From UHGV virus genome UHGV-0112485: DNA of 33,005 nt; one strand, given 5' to 3'. Positions 1 through 33,005 of this stretch are shown in pieces; positions within the stretch are counted from its first letter, which is position 1; each line of letters begins with the position of its first letter. The stretch is from a virus. Made by a program: the position numbers and the translations under genes. The notes under the pieces are model-generated. The model was not told the origin of the DNA. It saw only the letters and a list, made by a program, of their open reading frames with translations, and searched no databases.

Positions 1-8
1 CTAAAATT

Positions 9-53
9 TGGTGGCCCCTGTTGGGTTTGAACCAACGACCAAGCGATTATGAG
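9..53 (-). tRNA. Partial tRNA 3' fragment (anticodon loop CUCAUAA to CCA end), tRNA-Ile2/Met (CAU)-like. Probable attL core of the prophage.
   Basis: The reverse complement of 1-60 reads GTTCGGA-CTCATAATCGCTTGGTCGTTGGTTCAAACCCAACAGGGGCCACCA. It has a T-stem GTTGG/CCAAC with loop TTCAAAC, an acceptor 3' strand AGGGGCC, discriminator A and CCA. It is near-identical to the E. coli ileX/ileY 3' half as I remember it. The 5' half is absent, because positions 54-94 are AT-rich non-tRNA sequence. Phage 186 is known to integrate in a tRNA-Ile gene. Confidence 0.6.
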
Positions 54-94
54 TCCGAACTATATTCTAATAAAAACAAAGATATACAGTTAAA

Positions 95-1180
95 TCAAAC
101 GCATAGCATTTCGTATATTGTCGAAAAGTATTGCATAGTGCTGCGCTGTGCTGCCATTTTGCTGCCACTTATCAGGTTTAATGGGTTAAGTTGAACCGCT
201 TCTGTAAGGTGGTCAGGGGCGAAGTGAGCATAACGCATCGTGACTTTGATATCTGTATGCCCGAGGATGCGTTGTAAAACTAAAATATTGCCGCCGCCCA
301 TCATGAAATGGCTGGCAAAAGTATGCCGTAAAACATGCGAAAGCTGACCGTCAGGAAGTTCAATTCCCGCCCGTTTTACTGCGCTCCTGAATGCTGAGTA
401 ACATCCGGTAAAGAGCGGTTTAGAGGTTCGGCTTTTGGGTAGTAATTCATAAAGCTCGTCACTGATAGGAACAGCTCGGTTCCTCTTTCCTTTCGTTTTG
501 ATAAAAGTGATTTTTCCGGGGCTTATCTGCTTTCCAGTTAAACTTTCCGCCTCACCCCATCTTGCTCCGGTTGCAAGGCAGATTTTAACAATCATGGTTA
601 AATCCTCCGCCTTGCTTTTTTCACATTCTTCCAGCAAGCGAGCCGCTTCCTCAACTGTAAGCCAGGCCAGCTCAATTTCTGCGATCTTAAACTCTCTGAC
701 GTTTTCAAGAGGGTTGGGTGCTGTCCAGTCATCAAGTCTTTTCAGCTCGTTGAACATAGCCCGAAAGTAAGCTAGTTCAAGGTTAACCGTGCGAGGGGTG
801 ACAGCCTTAACGCGATCAGAGCGGGTTATTTTTCCGCTTAGTCGCTGTTCTCTATAAGTTGAGAACAGTTTGGCGTTGAATTCTGTAGCGAGGGGATCGC
901 CCATTGCGAGACAGGCAAACTCCATTGCGCCTTTACGCTTTTCACCATCAGCAAGCGTAACGCCATGTGCGTTATACCAAGCTGTAACCAAATCCCGAAC
1001 GCGGCGTTTATCAGTTTTCTCGCCCAGCCACGGCTTATCTTGAGCCTGATCTTTTATGTGGCGCTCAAATGCTAAAGCCTCCCCTTTGGTCGCGAACTGG
1101 CGACGGATGCGCTTTCCATCCCTACCGTTTGGGAAAACCTGAGCCTGCCACTTTCCGTTAGGTAGTTTTGAAACAGCCAT
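95..1180 (-). CDS. int: Tyrosine integrase (P2/186 Int family)
   Basis: A 361-aa ORF. The N-terminus MAVSKLPNGKW..GKRIRRQF resembles P2 Int. C-terminal catalytic motifs are present (ATGARWGE, HVLRHTFAS, LGHTDIKVTMRYAHFAP). Its start is 3 nt from the cI stop, as in P2/186. Confidence 0.9.
   Translation of the reverse strand: MAVSKLPNGKWQAQVFPNGRDGKRIRRQFATKGEALAFERHIKDQAQDKPWLGEKTDKRRVRDLVTAWYNAHGVTLADGEKRKGAMEFACLAMGDPLATEFNAKLFSTYREQRLSGKITRSDRVKAVTPRTVNLELAYFRAMFNELKRLDDWTAPNPLENVREFKIAEIELAWLTVEEAARLLEECEKSKAEDLTMIVKICLATGARWGEAESLTGKQISPGKITFIKTKGKRNRAVPISDELYELLPKSRTSKPLFTGCYSAFRSAVKRAGIELPDGQLSHVLRHTFASHFMMGGGNILVLQRILGHTDIKVTMRYAHFAPDHLTEAVQLNPLNLISGSKMAAQRSTMQYFSTIYEMLCV
141..169. 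repeat. Left copy of a 19-bp element, TGCTGCCAtttTGCTGCCA (two 8-mers at 11-bp spacing, plus a third degenerate TGCTGCGC). Candidate Int arm-type sites.
   Basis: An identical 19-mer recurs at 32929-32947 near the other prophage end. The internal direct 8-mer repeat has helical-turn spacing. This copy lies about 100 bp from the att core fragment, inside the int 3' coding region. Confidence 0.4.
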
Positions 1181-1183
1181 AAT

Positions 1184-1804
1184 TCACATGCTCTCTGTAC
1201 GAGTGATTATTTTCCCAAGGATTTTTATGTCATCAATTTTGCATTCGAAAGAGGCCTTGCCATTCTCAACTCGCACGCGTCCGCCAGGAAAGCGGTACAG
1301 CTCGCGGACGCTTACAATCCCATCAATTTCAATGAACCAGAACCCATCTACCAATTCGCCATCGTAACGGTCAGCAAGGTAGGTCGTTTTGTCAGCATTC
1401 AGGATGAACGGTGAATTCAAGCCCTCTGGAATTGTCGATGTATCAGCTATGACATCTTTTTGGGTTGAGATATTCCCATTCGTGATGTCCATGCGTTTTA
1501 AATAGGTGATATTTTCATCGTTGCCCCCAAGGAACCTGCTTCCTTCCCCTGTGCTAAGCCAAATTAGTGATGCTCCTGTTTCAAGATGACAAACGATCAC
1601 CCAGTCGGCTGGGAAGGTATCGCGTGCATACCTGTTAGCCATAGTACTTTGCGAGACGCCAAGCTGATGGCAGAGGGCTATGCGGGTAGTGAAACCATAA
1701 GCTTCCAGAATGCGAGCAATGACCTCTTTTCCGCCTCTATTTTGAGATATGAAATCTCGAATCAGCTTTACGTCATCTTTATTCGTTAAGTTTCGTGTTG
1801 ACAT
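1184..1804 (-). CDS. cI: CI-type immunity repressor (phage 186 CI-like)
   Basis: 206 aa. Its pattern EAYGF..ETGA.L.WL.TGEG...FECKIDDIKILG matches my recollection of 186 CI (192 aa), with an N-terminal HTH and a C-terminal oligomerisation domain. It is transcribed divergently from apl. Confidence 0.8.
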   Translation of the reverse strand: MSTRNLTNKDDVKLIRDFISQNRGGKEVIARILEAYGFTTRIALCHQLGVSQSTMANRYARDTFPADWVIVCHLETGASLIWLSTGEGSRFLGGNDENITYLKRMDITNGNISTQKDVIADTSTIPEGLNSPFILNADKTTYLADRYDGELVDGFWFIEIDGIVSVRELYRFPGGRVRVENGKASFECKIDDIKILGKIITRTESM

Positions 1805-1904
1805 GATTGTTTTGTGATCCTAATATCTCGATTCAAGATGTTGTGAATAGTGTTAAACAGGGCCTAATAGTGAGTTAGGCACCCAAACCGAGGAATAGTG
1901 CATC
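1805..1904. promoter_or_regulatory. Lysis/lysogeny switch region (pR rightward, with pL and operators expected to be face-to-face as in 186)
   Basis: A 100-bp intergenic region between divergent cI and apl. It has a candidate -35 TTGTGA (1840-1845), a -10-like TAATAG and an RBS GAGGAA before the apl ATG. Confidence 0.4.
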
Positions 1905-2141
1905 ATGAGTCGCCAATTATCAATGCGCCCTAGCATCAATCTTGTGGTGTCTGAACCATTCATTACCCTGGATGAGTTCTGCCGCCGTACCGGTTACAAA
2001 CTCAGCTACGCCCGCCAAATGATCCGTGAAGGTCGCCTTCCAATTCGTAAAAAGGAAGGGGTAAACAGCCTTATCGAAGTAAACATGTTTGCATTGACGA
2101 TGGAAGCGGCTCAAGGCTGCGAAATCGCAATGCAAGCCTGA
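1905..2141 (+). CDS. apl: Apl/Cox-like excisionase and transcriptional repressor
   Basis: 78 aa. It is the first gene of the rightward operon opposite cI, in the same position and of similar size as 186 Apl (87 aa). It has a good RBS. Confidence 0.65.
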   Translation: MSRQLSMRPSINLVVSEPFITLDEFCRRTGYKLSYARQMIREGRLPIRKKEGVNSLIEVNMFALTMEAAQGCEIAMQA

Positions 2142-2175
2142 TAGTTCCATTTTGGGATATAGAGAGGCCAAAAAC

Positions 2176-2685
2176 ATGTTTGATTTCAGGATTTCCAAAC
2201 ATCCGCATTTTGATGAAGCCTGCCGGGCTTTCGCGCTGCGTCACAACATGGCGAAACTGGCAGAACGCGCGGGAATGAATGTCCAGACACTGCGCAATAA
2301 GCTAAACCCTGACCAGCCGCACCAACTTACCGCACCGGATATCTGGCTGCTTACTGATCTGACCGAGGATTCAGCGTTGGTTGATGGTTTCCTGGCGCAG
2401 ATCCACTGCCTACCGTGCGTGCCGCTAAACGAAGTCGCGCGCGAAAAGATGCCGGAATATGTTCTAAAAGCTACGGCAGAAATCGGCCGCGTGGCTGCCG
2501 GCGCTGTTTCCGGCGAAGCGCACACAACGGCAGGGCGCCGCCAGATTGTTGATAGCATCAATTCAGTTACTCGACTGATGGCATTAACCGCAGTGACGTT
2601 GCAGGCGCGCCTGCAGGCAAGCCCGGCGATGGCCAGCACCATTGATACAGTTACTGGCCTGGGCGCCTCGTTTGGTTTGATCTGA
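2176..2685 (+). CDS. cII: CII lysogeny-establishment activator (186 CII-like)
   Basis: Starting at MFDFRISKHPHFDEACRAFALRHNMAKLAERAGMNVQTLRNKLNP gives 169 aa, the same length as 186 CII. It is near-identical to the 186 CII sequence as I recall it. The ORF track begins 8 codons earlier (2152). Confidence 0.8.
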   Translation: MFDFRISKHPHFDEACRAFALRHNMAKLAERAGMNVQTLRNKLNPDQPHQLTAPDIWLLTDLTEDSALVDGFLAQIHCLPCVPLNEVAREKMPEYVLKATAEIGRVAAGAVSGEAHTTAGRRQIVDSINSVTRLMALTAVTLQARLQASPAMASTIDTVTGLGASFGLI

Positions 2686-2686
2686 G

Positions 2687-2893
2687 GTGGCTATGTTGAA
2701 TAACCAACCATCAATCGCATCGCTTCTCGTTAAGCAAAGTCCATCACCGCATTTCGGGCATGGCTGGATCATGGGTAAAGATGGCAAGCGCTGGCACCCG
2801 TGCCGCTCGCAGGATGCGCTGCTGGCTGAACTGCGTACTAATAAACAGGGGAAACCATGGCTATTGAAGGCGATTCTGCGACTGTTCCACTAA
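2687..2893 (+). CDS. Hypothetical early protein (68 aa)
   Basis: Its ATG lies 2 nt after the cII stop, with a strong RBS GAGGTGG. It sits in the position of 186 fil/dhr-type small genes. Confidence 0.45.
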   Translation: MAMLNNQPSIASLLVKQSPSPHFGHGWIMGKDGKRWHPCRSQDALLAELRTNKQGKPWLLKAILRLFH

Positions 2894-3198
2894 GTCCGGG
2901 ACATCGGCTGGATGGCCTGAATCATATTGCAGAGCTAAGGGCGAAAGTGTTCGGCTTGAATATAGAACCTGAACTGGAGCGTTTTATTAGCGATATGCGG
3001 GACCAGCGAGATATTAACCATAAACAAAATGAGCGTGCCTTAGCCGCCATATTCTTTATGGCTAAGATTCCGGCGGATCGTCATAACGTCAATATGAATG
3101 AGCTGACGACTGACGAAAAGCGGGAGCTGATAAAAGCAATGAACCATTTTCGTGCAGTGGTGAGCTTATTTCCAAAGCGGCTAACCATGCCGAATTAA
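2857..3198 (+). CDS. Hypothetical early protein (113 aa)
   Basis: An ORF overlapping the previous one by 37 nt with a weak RBS. Its amino-acid composition is plausible. Confidence 0.4.
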   Translation: MAIEGDSATVPLSPGHRLDGLNHIAELRAKVFGLNIEPELERFISDMRDQRDINHKQNERALAAIFFMAKIPADRHNVNMNELTTDEKRELIKAMNHFRAVVSLFPKRLTMPN

Positions 3199-3265
3199 CC
3201 AGTAATAGAAATTAATGGCGTAAACCCGCCGGGCATTCTTTTGCCAAAATTCAGGAGAGTCAACA

Positions 3266-3499
3266 ATGCGAAATATCGAAACTCGTTCCAACAAAATCGG
3301 CCCGGATGATGCAGGTCTTAACCAGATGCTGACAGAGGCCCGCATGGAAGAACGCCGAGCACGTGCTGCGGCAATGGCTGCCCGCCTTGATAGCCTGGCG
3401 TGTCACATCACATCGCGCCAGCTTAATCACGTGGAGGCAGCGGATCTGCTGCGCGTTGCTGCGGAAAACATCCAGAACGAAGCGCAGGAGATCCACTGA
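3266..3499 (+). CDS. Hypothetical early protein (77 aa)
   Basis: RBS CAGGAGAG 6 nt upstream. Its stop overlaps the next start (TGATG). Confidence 0.55.
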   Translation: MRNIETRSNKIGPDDAGLNQMLTEARMEERRARAAAMAARLDSLACHITSRQLNHVEAADLLRVAAENIQNEAQEIH

Positions 3500-3726
3500 T
3501 GGCTGATTCTATGGACCTCGTACAGCAGCGCGTTGAAGAAGAACGCCAGAGGCACATCCACACCGCCCGCAGTAAAGCGCCGGGCGTTTCCCGTGTCTTG
3601 TGCATTGACTGCGACGCACCAATACCGCCAGCCCGCCGCCGCGCTATTCCTGGCGTGCAGTGCTGCATCACCTGTCAGGAAATCGCAGAGCTGAAAGGCA
3701 AACACTACAATGGGGGTGCTGTATGA
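3499..3726 (+). CDS. TraR/DksA-family C4 zinc-finger protein
   Basis: 75 aa with CIDC-x-D...CCITC, a C-x2-C...C-x2-C arrangement. This is the phage/conjugative TraR-like family. Translationally coupled to both neighbours. Confidence 0.7.
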   Translation: MADSMDLVQQRVEEERQRHIHTARSKAPGVSRVLCIDCDAPIPPARRRAIPGVQCCITCQEIAELKGKHYNGGAV

Positions 3727-4610
3727 GCACCATCCTGAAATGGGCGGGCAATAAGACCGCCGTCATGCATGAGCTGAAAAAGCATCTGCCTGCAGGCCTG
3801 CGACTGGTTGAACCTTTCGCGGGTTCCTGCGCTGTGATGATGGCGACAGAGTATCCTCATTATCTTGTCGCGGATATTAATTCAGACCTGATTAATCTTT
3901 ATAAGCAGATTGCATTTAACTGCGAGAAATTTATTACTAACGCTAAAGGGTTCTTTGCCAGCACTAATAGCGAAACCTCTTATTACAATATTCGTCAGGA
4001 TTTTAATCATTCATCTGAAACTACTGATTTCTGGAAAGCTGTATTTTTCCTTTATCTTAATCGCCACTGTTATCGTGGATTGTGCCGTTATAACAGGAAA
4101 GGTGAGTTTAACGTTCCATATGGGAATTATAAAAAACCATATTTCCCGGAAGACGAAATCAGAGCATTTGCAGAGAAAGCAAAACGCGCCACCTTCATTT
4201 GTGCCAGCTATGAGGAAACTTTAGCGATGGTCAAAGTAGGTGATGTGATTTATTGCGACCCACCTTATGACGGAACATTTACCGATTATCACACAGATGG
4301 TTTCAATGAGCTTGAACAGCGTCGCCTGGCGACGACTCTTGATGTACTGGCATCAGCAGGCCATCAGGTTGTTGTGTCGAACAGTGAAACCGAGCTGACG
4401 AACGCGATTTACCAGAATTTTGCCAGCCACCGCATTAACGCAAAACGCAGTATGGGCGTTGCCGGTGGTGATGGTAAGTCTGCAACTGAAATTATCGCTG
4501 TTTCTCAACCTCTGATCTGGTCCGGGTTTGATCTGGCAGCGTATCCAGTCGTGAGTGCGTCTTACGAAACTTTCCAAAGAGAGTATTTGTGTGAGCCATC
4601 ACGACGTTAA
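3723..4610 (+). CDS. dam: DNA adenine methyltransferase (Dam / D12 class N6-A MTase)
   Basis: The N-terminus ILKWAGNK is the AdoMet motif and the DPPY catalytic motif is present. I chose the ATG at 3723, which overlaps the TraR stop as ATGA. The ORF track's 3660 start is an upstream extension. Confidence 0.8.
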
Positions 4611-6996
4611 AAACTACGGCGGTGCAGATGATGCCGCCGCTGCTTTTGTCTGGAATGCCCCGAAAAAAGCGGTTAACCCGTATGTGGACCCGGCGGAAGT
4701 TGCGCCGGTGTCTGCGCTTTCAAACCTGATCGCTCTCTACGCCAGCGACAACGAGCAGGAGCAGCTGCGCCGTGAGGCGATGAGCGATGAGGTCTGGGAA
4801 CGCTATTTCTACAATGAAGCCCGTGATCCTGTTCAGCGGGAAATGGAGCAGGACCGGCTGATCAGCCGTGCCAAAATGGCCCGCGAGCAGCAGCGGTTTA
4901 ATCCCGATCTGGTGATTCTGGCAGACGTAAGCGCTGAACCATCACATATCAGCAAGCCACTGCTTGAGCGCATTAAATATTTCGAGGGCCTGGGAAAGCC
5001 AAAGGCATATTCCCGCTATCTACGTGAAACCATCAGGCCGTGCCTTGAACGCCTGGAGCGCGTGCGTGCAAGCCAGGTTTCTGCGTCATTCCGGTTTATG
5101 GCGAGCCACGACGGGCTGGAGGGCCTGCTGGTTCTGCCGGAAATGAACCAGGATCAGGTTAAGCGGTTATCTACCCTGGTGGCGGCACACATGAGCATGT
5201 GTCTGGATGCTGCCTGCGGTGAGCTGCTTGCGGATGAAGACGTTACGCCGGAAGAAATCCGCCGGTCATGGGAAAGGGTGGCCGCTGAGGCCATGCGCCT
5301 TGATGTTATCCCGCCTGCCTTCGAGCGGCTGCGCCGTAAAAAGCACCGCCGTAACCCGGTACCATACGAACTTATTCCGGGTTCGCTTGCCCGTATGCTC
5401 TGTGCTGACTGGTGGTATCGCAAGCTGTGGCAGATGCGGTGTGAATGGCGGGAAGAACAGCTGCGCGCCGTCTGCCTGGTTAACAAAAAGGCGTCCCCGT
5501 ATGTCAGCTATGAGGCCGTGATCCATAAACGCGAACAGCGCCGCAAATCGCTGGAGTTCTTCCGCTCGCATGAGCTGACCAATGAGCATGGCGATACGCT
5601 GGATATGGAAGACGTGGTAAACGCCAGTAGCAGCAATCCGGCGCACCGTCGTAATGAAATGATGGCCTGCGTTAAGGGGCTGGAGTTAATCGCGGAAATG
5701 AGGGGTGACTGCGCGGTGTTCTATACCATCACCTGCCCGTCGCGCTTCCATGCCACCCTCAACAACGGCAGACCTAATCCGAAGTGGACAAGCGGCACAG
5801 TCCGGCAGAGCAGTGACTATCTGGTGCATACGTTCGCCGCTTTCCGCAAGGCGATGCACAAAGCGGGGCTGCGCTGGTATGGCGTCCGCGTTGCTGAGCC
5901 ACACCATGACGGCACCGTGCACTGGCACCTGCTGTGCTTCATGCGCAAAAAAGACCGCAAATCCATCACCGCGCTGCTGCGTAAATTTGCCATCCGTGAG
6001 GACCGCGAGGAGCTGGGCAACAATACCGGCCCGCGATTTAAGTCTGAGCTGATCAACCCGCGCAAGGGTACGCCTACCAGCTACATCGCGAAGTACATCA
6101 GTAAGAACATCGACGGGCGTGGCCTGGCTAACGAAATCAGCAAAGAAACCGGCAGATCACTGCGGGACAATGCCGAACATGTCAATGCCTGGGCTTCGCT
6201 GCATCGAGTCCAGCAATTCCGCTTTTTCGGTATACCGGGCCGCCAGGCTTATCGCGAGCTGCGTTTGCTGGCAGGCCAGGCCGCGCGGCAGCAGGCCGAT
6301 AAAAAAGCAGGTGCGCCGGTACTGGATAACCCGCGTCTGGATGCCGTGCTGGCGGCAGCCGATGCCGGGTGTTTTGCCACCTACATCATGAAACAGGGCG
6401 GCGTACTGGTTCCGCGTAAACATCACCTGGTCCGCACGGCTTATGAACTCAATGACGAGCCATCAGCCTATGGCGATCACGGCATCCGTATTTATGGCAT
6501 CTGGTCCCCGATTGTTGAGGGCCGGATTTGCACGCATGCGATGAAGTGGAAAATGGTTCGTAAGGCCGTTGACGTTCAGGAGGCGCCAGCCGACCAGGGC
6601 GCTTGCGCCCCTTGGACTCGTGGCAATAACTGTCCCCCTGTGGAAAAAATGAACGAAAACGGGGCCGTAAGCGGACAGGATTTAACGGATGTTGCGGGTA
6701 TGGATGAGCGGGAGCTGCAGGAATATCTCCATAGCATGAGCAAAAAGGAGCTGAGGGAGCTAAACGCACGGCTTCGCATGGTTAAGCCTAAGCGCCGGAA
6801 AGGATACAGGCAGGATGTGGATAATCAGCAGCGCCTGCAGCTGGAGTATGAACTTAAATCGAGAGGCTTTGATGGTTCGGAGGCGGAGATCGATCTGCTT
6901 CTGCGCGGTGGCAGTATTCCATCCGGTGCCGGTCTGCGTGTCTTTTACCGGAACCAAAGGCTGCAGGAAGATGATAAATGGCGCCAGTGGTACTGA
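4591..6996 (+). CDS. A: Replication initiation protein A (rolling-circle nickase, P2 gpA family)
   Basis: About 800 aa. The N-terminal [10 protein letters not shown] motif resembles the P2 A N-terminus, and Tyr-rich nickase motifs are present. GTG 4591 is preferred as the start (RBS AAGAGAG 7 nt upstream). GTG 4555 is the alternative. Confidence 0.8.
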
Positions 6997-7088
6997 TGAA
7001 GGGGGCGCATTTTCTGCTTTATCATCCTACATCGGACACATCTGATTGAATGATAAAAACTAATTTACATCGAGAAAATCATATTATA

Positions 7089-7121
7089 CTGTATGGATAT
7101 CCAGTGGACGTATATACAGTA
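7089..7121. promoter_or_regulatory. Tandem LexA (SOS) boxes overlapping a sigma70 -10 (TATACT 7085-7090). Equivalent to the SOS-controlled 186 p95/tum promoter.
   Basis: Box 1, taCTGTATGGATATCCAGtg (7089-7104), fits CTG-N10-CAG and matches the 20-mer consensus at 16/20. Box 2, 7102-7121 cagtggacgtatatACAGTA, matches at 14/20 with a good right half. The -35 candidate is TTTACA (7064-7069). Confidence 0.6.
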
Positions 7122-7182
7122 TGGCAATATCCCTTTGAGGGTATATGGCAACGGATATCCCGTAGTGAGGATAGGAGGGGAA

Positions 7183-7371
7183 ATGCAGGACTATCTTTTG
7201 GAGTCGTTAAAACTCCAGCGTATTGATTTTTTTATCAAGCTTGTAGCGGCTAGTGAGTGCAGCGATGAAGAGAAGCGACTTGCTATCCAGTGGGTTTCTG
7301 AGCTGACTGATGAATTAATGGCGAAAATTCGTAGCCATGAGTACAGCCGGTCAATGGATGTTTCCAGTTAG
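7183..7371 (+). CDS. Small SOS-inducible protein, candidate Tum antirepressor N-terminal part
   Basis: 62 aa beginning at the ATG with a strong SD (AGGAGGGGAA-ATG). The ORF track's 7093 start lies inside the LexA boxes. It sits directly downstream of the LexA-controlled promoter. Confidence 0.45.
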   Translation: MQDYLLESLKLQRIDFFIKLVAASECSDEEKRLAIQWVSELTDELMAKIRSHEYSRSMDVSS

Positions 7372-7384
7372 GGGGATGAGCTCC

Positions 7385-7618
7385 ATGCGTGTCGAAATAA
7401 TGATTGATAAAGAGCAGAAAATTAGCCAGGCGACACTGGAAGCACTCGAAACCGAGCTTTACCGCAACCTGATCCCTTTATATCCCAAGATGGCGATCCG
7501 CATTCGCAAAGGCAGTGCCAACGGTATCGAGTTGACCGGCTTAAAACTTGATGAGGATAAGCAGCGGGTAATGGAAATTATGCAGCAGGTATGGGAAGAC
7601 GACAGCTGGCTGCATTAA
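7385..7618 (+). CDS. DinI-family protein (Tum C-terminal-like)
   Basis: MRVEIMIDKEQKIS...DEDKQRVMEIMQQVWEDDSW aligns with E. coli DinI as I recall it (MRIEVTIAKT...KEDKQRISEILQETWES). It is in a different frame from the preceding ORF. The 186 Tum C-terminal domain is DinI-like. Confidence 0.65.
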   Translation: MRVEIMIDKEQKISQATLEALETELYRNLIPLYPKMAIRIRKGSANGIELTGLKLDEDKQRVMEIMQQVWEDDSWLH

Positions 7619-7693
7619 CAAAACGTTGCAGGCGATAAAACTGGTTTTTACCGCCTGCAAGGTTGAACAACGAGCAAGGCGAGGCGTTAGGCT

Positions 7694-7951
7694 ATGGGGT
7701 CTAAAGACAGTAATTATCAGGTTATTTATCGCTATGAGCCGCTGCCGAAGTTTGTTTCGGGTGGTTGGGTGCTTTTTCAGCGCCCAAAATCCTGCGGCGG
7801 CGGGTTCTGGCTGGGTAAAACCTATGATGGTGTTTTTATGCTTGAACTTGTTCGCCCGGTTCCCTTGGATGAGGGCATTAAGTACATCATCCTTTCATCG
7901 CGAGTAGCTGAAAACTTTATGGATTTTGACGAGGATTTCAGGCTAACCTGA
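7694..7951 (+). CDS. Hypothetical protein (85 aa)
   Basis: A clean ORF between the tum module and cos, followed by a terminator. Weak RBS. Confidence 0.35.
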   Translation: MGSKDSNYQVIYRYEPLPKFVSGGWVLFQRPKSCGGGFWLGKTYDGVFMLELVRPVPLDEGIKYIILSSRVAENFMDFDEDFRLT

Positions 7952-8018
7952 AAAAAAAGAGAGTGCATGACTATGCCGCATGAATCTGCATGATCGTTTG
8001 AGGATCGTTTTAGCTTCG

Positions 8019-8043
8019 GCCCGCCAGTTCTGGCGGGCTTTTT
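8019..8043 (+). terminator. Rho-independent terminator
   Basis: GCCCGCCAG-tt-CTGGCGGGC stem followed by TTTTT. Confidence 0.55.
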
Positions 8044-8087
8044 CATATCTCATGCAGGTGCATGAAAACCACTACACAAAGCGGGCA

Positions 8088-8106
8088 GGCGTGGCGGGGA
8101 TACGAG
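8088..8106. other. Candidate cos (cohesive end) site
   Basis: GGCGTGGCGGGGATACGAG. Its first 13 nt match the 19-nt cohesive ends of 186 and P2 (GGCG(T/A)GGCGGGGAAAGCA-) as I recall them. Its position between the A/tum region and the Q-P packaging genes is as expected. Confidence 0.45.
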
Positions 8107-8188
8107 CGCGCGCTAGCTGGTTTGATAGCGAAACGCTGTTTGGTTGTTCTAATTGTCGAGGGTTATGTCACGTTGTACAGAAGGGGTT

Positions 8189-8216
8189 TTGACTTGGTGA
8201 ACAGTTGCAGTATCAT
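8189..8216 (+). promoter_or_regulatory. Sigma70 promoter for the cargo operon
   Basis: -35 TTGACT (8189-8194), a 16-nt spacer and -10 TATCAT (8211-8216). RBS AAGGAT lies before ATG 8240. Confidence 0.45.
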
Positions 8217-8239
8217 AAAAAGAAAAAAGGATATTTCCT

Positions 8240-8971
8240 ATGTACAAACTATGGGTTTTGTGGGGTTGTGTTTTTGTTCTTCTCCTAATCGTTATGGGAT
8301 GCGTTCCGTTTTCACCATTTGAAAAATGGTGGTTTACGGTAAACTTTATGTCAAATGTTAATATTATTCGTGCTTTTTTATCAGTTTTGATATTGTTTTT
8401 AATAGCTTATATTTTATTAATTGGTGCTTTTCATCAAAGATACTCGTTGAGGTTGGAACAGTTAAGTTTTGGCGGTATTAATATACTGCTTAATAAATCA
8501 GATCTTCTTTTTAAAAAAAGCGTAAAAAATTATTTGGATACTAAACGCTCATTGTTTAAGTTCGACCCAAATTATGATTCAATTGAAGAGGTGTTGAACT
8601 CATACTATGAATGCTATAAATTCATTAAAGATGAAATGAAGTTATTGGATATTACTAAAAGGCGCGATAAAAAATTGTATTCGCTAGCCAATGAAATGTT
8701 GAAAACATTAAATCGTTTTTTGACGAAACATCAAAATAACTATAGAAGATGGCATAAATTTATTTCAGATAATGATAAGGTGATTACAAAGGACAAGAAT
8801 TATAATGGAGAATTTGTAACATTGTCCTATCATTTGACGCCTATTAGTACTATCCAATCACATTATTATCATTTCAATGAAATATTGGAAGGCTTTAAAG
8901 AGGTTAATGATTTTTTCACTGATAAGGTTGTTAATGAGTTTAATATAAATGTTGATAAGTGGGGTATATGA
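8240..8971 (+). CDS. Cargo protein A: two N-terminal transmembrane helices plus a ~175-aa Lys-rich helical soluble domain, unknown function. Candidate defence effector.
   Basis: 243 aa. Hydrophobic segments LWVLWGCVFVLLLIVMGCV and IRAFLSVLILFLIAYILLIGAF. About 30% GC. Own promoter. Its stop overlaps the next gene's start (ATGATG/TGA). Confidence 0.7.
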   Translation: MYKLWVLWGCVFVLLLIVMGCVPFSPFEKWWFTVNFMSNVNIIRAFLSVLILFLIAYILLIGAFHQRYSLRLEQLSFGGINILLNKSDLLFKKSVKNYLDTKRSLFKFDPNYDSIEEVLNSYYECYKFIKDEMKLLDITKRRDKKLYSLANEMLKTLNRFLTKHQNNYRRWHKFISDNDKVITKDKNYNGEFVTLSYHLTPISTIQSHYYHFNEILEGFKEVNDFFTDKVVNEFNINVDKWGI

Positions 8972-9588
8972 TGCATAAGACGTTTCTGAGTTATCATCAT
9001 GCAAATGAGCAAGATCTCAAAGATGAGATAATTAAATTGTTTGGTGGTGATTCATTTATTGATAAGTCAGTAAGCGATGGTGATATAAGCACCACTAATT
9101 CTGATGAAACAATAATGAGAACTATCCGTGAGGATTTCTTAGAAGACTCGACGGTTACTGTCGTTCTTATCGGAACCGAGACAAAACAACGCCCATTTGT
9201 AAACTCTGAGATTCAAGCGTCACTCTGGGGAAGTGGTTATAATGGGTTAGTTGGTGTTATCAGGGACGAAATCTACGATAATGTGTTTACTCCAGCGGTA
9301 TGTGCAGATCCGTCATGTGGATGTTCTATCACCCTAAGAACTCCTGGTTTTGGATATGATTTTTATTTACCTTATTTGGTTAGGGAAAATCACGTTTATA
9401 AAAAAACAGTCCCACATTATAATGATACAGATGTGTACTGTGCATTGGTGAAATACTCTCTGTTTATTAAAAAACCTGAATATTACATCGACCAAGCATT
9501 TAATAAGCGCAAGACGATGGTACCTGCTGCGAAAAAAAACTCATCGGACGTTCCTGCGATTCGCAGTTCATCAATTTTTAATTGGTAG
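8968..9588 (+). CDS. Cargo protein B: TIR-like (DUF1863/ThsB-like) N-terminal domain plus a Cys-containing C-terminal domain. Candidate defence sensor/NADase.
   Basis: 206 aa from MMHKTFLSYHHANEQDLKDEI, which resembles the TIR-like 'vFiSYsh.D' box. VTVVLIGTETKQRPFVNSEIQ resembles the conserved S..W...E strand/helix with the putative catalytic Glu. AT-rich and translationally coupled to protein A. Confidence 0.6.
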   Translation: MMHKTFLSYHHANEQDLKDEIIKLFGGDSFIDKSVSDGDISTTNSDETIMRTIREDFLEDSTVTVVLIGTETKQRPFVNSEIQASLWGSGYNGLVGVIRDEIYDNVFTPAVCADPSCGCSITLRTPGFGYDFYLPYLVRENHVYKKTVPHYNDTDVYCALVKYSLFIKKPEYYIDQAFNKRKTMVPAAKKNSSDVPAIRSSSIFNW

Positions 9589-9594
9589 TATAAA

Positions 9595-9615
9595 GGTGCA
9601 TAATTATTATGCACC
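9595..9615. terminator. Perfect 21-bp palindrome, a bidirectional terminator between convergent genes
   Basis: GGTGCATAAT-T-ATTATGCACC. It sits between the cargo operon (+) and portal Q (-), flanked by AT-rich sequence. Confidence 0.5.
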
Positions 9616-9631
9616 TATTCCTTGCGTTACT

Positions 9632-10654
9632 TTAGAATGAATATTCCGTAAAACGAATGATATCATCATCCAACCATTCGTTTAACTCCTGCAGACGCTT
9701 CTGCAAAGGCATAATTTCATTGCGGACAAAGACGCGGCTAGCCTTTTCCACATCCCCAAAGCCGCCGGTATTATTTGGAATGATGCCCATCATCTGCGGC
9801 GGCACGCGGTGTGCTGCCATCATGTCATCGCGGCTCACGTTCTTGATGTTCAAAAATTCATCTTTCGCCGCGACCTCTGACAGCGGGATGATCTGGATGC
9901 CGTCCTTTTTACCGTTGGGCGAATACATAAACAGGTTGCGGAAGTTGCCCGGTCCCTTGGCGCTTTTCATGGCCTGGCGGATATTGTTCACGTCTTCCTG
10001 ATTCTGCGCTGCGTCGGTCATGTACATGATGAAACCGGCGTGACTGCCGTTGATGTAATACTTACGGCGAAACAGCGTAGCCGACTCGTTGAGCAGTGTT
10101 GAAGGGATCGCGGAGAGGTAGCCGGGAAGCCCGTAGATTTCCTGGTTAATGTCCGGCTCCATCAGGTGAAAGATGCTACCTTTGGTGAACTCATAAGGCT
10201 GGGTGGTCATGCCGTACTGCACGAACCAGTAAGTATCGAGGTCAATCCCGCGCCGGGTGTACTTCGCCAGTGATGGCTCCAGAGACAGGACGCCGCCCAG
10301 CCTGTTCGTCCGTTTTTCCAGATAGGCGTTACCGAACACAAGGTAGTCCTGGACGAAACGTGCAAAAGCCTGCTGGCTGAGCAGGCGGTGGGGGATGTAG
10401 GTGCTGCTGAGAATGTCACGCTTAACGGCAATCGGTGAGCTGTGATGTACAGCGGCGCGATAGGTCCGCGCCAGCCCGTCAAAACTCACCGGCGGCTCAT
10501 ACCAGCGGTCCATTTGCACACATTCTACGTAGTCCAGAAGTTCGCGGCGGTCCAGTACCGGAATGGGATCGCCAAAGCTGAACGCCTGGGTAGTTGCTGC
10601 ATCATTGGGTTGTACGTCGGGTGGCATCACATCCTGTGCGGTATTCTCAGTCAT
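9632..10654 (-). CDS. Q: Portal protein (P2 gpQ family)
   Basis: 340 aa (P2 Q is 344). In the conserved position, transcribed leftward together with P. Confidence 0.9.
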   Translation of the reverse strand: MTENTAQDVMPPDVQPNDAATTQAFSFGDPIPVLDRRELLDYVECVQMDRWYEPPVSFDGLARTYRAAVHHSSPIAVKRDILSSTYIPHRLLSQQAFARFVQDYLVFGNAYLEKRTNRLGGVLSLEPSLAKYTRRGIDLDTYWFVQYGMTTQPYEFTKGSIFHLMEPDINQEIYGLPGYLSAIPSTLLNESATLFRRKYYINGSHAGFIMYMTDAAQNQEDVNNIRQAMKSAKGPGNFRNLFMYSPNGKKDGIQIIPLSEVAAKDEFLNIKNVSRDDMMAAHRVPPQMMGIIPNNTGGFGDVEKASRVFVRNEIMPLQKRLQELNEWLDDDIIRFTEYSF

Positions 10655-12417
10655 TAAAAAATCTCCACAATGTTGCTGGTATTGGCGGCTTCGCCCTGCA
10701 GCGGTTCGTTAAACAGTGCGTGCATCGTTGCCCAGGCCAAATCGGCGTGGCTGGCTTCTTCGCTGCGGCTGGCTTCGTAGGTAGGGCGGTTGCCGCTGGC
10801 GGTGGTGGCGCGGCGGATAGCCATAAATGACTGCGCAATGTCGGTATGCCCGGCGTCAAACTCCAGACGGCGGTGGCTGATAATGTCGTATGCCTTGAGC
10901 ACCAGGGCGTTTTTGACGTTGGGGTTATAGACAAACTCCCGCACGGCAGGGAAAAAGCCTTTTACGTTTTCATAAACACCGTGACCGACGCCGGTGGAGT
11001 CAATGCCGATGTAGGTCACGTTATACTGCTGAGTCAGTTTGCGGATGGCCTCTGCCTGGGCGCGGAAGTCCATTCCGCGCCACTGGTGACGCTCAAGGAT
11101 GCGGAACTTACCGCCGGGCACCGTCGGCGGGGCAATGACTACGCAGCCAGCGCTGTCACCGTTCTGGGTACCTTTCGCCGGGTCATAGCCGATCCAGACT
11201 TCGCGCCAGCCGAACGGACGCAGGGCCAGCGCCTGAAAGTCTTCCCAGACTTCCCAGCTGTCCACCATGCAGGCCTGCAGGTCAGCCAGTGGGAAAACGG
11301 AGGCGAGATCGTCGATGAACTCACACATCAGCAGGTTCTGGTACTCGTCGGGGCTGTACTCCAGGCGCAGCTGGTCGAGGTCGAACAGGTTGCAGCCACC
11401 GCGCACGGCGTCCTCCACCGTCACGATCTGTCTGAACTGACCGTCAGCGCAAAGCAGACCGGCAGCAAGGGCTGAGTGGGTCAGGTCGATATCAACGCGA
11501 TCAGCTTTTGCCCGCCCGCGATTGAACAGGGCGCCGGACCAGAACGGGTAAGCGCTGTGCGTCAGGCTGGAAGGCGTAGAGAAATAGGTCTGGCGCCATT
11601 TCTTGTGCAGCGCCATGCCGGAGGCGACTTTACGTAGCTCCTGAAATTTCGGGATCCAGAAATACTCATCAAGATACAGGTTGCCGTGGTAACTCTGTGC
11701 GGTGCGGGCGTTGGTCCCGAGAAAATACAGCGTGGCGCCGTTTGGCAGCACCATGGGGTCGCCTTTTAATTCCACGTCGACTTCTTTGGCAAACTCGATG
11801 ATGTACTGCTTAAAAACATGCGCCTGGGCTTTACTGGCTGACAGGAAAATCTGGTTTCGCCCTGTCATCAGGGCGTCCATCAGCGCTTCACGCGCGAAAT
11901 AATACGTAGCGCCGATCTGGCGCGATTTAAGCACGTTGCGGATGCGGTGTTTAATTCCTGCTTCCCACCAGTGGCGCTGATATTCAAACATTCCGTTGCG
12001 GAAAATTTCTTCCAGCTTTTCGATCTGTTCGTCAGTAAACAGGTTCTTTTCTGGTGTCTTGCGGGGGCCGCGGTTGCGGTTTTGCACGTTGGGGTTAAGG
12101 TCCGCCTCATTACCGCCGTTGTTAAATTTACCGATGCGGGCGTGGCGCTCGGACTGGCGCGCCAGCAGGTCTATTTCTTTAAAGTCTTTCCCTTCCTTGT
12201 GCTCCTTCATGATGAGCTGGCAATAGCGGGCGGCAGTGGTGAGCTGCATCTGATCGAGTGGGCCATATTCGCCCCACTTGTCGCGCTTTTTCCAGCTGTG
12301 AACGGTTGCAACTTTTTCGCCCAGCATTTCAGCAATGCGGGCTACGCGGTATCCCTGAAAATACAGCAGTAATGCCTGCCTGCGGGGATCGAGGTCTGCG
12401 GGGGTCATCGTTTCCAT
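10654..12417 (-). CDS. P: Terminase large (ATPase) subunit (P2 gpP family)
   Basis: 587 aa (P2 P is 590). Walker A-like KSRQIGAT. Its stop overlaps the Q start. Confidence 0.9.
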   Translation of the reverse strand: METMTPADLDPRRQALLLYFQGYRVARIAEMLGEKVATVHSWKKRDKWGEYGPLDQMQLTTAARYCQLIMKEHKEGKDFKEIDLLARQSERHARIGKFNNGGNEADLNPNVQNRNRGPRKTPEKNLFTDEQIEKLEEIFRNGMFEYQRHWWEAGIKHRIRNVLKSRQIGATYYFAREALMDALMTGRNQIFLSASKAQAHVFKQYIIEFAKEVDVELKGDPMVLPNGATLYFLGTNARTAQSYHGNLYLDEYFWIPKFQELRKVASGMALHKKWRQTYFSTPSSLTHSAYPFWSGALFNRGRAKADRVDIDLTHSALAAGLLCADGQFRQIVTVEDAVRGGCNLFDLDQLRLEYSPDEYQNLLMCEFIDDLASVFPLADLQACMVDSWEVWEDFQALALRPFGWREVWIGYDPAKGTQNGDSAGCVVIAPPTVPGGKFRILERHQWRGMDFRAQAEAIRKLTQQYNVTYIGIDSTGVGHGVYENVKGFFPAVREFVYNPNVKNALVLKAYDIISHRRLEFDAGHTDIAQSFMAIRRATTASGNRPTYEASRSEEASHADLAWATMHALFNEPLQGEAANTSNIVEIF

Positions 12418-12463
12418 GGCACAAACATACGGCCTTGCCTGGCGCCTTTCCCCGGCTGGCCTT

Positions 12464-12481
12464 TGTATGGTTTACCGCACA
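12464..12481. promoter_or_regulatory. Ogr/B late-activator binding dyad TGT-N12-ACA (late promoter PO)
   Basis: TGTATGGTTTACCGCACA, about 77 nt upstream of the O ATG. This is the classical P2/186 late-promoter motif. Confidence 0.55.
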
Positions 12482-12557
12482 AGGTCCGCGCGTTGTTTCA
12501 CCCCCTCCATCGCAGCAACCATAAGGCCTCACAGAGTTATTTGATGGAGTCGGTCAC

Positions 12558-13391
12558 ATGGCTGTAAAAGCAAAGCGCTTCCGCATCGGTGTGGAAGGGG
12601 CAACGACAGACGGGCGCAATATTGAGCGTGCATGGCTGGAACAGATGGCGGCGGGCTATGACCCGCAGGTGTATACCGCGTTGATTAATCTGGAGCACAT
12701 CAAGGGTTACACCCCTGATAGCCCATTCCGCCGTTTCGGGACCGTGGATAAGCTGGAGGCAGAGGAGATTGCAGACGGCCCGCTGAAAGGGAAAATGGCC
12801 CTGTATGCGTGGATCACCCCGTCAGAGGACCTGGTGGCGTATACCCGTAATCTGCAAAAGCTGTTTACCTCGATGGAGGTCAATACCAGTTTTGCCGATA
12901 CCGGCAAAGCCTACCTGGTTGGCCTGGCGGCGACGGATGATCCCGCAAGCCTCGGTACTGAAATGCTGCAGTTTAGCGCCAGCGCCAGAAGTAACCCCCT
13001 GGCAGGCCGCAAGCAAAACCGTGAAAACCTCTTTTCCGCCGCAGAAGAAACGCTGATCGAGTGGGAAGAAGTTCAGGACGATAAACCCTCCCTCTTTGCC
13101 CGCGTTGCCGCGATGTTCACCAAAAAAGAACAGAACGATGACGCGCGTTTTTCTGACGTACATCGCGCGGTGGAGCTGATTGCTACTGAACAGCAAAACC
13201 TGAGCGAACGCACTGATCACTCCCTGTCTGCGCAGGATGCGCGCATTGCTGAGCTGGAAGCCTCCCTGCAGGAACAGCAGACCGCTTTTGCTGAACTGGA
13301 GCAGCGGCTGAGCCAGGAAGACAGCCGCAAAGATTATCGCCAGCGCGCGCCGGGCGGAGACGCACCGGCAGGCACACTGACCAATTGCTGA
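12558..13391 (+). CDS. O: Capsid scaffolding protein (gpO)
   Basis: 277 aa (P2 O is 284). Position and order O-N-M-L. Confidence 0.85.
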   Translation: MAVKAKRFRIGVEGATTDGRNIERAWLEQMAAGYDPQVYTALINLEHIKGYTPDSPFRRFGTVDKLEAEEIADGPLKGKMALYAWITPSEDLVAYTRNLQKLFTSMEVNTSFADTGKAYLVGLAATDDPASLGTEMLQFSASARSNPLAGRKQNRENLFSAAEETLIEWEEVQDDKPSLFARVAAMFTKKEQNDDARFSDVHRAVELIATEQQNLSERTDHSLSAQDARIAELEASLQEQQTAFAELEQRLSQEDSRKDYRQRAPGGDAPAGTLTNC

Positions 13392-13407
13392 TGGAGCATA
13401 AGAACCA

Positions 13408-14472
13408 ATGAAAAAGAAAACCCGTTTTGCCTTTAACGCCTACCTGCAGCAGCTGGCACGCCTGAATAACGTGGAAGTGGAAGAACTTTCCAGCAAATTC
13501 ACCGTTGAGCCGTCGGTACAGCAGACGCTGGAAGACCAGATCCAGCAGTCCGCTGCATTTCTGACGCTGATTAACATCACCCCGGTGGATGAGCAGTCAG
13601 GCCAGCTGCTGGGTCTGGGTGTCGGTAGCACGATTGCCGGTACCACGGATACCACCACCAAAGAGCGCGAACCAACTGACCCGACAGTGATGGCGGACGT
13701 GGAATACAAATGCGAACAGACCAACTTTGATACGGTGCTGACCTACGCAAAGCTGGACCTGTGGGCAAAATTCCAGGACTTCCAGGTGCGGATCCGTAAC
13801 GCCATAGTGAAGCGCCAGGCTCTGGACCGCATCATGATCGGGTTCAACGGCGTGAAGCGTGCCAAAACCTCTGACCGCGACGCCAACCCGATGCTGCAGG
13901 ACGTAAATAAGGGCTGGCTGCAAAAAATTCGCGAAGATGCGCCGGATCATGTCATGGGCAGCGAAACCAAAGACGGCGTGACCACCAAAGGCGCCGTGAA
14001 GGTTGGTAAGGGTGGCGATTATGCCAACCTGGACGCCGTGGTGATGGATGCGGTCAACGAGCTGATCGACCCGGTATATCAGGATGATGATGATCTGGTG
14101 GTGGTCTGTGGCCGTGAGCTGCTGTCTGACAAGTATTTCCCGCTGGTTAACAAAGACCAGGAGAACACGGAGAAGCTGGCCGCTGATCTGATCATCAGCC
14201 AGAAACGCATGGGTGGCCTGCAGGCTGTACGCGCGCCGTATTTCCCTGCTAATGCACTGCTGATCACCCGCCTGGATAACCTGTCCATTTACTGGCAGGA
14301 AGATACCCGCCGTCGTTCTGTTATCGATAACCCGAAACGTGACCGGATCGAGAATTTCGAGTCCGTCAATGAAACGTATGTGGTTGAGGATTACCGCTGT
14401 GCGGCGCTGGTCGAAAACATCCAGATGGGGGATTTCAGCGCGCCAGCTGTACCGGAAGGCGAGGGGGCGTAA
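13408..14472 (+). CDS. N: Major capsid protein (gpN)
   Basis: 354 aa (P2 N is 357). Confidence 0.9.
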   Translation: MKKKTRFAFNAYLQQLARLNNVEVEELSSKFTVEPSVQQTLEDQIQQSAAFLTLINITPVDEQSGQLLGLGVGSTIAGTTDTTTKEREPTDPTVMADVEYKCEQTNFDTVLTYAKLDLWAKFQDFQVRIRNAIVKRQALDRIMIGFNGVKRAKTSDRDANPMLQDVNKGWLQKIREDAPDHVMGSETKDGVTTKGAVKVGKGGDYANLDAVVMDAVNELIDPVYQDDDDLVVVCGRELLSDKYFPLVNKDQENTEKLAADLIISQKRMGGLQAVRAPYFPANALLITRLDNLSIYWQEDTRRRSVIDNPKRDRIENFESVNETYVVEDYRCAALVENIQMGDFSAPAVPEGEGA

Positions 14473-14475
14473 CGC

Positions 14476-15126
14476 ATGAGCCTGAGTCCCGCACGGCAGC
14501 ACCGCCTGCGCGTCCAGGCTGAACAGGCCGCCCGACAGGGCGGCAATGTTCGCCACGCGACGGGGTATGACCTGATGCTGATGCAGCTGGCGGAGGATCG
14601 CCGCCGACTGAAAGGTATCCAGTCCACCGTGAAGAAAGCCCAAATCAAAGTGGAGCTGCTGCCCCGTTATTCCGCCTGGGTGGAGGGGGTGCTGGCTGCT
14701 GATGGTGCCCGGCAGGATGACGTGGTGATGTTTGTAATGCTCTGGCGTATCGATGCCGGTGATTATGCCGGTGCGCTGGATGCAGGGCGTCATGCGCTGC
14801 GGCACGGATGGGTGATGCCCATTGGAAACCGTAACGTCCAGACGGTGCTGGCAGAGGAAATGGCAGACGCTGCGCAGGCCGCTCTGCTGGCAGGTGAATC
14901 TTTCGATGCCGGATTATTACTGCAGACACTGGAGCTGACAGACGGCCAGGATATGCCAGACCAGTCACGGGCACGCCTGCATAAAGCGATTGGCGCTGTA
15001 CTGACCGAAACCAGCCCGGCCTCCGCCCTGAATCACATCAATCATGCGCTGCAGCTTGATCCACGCTGTGGCGTCAAAAAAGAAAAACAGCAGCTGGAGC
15101 GCAGATTGCGCAATGACAGCCGTTAA
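14476..15126 (+). CDS. M: Terminase small/endonuclease subunit (gpM)
   Basis: 216 aa. Conserved position after N. Confidence 0.8.
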   Translation: MSLSPARQHRLRVQAEQAARQGGNVRHATGYDLMLMQLAEDRRRLKGIQSTVKKAQIKVELLPRYSAWVEGVLAADGARQDDVVMFVMLWRIDAGDYAGALDAGRHALRHGWVMPIGNRNVQTVLAEEMADAAQAALLAGESFDAGLLLQTLELTDGQDMPDQSRARLHKAIGAVLTETSPASALNHINHALQLDPRCGVKKEKQQLERRLRNDSR

Positions 15127-15222
15127 CGGAACGTGCCCCGCGCACGGGCGGCACGGGGTGGCGAAAGGCTTTTGCCACATCAAAACCCCGTCCACCGCCC
15201 ACTATTTCAGGAGAAAGCCCGC

Positions 15223-15687
15223 ATGAAGTTTGTTGCGCCTGAGCAGGCGCCGGAACAGGCGGAAATTATCAAAAATACGCCGTTCTGGCCCGATGTTGAT
15301 TTATCAGAGTTTCGCAGCGTGATGCGGACGGATGGCACGGTGACGTCACCCCGTCTCGGACAACTCATCCGGTCTGCGATGTCAGAGGTCAATGCGGAGC
15401 TGTACGACTTCCGCAAGCGCCAGCAGGCGCTGGGATTTATGACGCTGGCCGATGTACCGGCGGACTTGTTGGACGGTAAAAGCGAACGCATTCACCACTA
15501 CCACAACGCCGTTTATTGCTGGGCACGTGCGCAGGTGAATGAGCGTTACCAGGACTACGACGCCACGGCCTCCGGTGTGAAAAGGGGGGATGAGCTGGCG
15601 GAGGCCAGCGGCGATCTGTGGCGTGATGCGCGCTGGGCAATTAGCCGGGTGCAGGATGCGCCTCACTGTACGGTGGAGCTGATCTGA
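15223..15687 (+). CDS. L: Head completion/stabilisation protein (gpL)
   Basis: 155 aa from ATG 15223 (RBS AGGAGA). The ORF track's 15133 start is an upstream extension overlapping the end of M. P2 L is 169 aa. Confidence 0.8.
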   Translation: MKFVAPEQAPEQAEIIKNTPFWPDVDLSEFRSVMRTDGTVTSPRLGQLIRSAMSEVNAELYDFRKRQQALGFMTLADVPADLLDGKSERIHHYHNAVYCWARAQVNERYQDYDATASGVKRGDELAEASGDLWRDARWAISRVQDAPHCTVELI

Positions 15688-15890
15688 TGAAAGTGCGTGC
15701 GTACCAGGGTGACACGGTGGACGCGCTTTGCTGGCGTCATTACGGACGCACGCAGGGCGTCACGGAGCAGGTACTGCAGGCAAATCCGGGGCTGGCTGAG
15801 CACGGCCCGTTCTTACCACACGGGCTGCAGGTGGAGCTGCCGGATATTGCCACCACTTCCACGGTGCAGACCGTCCAGTTATGGGACTGA
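15687..15890 (+). CDS. X: Tail protein X (gpX, LysM-like)
   Basis: 67 aa, the same as P2 X. ATGA overlap with L. Confidence 0.8.
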   Translation: MKVRAYQGDTVDALCWRHYGRTQGVTEQVLQANPGLAEHGPFLPHGLQVELPDIATTSTVQTVQLWD

Positions 15891-15893
15891 AAT

Positions 15894-16109
15894 ATGACGC
15901 TTGAACGGATCAGCGCCTTCATCACGTACTGCATCGCTGTACTGCTGGCATGGATGGGAGATTTATCGCTTAAGGATGTGTCGACAGTGGGCGGTGTGTT
16001 GATTGGCGTGCTGATGCTGGCCATCAACTGGTACTACAAACACAAAACCTACCAGCTGCTGCGCGGCGGAAAAATTACACAGGGGGAATATGAATCCTTC
16101 AACCGTTAA
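15894..16109 (+). CDS. Holin, class II two-TMD (pinholin-like, S21-type)
   Basis: 71 aa with two hydrophobic helices (ISAFITYCIAVLLAWMG, VGGVLIGVLMLAINWYY) and a charged C-terminus. Located immediately upstream of the endolysin. Confidence 0.7.
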   Translation: MTLERISAFITYCIAVLLAWMGDLSLKDVSTVGGVLIGVLMLAINWYYKHKTYQLLRGGKITQGEYESFNR

Positions 16110-16599
16110 ACGCTGTCTGGTAGGGGCGGTGCTGGCGATTGCCGCCACCCTGCCGGGCTTTCAGCAACTTCATACCTCAGTGGAAGGGTTGAAGCTGATA
16201 GCCGATTACGAGGGTTGCCGCCTGCAGCCGTATCAGTGTGATGCGGGGGTGTGGACCGATGGCATTGGCAATACGTCCGGCGTGGTGCCGGGGAAGACCA
16301 TCACGGAACGGCAGGCCGCCGGGAGTTTCATCACCAACGTTTTAAGGGTGGAGAAGGCGCTGGATCGCTGTGTCCTGGTGAGCGTACCGCAGAACGTCTA
16401 TGACGCGCTGGTATCGCTGGCCTTCAACGTGGGAACCGGCAATGCCTGCGGTTCAACCATGGTGAAATTTATCAATCAGAAGCGCTGGCGCGATGCCTGC
16501 TATCAGTTGCCGCGCTGGGTATACGTCAAAGGCGTATTTAATCCGGGGCTGGACAACCGCCGCGCGCGGGAGCTGTCCTGGTGCTTAAAAGGAGCGTAA
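16090..16599 (+). CDS. Endolysin, GH24 T4-lysozyme-like, with an N-terminal SAR (signal-anchor-release) segment
   Basis: The catalytic region EGCRLQPYQCDAGVWTDGIGNT fits the E..D..T motif. The N-terminal Gly/Ala-rich hydrophobic segment LVGAVLAIAATLPGF is typical of SAR endolysins such as P21 R. Confidence 0.85.
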   Translation: MNPSTVKRCLVGAVLAIAATLPGFQQLHTSVEGLKLIADYEGCRLQPYQCDAGVWTDGIGNTSGVVPGKTITERQAAGSFITNVLRVEKALDRCVLVSVPQNVYDALVSLAFNVGTGNACGSTMVKFINQKRWRDACYQLPRWVYVKGVFNPGLDNRRARELSWCLKGA

Positions 16600-16603
16600 C
16601 GAA

Positions 16604-16987
16604 ATGAAAAAGAAACTGATCGGTGGGTTATTTTCGGTGCTGTACACGGCGCTGATCATTTTTAGTCTCTTTGTTCCAAACAGTATTGTTCCGGCACTGG
16701 TTACAGCCTTGACCTGGGTAGCCTGCCTGCTGAGCTGGGGAGCGGTGCTGCTTTGCATGGCTGGGTGGTATGCGGGGGGCACTCATCGGGGAGAGGCAAA
16801 GCAGGCGCTGACTCACTTTTTCAGTACGCCAGGAAACCAGGTGATCAGATGGGCCAGGTGTTCACTGCTTGTGATTTTTCTCGCCTTTACGGGCCACGTT
16901 GTCACCCTGGTATTTTATCTGCTGACGCTGGCCGCGCTTAAGGTTCTGCGTGCGCAGATTATTGATGCGGAGCCGGTGACGGTATGA
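16604..16987 (+). CDS. lysA: LysA-like multi-pass membrane protein (lysis timing)
   Basis: 127 aa with about four TM segments, in the position of P2 lysA. Confidence 0.6.
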   Translation: MKKKLIGGLFSVLYTALIIFSLFVPNSIVPALVTALTWVACLLSWGAVLLCMAGWYAGGTHRGEAKQALTHFFSTPGNQVIRWARCSLLVIFLAFTGHVVTLVFYLLTLAALKVLRAQIIDAEPVTV

Positions 16988-17412
16988 CGAAGGCGCTGGC
17001 GGTAATTCTGGCGCTGGTAGTGCTGGCGCTTGGCTGGCAGTCATGGCGGATGAAGGAGGCCAGCCAGACCATCGAGCGGCAAGGGCGGGATCTGAAAACG
17101 ACAGGCGAAAAACTGGCAAAAACGAACAGCCAGCTGATCGCCCTGTCCATCCTGTCCGAAACCAATAACCGGGAACAGGCAAGGCTTTACGCGGCGGTAG
17201 AAAGTACAAACGCGCTGCTGCGAAGCCGTCAGCGCCGGATTGAGGAGCTAAAACGTGAAAACGAGGATTTGCGCCGCTGGGCTGGTACTCCTTTGCCTCC
17301 TGACATTATCAGGATGCGCGAACGTCCGGCCCTCGCCGGAGGTGCAGCTTACCGTGAATGGTTGTCCCAGGGTGACGCAGTGCCGCCTGGAAAAGTCGGC
17401 GGCACGCACTAA
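16984..17412 (+). CDS. lysB: LysB, Rz-like i-spanin
   Basis: An N-terminal TM anchor (LAVILALVVLALGW), coiled-coil charged periplasmic domain and a Pro-rich C-terminus. Confidence 0.7.
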   Translation: MTKALAVILALVVLALGWQSWRMKEASQTIERQGRDLKTTGEKLAKTNSQLIALSILSETNNREQARLYAAVESTNALLRSRQRRIEELKRENEDLRRWAGTPLPPDIIRMRERPALAGGAAYREWLSQGDAVPPGKVGGTH

Positions 17413-17515
17413 CGGTGATCTGCTGACCGCGCTGGATGAAGCGGAGGCGGCCTGGGCGGTCTGCGCCGATAAAGTGGACACGATAATTTCCTGTCAGGAG
17501 CGAAACAGTGAATGA
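17255..17515 (+). CDS. lysC: LysC, Rz1-like o-spanin lipoprotein, nested out of frame in lysB and extending beyond it
   Basis: Signal peptide with lipobox LTLSGC, mature Cys, Pro-rich. +1 frame within lysB, as in P2 lysB/lysC. Confidence 0.65.
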   Translation: MKTRICAAGLVLLCLLTLSGCANVRPSPEVQLTVNGCPRVTQCRLEKSAARTNGDLLTALDEAEAAWAVCADKVDTIISCQERNSE

Positions 17516-17943
17516 ACAAGCCTCAATCCTTACGCCGCGCCCTGAATAGCGCGGTGCCATATGTCCGCGATAACCCGGATAAGCTGCATTTATTCGTGGA
17601 TAACGGATCGGTGGTGGCGACCGGCGCAGCGTCGTTGTCCTGGGAGTATCGCTATACCCTTAACGTGGTGGTCGTGGATTTCAGCGGCGATCAGGGATTA
17701 CTGATGGCTCCCGTGCTGGCCTGGCTGATGGAGAATCAGCCCGATGCTATCCATAACCCGGAGCTGCGCGAAAAACAGTTTACGTTTGAGGTTGATATCT
17801 TGCGCAATGATATTTGTGATATCAGCCTGAATCTGCAACTGACAGAGCGTGTGATAGTCAGCGCTGACGGTGACGTGTCCAGCGTCGAAGCGGTGCCGGA
17901 ACCGGACGAACCGGACGAAATGTGGGCGGTGAGCCGTGGCTGA
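17512..17943 (+). CDS. R: Tail completion protein R
   Basis: 143 aa (P2 R is 155). Order R-S. Confidence 0.75.
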   Translation: MNKPQSLRRALNSAVPYVRDNPDKLHLFVDNGSVVATGAASLSWEYRYTLNVVVVDFSGDQGLLMAPVLAWLMENQPDAIHNPELREKQFTFEVDILRNDICDISLNLQLTERVIVSADGDVSSVEAVPEPDEPDEMWAVSRG

Positions 17944-18382
17944 GCTGCAGGAAGTTGACGCCTGGTTAGATGCGTTGCTGGCGGAACTGGAGCCTGCCGC
18001 ACGTAAGCGCATGATGCGGGAGCTGGCGCAGCAGCTGCGCCGCAGTCAGCAGAAAAATATCAGGATGCAGCGCAACCCCGACGGGACGGCTTACGAGCCG
18101 CGTCGCGTGACGGCCAGAACGAAACAGGGCCGCATCCGTCGGCAGATGTTTGCAAAACTCCGCACCACAAAATACCTGAAAGCCGTCGCCAGCCAGGACG
18201 CAGCAAGCGTCGAGTTTGAGAGTCGGGTGCAGCGCATAGCCCGCGTCCATCACTATGGCCTGCGTGATCGGGTCAGCCGTAAAGGGCCGGAAGTCAAATA
18301 TGCAGAGCGCCGGTTGCTCGGCATCAATGATGAAACAGAAGACATTACGCGAGACGTCTTATTGCGCTGGTTGTCCCGGTGA
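17936..18382 (+). CDS. S: Tail completion protein S
   Basis: 148 aa (P2 S is 150). Confidence 0.75.
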   Translation: MAELQEVDAWLDALLAELEPAARKRMMRELAQQLRRSQQKNIRMQRNPDGTAYEPRRVTARTKQGRIRRQMFAKLRTTKYLKAVASQDAASVEFESRVQRIARVHHYGLRDRVSRKGPEVKYAERRLLGINDETEDITRDVLLRWLSR

Positions 18383-18385
18383 TTT

Positions 18386-18403
18386 TGTGTCAGGGATGAC
18401 ACA
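18386..18403. promoter_or_regulatory. Ogr/B late-activator dyad TGT-N12-ACA (late promoter PV)
   Basis: TGTGTCAGGGATGACACA, about 50 nt upstream of the V start region. Confidence 0.55.
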
Positions 18404-18450
18404 ACCCGCCACGCTGCCGCACTCCCTCCGCGCGTGGCAATCTTGCCTTC

Positions 18451-19023
18451 ATGAATACGCAATTAACCGAAATCATGCGCCTTATCACCAATCTGATCCG
18501 CACCGGCATTGTGACCGAAGTGGACCGGGACGGCTGGCTGTGCCGGGTGAAAACGGGCGACCTCGAAACCAACTGGATTAACTGGCTGACCTACCGTGCA
18601 GGTAAATCCCGCACCTGGTGGTGCCCGTCTCCAGGGGAGCAGGTGGTGCTGTTCAGCCTGGGCGGCAATCTGGAAACAGCCTTTGCGCTTCCGGCCATCT
18701 ACTCCAACGCCTGCCCGCCGCCGTCAGACTCTGAAAGTGCGGACGTGACCGCATACGAGGATGGCGGCTGGTTCGAATACGACCCCGCCACCGGGCGCTG
18801 GATTATTCGCGGCGTGAAAAGCGTGCTGATTGAGTCTTCGCAGGTTGTCTCCTGCAAAACCGGTGAGTTTGTGATCGAGGCTGACACCACCCTAATTAAC
18901 AGCAACGTGATCCTGAACGGCGATGTGACCCACGGCGGCGGCGCGATGACGTCAAACGGCGTCGTTGCTGATAAGCATAAACACCCTGGCGACAGTGGCG
19001 GAACGACGGGAGATCCATTTTGA
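18451..19023 (+). CDS. V: Baseplate central spike (gpV)
   Basis: 190 aa (P2 V is 211). N-terminal OB-fold-like region. Confidence 0.85.
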   Translation: MNTQLTEIMRLITNLIRTGIVTEVDRDGWLCRVKTGDLETNWINWLTYRAGKSRTWWCPSPGEQVVLFSLGGNLETAFALPAIYSNACPPPSDSESADVTAYEDGGWFEYDPATGRWIIRGVKSVLIESSQVVSCKTGEFVIEADTTLINSNVILNGDVTHGGGAMTSNGVVADKHKHPGDSGGTTGDPF

Positions 19024-19382
19024 CGCTCTATATCGGGATGAGCCGCGATACCGGCAGAGCCATAACGGAAACTGACCACCTGCGCCAGTCGGTGCGTGAC
19101 ATTTTGCTGACCCCGCAAGGGAGCCGGCTTGCGCGCCGGGAGTATGGTTCCCTGCTTTCAGCGCTCATTGACCAGCCGCAAAACCCGGCGCTGCGCCTGC
19201 AGATCATGGCTGCGGTGTATGTGGCGTTGCGGCGCTGGGAGCCGCGGCTGCAGCTGGACACTATCACGGTTAACAGCAGCAGCATGGATGGCGCAATGGT
19301 TATTGAGCTGGCAGGCCAGCGTAATGACGGCGTGCCCGTGTCCCTTTCCGTATCGACAGGAGCAGACAATGGCCGTTATTGA
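19020..19382 (+). CDS. W: Baseplate wedge protein gpW (gp25-like)
   Basis: 120 aa (P2 W is 115). Confidence 0.8.
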   Translation: MTLYIGMSRDTGRAITETDHLRQSVRDILLTPQGSRLARREYGSLLSALIDQPQNPALRLQIMAAVYVALRRWEPRLQLDTITVNSSSMDGAMVIELAGQRNDGVPVSLSVSTGADNGRY

Positions 19383-20277
19383 CCTTTCCCAGCTGCCGCC
19401 GCCGCAAATTGTGGATGTGCCGGATTTTGAAACCCTGCTGTCTGAGCGCAAGGCTGAATTTGTCGCGTTATTTCCGGCAGAAGAACAGGAGGCCGTGGCC
19501 CGCACCTTAGCGCTTGAGTCTGAGCCGGTGGTGAAAATGCTGCAGGAAAATGTGTACCGGGAGCTGCTGCTGCGCCAGCGGATTAACGAGGCGGCGAAAG
19601 CCGTGATGGTGGCCTATTCCGGCGGGGATGACCTGGACAATTTAGGCGCGAATAACAACGTACAGCGCCGGGTGATTACGGCTGCGGACGACACCACAAC
19701 GCCGCCAACGGAGGCGGTAATGGAATCTGACGCGGATTATCGCCAGCGCATCCCGGCGGCCTTTGAGGGGATGAGCGTTGCCGGGCCAGTCGGAGCCTAT
19801 GAATATCACGCGCTTAGCTCGGATGGTCGGGTGGCGGACGCGTCGGCGTTCAGCCCGTCACCGGCGGAAGTCGTGGTGACTATTCTGGCCCGCGACGGCG
19901 ATGGTACTGCGCCGGAAGATTTACTGCAGGTCGTCGGTGAGGCCCTGAATGATGAGGCTGTACGGCCGGTGGCGGATCGGGTGAGTGTCCGATCTGCTGA
20001 GATTGTCCCCTATGAAATTGATGCGGTTCTTTATGTCTATCCCGGCCCGGCAAAGGAACCCATCCTGGCGGCCGCGAAAGCGCAGGGTACGGCATATATC
20101 AACGAGCAGCGTCGCCTGGGGCGTGACGTGCGGCTGTCTGCTATCTATGCCGCTCTGCATGTTCAGGGCGTCCAGCGCGTTGAGCTGATGAAGCCCCTGG
20201 CGGACATGGTGTTAGATAAAACGCAGGCGTCATATTGCACCGATTTTAAAGCAGAAATTGGTGGTTCTGATGACTAG
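19369..20277 (+). CDS. J: Baseplate protein gpJ
   Basis: 302 aa from MAVIDLSQLPPPQIVDVPDFETLLSERKAEF, which matches the P2 J N-terminus (302 aa). The ORF track's 19129 start is a spurious upstream extension through W. Confidence 0.85.
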   Translation: MAVIDLSQLPPPQIVDVPDFETLLSERKAEFVALFPAEEQEAVARTLALESEPVVKMLQENVYRELLLRQRINEAAKAVMVAYSGGDDLDNLGANNNVQRRVITAADDTTTPPTEAVMESDADYRQRIPAAFEGMSVAGPVGAYEYHALSSDGRVADASAFSPSPAEVVVTILARDGDGTAPEDLLQVVGEALNDEAVRPVADRVSVRSAEIVPYEIDAVLYVYPGPAKEPILAAAKAQGTAYINEQRRLGRDVRLSAIYAALHVQGVQRVELMKPLADMVLDKTQASYCTDFKAEIGGSDD

Positions 20278-20872
20278 CAGTCTGTTACCGCCGGGGTCGT
20301 CTGCGCTGGAGCGCAGGCTGGCGCAAGCCTGTTCAGGTATCAGTGATTTAAACGTACCACTGCGTGACCTGTGGAACCCGTGGAAATGCCCGGCAAAGTT
20401 TCTGCCGTATCTGGCCTGGGCTTTCTCCGTTGACCGATGGGAGGAAACCTGGACAGAAACCGCTAAGCGGCAGGCGGTCAGCGATGCTTTCTGGATCCAT
20501 CAGCGCAAAGGTACGGTGGCGGCAGTTAAGCGGGTGATCGAGGGGCTGGGTTACTCAATGACCCTTGAGGAATGGTGGGAGGTGGCCGACCCCGCCGGGA
20601 CGTTTCGTCTTGAGATCGATCTGAATGAAATCGGCATCACGGAGCCGATGATTTACGAGCTTGAGCGGATTATTGGCGATGCGAAGCCAGTCAGTCGCCA
20701 TATATCGCAGTTGACGTTATCGGCATCAACTTCTGGCCCGGCAAATATTGGTGCCGCCGTGTTTGATGGTGATGTGATTACCGTTTATCCGCCGGGATAT
20801 AAGCCGGATGACAGTATTTATTACGATGCCACTGCGCATTACGACGAAAATTATCAATATTCCGGGGACTGA
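20270..20872 (+). CDS. I: Baseplate protein gpI
   Basis: 200 aa from MTSSLLPPGSSALE (P2 I begins MSDSRLLPTGSSPLE). Overlaps the J stop. Confidence 0.8.
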   Translation: MTSSLLPPGSSALERRLAQACSGISDLNVPLRDLWNPWKCPAKFLPYLAWAFSVDRWEETWTETAKRQAVSDAFWIHQRKGTVAAVKRVIEGLGYSMTLEEWWEVADPAGTFRLEIDLNEIGITEPMIYELERIIGDAKPVSRHISQLTLSASTSGPANIGAAVFDGDVITVYPPGYKPDDSIYYDATAHYDENYQYSGD

Positions 20873-20873
20873 T

Positions 20874-23759
20874 ATGTCTTTAATCAGCGAAACAGCACAG
20901 TGGGAAAGCGACATTCCGTTAATTAAGCGCGGCGACAAAGTGGCCGGGGGAAATGATGGTCTGGTGAACGTTCAGACCAGTATTCTCGCCGACCGCACAG
21001 CCTACCTGAGAGATCAGCTTAATGCCTACAATGGCCTGTTAAAATCGGGCGAATTACCATTTACCAGTGCGGCGGCAGCGCAGGCCGCAATTGCTGCCGG
21101 GAAAATACCGGAAGGAGGCGTATTCTCCATCCGGTCAACCAACCCTGCGCATTGGGTGGAAGAGGCGAAGAATACAAACGGGGCGGTGACGCTGACCGGG
21201 AAAGCTATTCTGTCAGATTTAATGCAGATGGTCACGGTCAGAGCGTCCGGTAACGACCCCGACGGAACGGCGGCGGGTTTATCCTCGACAACGGCAGAAC
21301 AGCATTTTCTGGTGATTAATCCAGAAGATAAAACATCACCGTTCACGGTGTATAAAAATAATAACGGTGTGGCGGAAAGGGTATCCGATATTATTGGATA
21401 TTCCACAATACAGGGGTTTATTGATGCCGGGTTTATTCCTGAATATCTTGACCCAGCGAGCGGTTATGTCGCTACTTTCCGCGACCCGGTCACGCGTCGC
21501 GCTGCTATTTCCATTACGGTAAAAGGGGAGGTTATCGCCCCGCTCCTGAAGATTGAAGATGGAGTTATTTCACATGAAAACCTTGCGCTTGATTTAAAAG
21601 CGCTGGTACCGACCACGCTCGACCCGGCAACCGGTTATGTTATGGCCTGGATGGACCCGAAATCCCGCCGCTGTGCCCTGCGTGTGAGCGTGTCCGGTGA
21701 AGTCGAAATTCCTCTGATTAAGCTGGGTAACGGCACGATCTCGCTGGAGAAACTGACGCCAGAGGTGCAGGGGTTAATGCCGGTGACACTCGACCCGGCA
21801 AGCGGTTTTGTCCTCGCCTGGGTTGACCCGAAAACCAAACGCTGCGCACTGCGGGTGAAACAGAATGGCGTGGTTGAAATCCCGCTGCTGTCCATTGGTA
21901 AAAACGTGATTACCCTGGACAACCTGACCGAGGAACTGAAAAGCGCCGTTCTGCCGTTTGCACAGGACGTGGTTGATGTTCCACCTGATGCTGTACGCGC
22001 GGTGCTGGCTGATGTTACCGCACGGACGAATGATGCGGATGGTTCTGGCTGGGCGGCGCTGTCACCGCGAGCCTGTCGCGCGCTGTACGGGGTAAACCAT
22101 ACCGGTACAGAGGTTGAATATCGTCGCGCGTTTGGCCTGAAAATCGCCGGGAAAGCACAGGGTACCCCATTTAACCCCGGCTCTCTGGCTTCCCTGCGTC
22201 GTCGCGGGCGGCTGACCAGTACGACCATTGTCACGCCGTCCGGCCAGTTTGTGGCGGGCGATTACTACAGCTATGAGGCGTACAACACCAATTCCAGCGT
22301 GTCAGAGAAAACGCCAGGCATCTGGAACGGAATGCAGGTCTATCTCGGTGATCTGCTTGTATACGATGGCACCGGGTGGAATATCCAGCGCTCCCCAGGC
22401 TCCGGCGCGCCGCGTAAAAACGATACCTGGTATGAAGTCACCGCGCCGGGCGTGTTTGCGGGTATGACACTGGCCGCCGGGGATAAACTCCTTTTTCTCA
22501 CTCTCCAGACGGCAGGGGGCGGTTTTTTGCAGCCGCAGTTTGCTGCCGTTAGTGCCGGGGCTGACCTGCTTTTTTACGCCGGTGAATTTAATCCGTCGGA
22601 GGGGATGCCGTCTCGTCCTCTGCAAAATGTCATCTGGCAGGCGTCCGCAGGGGGCGTGGCTGGTACAGAGAATTTTCGCGCCGGTGACTATGCCCTGTTT
22701 GACGGTAATGCATGGGTGATGATTGCCAATGAAGCCCCTGAGCAGGTTCCAGACGGGAAAAGCATCAGCCTGCGGTGTACCGCCAGTGCTGACGAATGGG
22801 AGTTTCGGCGCGTGGATAAGTCAGCCGCTGCCGTCGGTATTCGCCTGACGTCGCAGGTGGCCTCTGCGATGAAAACCGGGCTGGGTAAAAAGCTGTTGCT
22901 CATCGGTGACTCGATGTTCGGCAGCGGAACATCGGGCAGCACCATTATCGCCGCCACTAACCGCACCGGGGAGGTGCGCTCTTACGGTGGCTCCACTTCT
23001 GATCAGGTGCTGGGCATGTTTAAGCAGGAGGTACTCTCCTGGGGAGACCGCTGGGCGGGCCAGGTGATTGCGGTCTGGCACGGTCAGAATAACCAGCCGA
23101 AAACCGATGTTAACGCCTCGCAAATCCGTGAAGCGTCTTTGCAGATTGCGGCACTGGCCGGTGCGCGTGATATCCGCTGTTTGTTCCTGACCATCATGGG
23201 ACAACGTGAGGCCAGCTGGAACGGCGAGCGACTGGTGTTTCCCCAGCATGAAAACCAGTTTGCGGAAACAGGATACCTGTATGAGCTGACTGAGTGGTAC
23301 CGGCGCATTCTGCCGGGCCGTCATGCTGTGGTGTACGAAATTATGCTATCGGCTGCGACGGATGCCATCGACCCGACGCATCCGGGCATGACTGAAAAGC
23401 AGGTGGCGGCACGATACGGTGTGTTGCCCTGGTCATTCTTCAATAACGCGGTGCTGCCTGGGGCGATGACAACATCCGACATTCACTATGTGGGTACATG
23501 GAGCGCGTCCGGCCTGCCGTCCGGCGGCAATCACGCCGATTATTATCTGCGGATTGCAGGCGGCACCGTGGGAAATGTTCTGGTGAATAACGGCGGTACA
23601 TGGTCAGAGGTGGCGATTGATATCACCCACATGAGCCAGGCAGGAGGGCGGGCGCTGGCTTATGGCGGGCCGGGTTTCAGCCTGGGTGACGGGTACAAAT
23701 CCATTCCGGCACGTGACGGTATCGCCGGAATTCTGATGAACAATTATTTTTTTAAATGA
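20874..23759 (+). CDS. Large tail fibre/tailspike-like protein with 3x57-aa tandem repeats and an internal SGNH-hydrolase (esterase/deacetylase) domain
   Basis: 961 aa from the ATG 1 nt after the I stop. The N-terminus WESDIPLIKRGDKVAGG..NVQTSILADRTAYLRDQL is a prophage tail-fibre N-terminal-type motif. Three repeats of LDPA(S/T)G(Y/F)V..(F/W)(R/M/V)DP..(R/K)R.A(I/L).(I/V)... follow. SGNH blocks are present: LLLIGDSMFGSG (Ser), YGGSTSD (Gly), VWHGQNN (Asn) and DPTH (Asp/His). Confidence 0.8.
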   Translation: MSLISETAQWESDIPLIKRGDKVAGGNDGLVNVQTSILADRTAYLRDQLNAYNGLLKSGELPFTSAAAAQAAIAAGKIPEGGVFSIRSTNPAHWVEEAKNTNGAVTLTGKAILSDLMQMVTVRASGNDPDGTAAGLSSTTAEQHFLVINPEDKTSPFTVYKNNNGVAERVSDIIGYSTIQGFIDAGFIPEYLDPASGYVATFRDPVTRRAAISITVKGEVIAPLLKIEDGVISHENLALDLKALVPTTLDPATGYVMAWMDPKSRRCALRVSVSGEVEIPLIKLGNGTISLEKLTPEVQGLMPVTLDPASGFVLAWVDPKTKRCALRVKQNGVVEIPLLSIGKNVITLDNLTEELKSAVLPFAQDVVDVPPDAVRAVLADVTARTNDADGSGWAALSPRACRALYGVNHTGTEVEYRRAFGLKIAGKAQGTPFNPGSLASLRRRGRLTSTTIVTPSGQFVAGDYYSYEAYNTNSSVSEKTPGIWNGMQVYLGDLLVYDGTGWNIQRSPGSGAPRKNDTWYEVTAPGVFAGMTLAAGDKLLFLTLQTAGGGFLQPQFAAVSAGADLLFYAGEFNPSEGMPSRPLQNVIWQASAGGVAGTENFRAGDYALFDGNAWVMIANEAPEQVPDGKSISLRCTASADEWEFRRVDKSAAAVGIRLTSQVASAMKTGLGKKLLLIGDSMFGSGTSGSTIIAATNRTGEVRSYGGSTSDQVLGMFKQEVLSWGDRWAGQVIAVWHGQNNQPKTDVNASQIREASLQIAALAGARDIRCLFLTIMGQREASWNGERLVFPQHENQFAETGYLYELTEWYRRILPGRHAVVYEIMLSAATDAIDPTHPGMTEKQVAARYGVLPWSFFNNAVLPGAMTTSDIHYVGTWSASGLPSGGNHADYYLRIAGGTVGNVLVNNGGTWSEVAIDITHMSQAGGRALAYGGPGFSLGDGYKSIPARDGIAGILMNNYFFK
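21446..21960 (+). repeat. Three tandem ~171-bp (57-aa) coding repeats inside the large fibre gene
   Basis: Units start near 21446, 21618 and 21788 (CTCGACCCGGCAA(C/G)CGGTT(A/T)TGT...). The units have diverged, but the repeat is clear at both protein and DNA level. Confidence 0.6.
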
Positions 23760-23766
23760 GGTAACT

Positions 23767-24603
23767 ATGGGCCTGCTTAATGAACTCATTGGCGCAAATT
23801 TCACTGACCCGCGACTGCCGATTATTCCGGACTATCCTGGCCTGACGCTCGGATCGCTGGCATTAATGGATGTCTCAGAAATTCCGGCCGATTTTGATTT
23901 TTCGGGCTTTGGGAAAAATATCCCCCTGAATAATCTGGCAAGCAAAGAAGCTGCCACCCTGACAGGGAAAACAAAAGCGGAGCTGGAATTTAGCTGGAAT
24001 AACACGCTGATCACCACGGGTGCCACGCCGGAGGCGAAGTTTGAACGCACGCCGCGCGGCGGTGTTCACGGGATTGTATCGCTGGTTAACCAGACGCTGG
24101 GACACCGTGGCCGGTTTACCTGTCCGGGTATCATGCCGTACATCGCTGAGCACCAGAACGATCATAAATTTGCCGTGTTTGCGCACTATCAGGTCACGCG
24201 GGTGGGAAGTGGCACACCGGCAACCCATACCACGGAAATGCTGATTGCGACGCAGGTTTCCCCTTCATCGAACCGTTTGATTATGGGGCGTTTGCCTAAC
24301 GCGGTATCAGCTGGCCCGGCGCTGTTCAGTCTGCAATCGGACAAAAATGGCAATGATTTCACAGGCAGTATGTATTACCAGGATTTACCGGTATGGGGGG
24401 CGGCGTCGGGATTTAGTTCCCTGGTGAATAATGCCTGTAAGTCCTATGTGCTTTACCGCCTGCACCTTGTGGATATTGACGCATCAGGGATGTCATTTGC
24501 TGAAATCGCAGCAACCGAACAGCAGGTATTCAGCGCCAACTTTGGCGAAGGCGGCAAGTATGCCGGTGACAGTATTCCAACCTCGCCGGCAGCGCTGCCG
24601 TAA
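23767..24603 (+). CDS. Unknown 278-aa protein between the two fibre genes (possible adhesin tip or fibre accessory protein)
   Basis: Good RBS (GAGGTAACT-ATG). I recognise no motifs. It does not resemble the P2 gpG chaperone. Confidence 0.65.
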   Translation: MGLLNELIGANFTDPRLPIIPDYPGLTLGSLALMDVSEIPADFDFSGFGKNIPLNNLASKEAATLTGKTKAELEFSWNNTLITTGATPEAKFERTPRGGVHGIVSLVNQTLGHRGRFTCPGIMPYIAEHQNDHKFAVFAHYQVTRVGSGTPATHTTEMLIATQVSPSSNRLIMGRLPNAVSAGPALFSLQSDKNGNDFTGSMYYQDLPVWGAASGFSSLVNNACKSYVLYRLHLVDIDASGMSFAEIAATEQQVFSANFGEGGKYAGDSIPTSPAALP

Positions 24604-24612
24604 GGGGAGAGC

Positions 24613-25689
24613 GTGAGCATGAATTACTATGCCATTCTCACCGATTACGGGGAGGCGGCGTTTACTAAGGCGGTGGCAACCGGTGAGCCTGTGAATTTTG
24701 CAGAAATGGCGGTCGGTGATGGCGCGGGTATCATCCCGCAGCCGGACAGAACGCGCACAGGTCTGGTGAATGAAGTGTATCGCGGCCCGCTTAACCGTGT
24801 AGTCATTGCAGACCAGAGCGCGAGTGTTATCCGCACAGAAATGATAATCCTGCCGCAAACCGGTGGTTTCTGGCTGCGAGAGGCTGCGCTCTATGATGAT
24901 GCCGGGGAGTGCCTGGCGGTAGCCAGTCTCCCGCCAGTGTATAAGCCGCTTCTGGCAGAAGGGGCCGGGCGGTTGCAGGCCATCAATCTGTGGATAGCCG
25001 TCAGCAAAACAGCCGCGGTGGAGCTTAAAACCGATCCAACGGTCATTATTGCCTCGGTGGAGGAGGTTGATCGTGCGAAAAATGAGGCAAAGGATTATGC
25101 CGACAAGATTGCGGGCCAGCTGGATACGGATATACAGCAGGTGATTGCCGATGCGATAACGGCGGCAAAGCGAGATTTCTGGGAAGATGATAACCCGGTG
25201 GGAACCACCCGCTTTTTTAACCAGAACCTCAATCCCAATGAACGCTGGCCGTGGTCCCAATGGGTGTACACCGGCGAAAACAAAACGATCCGCGTCGGAA
25301 AGGCTGACGGTTCGAACGTCGGGCAGAGCGGCGGCAGCGATAACGTCACACTTCAGCAGGCCAACCTGCCCGCCGTTCAGATTGACGTGAGCGGAGAAAC
25401 CAGCGAACAGGGGCAGCAGGAGCTGACGACATCGGGCAACGGAAGGCACCGGCACAGGGCAGGTGACGGCGCGCCGGGGGATACCTGGCGGGACGCCACA
25501 CACGGAACGGATAACCAGAAATATACGGGGTGGAACTATACCGACTATGCAGAAGACCATCAGCATAGCGTCACGATCCCGCCGCACAAACACTCGACCA
25601 GCGGCAAAACAGCCAGCCTCGGCGAAGGTAAATCGTTCAGCGTGGTGGAATCTCACACGCTGCTGATGTGCTGGAGCCGCGTTGCCTGA
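24613..25689 (+). CDS. H: Short tail fibre with P2 gpH-like N-terminal baseplate-attachment domain and an HxH-motif C-terminal domain
   Basis: The N-terminal ~170 aa (MAVGDGAGIIPQPD..TGLVNEVYRG...GGFWLREAALYDDAGECLAVASLPPVYKPLLAEGAGR) aligns with the P2 gpH N-terminus. The C-terminus carries HRHRAGD...HQHSVTIPPHKHSTSG, HxH metal-binding motifs of the kind found in fibre tips. Confidence 0.8.
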   Translation: MSMNYYAILTDYGEAAFTKAVATGEPVNFAEMAVGDGAGIIPQPDRTRTGLVNEVYRGPLNRVVIADQSASVIRTEMIILPQTGGFWLREAALYDDAGECLAVASLPPVYKPLLAEGAGRLQAINLWIAVSKTAAVELKTDPTVIIASVEEVDRAKNEAKDYADKIAGQLDTDIQQVIADAITAAKRDFWEDDNPVGTTRFFNQNLNPNERWPWSQWVYTGENKTIRVGKADGSNVGQSGGSDNVTLQQANLPAVQIDVSGETSEQGQQELTTSGNGRHRHRAGDGAPGDTWRDATHGTDNQKYTGWNYTDYAEDHQHSVTIPPHKHSTSGKTASLGEGKSFSVVESHTLLMCWSRVA

Positions 25690-25708
25690 TAAATCCCGGT
25701 ATCAGTCT

Positions 25709-25729
25709 GCCCCGATAAGGGGCTTTTTT
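25709..25729 (+). terminator. Rho-independent terminator after the fibre module
   Basis: GCCCC-GATAA-GGGGC followed by TTTTTT. Confidence 0.6.
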
Positions 25730-25740
25730 CTGTCTGCGGT

Positions 25741-25758
25741 TGTGCCATTGACGGTACA
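25741..25758. promoter_or_regulatory. Ogr/B late-activator dyad TGT-N12-ACA (late promoter PF)
   Basis: TGTGCCATTGACGGTACA, about 70 nt upstream of FI. Confidence 0.55.
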
Positions 25759-25827
25759 ACGGCCATCAACGGCTTGCGGTGAATGATTTCCCTACCATGG
25801 GTGAACCCCTAAACAGGAGATTCATTC

Positions 25828-27000
25828 ATGGCGCAAGACTATCACCACGGCGTGCGTGTTGTTGAAGTTAACGAAGGCACCCGCTCTATCACGACGGTGA
25901 GCACGGCGATTGTGGGCATGGTATGCACCGGCGATGATGCCGATGCCTCTGTGTTCCCGCTCAATAAGCCGGTTCTGCTTACCGATGTACTGACCGCCAG
26001 CGGCAAAGCGGGCGAGTCCGGCACGCTGGCCCGCTCACTGGACGCCATCGCCGACCAGGCAAAACCCGTCACCGTTGTGGGGCGTGTTGCCCAGGGCGAA
26101 ACCGAAGCGGAAACCACCTCCAATATTATCGGCGGTGTAACCGCTGACGGTAAGAAAACGGGCATCAAAGCGCTGCTTTCGGCGCAGTCGCAGCTGGGCG
26201 TGAAGCCGCGCATTCTGGGCGTGCCGGGCCATGACACGCAGGCTGTTTCCACTGAGCTGTTAAGCGTGGCGCAGAGCCTGCGCGGCTTTGCGTATCTGTC
26301 TGCCTACGGTTGTAAAACTGTGGAAGAAGCGATTGCCTACCGCGAAAATTTCAGTCAGCGAGAAGGGATGTTGATCTGGCCTGATTTCATCAACTTTGAC
26401 ACGGTGCTGCAGGCGGATGCGACTGCTTACGCCACTGCCCGCGCGCTGGGTCTGCGTGCAAAAATCGACGAGCAGACCGGCTGGCACAAAACCCTTTCTA
26501 ACGTGGGCGTCAACGGCGTAACCGGCTTGTCTGCGGATGTGTTCTGGGATCTGCAGGACCCGGCAACCGATGCCGGACTGCTGAACCAGAACGACGTCAC
26601 CACCTTGATCCGCAAGGATGGTTTCCGCTTCTGGGGTTCCCGCTGCCTCAGCGATGACCCGTTATTCCAGTTTGAAAACTACACCCGTACCGCGCAGGTG
26701 CTGGCAGACACCATGGCGGAGGCGCATATGTGGGCGGTGGACATGCCGCTTAACCCTTCGCTGGCTCGCGACATTATCGAAGGTATCCGTGCCAAAATGC
26801 GCAGCCTGGTAAATCAGGGCTACCTCATCGGCGGTGACTGCTGGATTGATGACAGTGTGAATGACAAAGACACGCTGAAAGCCGGGAAACTCTGGATCGA
26901 CTACGACTATACGCCAGTGCCGCCACTGGAAAACCTGATGCTGCGCCAGCGCATCACTGACCGTTACCTGGTGGATTTCACCACCCGCGTAAGCGCATAA
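25828..27000 (+). CDS. FI: Tail sheath protein (gpFI)
   Basis: 390 aa (P2 FI is 396). The N-terminus [30 protein letters not shown] matches P2 FI. Confidence 0.9.
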
Positions 27001-27009
27001 GGGGGACCC

Positions 27010-27525
27010 ATGGCCTTACCACGCAAGTTAAAACACCTGAATATTTTTAACGCCGGTAACAACTGGATGGGCATTGCTGAATCCGTCACCCTGCCGAAAT
27101 TCACCCGCAAGCTGGAAAACTACCGCGGCGGCGGTATGCCCGGTTCAGTCGGTATTGATCTGGGGCTGGATGATGGCGCGCTGGATACGGAAATGACCAT
27201 CGGAGGTACGGAGGCGCTTCTGTTTAAACAGATGGGCAAAGCCACGGTGGACGGCGTGCAGCTGCGCTTTACCGGGTCTATTCAGCGCGACGACACCGGC
27301 GAAGTGCAGGCCGTTGAGCTGGTCGTCCGTGGGCGCCACAAAGAGGTGGATTCCGGCGAGTGGAAAACCGGCGAGAGCAATTCCACCAAAGTCAGCAGCG
27401 TTAACTGTTACGCGAAGCTGACCATTAACGGTGAAGTGCTCTATGAGGTCGATGCGATCAACATGATTGAAATTGTTGATGGTGTTGACCTGATGGAAGA
27501 ACACCGTAACGCCATCGGTCTGTAA
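27010..27525 (+). CDS. FII: Tail tube protein (gpFII)
   Basis: 171 aa (P2 FII is 172). Confidence 0.9.
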   Translation: MALPRKLKHLNIFNAGNNWMGIAESVTLPKFTRKLENYRGGGMPGSVGIDLGLDDGALDTEMTIGGTEALLFKQMGKATVDGVQLRFTGSIQRDDTGEVQAVELVVRGRHKEVDSGEWKTGESNSTKVSSVNCYAKLTINGEVLYEVDAINMIEIVDGVDLMEEHRNAIGL

Positions 27526-27577
27526 TTTTTTCCTGGCGCGCGAGGTCGCGCCAGCCAACCCATAACAGGAAAAGAGC

Positions 27578-27877
27578 ATGAGTGAGAAAACAGAAGCAAC
27601 GGTGAAACTGGATAGCCCGATTAAGCGCGGTGATACCACGATTACGGAAATTGTGCTACGTAAGCCGCAATCTGGCGCGCTGCGCGGTACGCGACTGCAG
27701 GCGGTGATGGAGATGGACGTGGCCTCTATGATGACCGTGATCCCACGCATCTCCACACCAACGCTGACCCCGCAGGAAATGGCGGACCTCGACCCGGCAG
27801 ACCTGGCCGCGATGTCTGTCGAGGTGGTCCTTTTTTTGTTGCCGAAGTCGGCACTTGCCGATTTGCCGACAGCCTGA
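27578..27877 (+). CDS. E: Tail assembly chaperone gpE
   Basis: 99 aa. Contains the TTTTTTTG slippery site near its 3' end. Confidence 0.8.
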   Translation: MSEKTEATVKLDSPIKRGDTTITEIVLRKPQSGALRGTRLQAVMEMDVASMMTVIPRISTPTLTPQEMADLDPADLAAMSVEVVLFLLPKSALADLPTA

Positions 27878-28011
27878 CGGTAGATGACCTGGTGGCGGAT
27901 ATCGCCACGATCTTTCACTGGCCGCCGTCCGTCACTGACGTTATGCCGCTGACGGAAGTGCTGGAGTGGCGGCACAGAGCGATAATGCGTAGCGGGGCCA
28001 GCGATGAGTGA
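27578..28011 (+). CDS. E': gpE' (E+E' product of a programmed -1 frameshift at TTTTTTTG 27831-27838)
   Basis: The slippery T7G heptamer is the same as in P2. The -1 frame runs uninterrupted from 27835 to the TGA at 28009-28011, overlapping the T start (...FVAEVGT...IATIFHWPPSVTD...). Confidence 0.55.
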
Positions 28012-30631
28012 TAAAAACCTGCGCCTGCAGGTGGTTCTGAATGCGGTTGATAAACTCACCCGCCCTTTAAAAAATGCGCTGGCTGGCTCGAAGGAGCTGG
28101 CCTCCGGCATCCGGCAGACCCGTGATCAGCTTAAACGGCTTAACGACGCGGGGAGCCAGTTGAAATCTTTTGATCAACTCTCACAGAGCCTGAACCGGAC
28201 CAGCAACGAGTTGGACCAGGCGAGGCTGCGTGCGCAGATGATGACGCGCGAGCTGTCAGCGCTCGAATCCCCCACGAAAAAACAGACGCAGGCGCTTGAG
28301 GCGCAATGGCGCGCAGTATCACGCCTGGAACAAAAGCAGGGGCAGGAAACGCGGCAGATGGCGGCAACCAGGGCGGAGCTGTACCGCCTCGGCATCTCTG
28401 CGGGCGGTGGCGCCCGTGAAACGGCCAGAATTACCCGAGAAACGGATCGCTATAACCAGCAGCTGGCAGAGCAGGAGCGGCGATTACGCGAGGTTGGCGA
28501 GCGCCAGCGCAAGCTGAATGCGATCAGGGCCAAAGCTGACAAGATGCGCGACATGCGTAACAGCCTGGCGGGGAACGGGGCCGGGATGATGGCGGCCGGG
28601 GTGACAACGGGCGCGACCTTGCTGGCGCCCATTCGTGCTTACTCGGAATCAGAGAACGCCGCTAACCAGCTGGCAGGCTCAATGATGGGACCGGGCGGAA
28701 AGGTGGCGCCTGAGTTCCTGAAGCTGAACAAGCTGGCGATTGCCCTGGGGGACCGGTTGCCCGGTACCACGGCAGATTTTCAGAACATGATGACCATGTT
28801 ACGCCGTCAGGGGATGTCAGCGCAGGTTATCCTGGGCGGGCTGGGTGAGTCGGCGGCTTACCTTGGCGTGCAGCTGCAGATGGCGCCGACGGAGGCCGCA
28901 GAGTTTGCCGCAAAATTGCAGGACGCCACGCAGACCACCGAAAAAGACATGATGAGCCTGATGGATCTTATCCAGCGTGGTTTTTATGCGGGCGTAGACC
29001 CCGGGAATATGCTGCAGGGTTTTTCAAAAATTAGTAGCGCGATGAGTATTCTAAATAAGAAAGGGATAGATGCAGCTAAAACCTTTGCCCCCCTGCTGGT
29101 TATGGCTGACCAGGCAAGTATGGCCGGGGAGTCTGCTGGGAATGCGTACCGGAAAATATTCCAGGCTGCCCTGGATGCAAAGAAAATTAAAGCTGTTAAT
29201 GATGATCTAAAAGGGACCGGCATTAAGTTTAATTTTTCTGATGGTAAGGGAGGATTTGGTGGGCTGGAAAATATGTATGTCCAGCTAAGTAAGCTGAGCA
29301 AACTTACTCCCGAAAAGCAGATGGCAACAAAAAAAGACCTGTTTGGCAATGATTCAGAAACGCTGCAGGCGTTGGATATCATGATCCAAAAAGGTATTGA
29401 TGGTTATCGTGAAACAGTAGCGAAGCTGGAGAACCAGGCAACTCTGCGCGAGCGCGTCGAAGCATCGCTTAATACTCTGGGCAACAAATGGGAAGCCGCT
29501 GGCGGCTCCTTTACCAACGCCATGGCGAGCATCGGTGAAACCGTCGCGCCGGTGCTGAAAAATATTGCGGACTGGCTGGGTAATCTGGCGTCCGCGCTGG
29601 ATGGTTTTGTGAAGCGTCATCCGCAACTGACGGCGGCGCTATTTAAAATTGCGGCCGTATTTGCCGTGGTAGCTACCGCAGCGGGTGTGGTGTCACTGGC
29701 CCTGGCATCCATTTTGGGTCCTATGGCGGTAGTGCGGGTAAGTGCTGGCATTCTCCAGCTGAAATTTGCTTCTGCGTTTGGTCTGGTCACAAGAGTAATT
29801 GGCGGTGCAGGCCAGGCGGTCATCTGGTTAGGCCGGTTGATGATGGCTAACCCCATTCTGGCGATAGTTGGCCTGATTGCGATGGGAGCCATCTATATCT
29901 GGCAGAACTGGGAAACGCTGGGGCCGAAGTTTAAAGCACTCTGGGATGCCATCACGTCAGGGGTGTCAGTAGCCTGGGCTGTGATTAAGCAGACCATAAG
30001 CAGCAAATGGGATGAAATTCTGAGTGATGTTGCCGCGCTGCCCGCAAAATTTAAAGCGGTGGGCGGGGCGATTATTGACGGCATCCTGAGTGGTATCAAT
30101 GAGAAATGGGAAACGCTTAAGAGCAAGCTGGCATCGGTCAAAAGCTATCTCCCGGACTGGATGACCGGCGGCGATAATTCGCAGGGCGCCTCACCGCAGA
30201 AAAAGACCCCAGGATTTTTCGCGGGGATGTATGACAGCGGTGGTTATATTCCACGTGGGCAGGTGGGTATTGCTGGCGAGAATGGCCCGGAGCTGATTAA
30301 CGGTCCGGCCTATGTGACCAGCCGCAGGAGAACGGCCGCGCTGGCGTCCGTAGTCGCCGGAATGATGGGGGGAGCAATGCCAGCAGAGGCCGCCCCGCTT
30401 CATCCCATGAGTCTGCCGGCAGCTTCATACCGTCCTGTAACTGATAAACCAGCAGGCAGCCAGCCTGTATTCCAGTTTGAAACCCATGCGCAAATTATTA
30501 TCCAGGCTCTGCCCGGTCAGAGCGCGCAGGATATTGCGCAGGAAGTTGCACGGCAGCTTGATGCGCGCGAGCGACGCATGAAGGCGAAGGCCCGCAGCAA
30601 TTTCAGTGATCAAGGGGGGTACGATTCATGA
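28004..30631 (+). CDS. T: Tail tape-measure protein (gpT)
   Basis: 875 aa. Coiled-coil N-terminus, Gly/Ala-rich TM-like middle section. In the position of P2 T (815 aa). Confidence 0.85.
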   Translation: MSDKNLRLQVVLNAVDKLTRPLKNALAGSKELASGIRQTRDQLKRLNDAGSQLKSFDQLSQSLNRTSNELDQARLRAQMMTRELSALESPTKKQTQALEAQWRAVSRLEQKQGQETRQMAATRAELYRLGISAGGGARETARITRETDRYNQQLAEQERRLREVGERQRKLNAIRAKADKMRDMRNSLAGNGAGMMAAGVTTGATLLAPIRAYSESENAANQLAGSMMGPGGKVAPEFLKLNKLAIALGDRLPGTTADFQNMMTMLRRQGMSAQVILGGLGESAAYLGVQLQMAPTEAAEFAAKLQDATQTTEKDMMSLMDLIQRGFYAGVDPGNMLQGFSKISSAMSILNKKGIDAAKTFAPLLVMADQASMAGESAGNAYRKIFQAALDAKKIKAVNDDLKGTGIKFNFSDGKGGFGGLENMYVQLSKLSKLTPEKQMATKKDLFGNDSETLQALDIMIQKGIDGYRETVAKLENQATLRERVEASLNTLGNKWEAAGGSFTNAMASIGETVAPVLKNIADWLGNLASALDGFVKRHPQLTAALFKIAAVFAVVATAAGVVSLALASILGPMAVVRVSAGILQLKFASAFGLVTRVIGGAGQAVIWLGRLMMANPILAIVGLIAMGAIYIWQNWETLGPKFKALWDAITSGVSVAWAVIKQTISSKWDEILSDVAALPAKFKAVGGAIIDGILSGINEKWETLKSKLASVKSYLPDWMTGGDNSQGASPQKKTPGFFAGMYDSGGYIPRGQVGIAGENGPELINGPAYVTSRRRTAALASVVAGMMGGAMPAEAAPLHPMSLPAASYRPVTDKPAGSQPVFQFETHAQIIIQALPGQSAQDIAQEVARQLDARERRMKAKARSNFSDQGGYDS

Positions 30632-31113
30632 TGATGGTCCTGGGCTTGTTTGTGTTTCAGTTGCGCACGGTTCCCTATCAGCAACTGCAGTATCAGCGGA
30701 ACTGGCGCCATGTGACCAACAACCGCGTTAATCGCCGTCCGACAACGCAATTTTTGGGGCCAGATAACGATCAGCTGACGCTCTCCGGCGTCCTCATGCC
30801 GGAAGTGACCGGCGGCCGGTTGTCGTTGCTGGCGCTGGAGCTGATGGCAGAGCAGGGGAAGGCGTGGCCGCTGATCGAGGGTGGTGGGACTATCTACGGC
30901 ATGTATGTGATTGAGAGCCTTAACCAGACGAAAACGGAATTTTTCGCCAGTGGGGAAGCCAGGAAAATAGAGTTTTCGCTGGGGCTTAAACGGGTGGATG
31001 AGTCCCTGTCTGAAATGTTCGGCAGTCTGAGCGATCAGCTTAGCAGTCTGCAGGATTCTGCCGCCGCCGCAGTAGGGAACATCAGATCCACGGTAGGAGG
31101 GTTGCTGCAGTGA
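30628..31113 (+). CDS. U: Tail protein gpU
   Basis: 161 aa (P2 U is 159). Confidence 0.8.
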   Translation: MMMVLGLFVFQLRTVPYQQLQYQRNWRHVTNNRVNRRPTTQFLGPDNDQLTLSGVLMPEVTGGRLSLLALELMAEQGKAWPLIEGGGTIYGMYVIESLNQTKTEFFASGEARKIEFSLGLKRVDESLSEMFGSLSDQLSSLQDSAAAAVGNIRSTVGGLLQ

Positions 31114-32207
31114 GCGAGATGGCTGATTTACTCAACCTCGGAAGCAAGACCCCGGCATTTCGGATCGTGATTGAAGGTAAAGATGCCACGCAGACGCTGG
31201 ATAAACGTCTGCTGGGTATGACACTGACCGACAACCGCGGATTTGAAGCTGACCAGCTTGATATGGAGCTGGACGACGCCGACGGCCTGGTAATTATGCC
31301 GCGTCGTGGCGCAGTGATTTCTCTGGCGCTGGGATGGAAAGGCGAGCCGCTGTACTCAAAAGGTAAGTTTACCGTTGACGAAATAGAGCATAGCGGCAGC
31401 CCGGACAGGCTGACAATCCGTGCCCGTAGTGCTGATTTCAGGGAAACGCTGAATGTCCGGCGTGAGAAGTCCTGGCACAAAACGACAGTGGGCGATGTGG
31501 TGAAAGACATTGCCGCACGGCACAGCCTTAAAGTTGCTATAGGAAATGATGTTGCTGCGATGGCGCTGGATCACCTGGACCAGACCAACGAAAGCGACGC
31601 CAGCTTTTTAATGAAGCTGGCGCGGCAGTATGGCGCGATTGCCTCAGTCAAGGACGGTAATCTGCTATTTATCCGGCAGGGGCAGGGGAAAACAGCAAGT
31701 GGTAAACCGTTGCCGGTCATCACTATTACCCGTAAGGACGGAGACAGTCACCGGTTTAGCCTGGCGGACAGGGGAGCATATACGGGTGTTATCGCTCACT
31801 GGCTGCATACCCGGGAACCGGAAAAGAAAGAAACTGCAAAGGTGAAGCGCCGCCGGAGGACGACAAAACCCAAAGAGCCGGAAGCAAAGCAGGGGGATTA
31901 CCTGGTCGGAACGGATGAGAATGTGCTGGTTCTGAACCGTACCTATGCGAACCGCAGTAATGCAGAACGGGCTGCAAAAATGAACTGGGAGCGGCTGCAG
32001 CGCGGTGTGGCGTCATTTTCTCTTCAGCTGGCAGAAGGGCGCGCGGATCTCTATACGGAAATGCCCGTTAAGGTCAGCGGCTTTAAACAGCCCATTGATG
32101 ATGCGGAATGGACCATCACAACGTTAACGCACACGGTCAACCCGGATAGCGGATTTACGACCAGTATCGAACTGGAAGTGAAAATTGATGATTTAGAAAT
32201 GAGCTGA
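31110..32207 (+). CDS. D: Tail protein gpD (late-gene D, tail hub/LysM-like)
   Basis: 365 aa (P2 D is 387). Last tail gene before ogr. Confidence 0.85.
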   Translation: MSEMADLLNLGSKTPAFRIVIEGKDATQTLDKRLLGMTLTDNRGFEADQLDMELDDADGLVIMPRRGAVISLALGWKGEPLYSKGKFTVDEIEHSGSPDRLTIRARSADFRETLNVRREKSWHKTTVGDVVKDIAARHSLKVAIGNDVAAMALDHLDQTNESDASFLMKLARQYGAIASVKDGNLLFIRQGQGKTASGKPLPVITITRKDGDSHRFSLADRGAYTGVIAHWLHTREPEKKETAKVKRRRRTTKPKEPEAKQGDYLVGTDENVLVLNRTYANRSNAERAAKMNWERLQRGVASFSLQLAEGRADLYTEMPVKVSGFKQPIDDAEWTITTLTHTVNPDSGFTTSIELEVKIDDLEMS

Positions 32208-32277
32208 ATAGGTTCACAAAATGGAAGTTGCGTGTATCATTATGTGATTAAAATGTACGGGGTGGGAGATAAATGTA

Positions 32278-32496
32278 ATGATGAATTGTCCAAAGTGCGG
32301 CCACGCGGCGCATACGCGGAGTAGCTTTCGGGTAACGGATCAGACAAAAGAGCGTTACTGTCAGTGCCAGAACATTAATTGCGGAACCACCTTCATCACT
32401 CATGAAACCGTAGTGCGATACATCATGACACCTGGAGTTATTGATAATGCCCCGCCGCACCCCACTGCCGCCGGGCAGGGGCATATGAACTTTTAA
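32278..32496 (+). CDS. ogr: Late-gene transcriptional activator, Ogr/B zinc-finger family
   Basis: 72 aa. CPKCGHAAHTRSS...ERYCQCQNINCGTTF matches P2 Ogr (CPLCQHAAHARTS..ERYHQCQNVNCSATF), with the Cys-x2-Cys...Cys-x4-Cys zinc finger. Confidence 0.9.
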   Translation: MMNCPKCGHAAHTRSSFRVTDQTKERYCQCQNINCGTTFITHETVVRYIMTPGVIDNAPPHPTAAGQGHMNF

Positions 32497-32508
32497 CGTA
32501 ACAAAAGT

Positions 32509-32886
32509 TTATTGCAGAGGTTCAATCAAACTGGTTCTGTAAGCGCGTGCCTTTTCGTTTTCCATGGAGCCAGTTTTTTTACATTCAACTCCACCGCCAT
32601 TAATCCTAAAACCTTGGTCATGGGAAACATTTAACAGAGTGATTTTTTTAATCGTCTCTGGCTTCCATTTGTTCATAAAGTAATCATTGCAAATGCCGCT
32701 GAAAAGTGATTCAGCGGCATCTATCAATAATTTTGGTTTGCTGTATTTAATGGTTAGCTCGCCATTGTCTAGGCTGTGCGATCTTGTATCGTAAACAGCA
32801 ATTAGATTCTCAATAGAGTCCGGGATTTTGTCTGCGAAGGCGCTTTGAGATGCGACAAATAGCAAGGCCAAAAGAGGTTTTTTCAT
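32509..32886 (-). CDS. AT-rich moron encoding a secreted/periplasmic 125-aa protein of unknown function
   Basis: Sec signal peptide MKKPLLALLFVASQSAFA-DK. About 38% GC. Convergent with ogr, between ogr and the right att region. Confidence 0.7.
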   Translation of the reverse strand: MKKPLLALLFVASQSAFADKIPDSIENLIAVYDTRSHSLDNGELTIKYSKPKLLIDAAESLFSGICNDYFMNKWKPETIKKITLLNVSHDQGFRINGGGVECKKTGSMENEKARAYRTSLIEPLQ

Positions 32887-32925
32887 ACGAGTCTGTCCTT
32901 AAAAAGTATGAGTACGTGAAAAACC

Positions 32926-32947
32926 TGCTGCCATTTTGCTGCCAATG
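32926..32947. repeat. Right copy of the 19-bp TGCTGCCAtttTGCTGCCA element (candidate Int arm-type sites, attR arm)
   Basis: Identical to 149-167. About 60 bp from the window end, so the attR core/tRNA would be expected just beyond 33005. Confidence 0.4.
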
Positions 32948-32965
32948 GCGTTTCTGATATGAAAA

Positions 32966-32992
32966 AGCCACCTCGCGAGAAGTGGCTTACTA
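32966..32992. terminator. Hairpin with flanking T/A runs (bidirectional terminator-like)
   Basis: AAGCCAC-ctcgcgagaa-GTGGCTT, with TTTT downstream on the + strand and TTTTTCAT downstream on the - strand. Confidence 0.35.
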
Positions 32993-33005
32993 TATGATTT
33001 TAAAG

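Follow-up and report, generated by a model that had tools for sequence, protein, structure and literature searches.

A 961-aa protein encoded in the tail region of the virus genome UHGV-0112485 (33,005 nt, the window analyzed here) is probably the variable enzymatic receptor-binding protein (RBP) of a P2-like (Peduoviridae) Klebsiella prophage, with a divergent SGNH-fold esterase at its tip and the product of the adjacent gene, ORF278, as its partner. The gene, referred to as ORF961, occupies positions 20874–23759, and this and all other features located below lie on the plus strand. Its assignment as an RBP follows from its place in the tail operon between gene I and a gpH-like gene, from an N-terminal anchor that is common to the RBPs of related phages, and from a homologue encoded in the tail module of lytic Mydovirus phages. 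An earlier note on this DNA had suggested a second receptor-binding protein at this locus, and its suggestion is supported by the operon position, the common anchor and the presence of a separate gpH-type fibre. ORF961 belongs to a divergent family within an already known class of RBPs, and both deacetylating fibres and dual RBPs are already established; what is new here is the linkage to the ORF278 partner and the lectin/CBM-like fold that is tentatively predicted for it.

Organization of the Receptor-Binding Protein Locus

The start codon of ORF961 lies 1 nt past the stop codon of the baseplate gene I (20258–20872, 204 aa; Pfam Tail_P2_I, 1.1e-47) and is preceded by a ribosome-binding site (GGGGA). 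The variable RBP cassette is bounded upstream by gene I, and nucleotide identity to the nearest relative, ST15-OXA48phi14.1, ends within this gene at position 20634. Downstream of ORF961 are ORF278 (23767–24603, 278 aa, ribosome-binding site GAGG 7 nt upstream), a gpH-type short fibre gene (24613–25689, 358 aa; Pfam Phage_tail_fib, 2.5e-43) and the conserved flank with the tail sheath gene FI (25828–27000), which is annotated as tail sheath in collinear relatives. The reading frame that had been placed between gene I and a gpH-like fibre is real, and both of its neighbours are identified by Pfam. Pfam searches with ORF961 itself gave no match, either with the whole protein (E ≤ 1) or with four segments of it (E ≤ 10). 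The closest homologue (P0001) is likewise 961 aa long and 95% identical, the single cluster nearest to ORF961 holds 871 member sequences, and the source names returned for the homologues read “hypothetical”.

In P2 and 186, H is the only fibre gene, and the chaperone gene G comes after it. The 358-aa ORF retains the N-terminal domain of gpH and the place before FI, but the present locus differs from that of P2 and 186 by the additional RBP with its partner, by an H of reduced length whose tip is Felixounavirus-like and by the lack of G, as no gpG-type chaperone gene was found 3′ of the fibre gene. The C-terminal half of the 358-aa fibre is His-rich and resembles Felixounavirus fibres (aa 165–358, 30–37% identity), and the whole protein is 72% identical to its counterpart in ST13-OXA48phi12.1 and 54% identical to the one in ST15-OXA48phi14.1. 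E. coli relatives are annotated with a tail fibre and a tail fibre assembly protein. ORF961 lies directly 3′ of gene I, where P2 has H, and the earlier note had allowed that it might be the true gpH orthologue, with the downstream ORF as a duplicated remnant. This reading is scarcely credible and was ruled out by the placement of the Pfam domain and the conservation of the 358-aa ORF: the Phage_tail_fib (PF12571) N-terminal domain is absent from ORF961 and sits in the ORF at 24613–25689, which is intact and 54–78% identical across several genera. The gpH-type fibre is therefore the downstream ORF.

The order of gene I, a large variable RBP, a small ORF, a conserved gpH-like fibre and the sheath gene was also found in the genera Gegavirus, Dagavirus and Vimunumvirus. 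The respective Klebsiella Peduoviridae prophages (ST15-OXA48phi14.1, ST13-OXA48phi12.1, and ST147-VIM1phi7.1) share an identical gene order and the RBP anchor with the window, and the flanks of the RBP locus display 88–96% nucleotide identity to them. Their RBP heads are different (a CBA120 TSP4-like tailspike and “endo-N-neuraminidase”-like or unknown heads). The other alleles at the locus also carry small ORFs of their own (72, 245, and 242 aa), which are unrelated to ORF278. The dual-fibre architecture had been regarded as unusual for a 186-like phage, but the same order recurs in Klebsiella Peduoviridae of several genera, and a recent insertion specific to UHGV-0112485 was rejected because the layout is common to these genera.

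Anchor, Repeats, and Central Region

The N-terminal anchor (aa 1–170, 20874–21383) was delimited by comparisons with PHROG families and with other RBPs. PHROG tail-fibre families match aa 1–57, in agreement with the tail-fibre-type N-terminus proposed earlier, and the first 50–170 residues recur in RBPs with quite different heads from other P2-like phages of Klebsiella. The identity is 46% to the RBP of ST13-OXA48phi12.1 (aa 1–170), 43% to the RBP of ST147-VIM1phi7.1 (aa 1–112) and 38% to the tailspike of ST15-OXA48phi14.1 (aa 1–58, the best-kept core of the anchor). Five further proteins (P0019–P0023) combine an ORF961-type anchor with SASA esterase heads. The module may represent the part of the protein that docks on the baseplate or on a fibre.

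The anchor is followed by three tandem repeats of 57 aa at aa 192–248 (21447–21617), aa 249–305 (21618–21788) and aa 306–362 (21789–21959). Repeat 1 shows 44–47% amino acid identity to the other two (scores 113–141), and repeats 2 and 3 are 51% identical in amino acids and 62% in nucleotides, with a longest exact run of 13 nt. The BLOSUM62 scores between the repeats (113–168) are far above those of shuffled sequences (21 ± 4, maximum 56), confirming the three repeats that the earlier note had described. Its second claim, that tandem DNA repeats at 21446–21960 could mediate length variation, did not hold: Tandem Repeats Finder, run over positions 20000–25000, identified no DNA repeat in the ORF961 gene, and the longest exact runs common to two units are 7–13 nt. 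Frequent repeat-driven length variation is implausible because the nucleotide sequences of the repeat units are only 51–62% identical, and the same divergence rules out slippage or recombination between repeats as a switch. Homologues contain two, three or four copies, and these differences in copy number arise on an evolutionary scale. The repeats presumably serve as shaft or spacer units.

The central region (aa 366–660, 21969–22853) precedes the esterase domain throughout the family. It contains recurring GD-x5-G-x2-W motifs, which are also present in a consensus derived from 59 distant members of the family, and the invariant columns in the alignment of close homologues are dense at aa 417–650. 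No Pfam or PDB match was obtained for aa 366–660.

A Predicted SGNH-Fold Esterase Domain

The combination of a predicted fold and motif conservation points to an SGNH-fold esterase domain at aa 670–930 (22881–23663). Conservation was assessed in 103 representatives of the ORF961 family, identified in a search of 1.84 billion proteins, whose clusters share <50% identity. Block I (G678-D679-S680, 22905–22913) contains the predicted nucleophile Ser680 and lies directly after strand β1 (aa 673–678 in the model); S680 is present in 91/91 and D679 in 89/91 representatives, and Gly678 is replaced by Ser in approximately half of the family. Block II (G705-G706, 22986–22991) with the predicted oxyanion-hole glycines follows β2 (G705 in 72/92, G706 in 79/92), and block III (G737-Q-N739-N740, 23082–23093) with the predicted oxyanion-hole Asn follows β3 (G737 in 91/95, N739 in 94/95). 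All three motifs are unvarying among the close homologues.

The earlier note had placed four SGNH blocks at aa ~670–840, the last of them being DPTH (aa 833–836, 23370–23381). Whereas the first three blocks stand, DPTH was rejected as block V: position 836 is a His in just 10 of 95 representatives (62 carry Phe and eight carry Tyr) and is mostly Phe in close homologues. The conserved D-x-x-H motif is instead D916-I-T-H919 (23619–23630), the predicted catalytic Asp/His pair, which is followed by a helix (aa 922–930, model positions 283–291) and is unvarying among close homologues (D916 in 87/93 and H919 in 91/91 family representatives); the domain is therefore about aa 670–930 in extent. Between β5 and block V lies an insert of ~90 aa (aa 826–915, 23349–23618) that is modelled as helices followed by a β-meander. 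The strands of the meander (aa 871–876, 889–893, 902–906, and 909–913) belong to a confidently modelled block (pLDDT 84–94), and the insert may form a substrate-binding lid or subdomain. The C-terminal tail (aa 931–961, 23664–23756, ending in ILMNNYFFK) is conserved in the alignment of close homologues and unmatched in many distant members, whose matches stop at approximately profile position 290; speculatively, it could provide a docking site for ORF278.

Structure prediction covered the C-terminal 322 aa of ORF961. The predicted fold is a three-layer α/β/α arrangement with a five-stranded parallel sheet, as expected of an SGNH/GDSL domain, and the modelled part contains no β-helix. The model is of moderate confidence: built on an alignment of 19 sequences, it reached a pLDDT of 72.5, and three of the five models scored ≤54. 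None of 59 distant family members matched an SGNH family in Pfam (E ≤ 0.01) and ORF961 scored below the family thresholds of Lipase_GDSL_2 (PF13472), Lipase_GDSL (PF00657), and SASA (PF03629), which is why it is not filed in any Pfam SGNH family. Sequence searches of the PDB (phmmer with ORF961, hmmsearch with the family profile) returned only noise, and alignments of the family profile with the anchor-bearing SGNH RBPs QBA84993, P0019, and P0021 in hhalign gave probabilities <1%. The same was true for E. coli TesA, although blocks I–III fall in register in that alignment, which is taken as a lead only. The SGNH assignment, made from the predicted fold and the Ser/Gly/Asn/His set that is conserved across the family rather than from a sequence-profile link, agrees with the earlier proposal of such a domain.

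A domain of this kind might be catalytically dead and serve for binding only, or be structural, so that the receptor is recognized without modification. The lack of a recognizing sequence profile, the Ser at the position of Gly678 in about half of the family and the moderate confidence of the model would be compatible with such a role. It is nevertheless unlikely, as the essential invariance of Ser680, Asn739, and His919 across clusters that are <50% identical fits catalysis and not a scaffold, and esterase activity has been shown for related prophage fibres (PMC13123978). If the domain is an enzyme, it might still catalyse O-acetyl transfer or some other acyl-transfer or lipolytic reaction, like OatA/PatB or acyloxyacyl hydrolase (AOAH), instead of deacetylating a polysaccharide. 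OatA, PatB, and AOAH are indeed among the structural matches of the domain, and SGNH folds also occur in O-acetyltransferases. However, a virion protein that works outside the cell lacks an acetyl donor, and carbohydrate esterases that act by hydrolysis make up both the best structural matches and the precedents from phages, making an acyl-transfer or lipolytic activity very improbable.

Relation to Known Fibres and Proposed Function

Among the enzymatic RBP domains of Klebsiella prophages, the SGNH domain has been reported as the most prevalent (Otwinowska et al., PLoS Biol 2026, PMC13123978), and two Klebsiella prophage SGNH fibres, 164_08-KL2 and 174_38-KL55, are active esterases that hydrolyse pNPA (PMC13123978). 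Like ORF961 in its modelled C-terminal part, both are prophage RBPs with a distal SGNH-fold domain in place of a β-helix depolymerase, and capsule deacetylation is the proposed role of all three; ORF961 fits this class by its position in the tail module and by its predicted fold. The two fibres are recognized by HHpred/ECOD, whereas the ORF961 family lacks any Pfam match and, unlike them, has its block V displaced by the ~90-aa insert. The motif strings of the ORF961 family are absent from the searched supplements of PMC13123978, and that study does not describe any strict pairing with a gene of the ORF278 type. Deacetylation of O-antigen is documented for gp63.1 of the E. coli phage G7C (PDB 4QNL; PMC13123978). 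No sequence similarity between ORF961 and gp63.1 was detectable. G7C, an N4-like podovirus, attaches by a different system, and gp63.1 is not known to have an ORF278-type partner gene.

A “tail spike protein” of Mydovirus (Vequintavirinae; e.g., Seu621 orf00050 / KpS8 orf051) is 51% identical to aa 160–961 of ORF961, a match that covers the repeats, the central region and the esterase domain. The Mydovirus protein differs by its N-terminal anchor and its total length of 1092 aa, and it is found on an rV5-like lytic myovirus that additionally has a separate K23 β-helix depolymerase. The gene directly downstream encodes a hypothetical protein of 275 aa that is a homologue of ORF278 (66% identity). 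The spike protein has been listed as one of five tail-fibre ORFs (PMC8381472), and no function is given for it in PMC12654880 or PMC8381472. Phages from K23, K54, and other hosts seemingly carry it without changes, an observation that speaks against a strict specificity for capsule type.

In the proposed mechanism, the anchor (~aa 1–170) would dock ORF961 to the baseplate, and the three repeats together with the conserved central region would form the shaft. At the tip, the predicted catalytic set would consist of Ser680 as the nucleophile, Gly705/Gly706 and Asn739 as the oxyanion hole, and Asp916/His919. G7C gp63.1 and the two Klebsiella fibres suggest by analogy that ORF961 removes O-acetyl groups from the capsule or the O-antigen and leaves the polysaccharide chain uncut. 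The deacetylation would allow binding and passage of the phage, and the gpH-type short fibre could then engage a second, conserved receptor. The corrected set of predicted residues (Ser680, Asn739, Asp916, and His919, not His836) provides targets for mutagenesis. In temperate Klebsiella phages, RBPs of the esterase type are coming to light as the principal alternative to capsule depolymerases, and annotation pipelines still overlook many of them; recognizing the ORF961 family, which is invisible to Pfam, would improve host-range prediction and bears on the count of “RBP-less” prophages.

A Conserved Partner Gene

ORF278 directly follows the esterase module in 32 out of 33 viral loci, which represent four tail types, and the esterase module and ORF278 together make up a cassette of two genes that passes between widely differing tail types. 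The linkage to ORF278 is absent from the earlier note. ORF278 has no Pfam match and hence none to the P2 gpG, lambda Tfa, or Caudo_TAP chaperones, and its PHROG match is to a family of unknown function (18370). The fold tentatively predicted for the protein is a lectin/CBM-like β-sandwich (jelly roll), and its distant relatives in actinophages are annotated as minor tail proteins. The most probable role of ORF278 is one alongside the fibre: it would either be an accessory subunit that binds glycans or help in assembly.

A function solely as a fibre assembly chaperone, like P2 gpG or lambda Tfa, outside the virion and with no role at the receptor, is a realistic possibility that falls short of being probable. 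A chaperone gene classically sits where ORF278 does, immediately 3′ of the fibre gene, the linkage to the esterase is strict, and the other alleles at the locus bring unrelated small ORFs of their own. The dissimilarity to known tail-fibre assembly families, the predicted jelly roll and the minor tail protein annotations of the actinophage relatives speak against it. We tentatively consider a different and more elaborate scenario, in which the virion would carry ORF278 as a lectin-like subunit, docked on the C-terminal tail of the fibre and binding glycan, with the SGNH domain performing the deacetylation. In this scenario the cassette would move among P2-like, rV5-like, PIN2-like, and lambdoid tails, and its target may not be bound to the K-type, given that the Mydovirus copy seems to be the same in phages of K23 and K54 hosts. 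The strict pairing with ORF278 suggests that the partner may have to be co-expressed when such fibres are produced recombinantly, which could be relevant to the many prophage RBPs that were reported as non-expressible (PMC13123978).

The RBP Locus Is a Hypervariable Cassette

The window contains a complete P2/186-type prophage in which an integrase, a CI-type repressor, a Dam methylase and replication gene A are followed by head and lysis genes. The tail block comprises V (18451–19023), W (19020–19382), J (between W and I), I (20258–20872, 204 aa), ORF961 (20874–23759, + strand, 961 aa), ORF278 (23767–24603, 278 aa), the gpH-type short fibre gene (24613–25689, 358 aa) and the sheath gene FI (25828–27000). 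ORF961, encoding the receptor-binding protein (RBP), starts one base past the stop codon of I and is preceded by the ribosome-binding site GGGGA, and its 95%-identical homologue P0001 is equal in length. Together with the ORF calls, this bears out the position and length initially proposed for the gene.

In P2 and 186, the fibre gene H is followed by the chaperone gene G, an order matched by the annotation of E. coli relatives, whereas in the window ORF961 and ORF278 lie between I and the gpH-type fibre gene. The earlier note had described ORF961 as an unusual insertion, which holds relative to P2/186 but not among the real relatives of the prophage, since three Klebsiella phages share its gene order. 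The closest, ST15-OXA48phi14.1 (Gegavirus, 96.5% identity across 73% of the queried stretch 8100–33005), carries I, a 702-aa tailspike, a 72-aa ORF, a 387-aa collar fibre and the sheath gene, and the same order is found in ST13-OXA48phi12.1 (Dagavirus; RBP 806 aa, small ORF 245 aa) and ST147-VIM1phi7.1 (Vimunumvirus; RBP 754 aa, small ORF 242 aa). The first 50–170 residues are common to all four RBPs and are followed by complete divergence, the gpH-type fibre is 54–78% identical across these Klebsiella P2-like phages, and other proteins with an ORF961-type anchor carry SASA esterase heads. At the ORF961 locus, a hypervariable RBP cassette of the standard kind precedes a conserved short fibre.

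Nucleotide identity to ST15-OXA48phi14.1 ends at 20634 (inside I) and returns at 25189 (inside the gpH-like gene), and the recombination borders relative to ST13-OXA48phi12.1 are at 20907 (the very start of ORF961) and 24786 (near codon 58 of the gpH-like gene). Changes in the RBP may go along with changes in the C-terminus of I and the N-terminal half of the short fibre. The GC content is 0.50–0.52 at the end of I and the ORF961 N-terminal anchor (20600–21600) and about 0.53–0.54 over ORF278, compared with about 0.58–0.61 in the flanks, in keeping with a cassette of mosaic origin. The gpH-type fibre (+ strand) is itself chimeric, combining the P2 gpH N-terminal domain with a His-rich C-terminal half (HRHR..., HQHS... 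and HKHS motifs) that shows 30–37% identity to Felixounavirus tail fibres, and the interval from its gene to the sheath gene contains no gpG/Tfa-type chaperone gene. A "CotH kinase family/spore coat protein" is annotated in the collinear stretch of prophages ST437-OXA245phi4.1, ST512-KPC3phi13.6 and ST258-KPC3phi16.1 (matches H53–H56); if located at the RBP position, it would be an odd head for a phage RBP.

A Predicted SGNH Domain with a Displaced Block V

Pfam searches with the whole ORF961 protein and its segments gave no matches, PDB sequence searches found nothing, none of 59 distant family members matched the Pfam SGNH families, and profile-to-sequence comparison of the esterase family by hhalign was not significant. 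An AlphaFold2 model of aa 640–961 (input alignment of 19 sequences, pLDDT 72.5, pTM 0.74) shows helices alternating with five strands and places GDS (678–680), GG (705–706) and GQNN (737–740) directly after strands 1, 2 and 3, respectively, as in SGNH hydrolases. A Foldseek search with this model returned 22 matches with E < 1e-3, all to GDSL/SGNH enzymes except the chains of one designed scaffold. The predicted fold of the C-terminal domain is that of an SGNH enzyme. Because the Pfam SGNH families and hhalign gave no significant match, membership rests on the predicted fold and the catalytic motifs, which support it, and not on sequence families.

A profile search over 1.84 billion representative proteins identified 103 family members, nearly all of 800–1150 aa with a C-terminal esterase domain. 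Among family representatives, Ser680 (91/91), Asp679 (89/91), Gly737 (91/95), Asn739 (94/95), Asp916 (87/93) and His919 (91/91) are conserved. His836 of the DPTH motif, previously taken as block V, is found in only 10 of 95 representatives and is mostly replaced by Phe in close homologues, which rules this motif out; D916, T918 and H919 are invariant in the same homologues. This places block V at D916-x-x-H919, just ahead of a helix and separated from strand 5 by a confidently modelled insert of ~90 aa consisting of helices and a beta-meander. Thus, the SGNH domain and its first three blocks stand as predicted, but the limits of aa 670–840 do not, and the esterase domain spans about aa 670–930.

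SGNH is the most prevalent enzymatic RBP domain reported in Klebsiella prophages, so the kind of protein is already known (PMC13123978). New are a sequence family missed by domain databases, the displacement of block V behind an inserted subdomain, the strict pairing of the esterase fibre with a putatively lectin-like gene, and the transfer of this pair between four tail architectures. Overall, the earlier note is confirmed in part in its observation and supported in part in its interpretation.

Diverged Protein Repeats

Three in-register 57-aa units (aa 192–248, 249–305 and 306–362; nt 21447–21959) share 44–51% protein identity, with alignment scores of 113–168 versus 21 ± 4 (maximum 56) for shuffles. 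As DNA the units are only 51–62% identical, with a longest exact run of 13 nt, and Tandem Repeats Finder reported no repeat in the region. The three repeats are thus real at the protein level but not as a DNA repeat, and the suggestion that they mediate length variation is implausible, as such units are no substrate for frequent slippage or recombination. The units are domain duplications that are old and diverged. Homologues carry two, three or four copies, and the shaft length has therefore changed over evolutionary time. In the central region (aa 366–660, 21969–22853), at least three copies of a GD-x5-G-x2-W-type motif are kept family-wide; one distant family member has a weak match to Pfam DUF2793.

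ORF278 Accompanies the Esterase Fibre

ORF278 has no Pfam match and falls in a PHROG of unknown function, and the small ORFs that accompany other alleles at the locus are unrelated to it. Homologues with 64–66% identity lie directly downstream of an ORF961 homologue in three other settings: the lytic Mydovirus phages KpS8, Seu621 and KB57, a 59-kb PIN2-like siphovirus, and a lambdoid prophage with a GpJ-type central fibre. Among 37 IMG/VR loci with the esterase domain, 33 leave space for a following gene and 32 of these contain an ORF278-like gene immediately after the esterase gene, a linkage that persists where the esterase domain is only 32–41% identical to that of the window. The AlphaFold2 model of ORF278, a beta-sandwich with C-terminal helices (pLDDT 76.5, pTM 0.81), suggests with modest scores a lectin-like accessory protein, and ORF278 could still be a chaperone only.

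Potential Mechanism and Substrate

The analysis shows that ORF961 is a modular protein of the tail operon whose anchor is conserved and whose predicted SGNH fold has invariant Ser/Asn/His; its gene has an obligate neighbour, and a second, conserved fibre is encoded nearby. The N-terminal module would attach a trimer of ORF961 to the baseplate, and the distal SGNH domain, by analogy, would remove O-acetyl groups from capsule or O-antigen. This reaction is known from G7C gp63.1, and for two Klebsiella prophage fibres pNPA hydrolysis was shown and O-acetyl removal proposed (PMC13123978). ORF278 would aid glycan binding or fibre folding, and the gpH-type fibre would next engage a conserved receptor.

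The Mydovirus esterase-fibre homologue and its ORF278-like neighbour (8155–12270 in Seu621, L004; matches H1–H14) are found with the same score and extent across phages isolated on K23, K54, M-9 and other hosts, and the K23 specificity of these phages derives from a separate beta-helix depolymerase (PMC8381472; PMC12654880). The target of the esterase may thus lack K-type specificity; the shared score and extent also hint at a K-type determinant other than this module in these phages.

A Two-Gene Cargo outside the Tail Block

Replication gene A and portal gene Q flank two further genes (8240–9588, + strand). The upstream 243-aa ORF (8240–8971) had no match in Pfam or PADLOC and overlaps a 209-aa ORF (8959–9588) with a ThsB TIR-like domain (Pfam 4e-14; PADLOC ThsB 1.5e-13). 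In the usual P2 defence hotspot, the pair may represent a Thoeris-like defence whose partner gene is of an unrecognised type.
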